A DNA stretch of 35,843 nucleotides. Origin: Sulfurimonadaceae bacterium (GTDB lineage: Bacteria > Campylobacterota > Campylobacteria > Campylobacterales > Sulfurimonadaceae). A program made the translations under genes and the position numbers. Positions 1 to 35,843 of the stretch are shown piece by piece. Below the pieces are notes generated by a model, which saw only the letters and a program-made list of their open reading frames with translations, did not search any database and had not been told where the DNA came from. The stretch lies in assembly GCA_041562555.1 (NCBI GenBank), contig JBFEXS010000008.1, positions 1 to 35,843 on the forward strand, in the 5' to 3' direction. How positions within the stretch are numbered: position 1 is the stretch's first letter; each line of letters opens with the position of its first letter.

Positions 1-54
1 CTTCATTTCCGTAGTGTAGAAAAGTCTTGGGATGGAGTTGACGGGATATGGGTA

Positions 55-77
55 TTCCCAAGAAAGTCTCTTGGGAA
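55..77 (-). terminator. Perfect 9-bp stem hairpin downstream of the DUF2892 gene (terminator-like, no U-tract)
   Basis: TTCCCAAGA(55-63)-AAGTC-TCTTGGGAA(69-77), 9 nt past the stop at 87-89. Confidence 0.5.
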
Positions 78-86
78 GAGGGTGTC

Positions 87-290
87 TTATTCTTCTTCTT
101 TCTCTTTTGGTGTACATCCGGTATCAATCCCGATCAGTGTATAAAGCGGACAGAAACTGATAAGTGAGGTACCCAAAGCAACGGCACCTATGATCGCCAA
201 CCACCAATATGGTGTTGAGAGTGCTGCAGCTAAAAGTACAAGGCCGATGACGGCACGAATGATTCTATCGATTTTTCCCATGTTACACAT
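87..290 (-). CDS. DUF2892 (YgaP-like) small membrane protein
   Basis: NMGKIDRIIR...G..SFCPLYTLIGIDT motif, two hydrophobic segments, AGGGG SD before ATG 290, TATAAT at 327-322. Confidence 0.9.
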   Translation of the reverse strand: MCNMGKIDRIIRAVIGLVLLAAALSTPYWWLAIIGAVALGTSLISFCPLYTLIGIDTGCTPKEKEEE

Positions 291-369
291 GTTTTCCCCT
301 TTGTTTCTTTGTGGTGATACTATTATAGGATATTTTTTGATGAATGTAGGTTCCTTGGTTCACATTCGC

Positions 370-375
370 TACAAT
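370..375 (+). promoter_or_regulatory. sigma70 -10 element (TACAAT), probable leaderless pepP promoter
   Basis: TACAAT ends 6 nt before ATG 382; no SD in between. Confidence 0.55.
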
Positions 376-381
376 TACTGT

Positions 382-1707
382 ATGAAAAACACTACTATAT
401 ATTCAAAACGACGTAAACAGATCTTCAAGCAGATATCCGAGGGTGTCGCACTTATTCCATCGGCACGGATGGTAACGCGAAGTAATGACACTGAATTTCC
501 TTTTCGTCAGGAAAGTAATTTTTATTATTTGACAGGGTTTGATGAACCTGATTGTCTTTTACTCTTATGCAAACAGGGAAAAGATGAAAAGAGTGTTCTC
601 TTTTTACGTGAGAGAAATCCCGAGATGGAGATGTGGGTGGGCAAGCGTCTTGGTGTAGAGGCAGCCAAAGAGACCCTGGGAGTGGATGAAGCCTATAGTA
701 TCTCTCTTCTGGAGGAGGAGCTTCCGAAGTTACTTGAAGGGCATGTAAACCTTTATCTTGACACCTTCAGCGACAATATCTACCTCAATCGTGTCAAAGA
801 AGTCTGCCATACACTGATGCATACACGCAGTATTGATCTCTCACCGCGTCATTTTATGCACTTGAATACAGTGTTGGAAAAAGCACGTCTGATCAAAGAA
901 CCTTATGAGATCGAGCAGATCAGAAAAGCGCTGCTCATCACTCAGCAGGCACATCATGCAGCAATGGCTTTTGTTCAACCGGGTAAAAAAGAGTATGAGG
1001 TCCAGGCATTGATGGAATATATCTTTAAGAAAGAGGGTTCCAAACATGATGCTTACGGCACTATTGTCGCAGGTGGGAATAATGCCAATACCCTTCATTA
1101 TGTCGATAATTCTCAAGGATTGAAGGCTGGAGAGATGATGCTTATTGATGCAGGTTGCGAGTGGAACTACTATGCTTCGGATATAACGCGTACAACACCA
1201 ATAAACGGTTCGTTCAGTAAGCCTCAGCAAGCCTTATATGAAGGAATTCTCGATGCTCAGCTCAAGATCATTAATAGCATCAAACCCGGGGTGTCCAAAC
1301 AGCTACTGCAGCAAAAAAGTGAACGTCTTCTCACTCAGGTGATGGTTGATCTTGGCATCTTGCAGGGTTCAGTGGACAGTTTGGTCGAGACAAAGGCGTT
1401 TAAAAAGTATTATCCCCATGGTATCGGACATTGGATGGGGCTTGATGTACATGACACCTGCCCGTATAAAGATGAGAAGGGAGATGAGATAGTATTTGAA
1501 GAGGGTGTGATCCTCACGATCGAACCTGCTATCTATCTGCCTGAAGATGATCCGGATATTCCCGAAGCATACCGGGGTATCGGTATTCGTACGGAAGATG
1601 ACATATTGGTGACAAAAAAAGGATATGAGAACCTCTCATCCGGCATTGCGAAGGAAATTGATGAGGTATGCAGGGTCTGTGCTATGGATTATAGAGAGTT
1701 TATATGA
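382..1707 (+). CDS. pepP: Xaa-Pro aminopeptidase (aminopeptidase P, M24B)
   Basis: FRQESNFYYLTG N-domain; DAGCE, SDITRT, HGIGHWMGLDVHD, TIEPAIY, RTEDD metal-ligand motifs. Start moved from 190, which overlaps the divergent gene, to ATG 382. Confidence 0.93.
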   Translation: MKNTTIYSKRRKQIFKQISEGVALIPSARMVTRSNDTEFPFRQESNFYYLTGFDEPDCLLLLCKQGKDEKSVLFLRERNPEMEMWVGKRLGVEAAKETLGVDEAYSISLLEEELPKLLEGHVNLYLDTFSDNIYLNRVKEVCHTLMHTRSIDLSPRHFMHLNTVLEKARLIKEPYEIEQIRKALLITQQAHHAAMAFVQPGKKEYEVQALMEYIFKKEGSKHDAYGTIVAGGNNANTLHYVDNSQGLKAGEMMLIDAGCEWNYYASDITRTTPINGSFSKPQQALYEGILDAQLKIINSIKPGVSKQLLQQKSERLLTQVMVDLGILQGSVDSLVETKAFKKYYPHGIGHWMGLDVHDTCPYKDEKGDEIVFEEGVILTIEPAIYLPEDDPDIPEAYRGIGIRTEDDILVTKKGYENLSSGIAKEIDEVCRVCAMDYREFI

Positions 1708-1783
1708 CAAATAGGCGGCAGTTGTAAAACGAATGTAATCATTTTGTATCCTTTATAGGTTAGAATTCTATTTTTAATAAAGG

Positions 1784-2365
1784 GTGAATGTGAAAAAAAT
1801 TGTAGCGAGTCTTATTTGTCTTCTTGCCGGTAACGTGTTGGCAAATGAGCTATATTTTGGGGCTGATGTTGCTTTTTCAGCCAATACGAACAAATATACG
1901 GGGCCTACAGACCCAAGTCAAAATTATGATGTAGGCAATGATTACACTGAATTGAAGCTACAGCTTGGTTACGGGGAAGAGGCTGATGTGAAAATCCAGG
2001 GATACTTTTCCTATCTTGCATATGATGAAGGTATTTATGACAGTACGAACGAGGGATTGTATGAATTTGGAGCAGAACTGATTAAAGAGTTTGCCTATGA
2101 TGAAGACATCTTTCCATTTGTAAAAGCCGGATTTGGTTTTGGATTTATGGGAGTCAATGGGTATACAAAGGACATGGCTACCGAAGTAGGGGGAAACCTG
2201 GGTGCGGGAGTGCGCTATAAACTGGATGAGGATATCTCATTAAAAGGCGGTTTGGACCTTGTATTCCGTCAATGGGACAGTGTATATGCAAATTCGACTC
2301 TGAAACAGACAAACCTTCAGACAGACTCAACAAAACTTTACTTCGGGATAGAATATACATTTTAG
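1784..2365 (+). CDS. Outer-membrane beta-barrel protein (OmpA/OmpW-like porin family)
   Basis: Signal peptide (KKIVASLICLLAGNVLA), amphipathic strands (PFVKAGFGFG, GNLGAGVRY), C-terminal YTF; real start may be GTG 1790; TAGAAT at 1761-1766. Confidence 0.8.
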   Translation: MNVKKIVASLICLLAGNVLANELYFGADVAFSANTNKYTGPTDPSQNYDVGNDYTELKLQLGYGEEADVKIQGYFSYLAYDEGIYDSTNEGLYEFGAELIKEFAYDEDIFPFVKAGFGFGFMGVNGYTKDMATEVGGNLGAGVRYKLDEDISLKGGLDLVFRQWDSVYANSTLKQTNLQTDSTKLYFGIEYTF

Positions 2366-2367
2366 TA

Positions 2368-4296
2368 TCAAAAGGTATATTTAAACCCTAGATAGAAGCG
2401 TGAATCATGATCTTTCGGTATCGTCGGGACATTCGGATGGTTTCGTCCGATTTCGGGAAGGTCTATCTCTTCATTGAGAATGTTGTTAGCGATCGCTTCA
2501 ACACTTAAACCTTCCAGACTCTCAAAGGAATACTCCATAGAGATATTCATTAAAATATAGGCAGAAGCATCCCCCCATGAATCAAGATATTTTACTGCTG
2601 AGTTGAAGCGAAGGTTGTCAAAAGCATGCTGCGAGATTCCCCCTGTCAGCATGTGTTCGTAGATGAGATTCGTTCGGGAAGCGGCATTTCCCTTATCCTC
2701 TTTGGTATAAGCGTATCCAAGAAACCCTGAAAGACCTTCCTTTAGGGAAAACTTGGTGTTAAGCTCCAGACCATAATAGTAAATATTGTCAGTATTCTGA
2801 TTCTCCTGTATACCACCGCCGATATCCACAAGGTCGATTTTCTCTTTTATGGCCGTATAAAAGAGATCGGCGCTGTAATAGAAGGAATCAAGCTTATGGA
2901 TCAACACAAGGTCAAAGGATTCACTCCTTTCACTCTCGAGTGAAACGTTAGGCGATATCCCGGTGTCACGCACCTCCTTTTCAAGATATGTCGGATTGCG
3001 GTAAGCCTGAGAATAGAGGGCTTTGATACGAAGCTCGTCTATGGGTGCATAGAGCAATCCTGCCCGCAGGGAGACATCATGGTTATGGATCACTTCATCG
3101 TTGATGGTATCACGGTAACTTGAGATGGAATAACGCCCTCCATAGACAAGATCAATAGCATCATTGATGTGATAGTTCCCATTATCATACAGCGAGCTGT
3201 TATGGGTCTGTTCATCATATTCCCCGACATCAAAACCACCTGTTTCAGATCGATAGCGTTGGGCATTCGTTTGTTCTAAACTGATGCCTAATACATTATG
3301 GTTCTTGGAGTCTTCAAACATATGAAGCTCAAGCTCGTGATACCATGACCATGATTCATGTTCCCACTGCGCATATGTACGTCGTTTGTCCAAGGACCAG
3401 TCATGATAGGCGGTTTTAAACTTCAATGCAAAGTCACGATCAATCTCCAAATCGAAGCCGAAAGCGACCAGATACTCAAGCTCACTGTTGCCTTCTCTGG
3501 CATCGACAGAGGGAAATCCTTCGACAAAACCGCGGGTCTGGTAATTGTCTATATGCCGGTCATAAAACTGCAGATGTACCCAGAGGTCTTTATAGCTGGC
3601 TTTTGCGACAAGGGCATCTACCTCATATTCCTGAGCAAAGTCTCTGCTGCGATTGTCTTCATCATAAATAGAGTAGGTGGCTTCATCCGAACTTGTCCTG
3701 TCGGCAAAAAGACGAAGGCTTCCTTTGGTGAAATCATGTGCCATTGAAATCTCTGAATGTAGAGTGTTAAAACTTCCATAACGGGTTCGAAGCATCTCCT
3801 CCGTCTCACTTTTGACGGTAATGATATTGATGACCCCATTGATGGCATTTGAACCATATAAGACCGAATTGGCACCTTTGAGAAGTTCAATACGCTGGAT
3901 TGAGCTTAAAGGGATTATATCAAGATTAAAGGTTCCGTTATAGGGGTTGCGAATAGGGATGCCGTCTATGAGTAAAAGGGTGTGTGTGTTGTGATTTACC
4001 AGGGTGTTTCCCCGGATAGTGCTTGTTTGAAATACATTCCCTTCTGCATTGAGGCTGGAGATACCGGTAGCGAATTCCAGACATTCGGAGAGACGATTAC
4101 ATTTAAGAAGTTCCAGCTCGTTTTTAGAGATGACCTCCATGGCAGAAGGGGAGTTCAAGAGGCTTTGATCCCTCTTGCTTGCGGAGTTGACGGTGATATT
4201 GAGTGGGTCTGTTGCAGGGTTGTCTAGCATCGAGTCTTTCGTAGGGTCAGCATATATGAGAGAACAGAGGAAGACTAAAAGAGTAACACGGTGCAT
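2368..4296 (-). CDS. TonB-dependent receptor (plug + barrel)
   Basis: Plug motifs IRG, LLLIDGIP, IQRIELLKGANSVLYGSNAINGVINIIT; barrel motifs YSQAYRNPT, NNILNE; C-terminal RFYLGFKYTF; signal peptide. Confidence 0.93.
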   Translation of the reverse strand: MHRVTLLVFLCSLIYADPTKDSMLDNPATDPLNITVNSASKRDQSLLNSPSAMEVISKNELELLKCNRLSECLEFATGISSLNAEGNVFQTSTIRGNTLVNHNTHTLLLIDGIPIRNPYNGTFNLDIIPLSSIQRIELLKGANSVLYGSNAINGVINIITVKSETEEMLRTRYGSFNTLHSEISMAHDFTKGSLRLFADRTSSDEATYSIYDEDNRSRDFAQEYEVDALVAKASYKDLWVHLQFYDRHIDNYQTRGFVEGFPSVDAREGNSELEYLVAFGFDLEIDRDFALKFKTAYHDWSLDKRRTYAQWEHESWSWYHELELHMFEDSKNHNVLGISLEQTNAQRYRSETGGFDVGEYDEQTHNSSLYDNGNYHINDAIDLVYGGRYSISSYRDTINDEVIHNHDVSLRAGLLYAPIDELRIKALYSQAYRNPTYLEKEVRDTGISPNVSLESERSESFDLVLIHKLDSFYYSADLFYTAIKEKIDLVDIGGGIQENQNTDNIYYYGLELNTKFSLKEGLSGFLGYAYTKEDKGNAASRTNLIYEHMLTGGISQHAFDNLRFNSAVKYLDSWGDASAYILMNISMEYSFESLEGLSVEAIANNILNEEIDLPEIGRNHPNVPTIPKDHDSRFYLGFKYTF

Positions 4297-4411
4297 CAGG
4301 GACCTTCAAAAAAAGTTATATTGATGATACCATATTTTACTTTTTGAGCTGTACGGGATGGGGAAAATGGTCGGATAAAGTAGTGTATAATTTCGATTTT
4401 AAGGAGAGATA

Positions 4412-5128
4412 ATGATCAATAAAAATTTTTTGACAAACTTTTTTGCTTTAGTAATATCCCTAGGGGGGTATTTTGCAACGGAGCCCGTACATACACCTCT
4501 TTTATATATAGGCCTGTTCGCATTATCGGGGGCTTTGACAAATGCTCTTGCCGTGCATATGTTGTTTGAAAGAGTGCCGTTTTTATATGGTTCAGGGGTG
4601 ATTTCTCAGAACTTTGAGTCTTTTAAATCCAGTATCAAAAGTTTAATGATGCGTGAGTTCTTTACACCGGAGAACATGCAGCGCTTTTTAGAACAGGAGG
4701 AAAAGAAGCTGGACTTGGAACCGGTGATTGAGAAGACAGACTTTTCACCGGCATATGATGCCCTGGCCAAAACAGTCATGGAATCTCCGTTTGGCGGGAT
4801 GCTCGGGATGTTTGGAGGAGAAAAGGCGATTGAGGGTTTAAGAGCACCCTTTGAATCAAAGATGAAACAGGCTGTCAAAGAGATCGCGAAAAGTGATTCG
4901 TTCCAGGGAAATATTAACGAGGTCCTTTCAAACTCAAGTTTGAGTGAAGATATCAATAATAAGATCGAAGCGGCTATAGATGCACGTATGCAGGAACTGG
5001 ATGCATCGATGGTTAAAGAGATGATCCAGAAGATCATCAAAGAACACCTTGGCTGGCTGGTAGTCTGGGGAGGAGTGTTCGGCGGATTGATCGGCCTTCT
5101 CTCTGCAATCGTTGTAAAAACTATCTAA
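4412..5128 (+). CDS. DUF445 family membrane protein
   Basis: GALTNALAVHMLFERVPFLYGSGVI and HLGWLVVWGGVFGGLIG motifs; AAGGAG SD; TATAAT at 4386-4391. Confidence 0.88.
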   Translation: MINKNFLTNFFALVISLGGYFATEPVHTPLLYIGLFALSGALTNALAVHMLFERVPFLYGSGVISQNFESFKSSIKSLMMREFFTPENMQRFLEQEEKKLDLEPVIEKTDFSPAYDALAKTVMESPFGGMLGMFGGEKAIEGLRAPFESKMKQAVKEIAKSDSFQGNINEVLSNSSLSEDINNKIEAAIDARMQELDASMVKEMIQKIIKEHLGWLVVWGGVFGGLIGLLSAIVVKTI

Positions 5129-5565
5129 GCCTTGATCACATAGGACAAGATATCAGCGACTTGTTTTGTCGTAGTCGCCCATGCCATGGCTTGTGCATCC
5201 ACTTCCTTGAGAGGATGGATGATATTCTCATCATGCAAAGTGATATAGGGAATATCCATAGCAGCACACTGTCCCGCATCAAAAGCAGCATTCCACTGTT
5301 TGTATTCCTGACCGAAACGTATAATAGCGATATCACTCTGCTTTAACATCGTCTTTGTCCGGATTGCATTGACTTTGGCTGACTTGTGATCACGCCAAAA
5401 CTGCTGCTGTTCCTCACCGAGATGATCTCCTGCTGCATCACTGGACTCATGATGGGTGACGGCTGAGACGTAGTTGATTTCCAAACCCGCTTCTTGCGTA
5501 GCTCGCTTGATCTCCTCACGCCAATCAGTGTGAATCTCACCCGAAAGATATACCGTTAGTGCCAT
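5125..5565 (-). CDS. YtoQ family protein (nucleoside deoxyribosyltransferase-like fold)
   Basis: VYLSGEIHTDWRE, YKQWNAAFDAG, HPLKEVDA motifs; AAGGAG SD. Confidence 0.9.
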   Translation of the reverse strand: MALTVYLSGEIHTDWREEIKRATQEAGLEINYVSAVTHHESSDAAGDHLGEEQQQFWRDHKSAKVNAIRTKTMLKQSDIAIIRFGQEYKQWNAAFDAGQCAAMDIPYITLHDENIIHPLKEVDAQAMAWATTTKQVADILSYVIKA

Positions 5566-5585
5566 TGACTCTCCTTTTGTATTGG

Positions 5586-5792
5586 TTAGGAGATGACTTC
5601 AAGGGTGACATCACCGATAGAGATGACCTCTCCAACCTTTATTTTTGCCCGTTTACGGGTCTCTTCTTCACCATTTCTGGAGACATACCCCTCCGCAATG
5701 AGTTGCTTTGCTTCGGCTCCGCTGTCAACGAGATCAGCTGCTTTGATCAGTTTATAAAGCTCTATATATTCATCTGAGATCTTAAATTGCAT
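5586..5792 (-). CDS. S4-domain RNA-binding protein (YaaA/YbcJ family)
   Basis: EYIELYKLIK...SGAEAKQLIAEGYVSRNGEEETRKRAKI. Confidence 0.9.
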   Translation of the reverse strand: MQFKISDEYIELYKLIKAADLVDSGAEAKQLIAEGYVSRNGEEETRKRAKIKVGEVISIGDVTLEVIS

Positions 5793-5873
5793 GTGTACCC
5801 ATTTTTTATTTTAATGTAATCATAACGAAGAGCTGTTAAAATACTTGTTAATCGCTGTACAGAAAGGGATCAG

Positions 5874-6467
5874 ATGAAAAAGTGGAGTAAAAGTTTCAGA
5901 ATATGGCACTGGTTACATGCTTTGGTGGTACTCAGCCTGATCGGTACGGTATTATTACGTAAAACATTTTTATCGTATAAAACCAATAGTGAGATCCTGA
6001 TCGGTCAGTTAGTCAACATGGATATAAATATCACAGTCGCACAGGCGAAAACCCTTGCCAAAGCAGTGCGTGCACCGATGTGGGAATGGCATATCTTATT
6101 GGGGTACGCTCTGAGTGTACTTTTGCTTATCCGATTGCTTCTGTTTTTTACACAAAGTGGCCGAAATGGCTTTGGTGCACTTGGAGGAAATGATCTACAC
6201 AAGAAACTTGTCAGCACAGGATACATAGGTATTTACCTAGTATTAACGTTCATGAGCATGAGTGGTTTGCTGATTACATTCCATCAAGATCTTGGCTTGT
6301 CAAAGGCAGCGGCACATGATATCAAAGAGATTCATGAGGCGATCTTCAATGTGGTATGGATCTTTGTTGTGTTTCATATAGGCGGATTGATAGTAGCCGA
6401 GAACAGAGACGATCAGGGATTGATATCAGATATGATAAACGGGGGGATGAATAACAGAAGTATGTGA
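5874..6467 (+). CDS. Cytochrome b (b561/Ni-Fe hydrogenase-type di-heme membrane protein)
   Basis: Four TM helices with His ligands: RIWHW, EWHILLG, KEIHE, FHIGG; C-terminal LISDMING; TG-T-TAAAAT at 5834-5842. Confidence 0.85.
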   Translation: MKKWSKSFRIWHWLHALVVLSLIGTVLLRKTFLSYKTNSEILIGQLVNMDINITVAQAKTLAKAVRAPMWEWHILLGYALSVLLLIRLLLFFTQSGRNGFGALGGNDLHKKLVSTGYIGIYLVLTFMSMSGLLITFHQDLGLSKAAAHDIKEIHEAIFNVVWIFVVFHIGGLIVAENRDDQGLISDMINGGMNNRSM

Positions 6468-6487
6468 GATAGGAAAAGTCCTATCTC
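6466..6487. terminator. Perfect 9-bp hairpin between convergent cytochrome b and RRM genes
   Basis: GAGATAGGA-AAAG-TCCTATCTC. Confidence 0.6.
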
Positions 6488-6496
6488 GAGGTGTCT

Positions 6497-6769
6497 TTAC
6501 CAAGTATCTCTCGGAGGACGTGCGGGACGAGGACGTGCTTCATTCACACGCAGGGTTCTTCCATCAAATTCCTTACCTTCTAAGTCAGAAATCGCTTCAT
6601 CTGCACAAGCGCCATCGGCCATCTCGACAAATCCGAATCCACGAAATCTACCTGTTTCACGGTCGTTAATAAATTTAACTGAATTTACTTCTCCAAATTC
6701 TGCAAATAAATTTTGCAAGTCCTCTTCGGTTTTACTATACGGGATATTCCCTACATAGATCTGTTTCAC
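6497..6769 (-). CDS. RRM (RNP-1) RNA-binding protein
   Basis: RNP2 IYVGNI, RNP1 RGFGFVEM, DRETGR, GRTLRVNEARPR; GTG start with GGAG SD. Confidence 0.95.
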   Translation of the reverse strand: MKQIYVGNIPYSKTEEDLQNLFAEFGEVNSVKFINDRETGRFRGFGFVEMADGACADEAISDLEGKEFDGRTLRVNEARPRPARPPRDTW

Positions 6770-7011
6770 ATTGCACTCCGTTGAATTAAAAAAATATTAT
6801 TATAAAACTGTAAATAACAGAAATGAATAATATGACGATTATCTTAGTATAAGTTTTCTTAATCTAAACTGTAAATAGACCTATCAACATAAACAAAATA
6901 TGAATATTCTTTTTTCTTATGTTTTATATCTGTTTTTCATTAGAATTATTGCTTTGTCAAGATCTGAGGTACAATACGACTAACTATATCTCAGTCTAAA
7001 AGAAGTATACG

Positions 7012-9096
7012 ATGAAAACAGACAGCCTTTATATCTCTTCAGTCAAACCACATGCGGGCAGTTTGATCATCAGTATGGGGATGATGGAAATATTAAGGGC
7101 AAGGTTTGAAAAGATAGCTTTCTTCAAACCCTTCATCGAGACAGATAAAAAAGAGGATAGCGATATCCGTTTTATGATGGATCATTATAATCTTGAGATG
7201 AAATACGAGCAGGCTTACTCCTGTTGTGTGGATGAAGCCGAAGAGATGATCTCAAACAAGGGAATGCAAGGCCTGTTTTCAAGGATAATAACGGACTTTA
7301 AAGCCTTACAGGAAGAGTATGATTTTATTTTGTGTGAGGGACTGAATAAAGAGTGCTTCAGTATGAGTATCCTGCAGGATCTGAATATGTTGGTGAGTAA
7401 GAACCTGGGCACACCCTTCATCTCTGTATTGAATGCAAAGGACAAAAGCATTAAAGAGATCGATGAAGAATTGCGTATAGAGAATGAGGTCCTGAACAAA
7501 CAGGGCTGCATTCATTTTGCCAGTTTCATCAACAGAGTGGATACACAAAACCTTGCAGATGCACAAGCGGCATTCGAGAGCTTAGACAATACCTTTGTAC
7601 TGCCAGAGATAGATGAACTGGATTTCACAACGGTTCAAGAAGTGATGCAATCACTTGGATGTAAATGTCTCTATGGGACAAATATCGATCTGCATCGTAC
7701 GATTAAACGTTCAAAGATTGCTGCGATGACGCTGGAAAATTTCATTACCCGAATGGACGATGGGGATTTTGTGATCGTACCGGGAGACAGGTCAGATATT
7801 CTTTTGGGTATTTTAGCCAGTTACTATTCTCAGCATCATCCTACCGTCTCCGGTGTTCTGCTCACAGGCGGTGTTGTGCCATCTACAGAGATCATGGACC
7901 TTATTAAGGGGATGAATGAGGATTTTACCATACCACTTATCAGTACCGGAGTCGATACATTTGAGGCAGCGATGCAAGTCCAACATGTGTGTGCCAAGAT
8001 CCATCCTGACAGTGAGAGGAAGATCGCTTTGGCCATTGGACTCTTTAATACGCATGTCAATACGGCACTGTTAAGTGAGAGGTTCTTCCGTTACGAATCG
8101 AAGATCATGACACCGCTTATGTTTGAATACGGTCTTTTTGAAAAGGCAAGGGCAAATAAAAAGCATATTGTTCTGCCGGAGAGTTCCGATGAGAGGATAT
8201 TGCGTGCTACAGAGATATTGCTCAGACGAAATGTTGTTGATATTACGCTCTTGGGCAAGCGAGATGAAATCGAGTTCAAGGCCTTATCCTTAAACCTCGA
8301 TATTTCAAGGGCACAGATCATTGACCCGTATCATTCAGAGCTCTTGGAAGAGTTTATAGATGTGTTTTATCAACAGCGTAAAGAAAAGGGCTTGACGTTG
8401 CATGCTGCCAAAGATGCAATGGTACATTCCAACTATTTTGCCACTATGATGGTACATATGGGGTATGTCGACGGTATGGTTTCCGGTGCCAAACATACGA
8501 CTCAGGACACAATCCGCCCGGCTTTACAGATCATCAAGACCAAAGGGAATATTGATCTTGTGTCCAGTCTGTTCTTTATGTGCATGGATACCAAGGTCCT
8601 GGTCTATGCGGATTGTGCGATAAACCAGGAACCAACCGCTGATGAATTGGCCCAGATCGCTATCTCATCGGCACATACAGCGCAGTCTTTTGGTATCGAA
8701 GCAAAGATTGCGATGCTCTCATATTCTACAGGTGATTCAGGAAAGGGCGAAGATGTACAAAAGGTCAAAGAAGCGACTGCGTATGTTAGGCAAAGGGCTC
8801 CTGAACTCTTGGTCGAGGGACCGATTCAGTATGACGCGGCGATAGACCCAAGCGTTGCGATGCAAAAACTACCCAACAGTGCAGTGGCCGGAGAAGCGAC
8901 CATCTTTATCTTCCCGGACCTTAACACGGGTAATAATACGTATAAGGCGGTACAGCGCTCTTCCGGAGCTGTTGCAATCGGTCCTATTTTGCAGGGGTTG
9001 AAAAAACCGGTGAATGATCTAAGCCGAGGATGTCTGGTCGCAGATATAGTGAATACAGTAGCGATCACCGCGATCCAGGCCGGAGAAGATGAATGA
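7012..9096 (+). CDS. pta: Phosphate acetyltransferase, long form (BioD-like N-domain + DRTGG + PTA_PTB)
   Basis: FFKP, VPGDRSDI (DRTGG), IVLPES, DGMVSGA, GPIQYDAA, FPDLNTGNNTYKAVQR, PVNDLSRG; TACAAT at 6970-6975. Confidence 0.97.
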   Translation: MKTDSLYISSVKPHAGSLIISMGMMEILRARFEKIAFFKPFIETDKKEDSDIRFMMDHYNLEMKYEQAYSCCVDEAEEMISNKGMQGLFSRIITDFKALQEEYDFILCEGLNKECFSMSILQDLNMLVSKNLGTPFISVLNAKDKSIKEIDEELRIENEVLNKQGCIHFASFINRVDTQNLADAQAAFESLDNTFVLPEIDELDFTTVQEVMQSLGCKCLYGTNIDLHRTIKRSKIAAMTLENFITRMDDGDFVIVPGDRSDILLGILASYYSQHHPTVSGVLLTGGVVPSTEIMDLIKGMNEDFTIPLISTGVDTFEAAMQVQHVCAKIHPDSERKIALAIGLFNTHVNTALLSERFFRYESKIMTPLMFEYGLFEKARANKKHIVLPESSDERILRATEILLRRNVVDITLLGKRDEIEFKALSLNLDISRAQIIDPYHSELLEEFIDVFYQQRKEKGLTLHAAKDAMVHSNYFATMMVHMGYVDGMVSGAKHTTQDTIRPALQIIKTKGNIDLVSSLFFMCMDTKVLVYADCAINQEPTADELAQIAISSAHTAQSFGIEAKIAMLSYSTGDSGKGEDVQKVKEATAYVRQRAPELLVEGPIQYDAAIDPSVAMQKLPNSAVAGEATIFIFPDLNTGNNTYKAVQRSSGAVAIGPILQGLKKPVNDLSRGCLVADIVNTVAITAIQAGEDE

Positions 9097-10277
9097 AGAT
9101 CTTGGTGGTCAATGCAGGGAGTTCCTCCTTGAAATTTCAACTCTTTAAGATGCAGGATGAATCGAGTGTCTGTACGGGACTGATCGAGAGTATCGGAGAG
9201 GAAACCTCGGTAATCCATTTTCATTTTGAAGAGAATGAACACACTAAAGACCTGCCTGTCAAAGACCATTTTGAAGCATTCAATATATGTTTTGACCTGT
9301 TGTTTGAGTTTGGAATCATTGTGGAGATAGAGGAACTTTCTGCTGTCGGCCATCGTGTCGTTCATGGGGGAGATGTTTTTTCCCATGCACGGGAGATCAA
9401 TCACGAAGTGATTGAAAGACTCAAAGAGTTCATTCCACTGGCACCTTTACATAATCCGGCTAATATCGCCGGAATACTGGCAGTTGAGCAGCACTCAGCC
9501 AATATCAGACAGGTGGCGGTCTTTGATACTGCCTTTCATCACAGCATGCCCGAGAAGGCCTATCGATATGCAGTAAAACCTGAGCTTTTTTTTGAGGATA
9601 AAATTCGCCGATACGGGTTCCATGGAAGTTCCCATCAATATGTGTGCCATAAAGCGGCTGCTTTATTGGATAAAGCTCCGGAGAATACGAACATCATCTC
9701 TTTACATCTTGGCAACGGTGCAAGTGCCTGCGCTGTTCAAGAGGGAAAAAGTATTGACACCTCAATGGGCATGACACCTCTGGAAGGGCTTGTGATGGGT
9801 TCACGCAGTGGTGATATCGATGCAGGAGTGCTTTCGTATCTACATGAACATAAGCATTACAGTATGCAAGAGATTCAACATCTTCTCAATCATGAAAGCG
9901 GGTTAGTGGGTATCTGTGCTGAACATGATATGCGAGTGATCTTACAAAAAGCACAAGCGGGGAACAAGTATCAATTGGCGATTGATCTTTTTGTATACAG
10001 AATAAAAAAATATATTGGTGCTTATATGGCAGTCCTCGGTCAGGTCGATGCGATTGTATTTACGGGTGGCATCGGTGAAAATGCACCGCTTATCCGTGAG
10101 ATGGTGTGTGATGGTTTGTCTCTTTTTGGGATTGAGATAGACAGAGAAAAGAACAAAAACACAAAGAAGTGTTTCGCTTTTGAATCAGAGGGTGCTTCGG
10201 TAAAGCTCTTTGTCATCGCTACAAATGAAGAGCTGGAAATAGCTAAACAGACAAAAAAAGTGTTGTTTGGTGAATAA
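9093..10277 (+). CDS. ackA: Acetate kinase
   Basis: NAGSSSLK, GHRVVHGG, APLHNP, VFDTAFH, RYGFHG, HLGNGAS, FTGGIGEN, TNEE; ATGA overlap with pta. Confidence 0.98.
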   Translation: MKILVVNAGSSSLKFQLFKMQDESSVCTGLIESIGEETSVIHFHFEENEHTKDLPVKDHFEAFNICFDLLFEFGIIVEIEELSAVGHRVVHGGDVFSHAREINHEVIERLKEFIPLAPLHNPANIAGILAVEQHSANIRQVAVFDTAFHHSMPEKAYRYAVKPELFFEDKIRRYGFHGSSHQYVCHKAAALLDKAPENTNIISLHLGNGASACAVQEGKSIDTSMGMTPLEGLVMGSRSGDIDAGVLSYLHEHKHYSMQEIQHLLNHESGLVGICAEHDMRVILQKAQAGNKYQLAIDLFVYRIKKYIGAYMAVLGQVDAIVFTGGIGENAPLIREMVCDGLSLFGIEIDREKNKNTKKCFAFESEGASVKLFVIATNEELEIAKQTKKVLFGE

Positions 10278-10336
10278 AACAGGAAAAAGTATAGGATTAA
10301 ATAATATTTCAAATGAGTTTTAGATATGCTCATAGC

Positions 10337-10786
10337 ATGGAAAAAAAGTGTTTCTGTCAGAGCGGCCTTTTATATATGGAGTGCTGCGGAAAGTATTTAG
10401 AGAACAAACAGGAAGCTGAAGACGCTTTGGCATTAATGCGTTCACGCTACAGTGCATACGTGCTTAAAGATGGTCAATACCTGTATGATACGTGTTCACG
10501 TCGACTTCAAGACAGAGAAGATATCCAAGCAGTCAATGAGCAGCAGATCGAATGGATTGGTTTGACGATTGAATCGTCCAGCGAAGATGAGGTCACCTTC
10601 AGGGCCTATTACAGCGAAAACGGAGAGATGTCAGTGATGAGGGAACACTCCTATTTTATTGTAGAAGACGGAAGGCTTCGGTATGATAGGGGAGAGATGC
10701 TAAAAGCAGAGATCTCTCGTAATGAGGCATGTCCTTGCGGATCGGGAAAGAAGTTTAAACGATGTTGTGCTAAAGGCAGTGAGTGA
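10337..10786 (+). CDS. ychJ: YchJ family protein with N- and C-terminal SEC-C-type metal-binding motifs
   Basis: CFCQSG..Y.ECC, ALMRSRYSAY, EHSYF, RNEACPCGSGKKFKRCC; start at ATG 10337 is preferred over 10313. Confidence 0.85.
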   Translation: MEKKCFCQSGLLYMECCGKYLENKQEAEDALALMRSRYSAYVLKDGQYLYDTCSRRLQDREDIQAVNEQQIEWIGLTIESSSEDEVTFRAYYSENGEMSVMREHSYFIVEDGRLRYDRGEMLKAEISRNEACPCGSGKKFKRCCAKGSE

Positions 10787-12900
10787 AGATAAGTAGACAG
10801 TTCGATATCAAGCATGGGGTACATACCGTCAAATTACTTGATGATGGAAAGCTGGCTGTCCTTGATATAGAAAATGATTTTCGGATCTTTGATCTGGATG
10901 AGTACAAACTTCTTGACGGTTTCAAGAGTAAACTGGCAACGAATATCTTGTATATCAACAACATGGCGATATCGAGTGACGGGAGGTATCTGTGCCTTTA
11001 TAACAGAGAGACCAAAGTGGTGTCGCTTTTTGATCAGGTCAAACGCCAGTTTTCCCATGAGGTCTCTTCGCATCCCGGTGGAGTGGAAACAGTAGAGTTT
11101 TCTCGGGATAATAAGTATTTTATTACGGGTGGTATGGAAGGCCGACTCTATATGTGGTCGGTGGCTACGGGAAAAAAAGTCGATACCTTGTCACATCATT
11201 ATGACTCTGTCTCTGCTATTGCAAGTAACGAGAACGGACGTTGGATCGCTACTGCGGGCTATGACAAGGTTATCAAAGTTTTCAATCGTTCTTTTCGAAA
11301 AAATCATTATAAGCTGATTTCCCACCAAGAACCGGTAACGACTGTTAGTTTCTTATCAAAGCAGCGGCTTCTTTCTACGGATAAAGAGGGTACGATATTG
11401 ATTTGGGACGTTGTCAAGTCATCGGTCATCGGCAGATTGCCAAAATTTGGGTCACATATTACGGCGGTCTGTTTCGATAAAGAAGAACACTATCTCTTTG
11501 TCGCCGGTCTTGGTGGAATGGTCGGATTGTATGATCTGCAAGAAAACACACTGCTGAAGATCGATTTCTTGAAACAGCTTGCAGGTATCACACAGATGGC
11601 ATATTGTGACGAGCGGCAATTGCTTATCTTTGGTCTGAGTAATGGACAGATACCAATTTATGAACTGAAGCGTCAGGAAGAGATGTTCACAGAATGTATG
11701 AAGCAAAAAGATTTCAACGGCTGTTATGAGATGGCTGAACTCAATCCAATCTTGATGCGCAGTGAGATATATGCCAGTCTAGAGAACCTGTTTCATACCG
11801 CCTATGAAAAAGCGAAGGTACTGCTTCAAGAGAGTAAGACATCCGAGGCAAAGGATCTGTTACAGCATTTTACAGCCTCTTCTGCCAAGCGTTTAATCAT
11901 CCAAAAGCTTTTTCATGATTTTGCACTGTATCAGACCTTCTCAACGGCAGTTAAAAATAAAAAATACATGATGGCTTATTCATTGGCAGAGGAATATACA
12001 ACCCTCAAAGAGACAGCAGAGTTTGAACAAATGGAGACGGAATGGAGTAAGATACTTCTGGTCATTCGGCGTATCATTAATGACAAGTCCAGCGAGGAAA
12101 AGATAAAACAGCTCTTCAAACCTTTTATGGGGATACCCGGAAAGAATCTTATTATCAAGTCTTTATACAGTAATCGAAATGTGTTTATCCTGTTTCAAAA
12201 GCATGTCAAAGACAGAGACTATTTTAATGCCTTTAAACTGATCACCGGGCATCCTTTTTTGGAAGAGTTGGATGAGTACGAGAAACTGATGCAAGTGGGC
12301 CGGATTATGAAGGACAAGACATTGGAGACCTTTAATGGGGGTATCTATTATGATGCGGTCAAACTTTGTGATACGCTGGCGTATTTTCCCGAACAAAAGG
12401 AATTTGCCGAAGGATTAAGGGCCAAAGCCAATATCTATGCAGAGACGATGCAGTATTTTGCAGAGAAAAAATATGCAGCGGTCTATAACATGATCGAAGA
12501 ACATCCTTATCTTGAAGACGCAAAAATAACTACGGACATTGAGAAAGGTTTTTTGAAATATTATGAAAAAGCAGAGAACTATGCTGCAAACGGGAATGTG
12601 GCTGCAGTCAAACAGGTCATGCAGAAGTTTGAGAAAGTCAAGTCGAAACAGCCTTCTATCTTTCATCTGATTAAAATTGCCTATTGGGCACAGATAGAGC
12701 AGGCAGCTGCTGCCAAGGCAAGTGACCAGGTACTTATCGGAGCCTTTAAAGCATACGAGAAGGTCTTTGGATATGAGAGTATGCTAGAGGACCTTCTAAG
12801 GAGTATCAATCAAACCCGTTCCTTAAAGGTACAGTTTGATGTCAGTTCGACGAAAAACTATAAGGGAAGTGTAGCGGCATTGGCCGACAAGATCACCTGA
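10783..12900 (+). CDS. WD40 beta-propeller protein with C-terminal alpha-helical repeat region
   Basis: WD repeats SHPGGVETVEFSRDNKYFITGGMEGRLYMWSV, HHYDSVSAIASNENGRWIATAGYDKVIKVF, SHQEPVTTVSF...GTILIWDV; GTGA overlap with the ychJ stop. Confidence 0.88.
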   Translation: MKISRQFDIKHGVHTVKLLDDGKLAVLDIENDFRIFDLDEYKLLDGFKSKLATNILYINNMAISSDGRYLCLYNRETKVVSLFDQVKRQFSHEVSSHPGGVETVEFSRDNKYFITGGMEGRLYMWSVATGKKVDTLSHHYDSVSAIASNENGRWIATAGYDKVIKVFNRSFRKNHYKLISHQEPVTTVSFLSKQRLLSTDKEGTILIWDVVKSSVIGRLPKFGSHITAVCFDKEEHYLFVAGLGGMVGLYDLQENTLLKIDFLKQLAGITQMAYCDERQLLIFGLSNGQIPIYELKRQEEMFTECMKQKDFNGCYEMAELNPILMRSEIYASLENLFHTAYEKAKVLLQESKTSEAKDLLQHFTASSAKRLIIQKLFHDFALYQTFSTAVKNKKYMMAYSLAEEYTTLKETAEFEQMETEWSKILLVIRRIINDKSSEEKIKQLFKPFMGIPGKNLIIKSLYSNRNVFILFQKHVKDRDYFNAFKLITGHPFLEELDEYEKLMQVGRIMKDKTLETFNGGIYYDAVKLCDTLAYFPEQKEFAEGLRAKANIYAETMQYFAEKKYAAVYNMIEEHPYLEDAKITTDIEKGFLKYYEKAENYAANGNVAAVKQVMQKFEKVKSKQPSIFHLIKIAYWAQIEQAAAAKASDQVLIGAFKAYEKVFGYESMLEDLLRSINQTRSLKVQFDVSSTKNYKGSVAALADKIT

Positions 12901-12902
12901 GC

Positions 12903-14078
12903 CTATTTACATGTCAGCAGAGGCTGCATACTAAAGTCTTCCCAGTTTTCTTCAAGGGTCTCGTTATAGGCATAAATCATAGAGATAAGCTCTGTTTTAA
13001 GCAGGCGTTTTTTAACCTGTTGGGTTGCTTTTTTGCTAAAATCCTTACAGGTGTTTAGTCGGGTGTTGGCATGAAAGCTTGCAAGCATGTATCCCAGAGC
13101 TGCTGCATAGTTTTTATACGCACGTGTCTGTTCAGATTGGGGTCTGAGCTTTAATTCCGGTGTGATACGGCTGACGTAGAACTTCTGTTTGTTCATTGTC
13201 AGCAACCCGGCATAGGTCTTTTGATTAAAACTTGAGACCGCCTTTGCCTTATCCAAAAGACTTTTGTGAAAATATTTATTTTTCATCTTTGTATTGATCT
13301 GATAACTCACAGGGAGTGTGTTCAAGGAGAGCTTGAAGACCATATCGTCATTAATGGAGTCACTTTTACCTTCACTGAGAAGAAGATAGTCGCCCAAAGA
13401 ATCCAAAGCGACAGCTTTAACCTTTAAGAGGCCGACATCGGCAAGATAGGCATCCATCTTTTGTGTGATCATTGCTGCTGTAGCGGTATCTACTTTGGAA
13501 AGATTATGCGACTCTGTTTTGAAGATACGTTTTCCATGCTGGACCTTGGTGTAGTTGACCAGGACATCACTGGCCTTTACCTCACTTAAGGCCTCGTCAA
13601 TACAGGGACACTGCAACTTGTCGTTTTCTAAACGCTCGAAATATCCATCGATGAAGGTATTTAAAATCGCTTTTTCCTTGGAACCTGAGAAATCGGATTC
13701 TAGTTGCATTTGCAACAACAAGTCCGACAATAAGGTAAACATATCATATCGGTAATCCCCCAAGTGAGTAGATTTCTCATTTTTAAGTGCAAGGCGCATA
13801 TAGGGGTCTTTTGCAGCACTCATCGAAGCGAGATTGAGGTTGCCATGTATCCAGGTGATAAGGCCCTGCGACTTTAGTGAGGCACTCCTCTCATCAAAAA
13901 AACTGTAGGCCGACAGGGGTGTTTTGCGCAGATAGGTAGTGATGTCTGACTGCATCTGGCAAAGGAGTTTGGCTGTTTCACTGCTATTTTGAAGGGGATA
14001 GACTTTCTTAATCTGGCTCGTCTCGTCAAGAGCAAACGTCAGGGAAAGACTCAAGATTAAAATGATAAAGGACTTCAT
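12903..14078 (-). CDS. Secreted DUF2252-like (kinase-fold) protein with degenerate catalytic motifs
   Basis: Signal peptide MKSFIILILSLSLTFA; TWIHGNLNL, GDYRYD, FYVSRITP, LGYMLASFHA resemble DUF2252 motifs; AAGGAG SD; TG-T-TACAGT -10 at about 14111-14103. Confidence 0.6.
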   Translation of the reverse strand: MKSFIILILSLSLTFALDETSQIKKVYPLQNSSETAKLLCQMQSDITTYLRKTPLSAYSFFDERSASLKSQGLITWIHGNLNLASMSAAKDPYMRLALKNEKSTHLGDYRYDMFTLLSDLLLQMQLESDFSGSKEKAILNTFIDGYFERLENDKLQCPCIDEALSEVKASDVLVNYTKVQHGKRIFKTESHNLSKVDTATAAMITQKMDAYLADVGLLKVKAVALDSLGDYLLLSEGKSDSINDDMVFKLSLNTLPVSYQINTKMKNKYFHKSLLDKAKAVSSFNQKTYAGLLTMNKQKFYVSRITPELKLRPQSEQTRAYKNYAAALGYMLASFHANTRLNTCKDFSKKATQQVKKRLLKTELISMIYAYNETLEENWEDFSMQPLLTCK

Positions 14079-14206
14079 GGGGACTCCTTAGTTATTTGTA
14101 AAACTGTAACATAATAATAAACAATAAATAATAATAAACATTAACAAATCATCGTCTGTAAGATTGTTTTAAGCAGTAAGTAAAGCGTACTTAACCTCGA
14201 CTTGGA

Positions 14207-14309
14207 TATAATCGCGATTTAATTCACCCACAGAGTTTCTTACAGAGCATTTGAGAGGCAAAAAGCCACAAATCTTGTCTAAGAAACTATAAACCAAGGA
14301 AATAAACAG
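14207..14309 (+). promoter_or_regulatory. TATAAT promoter and ~90-nt structured 5' leader of the ABC-F gene
   Basis: TATAAT 14207-14212; long imperfect hairpin 14234-14288 (AGTTTCTTA...TAAGAAACT, ATTTG/CAAAT, GGC-AAAAA-GCC); AAGGA SD at 14296-14300. Confidence 0.6.
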
Positions 14310-15911
14310 ATGGTATCAGTAAATAATTTGACTATGCGTTTTGGATCACGCGTCCTATTCGACAATGTAAACCTAAAACTTGATAAAGGGAAGCGTTACG
14401 GCCTTATTGGTGCAAATGGTGCAGGTAAGACGACATTTTTAAAGATCTTGTCCGGCGAGATAAATGAGTACGAAGGGGATATCTCTATCGGGTCAGGACT
14501 TAAAGTAGGTGTCTTGGGACAGAACCAGTTTGCCTTTGAAGATTTTACGATCATGGATGCTGTTCTATACGGAAACCGCCGTTTGTACAACGCGATCAAA
14601 GAGAAAGAAGACCTGTATGTCAATGGTGATTTCGAGTCTGATGAGACGAATAATCGTCTGGCTGAACTTGAGACGATCTGTGTCGAGGAAGACCCGACCT
14701 ATGAGTATGACGTACATATCACAAAGATTCTTGAAAACCTGGGTATCCCGTCAGAATTGCATAATGACCTTATGTCAACGGTAGAATCATCGACAAAGAT
14801 CAAGGTTCTTCTTGCACAGGTTCTTTACCCGAAACCGGATGTTTTATTCCTGGATGAGCCGACGAATAACCTTGACATCGATACGATTGGTTGGTTAGAG
14901 AACGAACTGAAGCGTCATGAAGGTACGTTGGTTGTTATCTCTCACGATAGACACTTTATCAACTCCGTTGTGACACATATCCTGGATGTGGACTTTCAGA
15001 AGATCCGCCAGTTCACCGGAAACTATGATGAGTGGTATATCGCGTCAACCGTGATGATGAAACAGCTTGAGGCAGATCGTGCCAAAGCAGAAAAAGAGAA
15101 AGCAGAACTTGAAGCCTTTGTGCGTCGTTTCTCGGCAAATGCTTCGAAGGCAAAACAGGCGACTTCCCGTCAGAAGCAGCTGGAAAAGATCAATATCGAA
15201 GATATCAAACCATCTTCTCGCCGTGATCCGTCTATCGTCTTCAAGGCAAAACGTCAGATGGGAGATGAAGCTCTTGAGATAAAAGATATCTCTCATGATT
15301 ACGGAGAAGGTGACGGGAAACTGCTTAACGGTATCTCTTTACGCTTTGAACCGGGTGAGAAGGTAGCGGTAATCGGACCAAATGGTATCGGTAAGACAAC
15401 ACTTCTCAAGATCATCATGGAAGAATTAAAACCGACAGAAGGAACAGTCAAATGGGGTGCTACGATAGAGCCTTCATACTTTCCTCAGGATACGGTCGAG
15501 ACGATTTCCGGGGATGGAACTCTATACGACTGGTTGCGCGCTTTTGATCCAAAACGCGAGATTGCAGATATCCGTAACTGTCTTGGACGTATGCTTTTTA
15601 ACGGTGAACAGCAGGAGAAGTCTGTCGTAAATATCTCAGGGGGTGAGAAACACCGTATGATGCTCTCTAAGATGATGCTCGAAGAAGGGAACTTCCTTGT
15701 ACTGGATGAGCCTACCAACCACCTTGACCTTGAAGCGATTATCGCACTGGGTGAAGCCCTGCGTGACTTTAAAGGAAATGTTATCTGTACTTCTCACGAT
15801 AGAGAGTTGCTTGATGCATTTGCAACCCGTATTATCAGACTTGAGGAAGATGGTTCTTTTGTCGATTTCAAAGGGACTTATGAAGAGTTTGCCGAGTCAC
15901 ACGGACACTAA
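14310..15911 (+). CDS. ybiT: ABC-F family ribosome-associated ATPase (YbiT subfamily)
   Basis: Two NBDs (GANGAGKT, LDEPTNNLD; GPNGIGKT, ISGGEK, LDEPTNHLD), linker FVRRFSANASKAKQATSR, no TM segments. Confidence 0.9.
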   Translation: MVSVNNLTMRFGSRVLFDNVNLKLDKGKRYGLIGANGAGKTTFLKILSGEINEYEGDISIGSGLKVGVLGQNQFAFEDFTIMDAVLYGNRRLYNAIKEKEDLYVNGDFESDETNNRLAELETICVEEDPTYEYDVHITKILENLGIPSELHNDLMSTVESSTKIKVLLAQVLYPKPDVLFLDEPTNNLDIDTIGWLENELKRHEGTLVVISHDRHFINSVVTHILDVDFQKIRQFTGNYDEWYIASTVMMKQLEADRAKAEKEKAELEAFVRRFSANASKAKQATSRQKQLEKINIEDIKPSSRRDPSIVFKAKRQMGDEALEIKDISHDYGEGDGKLLNGISLRFEPGEKVAVIGPNGIGKTTLLKIIMEELKPTEGTVKWGATIEPSYFPQDTVETISGDGTLYDWLRAFDPKREIADIRNCLGRMLFNGEQQEKSVVNISGGEKHRMMLSKMMLEEGNFLVLDEPTNHLDLEAIIALGEALRDFKGNVICTSHDRELLDAFATRIIRLEEDGSFVDFKGTYEEFAESHGH

Positions 15912-15913
15912 AT

Positions 15914-16738
15914 ATGGATTTTAAAAATATTATCGGGCTTGGTATTGCTGGGAACTTTGCCCTACATCTTGATCAGGCAGGCGAAGCAGAAGACTTTAAA
16001 GATGTGAAGGTCGATGATGAGAATGCTCCCAAGGGGATCTTTCCATTTTATCTTCCCAACGCAGACAAGGGTATGCTCTCTGAGTATCCTCTCTCTTCTA
16101 CGACACAGGCTCTGCATGGTGTAGAGGACAAGATCCAGATGGAACCTGAAATAGCACTGCTGTGTGACATAGAGTATGAAGGCGAAAAGGTCGTCAACAT
16201 CAGACCGACGCATTTTGGTGCCTATAATGACTGTTCTATCCGTCGCAAAGGGGCTAAAAAGATATCAGAGAAAAAGAATTGGGGAGCAGACACAAAGGGG
16301 ATCAGTGAAAACCTTGTAGCCCTTGATACCTTTGAAGAGGGAGGGATGCTCGACCATTGGCGTATCTCTTCGTTTATCCGCCGCAACGGAGATATTTTCC
16401 GATACGGTGAGGATGTGGAGATTTCGGGATACAGCTATTTCTACAAAGAGTTGCTGGATTGGATCGTCAATAAACTGAATACCCAAGAAGAAGAGGGTCC
16501 TTTGGAAGATATTTCTTCGTATATCAAGGCCTGTGATTATCCGAATCAGATGTTGATCAGTATCGGGGCGACCCGATATACGACGTTTGGGGAAAAGCTC
16601 TTTTTACAGGAGGGAGACGAGGTCTATGTCGTCGTTTATGACAATGACATCCACTGTAAAAACCCTATTCTCTGTAAGGTCGTAGCGGACAAACTGGATG
16701 AAGAGGGGATCTGCTACCTTCATCAAAAGGTTGTGTAA
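15914..16738 (+). CDS. DUF5718 family protein
   Basis: GIAGNFALHLDQAGEA, APKGIFPFY, EPE, NDCSIR, KISEKKNWG, SIGATRYT. Confidence 0.8.
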   Translation: MDFKNIIGLGIAGNFALHLDQAGEAEDFKDVKVDDENAPKGIFPFYLPNADKGMLSEYPLSSTTQALHGVEDKIQMEPEIALLCDIEYEGEKVVNIRPTHFGAYNDCSIRRKGAKKISEKKNWGADTKGISENLVALDTFEEGGMLDHWRISSFIRRNGDIFRYGEDVEISGYSYFYKELLDWIVNKLNTQEEEGPLEDISSYIKACDYPNQMLISIGATRYTTFGEKLFLQEGDEVYVVVYDNDIHCKNPILCKVVADKLDEEGICYLHQKVV

Positions 16739-16745
16739 GCTTTAC

Positions 16746-16786
16746 ATATAAAAAGAACAGTTTTCACTTTTTAGTTCTTTTTGTAT
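16746..16786. terminator. AT-rich inverted repeat after the DUF5718 gene (possible terminator or operator)
   Basis: ATATAAAAAGAAC ... GTTCTTTTTGTAT with a 15-nt loop. Confidence 0.35.
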
Positions 16787-16831
16787 TTATCTTAGTGTAA
16801 AATATAGGACTTTTACATCTAAGGGTCGATT

Positions 16832-19039
16832 ATGTTTGATTTTTTCCGTAAACTCTTCAAGGCGTTAAATTCTTCAGGTAAGGCGTGGCAACTCTCCGTA
16901 GCGGTCATATTGGCAATGTTCGCTGGTTTTTTACCGGGTAGCTCACTGATTCTTTTTGATATTCTTTTTATTGCACTTGTACTTAATGTCAATTTTGGAT
17001 TATTCCTTCTATTCTCGGTGATTTTCTCGGGGATAGGTTATATCTTTGATCCCTTGTTTGAGTCTTTAGGGTATATGATCCTGACCAATGAGGCGTTCAA
17101 CGGACTGTTTACGATGATGTATAACTCGACATTGATCCGTTGGTCTTCTTTCAACTACACCCTGATTACCGGTTCTTTGGCAGTTTCTACTGTATTGGCT
17201 TTACCTATGTTCTTTATCCTGAATAAAATCGTGACACTGTATCGTGTGCAAATCGGACAAAAGCTGAATGAGTGGAAACTGACGCGCTGGATGAAACTCT
17301 TCAATGAAGAAGCAAAGTCAAGCGCACTCTTTCGCTGGTGGGGCTTGGGTGTCTTTGGTGCCCTGACAACGGCAATCGTACTTTTTTTGGTGTTGCTGTT
17401 TGATCCTTTGGCCAAAATGACCTTGGAAAAGACACTGTCATACAGCTTACAGACTGAAGTGACGATAAAAGAGTTCAGTTCTTCTTTAAGCGATCTCCGC
17501 ATCAAAATCAGCGGGGTTGAGATTGCAGACAGGGATAAATTGACGCATAACCTTGTAGAGTTTGACAGTATGGAGTTTGATCTCGGTCTTTCAGCTTTGA
17601 TGGAGAAAAAAACGATGATCGAAAAGCTGAGTTTGAATGCACTGGCCTTTGATCAACAACGGGAAAAAGCTGCCCATGCCTATGCTGCATCGGAAGAAGA
17701 AGCGACAAGGGAAGATGAAAAAGCGGAAGCCAAGAGCGAAGGCACTGATACAAGCTTCAGTATGCCTGATGTCGATGATATTTTGGCCAAAGAAGAGTTA
17801 CGCAGTATCAAAGAGGCTCAAGACTTCAAAGCAGATGTGGAACAGACCCAGAAAAAATGGGAAAGGATATCGAAAGAGCTTGAAGAATCCGATGATCTTG
17901 ATACGATTCAAGCTGATGCCAAAGCCCTTGAAAAACGACTTAAGGGTGCTTCGTTAAAGGATATCCTCGCAGCCAAAGGAGAAGTAGATACACTTAAGAA
18001 AAAAATTGATGCATTGAAGTCCAAGTATAAAACACTCAAACAGGAATACCGGGCAGACAAGGAGCGTCTCGCACTTAAAGCCTCAGAGCTTAAGGAGCTG
18101 CCGGATAAAGATATCAAGCGTCTTATGCAGAAGTACAGTCTGGATGCCAACGGCGGAGCAAATGTAATCAGTACCTTAGTGAATGATGAAGTTGCTTTAT
18201 ATCTAAAAAAGGCCGTAAAGTACTATAGCCTTGTAAAACCTTATCTCAACAGCAGCGCAGATACACAGGCAGAAGAAGAGACGATACCACCGCCTAGAGG
18301 CGTAGGAAGATGGATCCATTATACAGACCACTCAAAGATTCCGAGTCTTGTCATCAAAAAGGCTGAAGTGGGGATCATATTGGCAGAGGACAGGATACAT
18401 GTAAATATTCAGGACATCTCCTCTGATCAAAAGCTCTATGGAAAACCTATGGTCGCTCACGCCGATGCAAAAGGTGAAAAATATCGTTCCCTTGTCGCAA
18501 ACCTTGTGGATGACAGACGAACTAAGCAGGCAAAGAGCGAGTTTGAACTGAAGCTCAGAGATTACAGTGAAAAGAGTATAGAGATGAGCGGACTTACGAT
18601 GGATGAGAGTCTGATCAACGTCGATCTCAAGGGAGGAGTGGTGGATGGTATTATCAATGCCAAGAGTGATATGAACGTACGTAAAGCCAAGCTCACAATG
18701 GGATCGCAAAAGATGTTGAATACGATTTTGGAAAACATTCACAGTTTTAATGCGAACATAGCTGTCAGAGGTGACGTCTATGCACCGTCAATCAATGTCA
18801 AAAGCGATCTGGATAGACAACTTTCAACGGCGGTAAAATCCAAAGCGACAGCAGAGGCGAAGAAGTTTGAGAGAGAACTCAAATCAGGTGTTTTGAAGAG
18901 GGTAAATGATCAGACTGGTGGATTCAATACGAATCTTGGAGATATTGATTCACTACTGGATGGAAAAAATGATATGCTTTCGGGCATAAATTTGGACTTC
19001 TCGGCCAAAAAATCACTCAAAGGATTATTGCCATTTTAA
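16832..19039 (+). CDS. Fused TIGR03546 (membrane, DUF2062-like) + TIGR03545 (AsmA-like, coiled-coil) protein
   Basis: N-terminal KLFKALNS..WQL...FDPLFESLG...FNYTLITGS; then FRWWG-TM, RG.GRWIHY, C-terminal SINVKSDLD; TAAAAT at 16798-16803. Confidence 0.75.
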   Translation: MFDFFRKLFKALNSSGKAWQLSVAVILAMFAGFLPGSSLILFDILFIALVLNVNFGLFLLFSVIFSGIGYIFDPLFESLGYMILTNEAFNGLFTMMYNSTLIRWSSFNYTLITGSLAVSTVLALPMFFILNKIVTLYRVQIGQKLNEWKLTRWMKLFNEEAKSSALFRWWGLGVFGALTTAIVLFLVLLFDPLAKMTLEKTLSYSLQTEVTIKEFSSSLSDLRIKISGVEIADRDKLTHNLVEFDSMEFDLGLSALMEKKTMIEKLSLNALAFDQQREKAAHAYAASEEEATREDEKAEAKSEGTDTSFSMPDVDDILAKEELRSIKEAQDFKADVEQTQKKWERISKELEESDDLDTIQADAKALEKRLKGASLKDILAAKGEVDTLKKKIDALKSKYKTLKQEYRADKERLALKASELKELPDKDIKRLMQKYSLDANGGANVISTLVNDEVALYLKKAVKYYSLVKPYLNSSADTQAEEETIPPPRGVGRWIHYTDHSKIPSLVIKKAEVGIILAEDRIHVNIQDISSDQKLYGKPMVAHADAKGEKYRSLVANLVDDRRTKQAKSEFELKLRDYSEKSIEMSGLTMDESLINVDLKGGVVDGIINAKSDMNVRKAKLTMGSQKMLNTILENIHSFNANIAVRGDVYAPSINVKSDLDRQLSTAVKSKATAEAKKFERELKSGVLKRVNDQTGGFNTNLGDIDSLLDGKNDMLSGINLDFSAKKSLKGLLPF

Positions 19040-19251
19040 CGCCAGGAAAATATAAACATTATAAGGGACCGCTGTATGAGGTCATTGATATTGCAAAGCA
19101 TTCGGAGACGGAAGAAGAACATGTAGTATATAGAACCCTTTACGGGGACTTTTCTTTATGGATACGCCCCTTGAGTATGTTCATCGAAGAGGTGGAATAT
19201 GAGGGAAAGAAAGTCAAACGTTTTGAGTATATAGGAGAGATGAGTGAGTAG
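19033..19251 (+). CDS. DUF1653 domain protein, missed by the ORF track; no canonical start codon
   Basis: Frame reads (I)LTPGKYKHYKGPLYEVIDIAKHSETEEEHVVYRTLYGDFSLWIRPLSMFIEEVEYEGKKVKRFEYIGEMSE*, with the DUF1653 YxHYKG, HSET, VVY, WxRP..MF motifs. Start position uncertain (ATT 19033 or ACG 19039). Confidence 0.88.
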   Translation: MLTPGKYKHYKGPLYEVIDIAKHSETEEEHVVYRTLYGDFSLWIRPLSMFIEEVEYEGKKVKRFEYIGEMSE

Positions 19252-19579
19252 AGGGAAAAAACTGGATCTGAACATCGGTGCATCTTTTGAAGACGAATGG
19301 AATGTGGTGGAGGGAAAAAAGGTCTTAAGCAAGAAAGAACTGCTTCCTGCGGAAAAACATTTCCTTGTCTTCAAGTTTGAAAAACGAAAGGGAAAGCCTG
19401 TGACCCTAATCGGTCCGTTCCATATCAAAAAAGATGAGGCAAACGCACTGCTGAAAAAGGTGAAGAAATCCTTGGGCAGTGGGGGCGCATATAAGGATGA
19501 GTTTATGGAATTTCAAGGAGACTGCAAAGAGCGTCTGCGTGAGCTTTTTACCAAAGAGGGGTTTCGTTTCAAGAAATAG
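19244..19579 (+). CDS. Translation initiation factor SUI1/eIF1 family protein (YciH-like)
   Basis: EKRKGKPVTLIG, LKKVKKSLGSGGAYK, EFQGD; GTG start with AGGAG SD at 19233-19237. Confidence 0.88.
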   Translation: MSRGKKLDLNIGASFEDEWNVVEGKKVLSKKELLPAEKHFLVFKFEKRKGKPVTLIGPFHIKKDEANALLKKVKKSLGSGGAYKDEFMEFQGDCKERLRELFTKEGFRFKK

Positions 19580-19620
19580 GGAGTATCGTTCTGTTCTATT
19601 GCCGATGCATATATTTGGAT

Positions 19621-20868
19621 CTAGGCAGTCTGCATGAACCTATCTTCCGTGAGTTCGGATGAGATAACACGGTTTCTGCCTTTAGCCTTGGCTTCATAAA
19701 GGTTTTCATCTGCCTTGTGCAGGATATAGTCAGCTTTGGTGTTCTGATCGGCAAAAAGTGTTACGAGACCGATGGAGACAGTGACAGAACTGTCTACTTC
19801 ACTCTCTTTATGTTCGATACCAAGACTCTGTACTCTTTTTCGTAACTTCTCTGCCATCTTATGGGCTTTGATATGTTCGATATCTGCAATCAATATACCA
19901 AACTCTTCACCTCCGAGACGAAAGAGATAGTCCCCCGGACGCATAAGCGTCTCTTTCATTACGGTTGCCACTTGTTTAAGTGCCTTGTCTCCTTGTAAAT
20001 GTCCATAGCTGTCATTGTATCCCTTGAAAAAATCGACATCAAGCATCATGAAGGCGATAGATTTTCCCTCCCGTATGGAACGTGTCAGTTCACGGTTATA
20101 TACAAGGTTGAAATAGCGGCGATTGTATAGATCCGTCAAGGCATCTGTGATAGAAGCAGTTTCAAGGCGTTTATTGGCTACCTGGAGCTTCTTTGAAGCC
20201 TGAATCAATGAAGCTTCATTGTTCTGAATACTTTTAAAGATCGGTACAATGGTGATGACAGCAGCAGCGATAATGAAGACCAAGATTGCGAGGAGTTTAT
20301 AGTTTGTCTCATCATAGGTCTCGATAAGGTTCCTACGCTCAAACTGCGCGACTTGTTTCTCATATGTCAGGATGTTCTCGATGATTTGGTTGATGTGATG
20401 GATGTGACCAAGAAGCGAACTTGAGGAGAGTTTGCCAAGATGTTCTTTATCCAGTCTAAGAATGGCTGAGTTCAGACGTTTGAGATAATGGGCAGACTTT
20501 TCTATCTCTGAAGTGGCATAGTCAATATAAGCGGTTTCATAATCACGTTTGAAGTGTGATTTATAGGATGCCCAGTTTTTAAGGACCTCTTCACGGGCAC
20601 TGTTGATCGTGGCGGCAGCATTGGCAGGTGCGATATACTGATCCTTCAACTGATAAAATGCAGTTGTGACTTTTTTGTTGTAGGTGTTTTGGATATTGGT
20701 AAGTTCGGTAACAGGGATCAGGCTTCCAAAGTAGAGTGAATCAAGGTTCTGTTTCATCTTTTGCATATTAAAATAGCCAAGGGCTGCCGTGATGATCATA
20801 CCTGACAGAATCAAGGCCAGGAGCATATAGAGTTTCTGTTGTAAAGAGAGCGCATCCACAAGTTTCAT
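19621..20868 (-). CDS. Membrane diguanylate cyclase with periplasmic four-helix-bundle (4HB_MCP) sensor
   Basis: Two TMs flanking a helical sensor; TDALTDLYNRR, DVDFFKGYNDSYGH, I-site RPGD, GGEEF. Confidence 0.93.
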   Translation of the reverse strand: MKLVDALSLQQKLYMLLALILSGMIITAALGYFNMQKMKQNLDSLYFGSLIPVTELTNIQNTYNKKVTTAFYQLKDQYIAPANAAATINSAREEVLKNWASYKSHFKRDYETAYIDYATSEIEKSAHYLKRLNSAILRLDKEHLGKLSSSSLLGHIHHINQIIENILTYEKQVAQFERRNLIETYDETNYKLLAILVFIIAAAVITIVPIFKSIQNNEASLIQASKKLQVANKRLETASITDALTDLYNRRYFNLVYNRELTRSIREGKSIAFMMLDVDFFKGYNDSYGHLQGDKALKQVATVMKETLMRPGDYLFRLGGEEFGILIADIEHIKAHKMAEKLRKRVQSLGIEHKESEVDSSVTVSIGLVTLFADQNTKADYILHKADENLYEAKAKGRNRVISSELTEDRFMQTA

Positions 20869-20887
20869 CTATAGACTCCTTTTTAAG

Positions 20888-20893
20888 TATAAT
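20888..20893 (+). promoter_or_regulatory. sigma70 -10 (TATAAT) for the 87-aa hypothetical gene
   Basis: TATAAT 55 nt upstream of ATG 20949, which has an AAGGA SD. Confidence 0.5.
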
Positions 20894-20903
20894 TAGGCAA
20901 ATC

Positions 20904-20921
20904 AAGCAAGTTTAGTACCAA
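20904..20921 (-). promoter_or_regulatory. sigma54 (-24/-12) promoter of the diguanylate cyclase
   Basis: Minus strand TTGGTAC-TAAAC-TTGCTT; GG-N10-GC spacing exact; ~35 nt upstream of ATG 20868 with AAGGAG SD. Confidence 0.75.
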
Positions 20922-20948
20922 GGTACGAGAACAGATTACTAAGGAAAT

Positions 20949-21212
20949 ATGATGGAAAACGAACAGATTGAACTTAACTCGCAAGAGCTTTTTTTGGGGT
21001 TGGCAATGGTATTGCACTCGACAGCGGGGAATATTGAAGAGGGTAAACTGCAATATGAGGATGCAAAAGAGATCTATATCAAGGTGCTACCGGATATTGC
21101 ACGTATGATTTTACAAGAACACAGTGATGAAGAGATGATTGAAGCGGCCAAGAAGATGGGCGGTCTTCTGAGTGAAATTGCTAAAGCAAAAGGGGTTGAG
21201 ATCAGTAGTTAG
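20949..21212 (+). CDS. Hypothetical acidic helical protein
   Basis: 87-aa ORF with AAGGA SD and upstream TATAAT; 11-bp convergent overlap with the next gene. Confidence 0.7.
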   Translation: MMENEQIELNSQELFLGLAMVLHSTAGNIEEGKLQYEDAKEIYIKVLPDIARMILQEHSDEEMIEAAKKMGGLLSEIAKAKGVEISS

Positions 21213-23631
21213 AGCGGCTGATCTCTAGAAGTGTCTCATGGGGAGGCATGGCTGGATGAAGATGATCTCCTTGAACCAGCTGCACATTTAACTTGCGTAG
21301 CTCTTCGAAGATATCCGATGAGTCGACTGAGGAGGCGATGACTTCTGTTTTAAGGGTATGTGCAAGTTCGATCAACACTTTTAGCGTGGCCGCATCCTCT
21401 TCAGTAGTGTGATGGACGAACTTCTTATGGATCTTAAGGCCATGTAGAGGCAGTTTATACAGATCGGCAATCGATGATACACCCATACCAAAGTTATTCA
21501 CGATCAGTTTGATACCCAGTAGATGAAAGCGTTGGACGCTCTCATACAGGTTGCTTTGCATTAAGGCATCTTGCTGGACTTGTATATGCAGTAATGAAGC
21601 ATCATAGTCGATGGTCTCTAATGTTTTTTGCAGCTCTGTGATGAACTCTTCGTTCAAAAGCTGTTTGTTAGGCAGCATGAAACTGAGACTGAAGGGTCTT
21701 TCAAATTTCTCTTGCCATTTTTTGACTTGACTCAAAGAGGCATGCAAGAGCCAGGAACAGATTTTATTAATGAATTCACTCTGCATGGCAACAGGTAAAA
21801 AGACCTCGGGTTTGACAACACCGTAGGTCTCATTTTCCCAACGTAAGATCGCCTCAAAGCCAATGATCTTTTTGGTATGAAGGTGTACACGGGGCTGGTA
21901 ATAGATCTGCATCTCATCTTTTTCCAAAGCATGTCGCAGTTCCATCTCGAAGATCATCTGGTTCACCGAATCGATATTCAGCTCTTTCGTGAAATATTGT
22001 ACATTGTTTTTGCCAAGCTCTTTTGCACGGTACATGGCATTATCGGCGTGTTTGAGGACAGATTCAAGATCCAGAGCATCATCGGGATAGATGCTGATAC
22101 CGATACTGGTGGTGATACTGACAATGGCTTCTTTAAGCCGGATGTCTTGAGAAACAGCGTTGATCATTTTTTGAGCGAGTATGTTTAAAGAACGGGTCTC
22201 TGTCTCATTCTCGATAATAACGGTAAATTCATCTCCCCCAAGGCGTGCAAGCATATCTGACTTTCGGATAGTCTTTTTAAGACGGGATGCGGTTATTTTA
22301 AGTACTTCGTCTCCTGCATTGTGTCCATAGGTGTCATTGATCGCTTTAAAGCCATCCAAGTCCATGAAAAATACAGCACATTTTTTCTCATACCGCTTTG
22401 CGCGCGCTATACTCTCTTCCAGACGATTTAAAAAAGCATGACGGTTGGAGAGTTTGGTAAGGGGGTCGAAGTGCGCGAGTTGATACAGTTTTTCTTCACT
22501 CTGTTTTCGATAGGTTATATCATAAAAGATAGAGATATAGTGTTTGGTGTCCTTAGACCTTTCTCCTTCGATAACACTCAGGTGCGCAGGGAATTGGTGG
22601 CCGTCTTTGTGACGTTGATGAACCTCTCCCTGCCAGGAACCTTTAGTGAGGAGTTCAAACAGGATATTATTGGATTGGTCGGCCTGTTTCTCATCACTAC
22701 ACCAAAGCAGGTTGAAATCTTTACCGACGACCTCTTTCTTTGTATAACCCGTGATATCGGTAAAGGCCTTGTTTACCGTTAAGATCTTGTGTTCTTCATC
22801 ACTGATGACCACGGCTTCAAGGGTGTGCTCAAATACGATACTGTTGGTTTGTAAACGCTCTTCAGCCCGTCGTTGTTTCGAGATGTCTTGGATCGTGGAG
22901 TCTATCCAGACCGGTAAATTGTTTTCATAATGAACGGTCGAACTTACTGCGATGGTTAAAGGTTTTTTATTGACTTTTTGCATCTGTAGAACAGCATGAT
23001 TGAGTTTCCCGTTACGTAGGAGTTTTGTACGGTATTTTTTCCGGTCTTCGGGATGTTTATAAAACTCCGTCACAGAAGTCTGCATAAAACTTTCCAGATC
23101 ATCAAAGCCAAAAAGATGTGCAGAAGCGGGATTGGCTTTGATGATCTTTCCTTCATTGACAGTGGTACGGATCAATCCGACCTGGATACCGTCAAAGAAC
23201 ATCTGATAGGACTTTTTTCGTCTTTCAAGCTCTTCATGTGCTTCTTTTAGGGAGCTTATATCATTAAAGATAGTGAGGAAAACACCTTTTTCATGGGAGA
23301 TGATTCGTACTTGATAATACCGCTTTAAGATATCCGAATAATATTCGGTACATATATCCTTTTGATTGAGTGCAACATCTGCACAAATCTCTATCCACTC
23401 CTGTTTTGTCTCTGGCATCAGATCCAAGATCGTCTTGCCTATTACCTGTTGCCGGGTAAATCCGGTCAATGCTTCAAAGGCACTGTTGACTTCAAGAAAA
23501 CGGTAATCGACAGGTTCGTGTTTATAATCAAGTATGATCTCATTAACAGCATAACCGTTAAGCATCGTCTCAATAAGTTGATGATATTGAGGATTTATAC
23601 TTAAAAACTGCGAGAAATCTTTACGTTTCAT
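21202..23631 (-). CDS. PAS-PAS-PAS-GGDEF-EAL(degenerate) protein
   Basis: PAS motifs VNSAFEALTG, ANPASAHLFG, VNKAFTDITGY; DLDGFKAINDTYGH, RKSD, GGDEF; EAL motifs decayed (EAI, QVQQ, NNFG, KIH, ASSV); TATAAT at 23661-23656. Confidence 0.92.
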   Translation of the reverse strand: MKRKDFSQFLSINPQYHQLIETMLNGYAVNEIILDYKHEPVDYRFLEVNSAFEALTGFTRQQVIGKTILDLMPETKQEWIEICADVALNQKDICTEYYSDILKRYYQVRIISHEKGVFLTIFNDISSLKEAHEELERRKKSYQMFFDGIQVGLIRTTVNEGKIIKANPASAHLFGFDDLESFMQTSVTEFYKHPEDRKKYRTKLLRNGKLNHAVLQMQKVNKKPLTIAVSSTVHYENNLPVWIDSTIQDISKQRRAEERLQTNSIVFEHTLEAVVISDEEHKILTVNKAFTDITGYTKKEVVGKDFNLLWCSDEKQADQSNNILFELLTKGSWQGEVHQRHKDGHQFPAHLSVIEGERSKDTKHYISIFYDITYRKQSEEKLYQLAHFDPLTKLSNRHAFLNRLEESIARAKRYEKKCAVFFMDLDGFKAINDTYGHNAGDEVLKITASRLKKTIRKSDMLARLGGDEFTVIIENETETRSLNILAQKMINAVSQDIRLKEAIVSITTSIGISIYPDDALDLESVLKHADNAMYRAKELGKNNVQYFTKELNIDSVNQMIFEMELRHALEKDEMQIYYQPRVHLHTKKIIGFEAILRWENETYGVVKPEVFLPVAMQSEFINKICSWLLHASLSQVKKWQEKFERPFSLSFMLPNKQLLNEEFITELQKTLETIDYDASLLHIQVQQDALMQSNLYESVQRFHLLGIKLIVNNFGMGVSSIADLYKLPLHGLKIHKKFVHHTTEEDAATLKVLIELAHTLKTEVIASSVDSSDIFEELRKLNVQLVQGDHLHPAMPPHETLLEISRSNY

Positions 23632-23746
23632 AACACCCTTCTTTTATTAGGTATTATTATACTTTATATTTCTTAAAAAGTTTTTGTCTGTTGGATTTAA
23701 TTGTATAATAATATTATGATAAAACTTCAAGCCTCTTGATTACAGG

Positions 23747-23875
23747 CTAATTGAGTAAAAAGTCCAATAGTAGGTAGAGAAGATAGGTAAAGACTCCTAT
23801 GATGCCGAAAACCAGTGTCAGTCGTATAAACAGGGCGAAGAGAAACTTTATCAGGGTATGTGGGCTGATCTTCAT
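23747..23875 (-). CDS. Unannotated 42-aa hydrophobic membrane microprotein
   Basis: MKISPHTLIKFLFALFIRLTLVFGIIGVFTYLLYLLLDFLLN*; its ATG overlaps the rhodanese stop (ATGA); followed by an AGCCT...AGGCT hairpin. Confidence 0.6.
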   Translation of the reverse strand: MKISPHTLIKFLFALFIRLTLVFGIIGVFTYLLYLLLDFLLN

Positions 23876-24273
23876 TTGGAAGGGGAATATTTTACTGTCT
23901 TATAGCCCAGTTTCTTAAGATGATCCATACCCCCTACCAGGTTGATGACACGCATATTGAACTCTTGGGACAAGAAGTGCGAAACTTCTTTTGTACGTGT
24001 CCCTACATGACAGATAAGTGCAAAGGTCTCATCTTTTTTGACATGTTTTTGAAGCTCTTGCATAAACAGGGGGATATTATAGCTTCCGTCTGAATACCAG
24101 AAGGTGATGGGGACTGCGCCTTTGATGAGGCCTGTCTCTTTCCATTCCCCCTCAGTACGTATATCAATGATCGTTATGCCCGAATCGATCAATTCTTGTG
24201 TGGGATATTTATTGATGACCTCTGCATTAAGCTGAAGTAAAAAGATACATAATAAGCAAAATAGTTTTTTCAT
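23872..24273 (-). CDS. Periplasmic rhodanese-like domain protein
   Basis: Signal peptide; IIDIRTEGEWKETG.I.GA, active-site loop LICHVGTRT, NLVGGM. Confidence 0.88.
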   Translation of the reverse strand: MKKLFCLLCIFLLQLNAEVINKYPTQELIDSGITIIDIRTEGEWKETGLIKGAVPITFWYSDGSYNIPLFMQELQKHVKKDETFALICHVGTRTKEVSHFLSQEFNMRVINLVGGMDHLKKLGYKTVKYSPSK

Positions 24274-24303
24274 AAATAGTGCCTCTTTAAAAATTACGAT
24301 AAG

Positions 24304-24316
24304 ATTATACTAAAAT
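24304..24316. promoter_or_regulatory. Back-to-back -10 elements (bidirectional promoter)
   Basis: ATTATA (TATAAT on minus) - C - TAAAAT (plus) in the 57-bp divergent intergenic region. Confidence 0.5.
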
Positions 24317-24330
24317 AATACAGAGGCTTC

Positions 24331-24699
24331 ATGGCATCGGCAAAAAAAATAGAAAATGCACAGCGTTTGCGTTACATTCGTCTGCTTGAGCGTTTTTTCA
24401 ACAGTATCATCTCCTATCTTTCCAAAAGTGAGGCACCCAGCAAGGAACAGTATGCCAAGCGAATCGAGAATAATTCGAAGTATCTTGACCGGATCGAACC
24501 TGTACCCTTGTATAAAAGTGAATTGACTGACCTTGAAAACCTTGTAAAGAAGATGAAAAGCATGGCTGGGAGTGAACTGAGTATAGAAGAAATAGCAGAT
24601 GAGATACTGCATGCTGCTAATAAATTAGAACAAAGCAACAATAATCGACGGTATAAAAAAGACAAGCACAAGAGTGATCAGTTTAAAGATTGGGAATGA
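24331..24699 (+). CDS. Hypothetical helical protein with basic C-terminus
   Basis: 122-aa ORF, GAGG SD, ATGA-coupled to the next gene; ends RRYKKDKHK...DWE. Confidence 0.8.
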   Translation: MASAKKIENAQRLRYIRLLERFFNSIISYLSKSEAPSKEQYAKRIENNSKYLDRIEPVPLYKSELTDLENLVKKMKSMAGSELSIEEIADEILHAANKLEQSNNNRRYKKDKHKSDQFKDWE

Positions 24700-25187
24700 G
24701 GTTTACTCGAAAGCTTGAACATTTTTTTATCCTGATGATCCTTTTATCCTTGGGAGTGATGGGCTACAACTGGTATGCGCAGAGCTCTTTTGAGAATAAT
24801 CCCCTTAATCCCCGGATACAAAAGCGTATAGATTCGGCACAGCAAAAGGTAGTGTCGCTCATTGACAGACATTATGGACTCCGACCGCATATCCTCTTGA
24901 TCGTCTCTGATGAGTTCGACAGCCGTTTATACGGCCTGACATCCTATAAAGACAAACAACTTAAGATTTATTTGAATAAAAAGCGTTTTAAAGAGAGCGA
25001 AGAGTATATGATAGAAGAGGTTATCCCCCATGAGTATGCCCATGCAATCCATTTTATCTCAGAAGGTATAAGCAGTAAAGATGGACATACCCCGAAGTGG
25101 CAAGAGATATGTAAGGTGCTCGAAGGAGTCCGGTGCGAGCGTTATGTTGATAATGAAGATATCGTACGACAGAAGATGGGGTTATAA
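24696..25187 (+). CDS. SprT-like zinc metalloprotease domain protein with N-terminal membrane anchor
   Basis: EVIPHEYAHA (HExxH), GHTPKWQEICKVLEG; N-terminal TM; ATG 24696 overlaps the upstream stop. Confidence 0.85.
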   Translation: MRFTRKLEHFFILMILLSLGVMGYNWYAQSSFENNPLNPRIQKRIDSAQQKVVSLIDRHYGLRPHILLIVSDEFDSRLYGLTSYKDKQLKIYLNKKRFKESEEYMIEEVIPHEYAHAIHFISEGISSKDGHTPKWQEICKVLEGVRCERYVDNEDIVRQKMGL

Positions 25188-26108
25188 ATGAAGTACATTG
25201 TTATAGTTCTGGTAGTCTATATATTCCCTGTATATGCACAGATGAGCGAGTTTGATATCTTTCCAGGGAACTATCAACAAAGATCAGATGCCATGTTGAA
25301 GATATTGGATGTCAAACAGCTGCAAATTGATGAGGTCGACGGGATAGAGTTCACTGAGATCTCTGCCCTGGCTTATGATAAGCATGAAGGCCTTTTTGCC
25401 TTGAGTGACAGGGGGCGGCTTTTTCGGTTTGAGCTTGAAATCAGGGATAGAAAAATACAAAAACTTAGACCTTTAGGGGGATATTATTTAAAAAACAAAG
25501 AAGGGAAAAAGCTTAAAAAGAAGAAACGGGATTCCGAGGGTATGGTCTTTACCCAGGGAGGGCTTTTGATCTCTTTTGAATTAAAGCCAAAAGCCTCATT
25601 GTTTGACCTTGAAGGGCTAAAGCTGTCAAACTATCAATTACCCCCTCAGCTGAAGGATATCAACAACTATCGAAGTAAGAACAAGGCCCTTGAAGCAGTT
25701 GCCTACCATAGGGAGTTTGGCCTGATAACGGCTCCTGAATCACCCTTGAAACACAGGGATGAATCCTACCATACGCTATATAGTCTATCCAAAGAGTGGA
25801 GCTTTCCGGCCAAAGGCCAGATAACTGCCTTGGAGGTTTTGGAGGATAATCATATATTGGTACTTGAGCGTAAGTTCTCTCTCCTCAGTGGGCATAGGAT
25901 CAGTTTACGAAAGGTAGATATCGGGAACTGCAGGACAAAGGTCTGTCCGGTAGAACCCTTACTTCTGCTGGATAGCCAACAGGGATGGAATATTGATAAT
26001 TTCGAGGGACTGACACATGTCAGAGAAAATCTTTTTTTGATGATCAGTGATGACAATACAAATCCGTTCCAACGCTGTCTTCTGGTATTGTTTGAACTTA
26101 CACTTTGA
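25188..26108 (+). CDS. Esterase-like activity of phytase family protein (secreted beta-propeller)
   Basis: EISAL, ALSDRG, DSEGM, ISFE, NKALEA, LVLER, DNFEGL, ISDDN motifs; signal peptide. Confidence 0.88.
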   Translation: MKYIVIVLVVYIFPVYAQMSEFDIFPGNYQQRSDAMLKILDVKQLQIDEVDGIEFTEISALAYDKHEGLFALSDRGRLFRFELEIRDRKIQKLRPLGGYYLKNKEGKKLKKKKRDSEGMVFTQGGLLISFELKPKASLFDLEGLKLSNYQLPPQLKDINNYRSKNKALEAVAYHREFGLITAPESPLKHRDESYHTLYSLSKEWSFPAKGQITALEVLEDNHILVLERKFSLLSGHRISLRKVDIGNCRTKVCPVEPLLLLDSQQGWNIDNFEGLTHVRENLFLMISDDNTNPFQRCLLVLFELTL

Positions 26109-26184
26109 GAAAATGACACAAAAGTAGTATTGCCTTAAGCAGTGTAGATGAATATTGTAAAAATTTGTGGGGAGTTGATAAAAA

Positions 26185-26259
26185 TGGTGACCCCACGGAG
26201 ACTCGAACTCCGGTAACATGGATGAAAACCATGGATCCTAACCGCTAGACGATGGGGCC
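26185..26259 (-). tRNA. tRNA-Glu(TTC)
   Basis: GGCCCCATCGTCTAGCGGTTAGGATCCATGG-TTTTCAT-CCATGTTACCGGAGTTCGAGTCTCCGTGGGGTCACCA; cloverleaf with encoded CCA. Confidence 0.97.
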
Positions 26260-26301
26260 ACATTTATAAAAGATATCTTTTCTCAAAGGTTTAAGAAAAA
26301 A

Positions 26302-26377
26302 TGGTGTCCTGTGATGGACTCGAACCATCGGCATCCTCATTAAAAGTGAGATGCTCTACCAACTGAGCTAACAAGAC
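26302..26377 (-). tRNA. tRNA-Lys(TTT)
   Basis: GTCTTGTTAGCTCAGTTGGTAGAGCATCTCA-CTTTTAA-TGAGGATGCCGATGGTTCGAGTCCATCACAGGACACCA. Confidence 0.97.
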
Positions 26378-26409
26378 GTAAACAATCACCTAAGTGTTTG
26401 TGGACGGGA

Positions 26410-26438
26410 ATTATAGGAGAATTTGTTTCTATTGTCAA
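26410..26438 (-). promoter_or_regulatory. Consensus sigma70 promoter of the tRNA-Lys/Glu operon
   Basis: TTGACA (26438-26433), 17 nt, TATAAT (26415-26410), then GC-rich discriminator TCCCGTCC. Confidence 0.9.
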
Positions 26439-26496
26439 GAGTTTTTGGGATAAAAATCGAGAAAAAGTTGTAATTACCTTTTTCACACAATTATTT

Positions 26497-26505
26497 TGCT
26501 AGAAT
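26497..26505 (+). promoter_or_regulatory. Extended -10 (TG-C-TAGAAT), probable leaderless promoter of batA-1
   Basis: TAGAAT ends 7 nt before ATG 26513; no SD. Confidence 0.55.
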
Positions 26506-26512
26506 CAAAGTA

Positions 26513-27409
26513 ATGATTTTATTTGAGACGAACTATATATTTTTATTACTGTTCCCGATACTCTACTGTTTGTATAAGTGTCGGGAGGAAATTGTCAAGC
26601 GTACTTTTGTCCATTTGCATCTTTTTGTCCTGAAACGTCCGAGAATATGGATACAAGACCTGATGAAAATAGTTATTGCATCTCTTATGGTTCTGGCTTT
26701 GGCTTCGCCGGTATTCATCGACAAGACAAATCCACTTAACCGTAACGGAATCGATATCGTCTTATCGATAGATGCCAGCGGTTCTATGCGTGCTTCGGGA
26801 CTGAGCGAGAAGATGGAGACTCGTTTTGAGACAGTACAGCGTGTGGTACGTGAGTTTATTGCAAAACGTCTCAATGATAATATAGGGATAGTCCTTTTTG
26901 GTGATTTTGCGTTTATCGCTTCACCTGTGACGTATGAGAAAGAGGTGGTCTCACAGATGCTTTCTTATTTGCAGACAGGTATGGCAGGGGATAATACGGC
27001 TATCGGGGAAGGAATTGAACAGGCCATACGAGCACTCTCTTTTTCCACGGCAAAGAGTAAAGTCATCATTCTACTCTCAGATGGTGAGCATAACAGCGGA
27101 CGGATTTCTCCCAAAGAGGCGGTGAAATTGGCACAGGCAAGGGATATTAAGATCTATACCATCGCAGTGGGAGATGATTTTGATCCGGCCATCTTGCATG
27201 AGATCGCTGAGCAGACAAATGCGAAATCCTACGCGGCGGTAAATGAAGAAGAATTGATGGATGTATATGAACAGATCAATACGCTGGAAAGTTCACAGAT
27301 CAAGTCTCAGCAGTTTTTGAAAAAAGAGTACTATTATCAATATATCCTATCGCTGGTTTTTGTATTACTGATTGTGTATATCCTTCGTCGTTTCAGGGGG
27401 ATGGCATGA
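26513..27409 (+). CDS. BatA-like VWA domain membrane protein (copy 1)
   Basis: N-terminal TMs, GIDIVLSIDASGSM (MIDAS), NTAIGEGI, LLSDGEHNSG, IYTIAVG, C-terminal TM. Confidence 0.9.
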   Translation: MILFETNYIFLLLFPILYCLYKCREEIVKRTFVHLHLFVLKRPRIWIQDLMKIVIASLMVLALASPVFIDKTNPLNRNGIDIVLSIDASGSMRASGLSEKMETRFETVQRVVREFIAKRLNDNIGIVLFGDFAFIASPVTYEKEVVSQMLSYLQTGMAGDNTAIGEGIEQAIRALSFSTAKSKVIILLSDGEHNSGRISPKEAVKLAQARDIKIYTIAVGDDFDPAILHEIAEQTNAKSYAAVNEEELMDVYEQINTLESSQIKSQQFLKKEYYYQYILSLVFVLLIVYILRRFRGMA

Positions 27410-28977
27410 GTTTTTTAAGCCCGGAATTCTTATGGCTGTTTGTTGTCGTGTTGGGAACCATCTGGTATCGAAAAAGCAAGAAAGAATATACCATCGCGAA
27501 GAGTACCAGACAGAAACTTGTGTTGCTGTATATCAGTCTTATGATGCTGATCCTGTCTCTTGCCAGACCGGTGCTTGAACAGGCTCCGATCAAACAGAAA
27601 TATGAAGGAGCCGAGGTGGTGATTGCTCTTGACCTTTCATATTCCATGCATGCACAGGACTTAGAACCTGACAGACTTGAAGCTTCGAAAGTCTTCATAA
27701 AGGAGCTGATCAGAAGCAGGGTTCATGAACGTTTTGCATTATTGGGGTTTACCAGCAATGCGATAATTCTTTCGCCTTTGACCTCTGATGATGAACTGCT
27801 TTTCCATCAGCTTGACCTCATTGAGAGCGAGCTCGTGATCACGAAGGGAACCAACATGAGTTCGGTCCTGGAGCTAAGTACGCGTTTGTCTCAGGTGAAA
27901 AAGAAAAATCTGATCATCATAGGAGATGGGGGAGATGCAAAGGATTTTGATAAGGATATCTCCTATGCAAATGAACATGGTCTGTCTATATCGATGGTGA
28001 TGATGGCAAGCAGAGAAGGCGCACGACTTCGTACCAAACATGGCGCATGGCTTAAAGACAGTTCAGATCATCTGGTTATCAGCTCATCCAACAGCAATGT
28101 TTCTCAGCTTACGGATGCTACCGGAGGGGTGTATATAGACGGTATGTCAGATGATGCGTTGTCCGAACTGTCTAAGTGGCTCGATTCACGGGAGAAAAAG
28201 CTCTCTTCCGCTGATGTGATCATGTACAAAGAACTTTTCTATTACCCGCTCTTTTTAGCCTTGCTCTTTTTTATGTTAGGTACGACGAAGTTACATCTGT
28301 ATGTCTTTCGATGGGTATTGGTACTTCTAGCTCTTGCAGGGATCAACCTTCAGGCTGATATGCGGGAGTTCTCTACCCAGAGTACGGATAAGGTAGAGGT
28401 AGAACAGAAATATATCGATCAGTTGAACAAACTGAAAAAAAGAGCGTTTTACTCTCCTGAGGACCATTATAATCTGGGAAATGCGTATTACCAGGCAGGA
28501 CAGTATGAAGAAGCGATTGATACCTACAAAGTGATCCGTACGACTAAACCCGGTCTTAAAGCAAAACTCTTGCACAATTTGGGAAATGCTTATGTCCGGC
28601 TTGAGATGTATGATGAAGCGCGCATGGCCTATAAGCAAAGTTTGATTATTGCTTATGATAAAGAGACAGATGAGAACCTTTTGCATGTTTCTCAGGCAAA
28701 GAAACACGAGGGGATGCAGACGGGACAGCAAAAGGGAAAAAAGAAGAATGAGAGTAAGATGATGGATCCGGGTTCAAAAAAAGATGCTCAGAAAAAGAAA
28801 GGCGCTGGGTCATCGAACATGAAGGTATCGGCACAGGCAGGAGCCGGTGCCAAAAACAAAGGCAAGAAGGTGAAAAATGAAGGACAGATACAATTTAATG
28901 CGAAGCAATCAGGCTTGTCTTACCGCCAGTATGAACTTATCAATGAAAGGAAGATAAATGAAGAAACTCCTTGGTAG
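27406..28977 (+). CDS. BatB/BatC-like VWA + TPR protein (copy 1) with Lys-rich tail
   Basis: ALDLSYSM MIDAS, PDRL, SPLT, GTN, DGGD; TPR YNLGNAYYQAGQYEEA, HNLGNAY; ends ETPW. Confidence 0.88.
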   Translation: MSFLSPEFLWLFVVVLGTIWYRKSKKEYTIAKSTRQKLVLLYISLMMLILSLARPVLEQAPIKQKYEGAEVVIALDLSYSMHAQDLEPDRLEASKVFIKELIRSRVHERFALLGFTSNAIILSPLTSDDELLFHQLDLIESELVITKGTNMSSVLELSTRLSQVKKKNLIIIGDGGDAKDFDKDISYANEHGLSISMVMMASREGARLRTKHGAWLKDSSDHLVISSSNSNVSQLTDATGGVYIDGMSDDALSELSKWLDSREKKLSSADVIMYKELFYYPLFLALLFFMLGTTKLHLYVFRWVLVLLALAGINLQADMREFSTQSTDKVEVEQKYIDQLNKLKKRAFYSPEDHYNLGNAYYQAGQYEEAIDTYKVIRTTKPGLKAKLLHNLGNAYVRLEMYDEARMAYKQSLIIAYDKETDENLLHVSQAKKHEGMQTGQQKGKKKNESKMMDPGSKKDAQKKKGAGSSNMKVSAQAGAGAKNKGKKVKNEGQIQFNAKQSGLSYRQYELINERKINEETPW

Positions 28978-30070
28978 CCTTCTATTACTGAGTATGAGCC
29001 TCTTTGCGAAGAGCAGTTACGAATGGCAAGTCTCTCTGAGTGAAAGGGAATTGTATCTTCATCAGTCAACGGTACTGAAGATGGTCTGTACCTTTTCGAA
29101 GGAGGGGAAAAACGATGACATCGAGTTTGTTCCGCCATCCGACGGCGCTTTTGAGTATATCCTTTTGAGTGAAAACCGTTCTTTTGAAGGGGCGATCCAG
29201 ACATTGACCTATCAATATCTTTTGTTTGCCAAAGAGACGGGTACACATCAGATCATCTTGAAGCCACAGATGCTTTTTACAACACAAAGTGCCATTGATA
29301 ATGTGATTATCGGAAGGGATAACGTGAATGACCTGGAGGTGGAAAAAGAGATCGCGAAGATCACTCCTATCGAGGTTGTAGTAAAAGAAAATGCATATGG
29401 ATTAGCCGGACGACTACAGATCACATCCGATCTTGATCTTCGTGAGGTGTCTGCCTATGAACCGGTACACCTGGCCATACGTATCGAGGGAGATGGGAAC
29501 CTTCATGACCTTGACAATATCCAGATCAAGATCGATGGGGTTGAAGTCTTCTCAGATGAGGCGCAAAAACAGTATGCGTTGAGTGAAACAGGTTATATCG
29601 GCAGTTGGTCTCAACGTTTTGCCTTTGTCTCCCAAGAGGATTTTGTGATCCCTTCTATAGAGATAGGGTATCTTGATCTTACACGTCAGCAAGAAAAGGT
29701 TCTTAAAACAGAGGCATTCCCTATCAAGATAAAAGCAGATGGCATCAAGCGAGAAGAGCTTATAGACAAGGTGGATCTACCCTCTGAAGGTTTTACGATA
29801 GAGAAGTATATTGACTATCTCTATTACTTTCTGAGCTTTATCAGCGGTTTTATTGTCGCTAAACTGGTAAAACTTCCTCAACGGACAGCACAAAAACAAA
29901 AGGGAGAGAAAATCAAAGAAGCCAAGACGCAGAAGGAACTTCTGGAGACCTTGATTGTCTGTGACAAACATATGTTCGCATCGGAGATACAGTTACTTGA
30001 AAGCGCTGTGTACGGAGGTAATAGTGTGGATATCAAAATAGTGAAAAAACAGGCTTTTTCTAAGTTGTAG
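28958..30070 (+). CDS. BatD-like protein (copy 1)
   Basis: Signal peptide, beta-rich domains, IEGDGNL, IPSIEIGYLD, C-terminal TM; position after batB. Confidence 0.78.
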   Translation: MKKLLGSLLLLSMSLFAKSSYEWQVSLSERELYLHQSTVLKMVCTFSKEGKNDDIEFVPPSDGAFEYILLSENRSFEGAIQTLTYQYLLFAKETGTHQIILKPQMLFTTQSAIDNVIIGRDNVNDLEVEKEIAKITPIEVVVKENAYGLAGRLQITSDLDLREVSAYEPVHLAIRIEGDGNLHDLDNIQIKIDGVEVFSDEAQKQYALSETGYIGSWSQRFAFVSQEDFVIPSIEIGYLDLTRQQEKVLKTEAFPIKIKADGIKREELIDKVDLPSEGFTIEKYIDYLYYFLSFISGFIVAKLVKLPQRTAQKQKGEKIKEAKTQKELLETLIVCDKHMFASEIQLLESAVYGGNSVDIKIVKKQAFSKL

Positions 30071-30189
30071 AAGGGTTCACACTTTTTTTACACATCATGA
30101 CAATAGTGTTTTGAAAAATTCTTTCAGGCAAGCGAAATATGATCTTGTCTCGCTATAATAAATATAATAATTCATTAGGACTGATAGGT

Positions 30190-31137
30190 ATGAACGAAAA
30201 GATTACTAAGATTAAGCAAGAGGTGGCCAAGGTCGTCATTGGTCAGGAAAAGATGATTGACGGTCTGTTGATCGGACTTTTATGTGAGGGGCATATCCTT
30301 ATTGAAGGGATCCCCGGTCTGGCGAAGACGACAACGGTTAATGCACTTTCAAAAGCACTTGGCCTGAGCTTTAAAAGGGTGCAGTTTACTCCCGATCTAC
30401 TTCCTTCGGATATCTTGGGTGCAGAGATCTACGATCCGCAAAAAAATGAGTTTAAGATCAAACAGGGTCCTGTCTTTACGAATCTTTTGCTTGCAGATGA
30501 AATCAACCGTGCCCCGGCAAAAGTACAGTCTGCCCTTTTGGAAGTGATGCAAGAGAAGCAGGTGACCATCGGTGAGGAGTCTTTTAAAATCTCTCCTCCT
30601 TTCTTTGTTATGGCGACGCAAAACCCGGTGGAACAAGAAGGGGTATACCAGTTGCCGGAAGCTCAACTGGACCGTTTTATGATGAAACTCGTAGTGGGGT
30701 ATAACACGAAAGAAGAAGAGCTGCAGATTGCGAAGCGTATTGCCAATAAGAGTAATGAAGAGGTCCAGGCAGTTATTACATTGGAAGAGCTGGAAGGTCT
30801 TAAGCAGGAAGTTGCAGCGGTGCATATGGATGAAGAGGTTGAGAAGTATATGATCGAACTGGTCTCAGCGACACGTGATCCAATGGAATACGGTCTGGAT
30901 GAGATCAAAGACTATTTGCAGTTCGGTGCAAGCCCCCGTGTGAGCATCGATATGTTCAAGGCCGTGAAAGCGATGGCCTTTTTGCGCGGAAAGGATTATG
31001 TCTCTCCCGTTGATATTGCCTATATCATCAAAGAGATCATGCGCCATCGTATCATCCTGACCTATGAAGCAGAAGCAGAAGGCATTACGGCAGATGAAGT
31101 CATCGATAAGATCGTACAAACCGTAGCGATCCCTTAG
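30190..31137 (+). CDS. moxR: MoxR family AAA+ ATPase
   Basis: HILIEGIPGLAKT, RVQFTPDLLPSD, LADEINRAPAKVQSALLE, ATQNPVEQEG.Y.LPEAQLDRF, GASPR; start ATG 30190; TATAAT at 30154-30159. Confidence 0.95.
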   Translation: MNEKITKIKQEVAKVVIGQEKMIDGLLIGLLCEGHILIEGIPGLAKTTTVNALSKALGLSFKRVQFTPDLLPSDILGAEIYDPQKNEFKIKQGPVFTNLLLADEINRAPAKVQSALLEVMQEKQVTIGEESFKISPPFFVMATQNPVEQEGVYQLPEAQLDRFMMKLVVGYNTKEEELQIAKRIANKSNEEVQAVITLEELEGLKQEVAAVHMDEEVEKYMIELVSATRDPMEYGLDEIKDYLQFGASPRVSIDMFKAVKAMAFLRGKDYVSPVDIAYIIKEIMRHRIILTYEAEAEGITADEVIDKIVQTVAIP

Positions 31138-31152
31138 AGAGCTTGGACATAG

Positions 31153-32025
31153 ATGGCGACACAAGCAGGCAAGAACCCCAAAAAGGATCAGGCTTTAAAG
31201 CTGAAAAAGATCCTTGTACGGGCGCGGCGTCAGGTTTTTTCTGAACTTATCGGTAACAACCCTTCTATCTTTCATGGTGAAGGATATGATTTTATTGAGT
31301 TGCGTGAGTATATGCCCGGGGATGACATCCGTCATATTGATTGGAATATCACGGCAAAAAAGCAGCAGCCTTATATCAAGGTCTTCAAAGAAGAGCGTGA
31401 ACTCAATGTTGTATTGGCCTCTATGCTCAATGGCTCGGTACATTTTGGTTCCAAGAAGTTCAAACAGGAACTTATCGCCGAAATCAAGGCTATGCTCTCG
31501 TTCTCCGCAATTCGTAATGGCGATCTCCTAAGTTCTTATATCTTTGCGGACAGGCTCTATAAAGAAAACAGACCAAGCAAAAAGGTCCATGCCGTTCAGT
31601 CACTTGTCTCGGATGTATTAGATTTTGATGCTTTACACAAAAAAGCAGATTATGGGTTTTTGAGTCAATATCTGATGCAGCGTTTGAAACGCCGTTCTTT
31701 GGTGATCGTCCTGGCAGATTATTTTGATCTTCCTGATTTCAAAGTATTGGCACGAAAGCATGAAGTCATCGCCATCATTGTCCGTGACCGTCTTGAAGAG
31801 CAGCCGCCTGCATTTGGGTTCTCAACCCTTCAAGACCCTGAATCCGGCGCTGAACTGGAAGGTGATTTTAACAAGACGACGATGAATGCGTACAAGGCAA
31901 AGGTGGCGGAGCATGATCATAAACTTTATGAGCGCTTGCGTAAAGACCAGGTACGGTTTGTGAAGATTTATACAGATGAACCTGTTGTTGTAAAACTGCG
32001 TCGGCTTTTTGAAGGAAATATCTGA
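31153..32025 (+). CDS. DUF58 domain protein
   Basis: GEGYDFIELREYMPGDDIRHIDWNITA, KVFKEERE; follows moxR. Confidence 0.93.
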   Translation: MATQAGKNPKKDQALKLKKILVRARRQVFSELIGNNPSIFHGEGYDFIELREYMPGDDIRHIDWNITAKKQQPYIKVFKEERELNVVLASMLNGSVHFGSKKFKQELIAEIKAMLSFSAIRNGDLLSSYIFADRLYKENRPSKKVHAVQSLVSDVLDFDALHKKADYGFLSQYLMQRLKRRSLVIVLADYFDLPDFKVLARKHEVIAIIVRDRLEEQPPAFGFSTLQDPESGAELEGDFNKTTMNAYKAKVAEHDHKLYERLRKDQVRFVKIYTDEPVVVKLRRLFEGNI

Positions 32026-32417
32026 TGAAAGACATCCCTTTACATGATATCAAACCTTTGGTAGAGGTTCCTGACAACTCCTATATCTACCTTGTCGCAA
32101 TGGCTGTGGCGCTTACAGTACTCCTGATCATTGCCGGAATATGGTTATGGAAGTATCTGTCCAAACAGACAGAGGAAGACGTGCACAAACTATACATGAA
32201 AAAGATCCATGAGATCGATTTTTCCAACGCGAAGCAGGCTGCCTATGAGATCAGTGAATATGGACGATATCTGGCGCAAAGTGAGCGTGCTCTGGAGATG
32301 CTTGCCAATCTGGATGCCCGTTTGCAGAGTTATAAATATAAAAAAGAGGTGTCCTCTATAGACGATGAGACAAGAGGGTATTACCAGCTTTTCTTAGAGG
32401 TCTTGGATGCATCTTGA
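32025..32417 (+). CDS. Small membrane-anchored protein of the MoxR/Bat operon (DUF4381-like)
   Basis: LHDIKP followed by a single TM; located between DUF58 and batA. Confidence 0.75.
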   Translation: MKDIPLHDIKPLVEVPDNSYIYLVAMAVALTVLLIIAGIWLWKYLSKQTEEDVHKLYMKKIHEIDFSNAKQAAYEISEYGRYLAQSERALEMLANLDARLQSYKYKKEVSSIDDETRGYYQLFLEVLDAS

Positions 32418-33318
32418 GTTTCCTTATCTTTTAGCACTTCTTGCACTCTTTATCTTCTGTGCCTATAAATGTCAACCACGACAGGAGAGCCTCATATTTC
32501 CCCATATGAAACTGTTTGGTTCATCCTCCATGGCTTCTTCAAGTCTGTTGAGGTTTCTTAAATGGCTGGGTATTGTCAGTATCGTCATCGCGATGGCTTC
32601 CCCCTATACTGAAAGGGAAATAGAGCTGGATCCCAAAGAGGGATATGACATCGTACTATTACTGGATGCGAGCGGATCGATGCGTTTTCAGGGGTTTGAT
32701 CAAACCAATATGGACCGAAACCGTTTTGAGGTGGTTCAGGAGATCGTAGACGACTTTATCCAAAAACGTCAAAATGATAATCTCGGAATGATCGTTTTTG
32801 GTGCCTATGCCTTTGTCGCTTCTCCGATTACGTATGATAAACATATCCTTTCAAAATTGTTAAAACAGCTCTATATCGGTGTTGCAGGAAAGGAGACTGC
32901 GATCTTTGATGCGATCGCCCAGTCGGTGACATTGATACATGAGAATGAGGCAAAGTCAAAGATCGCGATCTTATTGACCGATGGGAAAAACACAGCCGGC
33001 CAGATGCCTTATGATGCGGCTATCTCTTTGGCGCAACGAGAGGGGATGAAGATCTATACCATCGGTATTGGAAGACCGGGTGAGTTTTCTTCGGGGGTTT
33101 TAGAACGCATTGCCAAAGATACGGGAGGAGAGTTTTTTGCAGCGTACTCCGCAGAGCAGCTTCAGCAGATCTATGCAGAGATCAACTCCCTGGAAAAGTC
33201 TGAGTTAAAAGGAGAAAAGTTATTGCATAAGCAGCATTACTATATTTATTTTCTCTTTGTCGCTTTTCTCTCTTTACTGCTTTATCTTGTAATACGTTCG
33301 AAGAAGGGATGGGCATGA
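32407..33318 (+). CDS. BatA-like VWA domain membrane protein (copy 2)
   Basis: GYDIVLLLDASGSM, ETAIFDAI, LLTDGKNTAG, IYTIGIG, IAKDTGGEFF. Confidence 0.92.
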   Translation: MHLEFPYLLALLALFIFCAYKCQPRQESLIFPHMKLFGSSSMASSSLLRFLKWLGIVSIVIAMASPYTEREIELDPKEGYDIVLLLDASGSMRFQGFDQTNMDRNRFEVVQEIVDDFIQKRQNDNLGMIVFGAYAFVASPITYDKHILSKLLKQLYIGVAGKETAIFDAIAQSVTLIHENEAKSKIAILLTDGKNTAGQMPYDAAISLAQREGMKIYTIGIGRPGEFSSGVLERIAKDTGGEFFAAYSAEQLQQIYAEINSLEKSELKGEKLLHKQHYYIYFLFVAFLSLLLYLVIRSKKGWA

Positions 33319-35159
33319 GTTTTCTGTATCCTATCTTTATTTATCTGATGTTGCCTGTGATACTTATCCTCTTTTATTTTCTTATGACCGGGAGTAAAGA
33401 GAGTTTTGCGATGTTTGACAAGGTAGTGCTTGACAAACTGCGTATGCAGAGTAAAAGTCTCAGCAGAAATGCCCGGTATATGCTTTTTTTGATGAGCTTT
33501 ATCTTCATGATCTTCGCTTTGGCTCAGCCAGTGCTTAAAGACGGGGAGATCGTCGTTGAGGCAAAGAGTGCAGATATCCTTGTGGGGATTGATATTTCAG
33601 ATTCTATGAGAGCCGAAGACCGTTATCCCAACCGTTTGGATTTTGCCAAGGCCAAAGCGATCAGTCTGATCAAGCAGGCTCCCCATAATCGCATAGGTGT
33701 ATTGGCTTTTGCGAAACATGATTATATTGTCTCACCTTTGAGTTTCGATCACAGTTCCGTCGCATTTCTACTCTCCAAGGTCAAAACGGAAAATATTACG
33801 GAAAAAGGAACGCGTTTGGACTCGATGTTGCACTCCGCGGTCTCCATGCTGGAGCATGCCAAGCAGAAAAACCTTCTGCTTTTGACCGATGGGGGAGACA
33901 GTGATGACTTCTCAGATGAAATCGCCATGGCAAAGGAGAACAACCTTCGTCTTTTTATTATGGGGATCGGTACGGGCAAAGGAAGTCCTGTCCGTGATAC
34001 TGAGGGTGGTTTCATCAAACACAAGGGAAATATCCTGATCTCCAAACTCAACCCTGCGATACAGTCCCTAGCGACAAAGACAGGGGGTGTTTACATCGAA
34101 TCCGTATTAGGGGATGAAGATATCAAGATGATGCTTGAGGAGATTGAGTCCATAAGTGAAAAGTCGACCCTTAAAGAGGAAAAGATCCCGCAATATATTC
34201 AGCTCTTTTACTATCCCCTGGCTGTGGCAATCCTCTTTTTATTTTTGGCCCTTTCCTCATTTCCTCGAAACATGGGGAAGAACCTTGTCCTCTTTATAGC
34301 ACTGTGTACCGGTTTTAATGATGCAAAAGCAGGTCTGCTTGATTTTCAAAAGCTTCAGGAGGCCAAAGAAGCCTATAGTGCTGAAGATTATAACCGAAGT
34401 AAAGATCTGTATTCCGAGTTTGCGATGAACTCTCCTGAGGCCGTGTATAATCTTGGTAACAGTCTCTATAAAAGCGGAGAATATGAACAGGCATTGAAAG
34501 TCTATGGAGAACTCTCGGAAGATCAACCGGAGCTAAAAGCCCAAGCATTGCATAATAGTGGGAATGCCCAAGTAAAACTGCAGCAGTACCAAGAAGCACT
34601 GACATCTTATGAACACGCCCTTGAGATCATGGAAGATAAAGAGACAAGAGAGAATTATGAGGCAGTTAAAGAGTTTTTAGACGAACAGGACCAAGAGAAG
34701 AATCAGTCAGAAGATCAAAAGAGTAATCAAGAAAACAAAGAGAAGCAAGACAGTGACCAGAATTCCGAGCAACAGAACTCATCTCAAGAGAAGAGTGAAC
34801 ACAAGAATAAAGATAATGACAAAAATAGGGATCAGCAAAAAAGTGATCAGCAGCAAAAAAGTTCCCAAAGTAATGGTGAAGACCCGACAGAACACAAAAA
34901 CGATGACAAGCAAAACAGCGTAAACGAGGCACAAGAAGAAAAAGAGCAGGAAAACAAGCCGGAAGCAAAATCTTCTGATCCGCAAAGAGAAGTGTCTACA
35001 CAGACGGAAGCAAAACAAGAAGGCGCAGTCAATATGAAACAGATGAGTGACCTGGAAGCAAAAAAATGGCTAAAGATCATGCAACAAACCCAGCAGGGAC
35101 ATCTATACAAGATGCGTGAAGCTGAGCACGATGAGGACGAAAATGAAAAACCTTGGTAA
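33315..35159 (+). CDS. BatB/BatC-like VWA + TPR protein (copy 2) with acidic Q/E/N/D-rich tail
   Basis: IDISDSM, YPNRL, LLTDGGD, TGGVY; TPR YNLGNSLYKSGEYEQA, HNSGNA; low-complexity tail; ends EKPW. Confidence 0.9.
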   Translation: MSFLYPIFIYLMLPVILILFYFLMTGSKESFAMFDKVVLDKLRMQSKSLSRNARYMLFLMSFIFMIFALAQPVLKDGEIVVEAKSADILVGIDISDSMRAEDRYPNRLDFAKAKAISLIKQAPHNRIGVLAFAKHDYIVSPLSFDHSSVAFLLSKVKTENITEKGTRLDSMLHSAVSMLEHAKQKNLLLLTDGGDSDDFSDEIAMAKENNLRLFIMGIGTGKGSPVRDTEGGFIKHKGNILISKLNPAIQSLATKTGGVYIESVLGDEDIKMMLEEIESISEKSTLKEEKIPQYIQLFYYPLAVAILFLFLALSSFPRNMGKNLVLFIALCTGFNDAKAGLLDFQKLQEAKEAYSAEDYNRSKDLYSEFAMNSPEAVYNLGNSLYKSGEYEQALKVYGELSEDQPELKAQALHNSGNAQVKLQQYQEALTSYEHALEIMEDKETRENYEAVKEFLDEQDQEKNQSEDQKSNQENKEKQDSDQNSEQQNSSQEKSEHKNKDNDKNRDQQKSDQQQKSSQSNGEDPTEHKNDDKQNSVNEAQEEKEQENKPEAKSSDPQREVSTQTEAKQEGAVNMKQMSDLEAKKWLKIMQQTQQGHLYKMREAEHDEDENEKPW

Positions 35160-35843
35160 AACAATACTATTTTTATTGATAGCTTTACCTGTGTATGCAG
35201 GTTTGGAAGTAAGTGTTGACAGAGATCAGGTCACTCGGGGTGAAAGGGTGACCTTTACACTGAAAGTGACAGGGGAGGGCACCTTGAGAGTACCTCCGTT
35301 GGATACCCTGTGTGGCGTCGACATAGAGGGACGGATGCAAAGTCGCAAAGATGTCTTTTCCAATGGAAAACGGGCACAAGAGATCTCATTGATGTATGAG
35401 TTTATGCCTCAGAGAAGCTGTGTGATCGAGCCCTTCAGCGTCAGTGTCAATGATGTTGAAGAGATGACAAAGCCGATTAATATCACTGTCTCAAAGATGT
35501 CCATACAAAAAGATGAACCGTTTATTGTCGGATTGATGACAGATAAACGTGAGGTGTATGTAGGTGAGCCTTTTGAGATGCGTGTAGATTTCAAAGAGCG
35601 TCAAAACATGGACTCACTGGCAGAATCCATCTCCCTTCCCGAAAGCAAGAACATCTGGATCAAAAGTGAGCAGAAAGGACAAAGCTATCTAAAAGAACGG
35701 TATAAGAATCGTACGAATCGCTATGCTCTGAGTGCTCAGCAGAGTGGAAAGCTTACCCTTGGACCCTTGCGTTGGGATCTGAAGGTACGTTCCAAAGGCA
35801 GAGATATCTGGGGAACATGGCTGGCGACATCGAAAACACATAC
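35143..35843 (+). CDS. BatD family protein (copy 2), truncated by the window end
   Basis: Open frame from ATG 35143: MKNLGKTILFLLIALPVYA-GLEVSVDRDQVTRGERVTFTLKVTG...TDKREVYVGEPF; no stop before the end. Confidence 0.85.
   Translation, partial: MKNLGKTILFLLIALPVYAGLEVSVDRDQVTRGERVTFTLKVTGEGTLRVPPLDTLCGVDIEGRMQSRKDVFSNGKRAQEISLMYEFMPQRSCVIEPFSVSVNDVEEMTKPINITVSKMSIQKDEPFIVGLMTDKREVYVGEPFEMRVDFKERQNMDSLAESISLPESKNIWIKSEQKGQSYLKERYKNRTNRYALSAQQSGKLTLGPLRWDLKVRSKGRDIWGTWLATSKTH

Follow-up and report, generated by a model that had tools for sequence, protein, structure and literature searches.

In Escherichia coli, AUU is a near-cognate start codon from which initiation has been measured at 1-2% of the level of AUG, while codons that are not near-cognate give 0.1-1% (10.1101/063800). 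Where the same report deals with confirmed AUU starts in this bacterium it gives only two, infC and pcnB (10.1101/063800). A literature search for AUU start codons in Campylobacter found no papers. In the autoregulation of infC the AUU is located on the gene of the factor itself, i.e., IF3. As far as it is described in PMC7114459, YciH has the eIF1 fold and shares a P-site-facing basic loop with the C-terminal domain of IF3. The label given to YciH in NCBIfam is 'stress response translation initiation inhibitor'. A work by Lomakin of 2006 is said to deal with reciprocal activities of eIF1, IF3 and YciH, and in another by Osterman of 2015 E. coli YciH is reportedly unlikely to act in initiation fidelity.

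The gene studied here codes for DUF1653, a domain with a crystal structure from Bordetella bronchiseptica (PDB 3be3). DUF1653 is named in a Pseudomonas putida proteomics study. The DUF1653 genes known from elsewhere begin with ATG, GTG or TTG; the gene described here has none of these in frame ahead of its domain. We consider it likely that it is a real and translated gene of 72 codons, whose start in this lineage would be AUU (19033-19035). As in infC and pcnB, AUU would stand where AUG, GUG or UUG is expected; the Shine-Dalgarno is normally spaced, and the product is conserved and under selection. Unlike in those two genes, sister lineages have replaced the AUU canonically, the product is DUF1653 and not a translation factor or a poly(A) polymerase, and the start is embedded in the stop region of the upstream gene. 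In the same genome the infC frame offers TTG and ATG as possible starts and therefore gives no independent sign of AUU use here.

The DUF1653 locus and its missing canonical start

The window (the whole stretch of 35,843 nucleotides that was analyzed) belongs to a marine Campylobacterales genome. The features relevant to the DUF1653 gene are the following:

16832..19039, + strand: upstream gene from the list of open reading frames, 735 aa, a fused TIGR03546 + TIGR03545 family membrane protein with the 3' end CCA TTT TAA
19019..19024, + strand: Shine-Dalgarno-like AAAGGA, which doubles as Lys-Gly codons of the upstream protein
19033..19251, + strand: putative DUF1653 coding sequence, 72 codons plus TAG stop
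19033..19035, + strand: ATT, putative start codon of DUF1653, invariant at the junction (codon -4)
19036..19038, + strand: TTA, putative codon 2 (Leu) of DUF1653 (codon -3)
19037-19039, + strand: TAA stop of the upstream gene, inside ATT TTA A, a 7-nt overlap of start and stop regions
19233..19237, + strand: AGGAG Shine-Dalgarno for SUI1, within Ile-Gly-Glu codons of DUF1653, 6 nt before the GTG
19244..19579, + strand: SUI1/YciH-like gene, 111 aa, GTG start, 8-nt overlap with DUF1653 (19244-19251)

The supposed intergenic gap had been claimed to hold a complete DUF1653 domain, and indeed the window encodes one at 19042-19251. The match to Pfam PF07866 covered profile positions 1-62 of 62 with 102.5 bits (cut-off 23.5) and E 1.6e-29. 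An AlphaFold model of the protein (pLDDT 95) matched 3be3_A/B in Foldseek with TM 0.84-0.86 and E about 1e-5, and 3be3 was also found by sequence (E 4.7e-7); like the Bordetella protein, the window protein combines the full-length Pfam match with this fold. All other PDB matches in Foldseek, i.e., those outside the DUF1653 family, had E > 0.3. Tudor, SH3 or KOW-like small barrels (Mfd, CarD, EF-P/eIF5A, chromodomains) were among the candidates discarded at this level (E > 0.3) as too weak to speak for a function. The product of the upstream gene gave matches over the cut-offs to both NCBIfam models, TIGR03545 (E 7.4e-90) and TIGR03546 (E 1.7e-37).

Between the TGA at 18970-18972 and the TAG at 19249-19251 the DUF1653 frame contains no other stop. 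From that TGA to the PGKYKHYKG motif there were 0 in-frame ATG, GTG or TTG codons, as the original prediction had stated. The rest of its description of the junctions could also be confirmed in the sequence: AAGGA at 19020-19024 is followed after 8 nt by the ATT, and the ACG at 19039-19041 shares bases with the upstream TAA stop. The overlap of the 3' end of DUF1653 with the GTG start of SUI1 is real and conserved, and the Y-I-G-E motif of DUF1653, which spans the SUI1 Shine-Dalgarno codons, is conserved too. Genes overlap at both junctions, ATT-TTA-A over A-TTT-TAA at the beginning of DUF1653 and the SUI1 GTG 8 nt inside it at the end. The distance from AAGGA to the start codon in this genome was 5-9 nt in 215 of 260 cases, 8 nt in 28 and 11 nt in 7; the 8 nt that separate AAGGA from ATT are usual for the genome, and the 11 nt to TTA are rare.

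The ATT-TTA junction in the genus and the family

The family contributed 146 loci to the comparison, and 8 close contigs came from metagenomes. ATT TTA without a canonical start was found in 13 distinct sequences, 6 of them in genomes of the genus (out of 14) and 7 on metagenome contigs. A sequencing error or a private mutation, contemplated in the original prediction, is at odds with this distribution, since the same start-less junction appears in the genomes of five other species of the genus besides the seven contigs. Three DNA runs of a single study, which may be the source of the assembly, gave contigs that cover 19019-19052 with 0 differing letters. The missing canonical start is not an assembly error and is not private to this genome.

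ATTTTAA was invariant in 13/13 sequences and was the sole invariant 7-nt block between -48 and +30, although conservation statistics are weak here because the sequences are related. Invariant third codon positions in the DUF1653 gene amounted to 5 of 59 over the same set. The first base of ATT falls on the third position of an upstream codon and is always A even though the residue varies (CCA in 8, TCA in 4 and TTA in 1); in this genome CCA accounts for 18% of Pro codons, TCA for 28.5% of TCN Ser codons and TTA for 11% of Leu codons. The terminal Phe of the upstream protein could explain part of the ATT conservation, with A and TT falling in upstream codons. A Shine-Dalgarno was also kept in all 13 junctions, as AAAGGA, AAAAAGG or AAAGGGG.

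Two starts had been proposed for the gene, and the comparison backs the ATT at 19033, by the 13/13 junctions and by its alignment at -4 with the GTG of the family. The other, ACG 19039, was discarded as private to the window among the 13 junctions, the remaining 12 reading AAA or AGA. Neither of the in-frame ATT codons at 19024 and 19027 is conserved, and an ATT six codons further upstream, present in 8/13 sequences by our reading of the alignment, is not conserved either and overlaps the Shine-Dalgarno; these were rejected as starts. This last ATT is the one from which the NCBI protein of a sister gene (P0002, 78 aa) begins, while that of another sister MAG gene (P0005, MLKAGKY..., 72 aa) begins at the ATT proposed here. 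The choice of start by the NCBI pipeline is inconsistent, as the two proteins were placed at different ATT codons.

The wider family provides a reference for these positions. Among the 146 loci the start was GTG at -4 in 75, ATG at -4 in 3, and ATG, TTG or GTG at -3 in 50; in 12 it was further upstream or at -1, and in 6 a canonical start was absent. The ATT at 19033-19035 occupies the -4 position, i.e., the site of the usual GTG start of the family (GTG or ATG in 78/146). When the start was at -4 (78 loci), the -3 codon was Leu in 53, Val in 24 and Ile in 1, and the codon after that was Lys in 60 and Glu in 15. As both the start positions and the following codons match, ATT-TTA-AAA-GCA-GGA lines up with GTG-CTT-AAA-GCA-GGx.

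The gene bears the marks of selection for its product. Over the 13 ATT-TTA sequences all frames were intact, the median pN was 0.10 and the median pS 0.75 (saturated), and the median dN/dS was 0.057 (about 0.05) over the 40 of 78 pairs with finite dS. In the 8 canonical-start sister sequences dN/dS was 0.065. No overlapping feature that could cause this signal was found with Rfam or RNAalifold. These values indicate strong purifying selection on the DUF1653 gene in the sequences that lack a canonical start.

In a derived sister clade the codon after ATT has become TTG, GTG or ATG and serves as the start. Canonical starts are also found for several proteins of 71 aa with 88-91% identity (P0003, P0004, P0007, P0008 and P0023). 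These lineages have swapped the ATT start for a canonical one with the rest of the operon unchanged. ATT was kept in 2/8 sister sequences with a canonical next codon (L114 and L006) and had decayed in 6/8; between a canonical start and a kept ATT there were only 2 phylogenetically independent contrasts, so a sign test on the decay is without power. In an outgroup-rooted tree, in which several basal forks were unsupported, the arrangement suggests that ATT-TTA is the older state in the genus, with a rooting that depends on an outgroup joined by a long branch (0.98 changes per site). We propose that GTG or ATG was ancestral at -4 and was changed in the genus to ATT, which went on working as a start. 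On at least two later occasions the TTA next to it would have changed to TTG, GTG or ATG, creating a canonical start one codon downstream. The change of TTA to TTG would be silent in both frames (the codon still reads Leu, and the upstream gene still ends in a stop, TGA in place of TAA), and with the new start present ATT would be free to decay. The opposite history, a TTG start lost by a change of TGA to TAA, was rejected; the tree and the start positions in the family make the -4 ATT ancestral and the -3 TTG derived. The classic TTGA overlap, one of the ATGA/GTGA/TTGA coupling type, is found in the sister sequences L007, L010, L011 and L114. The window shares the geometry of such junctions, but displaced to ATT-TTA-A: its TTAA tetranucleotide holds no start, and the overlap is 7 nt.

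Translation of DUF1653 and alternative explanations

The proposed start would be contained in the end of the upstream gene, whose final sense codon and stop, A-TTT-TAA, would be read as ATT-TTA-A. Initiation would probably be aided by the ribosomes that terminate 4 nt downstream, i.e., by translational coupling. The SUI1/YciH-like gene, with its own Shine-Dalgarno and GTG in the 3' end of DUF1653, would probably be partly coupled to DUF1653 in turn. The most likely effect of AUU is to set a low level of translation, and a regulatory role of this start is possible.

Other readings of the junction have to be weighed against an AUU start. One is a termination-reinitiation largely independent of the codon, in which ribosomes ending at UAA would not use the ATT but would begin again at UUA or at any codon that happens to be there. 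The upstream stop does overlap the junction in the 13/13 ATT-TTA sequences, the TTA codon is TTG, GTG or ATG in the 8 sister sequences, and in E. coli many codons have been measured to support initiation at a low level; UUA is nevertheless two mismatches away from AUG, and such codons are given there as 0.1-1% of AUG or less (10.1101/063800). It would also leave unexplained why ATT is invariant only where the next codon is not canonical (13/13 versus 2/8) and why ATT aligns with the GTG of the family and TTA with Leu-2. With the rare 11-nt spacing from the Shine-Dalgarno to TTA (7/260) added to this, we regard reinitiation of this kind as improbable. A pseudogene that has recently lost its start codon, with DUF1653 no longer translated in the lineage, would account for the absence of a canonical start; the 13 sequences are diverged and saturated at synonymous sites with intact frames and the low dN/dS given above, and the ATT-TTA state spans much of the genus tree. 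This reading is contradicted by the selection analysis, and we give it hardly any credence.

Slippage of the ribosome can be favoured when its A site holds a stop codon and when a Shine-Dalgarno-like element lies upstream. Both are present here, and DUF1653 lies in the -1 frame relative to the upstream gene; ahead of the Gly of the first motif (codon 19045 in the window) this frame stays open over 11-39 codons. DUF1653 could on these grounds be a C-terminal extension of the 735-aa upstream protein, made by a programmed -1 frameshift at A-TTT-TAA. Against this, there is no X XXY YYZ heptamer (the site is CCA TTT TAA, and none is conserved in the open part of the -1 frame), and tRNA-Phe re-pairing on AUU would have a mismatch at the first position. 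A T at the free third position would greatly ease slippage, yet it is A that is invariant, and the A7 run at 19007-19013 is not conserved. No conserved downstream structure was apparent, with RNAalifold on the 13 sequences giving 4 weak pairs, 0 compensatory changes and -3.5 kcal/mol. A scan of 18700-19800 with Rfam at E <= 1 gave 0 matches. Besides, DUF1653 stands alone with its own start in 140/146 loci of the family. All this makes a frameshift very unlikely, and initiation at AUU remains the reading that we prefer.

The SUI1 gene and the possibility of feedback

The SUI1 product matched Pfam PF01253 with 36.9 bits (cut-off 25.5, E 5.2e-9). Against NCBIfam YciH (TIGR01158) it reached 57 bits, with a cut-off of 111.65, and four other models were also below theirs. 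It is a divergent SUI1-domain protein and at most a putative YciH equivalog, as the YciH scores are below the cut-offs. SUI1 was directly downstream of DUF1653 in 145/146 loci of the family, with an overlap of typically 4-14 nt; outside the family and the close metagenome relatives, a single-sequence search found this adjacency in 0/148 loci. Within the family SUI1 was present in 324/353 genomes and DUF1653 in 147/353, and in 6 genomes without DUF1653 that were inspected another gene lies upstream, with SUI1 overlapping or adjoining it. Its start codon was GTG in 9 of the 11 ATT-TTA sequences scored and ATG in L014 and in 8/8 canonical-start sisters. A prediction of a SUI1-DUF1653 complex (33-row alignments) scored 0.00 against a mark of 0.32, a result that counts neither for nor against such a complex.

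An addition to the AUU start, which it would not replace, is the idea of a fidelity sensor. The stringency towards AUU would govern DUF1653 and, via the 8-nt overlap, SUI1, with an eIF1-like product that autoregulates as IF3 does at infC. An AUU start conserved under selection, the location of the SUI1 start inside the 3' end of DUF1653 in nearly all loci of the family, and the prevalence of GTG at SUI1 itself where the junction is ATT-TTA (with ATG in the 8 canonical sisters) all agree with it. So do the fold and basic loop that YciH shares with eIF1 and IF3 (PMC7114459), and, as in the YciH and infC systems, a SUI1-domain gene (by Pfam) follows the AUU-initiated frame. The same gene pair, however, runs from GTG, ATG or TTG in 140/146 loci of the family, and within the genus a canonical start has replaced ATT at least twice. 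SUI1 also occurs apart from DUF1653, as the genome counts and the other upstream genes given above indicate, and it has its own Shine-Dalgarno with good spacing. Unlike at infC, the AUU is on the gene upstream of SUI1 and not on the factor's own. The name of the NCBIfam models also points to stress response, and the window protein, unlike YciH, is below their cut-offs. Of the two works brought up at the beginning, the 2006 title, on reciprocal activities, would speak for the idea, and that of 2015 reportedly places E. coli YciH outside initiation fidelity. The comparisons do not favour a feedback loop, and we consider the sensor unlikely. A full circuit of the infC type, in which the AUU of DUF1653 and the GUG of SUI1 would let an eIF1/YciH-type factor tune its own operon by start-codon discrimination, appears more unlikely still.

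The window gene adds to a known kind, the AUU-initiated genes. In the genus, gene callers limited to ATG, GTG and TTG miss it in six species or more and leave a false 'intergenic' gap of 200 nt. The junction is a clean natural example of a start codon moving by one codon. The position of DUF1653, immediately upstream of a SUI1/YciH-like gene (in all but one of the family loci), is a lead on a domain with a solved structure and without an assigned function. If the feedback were true, it would bear on the role of the bacterial homologues of eIF1, and the circuit would be the first such loop for bacterial SUI1 proteins and would give a first clue to function that ties DUF1653 to translation.

The locus and its spread among relatives

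The DUF1653 domain of the window is encoded in the -1 frame of the upstream gene, open from the codon after the TGA at 18970-18972 to the TAG at 19249-19251, and is complete (PF07866, profile positions 1-62 of 62, E 1.6e-29). No ATG, GTG or TTG occurs in this frame ahead of the first motif; around the junction it reads ...AGG ATT ATT GCC ATT TTA ACG CCA GGA. The features of the locus are:

16832..19039, + strand: upstream gene, 735 aa, fused TIGR03546 + TIGR03545 protein, 3' end CCA TTT TAA
19020-19024, + strand: AAGGA, Shine-Dalgarno-like, 8 nt ahead of ATT 19033
19244..19579, + strand: SUI1-domain gene, GTG start, PF01253 above cut-off

The single upstream ORF matches the NCBIfam profiles TIGR03546 (residues 6-154) and TIGR03545 (residues 168-701), and seems to be a fusion because these are listed as separate families. 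The 3' end of the DUF1653 frame (GAG ATG AGT GAG TAG) contains the GTG start of the SUI1 gene, giving an overlap of 8 nt, with AGGAG 6 nt upstream of this GTG. On re-checking the window sequence and the Pfam matches, everything that the original prediction had read from the sequence, i.e., an intact DUF1653 gene without canonical start overlapping a SUI1 gene, was correct. A GGDEF diguanylate cyclase gene (19621-20868, - strand, 415 aa; TIGR00254, E 5e-45) is convergent with the SUI1 gene, with 41 nt between their stop codons. The DUF1653 protein is predicted to fold as a small all-beta barrel carrying a single short helix (pLDDT 95); the model superposes on crystal structure 3be3, itself uncharacterised (TM 0.84), and has weak likeness to Tudor, SH3 or KOW-like domains (E > 0.3).

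The MAG to which the window belongs, as contig C8, is 89% complete. Of the 17 genomes in the genus, the window's own included, 14 have a DUF1653 match, and in six of these 14 the junction is ATT TTA and the gene has no canonical start (the window, L002, L003, L004, L005 and L012). A metagenome scan added seven distinct contigs of the same kind (L113, L115, L116, L117, L118, L119 and L134), making 13 ATT-TTA sequences, and one ATT TTG contig (L114). Sequencing error or a private mutation, considered earlier as sources of the missing start, are contradicted by this recurrence in five other genomes and seven contigs. DNA contigs from three runs of one study also span the junction with zero differences; being possibly the source of the assembly, they are not independent support. 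Of 192 DUF1653 loci, a motif search could place the domain start at 154 (38 loci unscored), and among the 154 a canonical start was missing only in the ATT-TTA loci (16, including 3 duplicate records), in L048, a spurious regex hit, and in L147, where the frame is truncated by the contig end. The record L070 / G070:C133 (L110) is a DUF1653 match whose open frame was reported to contain a single in-frame TGA, at a locus cut by the contig end.

Selection and position of the start codon

Among the 13 ATT-TTA sequences the median pS was 0.75 (synonymous sites are saturated) and the median pN 0.10. The median dN/dS, taken from the 40 pairs (of 78) whose dS is finite, was 0.057, as low as in the eight sister sequences of the same genus with TTG, GTG or ATG in place of TTA (0.065), and the reading frame was intact in every ATT-TTA sequence. 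Because low dN/dS and intact frames are unlike what is expected after loss of translation, we infer that the gene is translated in the ATT-TTA lineages; this selection analysis contradicts a pseudogene.

We then located the start at every DUF1653 match in the family Sulfurimonadaceae.

Start codons at the 146 DUF1653 loci of the family, in codons upstream of the Gly in G-x-Y-x-H-Y-K-G
GTG at -4: 75
ATG at -4: 3
ATG at -3: 33
TTG at -3: 15
GTG at -3: 2
Start at other positions: 12
No canonical start: 6 (the six genomes of the window's genus)

Where the start is at -4, the -3 codon is Leu (53), Val (24) or Ile (1), and the -2 codon mostly Lys (60) or Glu (15). The ATT-TTA-AAA-GCA-GGA of the ATT-TTA sequences matches GTG-CTT-AAA-GCA-GGx codon by codon, which places ATT at the main start position of the family and makes TTA the conserved Leu-2. 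From -48 to +30 the sole invariant 7-nt block in the 13 sequences is ATTTTAA; of the gene's 59 third codon positions, just 5 do not vary. The A of ATT is the third base of a variable upstream-gene codon (CCA eight times, TCA four, TTA once) of which the last base is constant, and A-ending codons are not favoured in the window's genome (CCA 18% of Pro, TCA 28.5% of TCN Ser, TTA 11% of Leu). The spacing from AAGGA to the start is 5-9 nt in 215 of 260 cases in this genome, a range that includes the 8 nt to ATT; 11 nt, as from AAGGA to TTA, is rare (7/260). The original prediction had named both ATT and ACG: ATT 19033 is favoured by its alignment with the -4 GTG/ATG position, the invariant block and the 8-nt spacing, and ACG is disfavoured, since it appears in the window only among the 13 sequences.

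For E. coli, a preprint (10.1101/063800) gives AUU as one of four near-cognate starts measured at 1-2% of AUG, confirmed AUU starts in infC and pcnB, and values of 0.1-1% or less for codons two positions away from AUG. The NCBI protein for the gene of L004 (72 aa, N-terminus MLKAGKY) begins at the corresponding ATT, and the NCBI pipeline start for L002 is a different ATT, six codons further upstream; public annotation of the ATT start is suggestive, and not consistent across the two.

We consider it probable, on these comparative grounds, that the DUF1653 gene is AUU-initiated from 19033 and coupled to the stop of the gene before it, and that the SUI1 gene behind it is coupled as well. A codon-independent restart at UUA would leave unexplained the behaviour of ATT and the alignment with GTG-CTT. 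Fusion of DUF1653 to the upstream protein by a -1 frameshift is unlikely: the junction has no slippery heptamer, slippage would be favoured by a T at its free third-codon position, which instead carries an invariant A, a search for conserved structure downstream and an Rfam scan both found nothing, and elsewhere in the family DUF1653 is a stand-alone gene.

History of the start codon

In a maximum-likelihood tree of 25 sequences (about 1.1 kb, junction masked), rooted on a long branch and with several basal forks unsupported, the 13 ATT-TTA sequences come out as a basal grade within the genus. One derived clade (support 100/100) holds all eight sequences with a canonical start and also the ATT-TTA sequence L012, sister to the ATT TTG contig L114 (support 100/99). 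At least two changes between the two states are required, and monophyly of the eight, a group defined after the tree was seen, was rejected (AU p = 0.00032). ATT is replaced by CTT, GTT, ATC, GTC or AGA in six of the eight. The tree offers only two independent contrasts, which precludes a statistical test of ATT loss against canonical-start gain. The most economical reading is stepwise. The old -4 start would have turned into a still functional ATT, and the adjacent TTA would later have mutated to TTG, GTG or ATG, a change that in the case of TTG would be silent in both frames (Leu is kept and the upstream stop goes from TAA to TGA). Once a canonical start was present, ATT would have decayed.

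The SUI1 neighbour

At 145 of the 146 family loci (L001-L017, L098-L112, L194-L307) the gene immediately 3' of DUF1653 is SUI1, which usually starts 4-14 nt within the DUF1653 gene; the one exception is truncated where its contig ends. By single-sequence phmmer over flanks of 800-1500 nt, SUI1 adjoins DUF1653 in 44 of 192 loci, all from the family or close metagenome relatives, and in none of the 148 loci outside them. The three genus genomes without DUF1653 (G002, G003 and G016) have no SUI1 match. Across the family, SUI1 is present in 324 of 353 genomes and DUF1653 in 147, so the dependence between them is one-way only. In the six DUF1653-less family genomes examined (L308-L313) SUI1 overlaps by 4 nt, or abuts, another upstream gene of about 280 aa, and is therefore tightly packed after whichever gene is upstream. 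That gene is conserved (N-terminus ...LGLGIAGNFALHL...) and preceded by a 534-aa ORF.

The SUI1 start is GTG in 9 of 11 scored ATT-TTA sequences (19244-19246 in the window) and ATG in all eight canonical-start sister sequences and in locus L014; in the basal grade both genes thus start on weaker codons. Close to the N-terminus, the SUI1 genes of the sisters L012 and L114 carry a common insertion of some 8 residues (..SSLAKESENGFEDDW..), and at this site that of L005 has a different one. The original prediction went further, proposing a start-codon-fidelity sensor in which an eIF1-like SUI1 protein would feed back through the AUU start of DUF1653. We regard this as very improbable. The SUI1 protein falls below the cut-offs of the NCBIfam YciH models, which carry the name 'stress response translation initiation inhibitor'. 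To go by its title, a functional study of E. coli YciH reportedly found an initiation-fidelity role unlikely.

AUU-initiated genes are already known, and the probable AUU-started DUF1653 gene would add another, with some practical value for annotation and a tidy evolutionary story.
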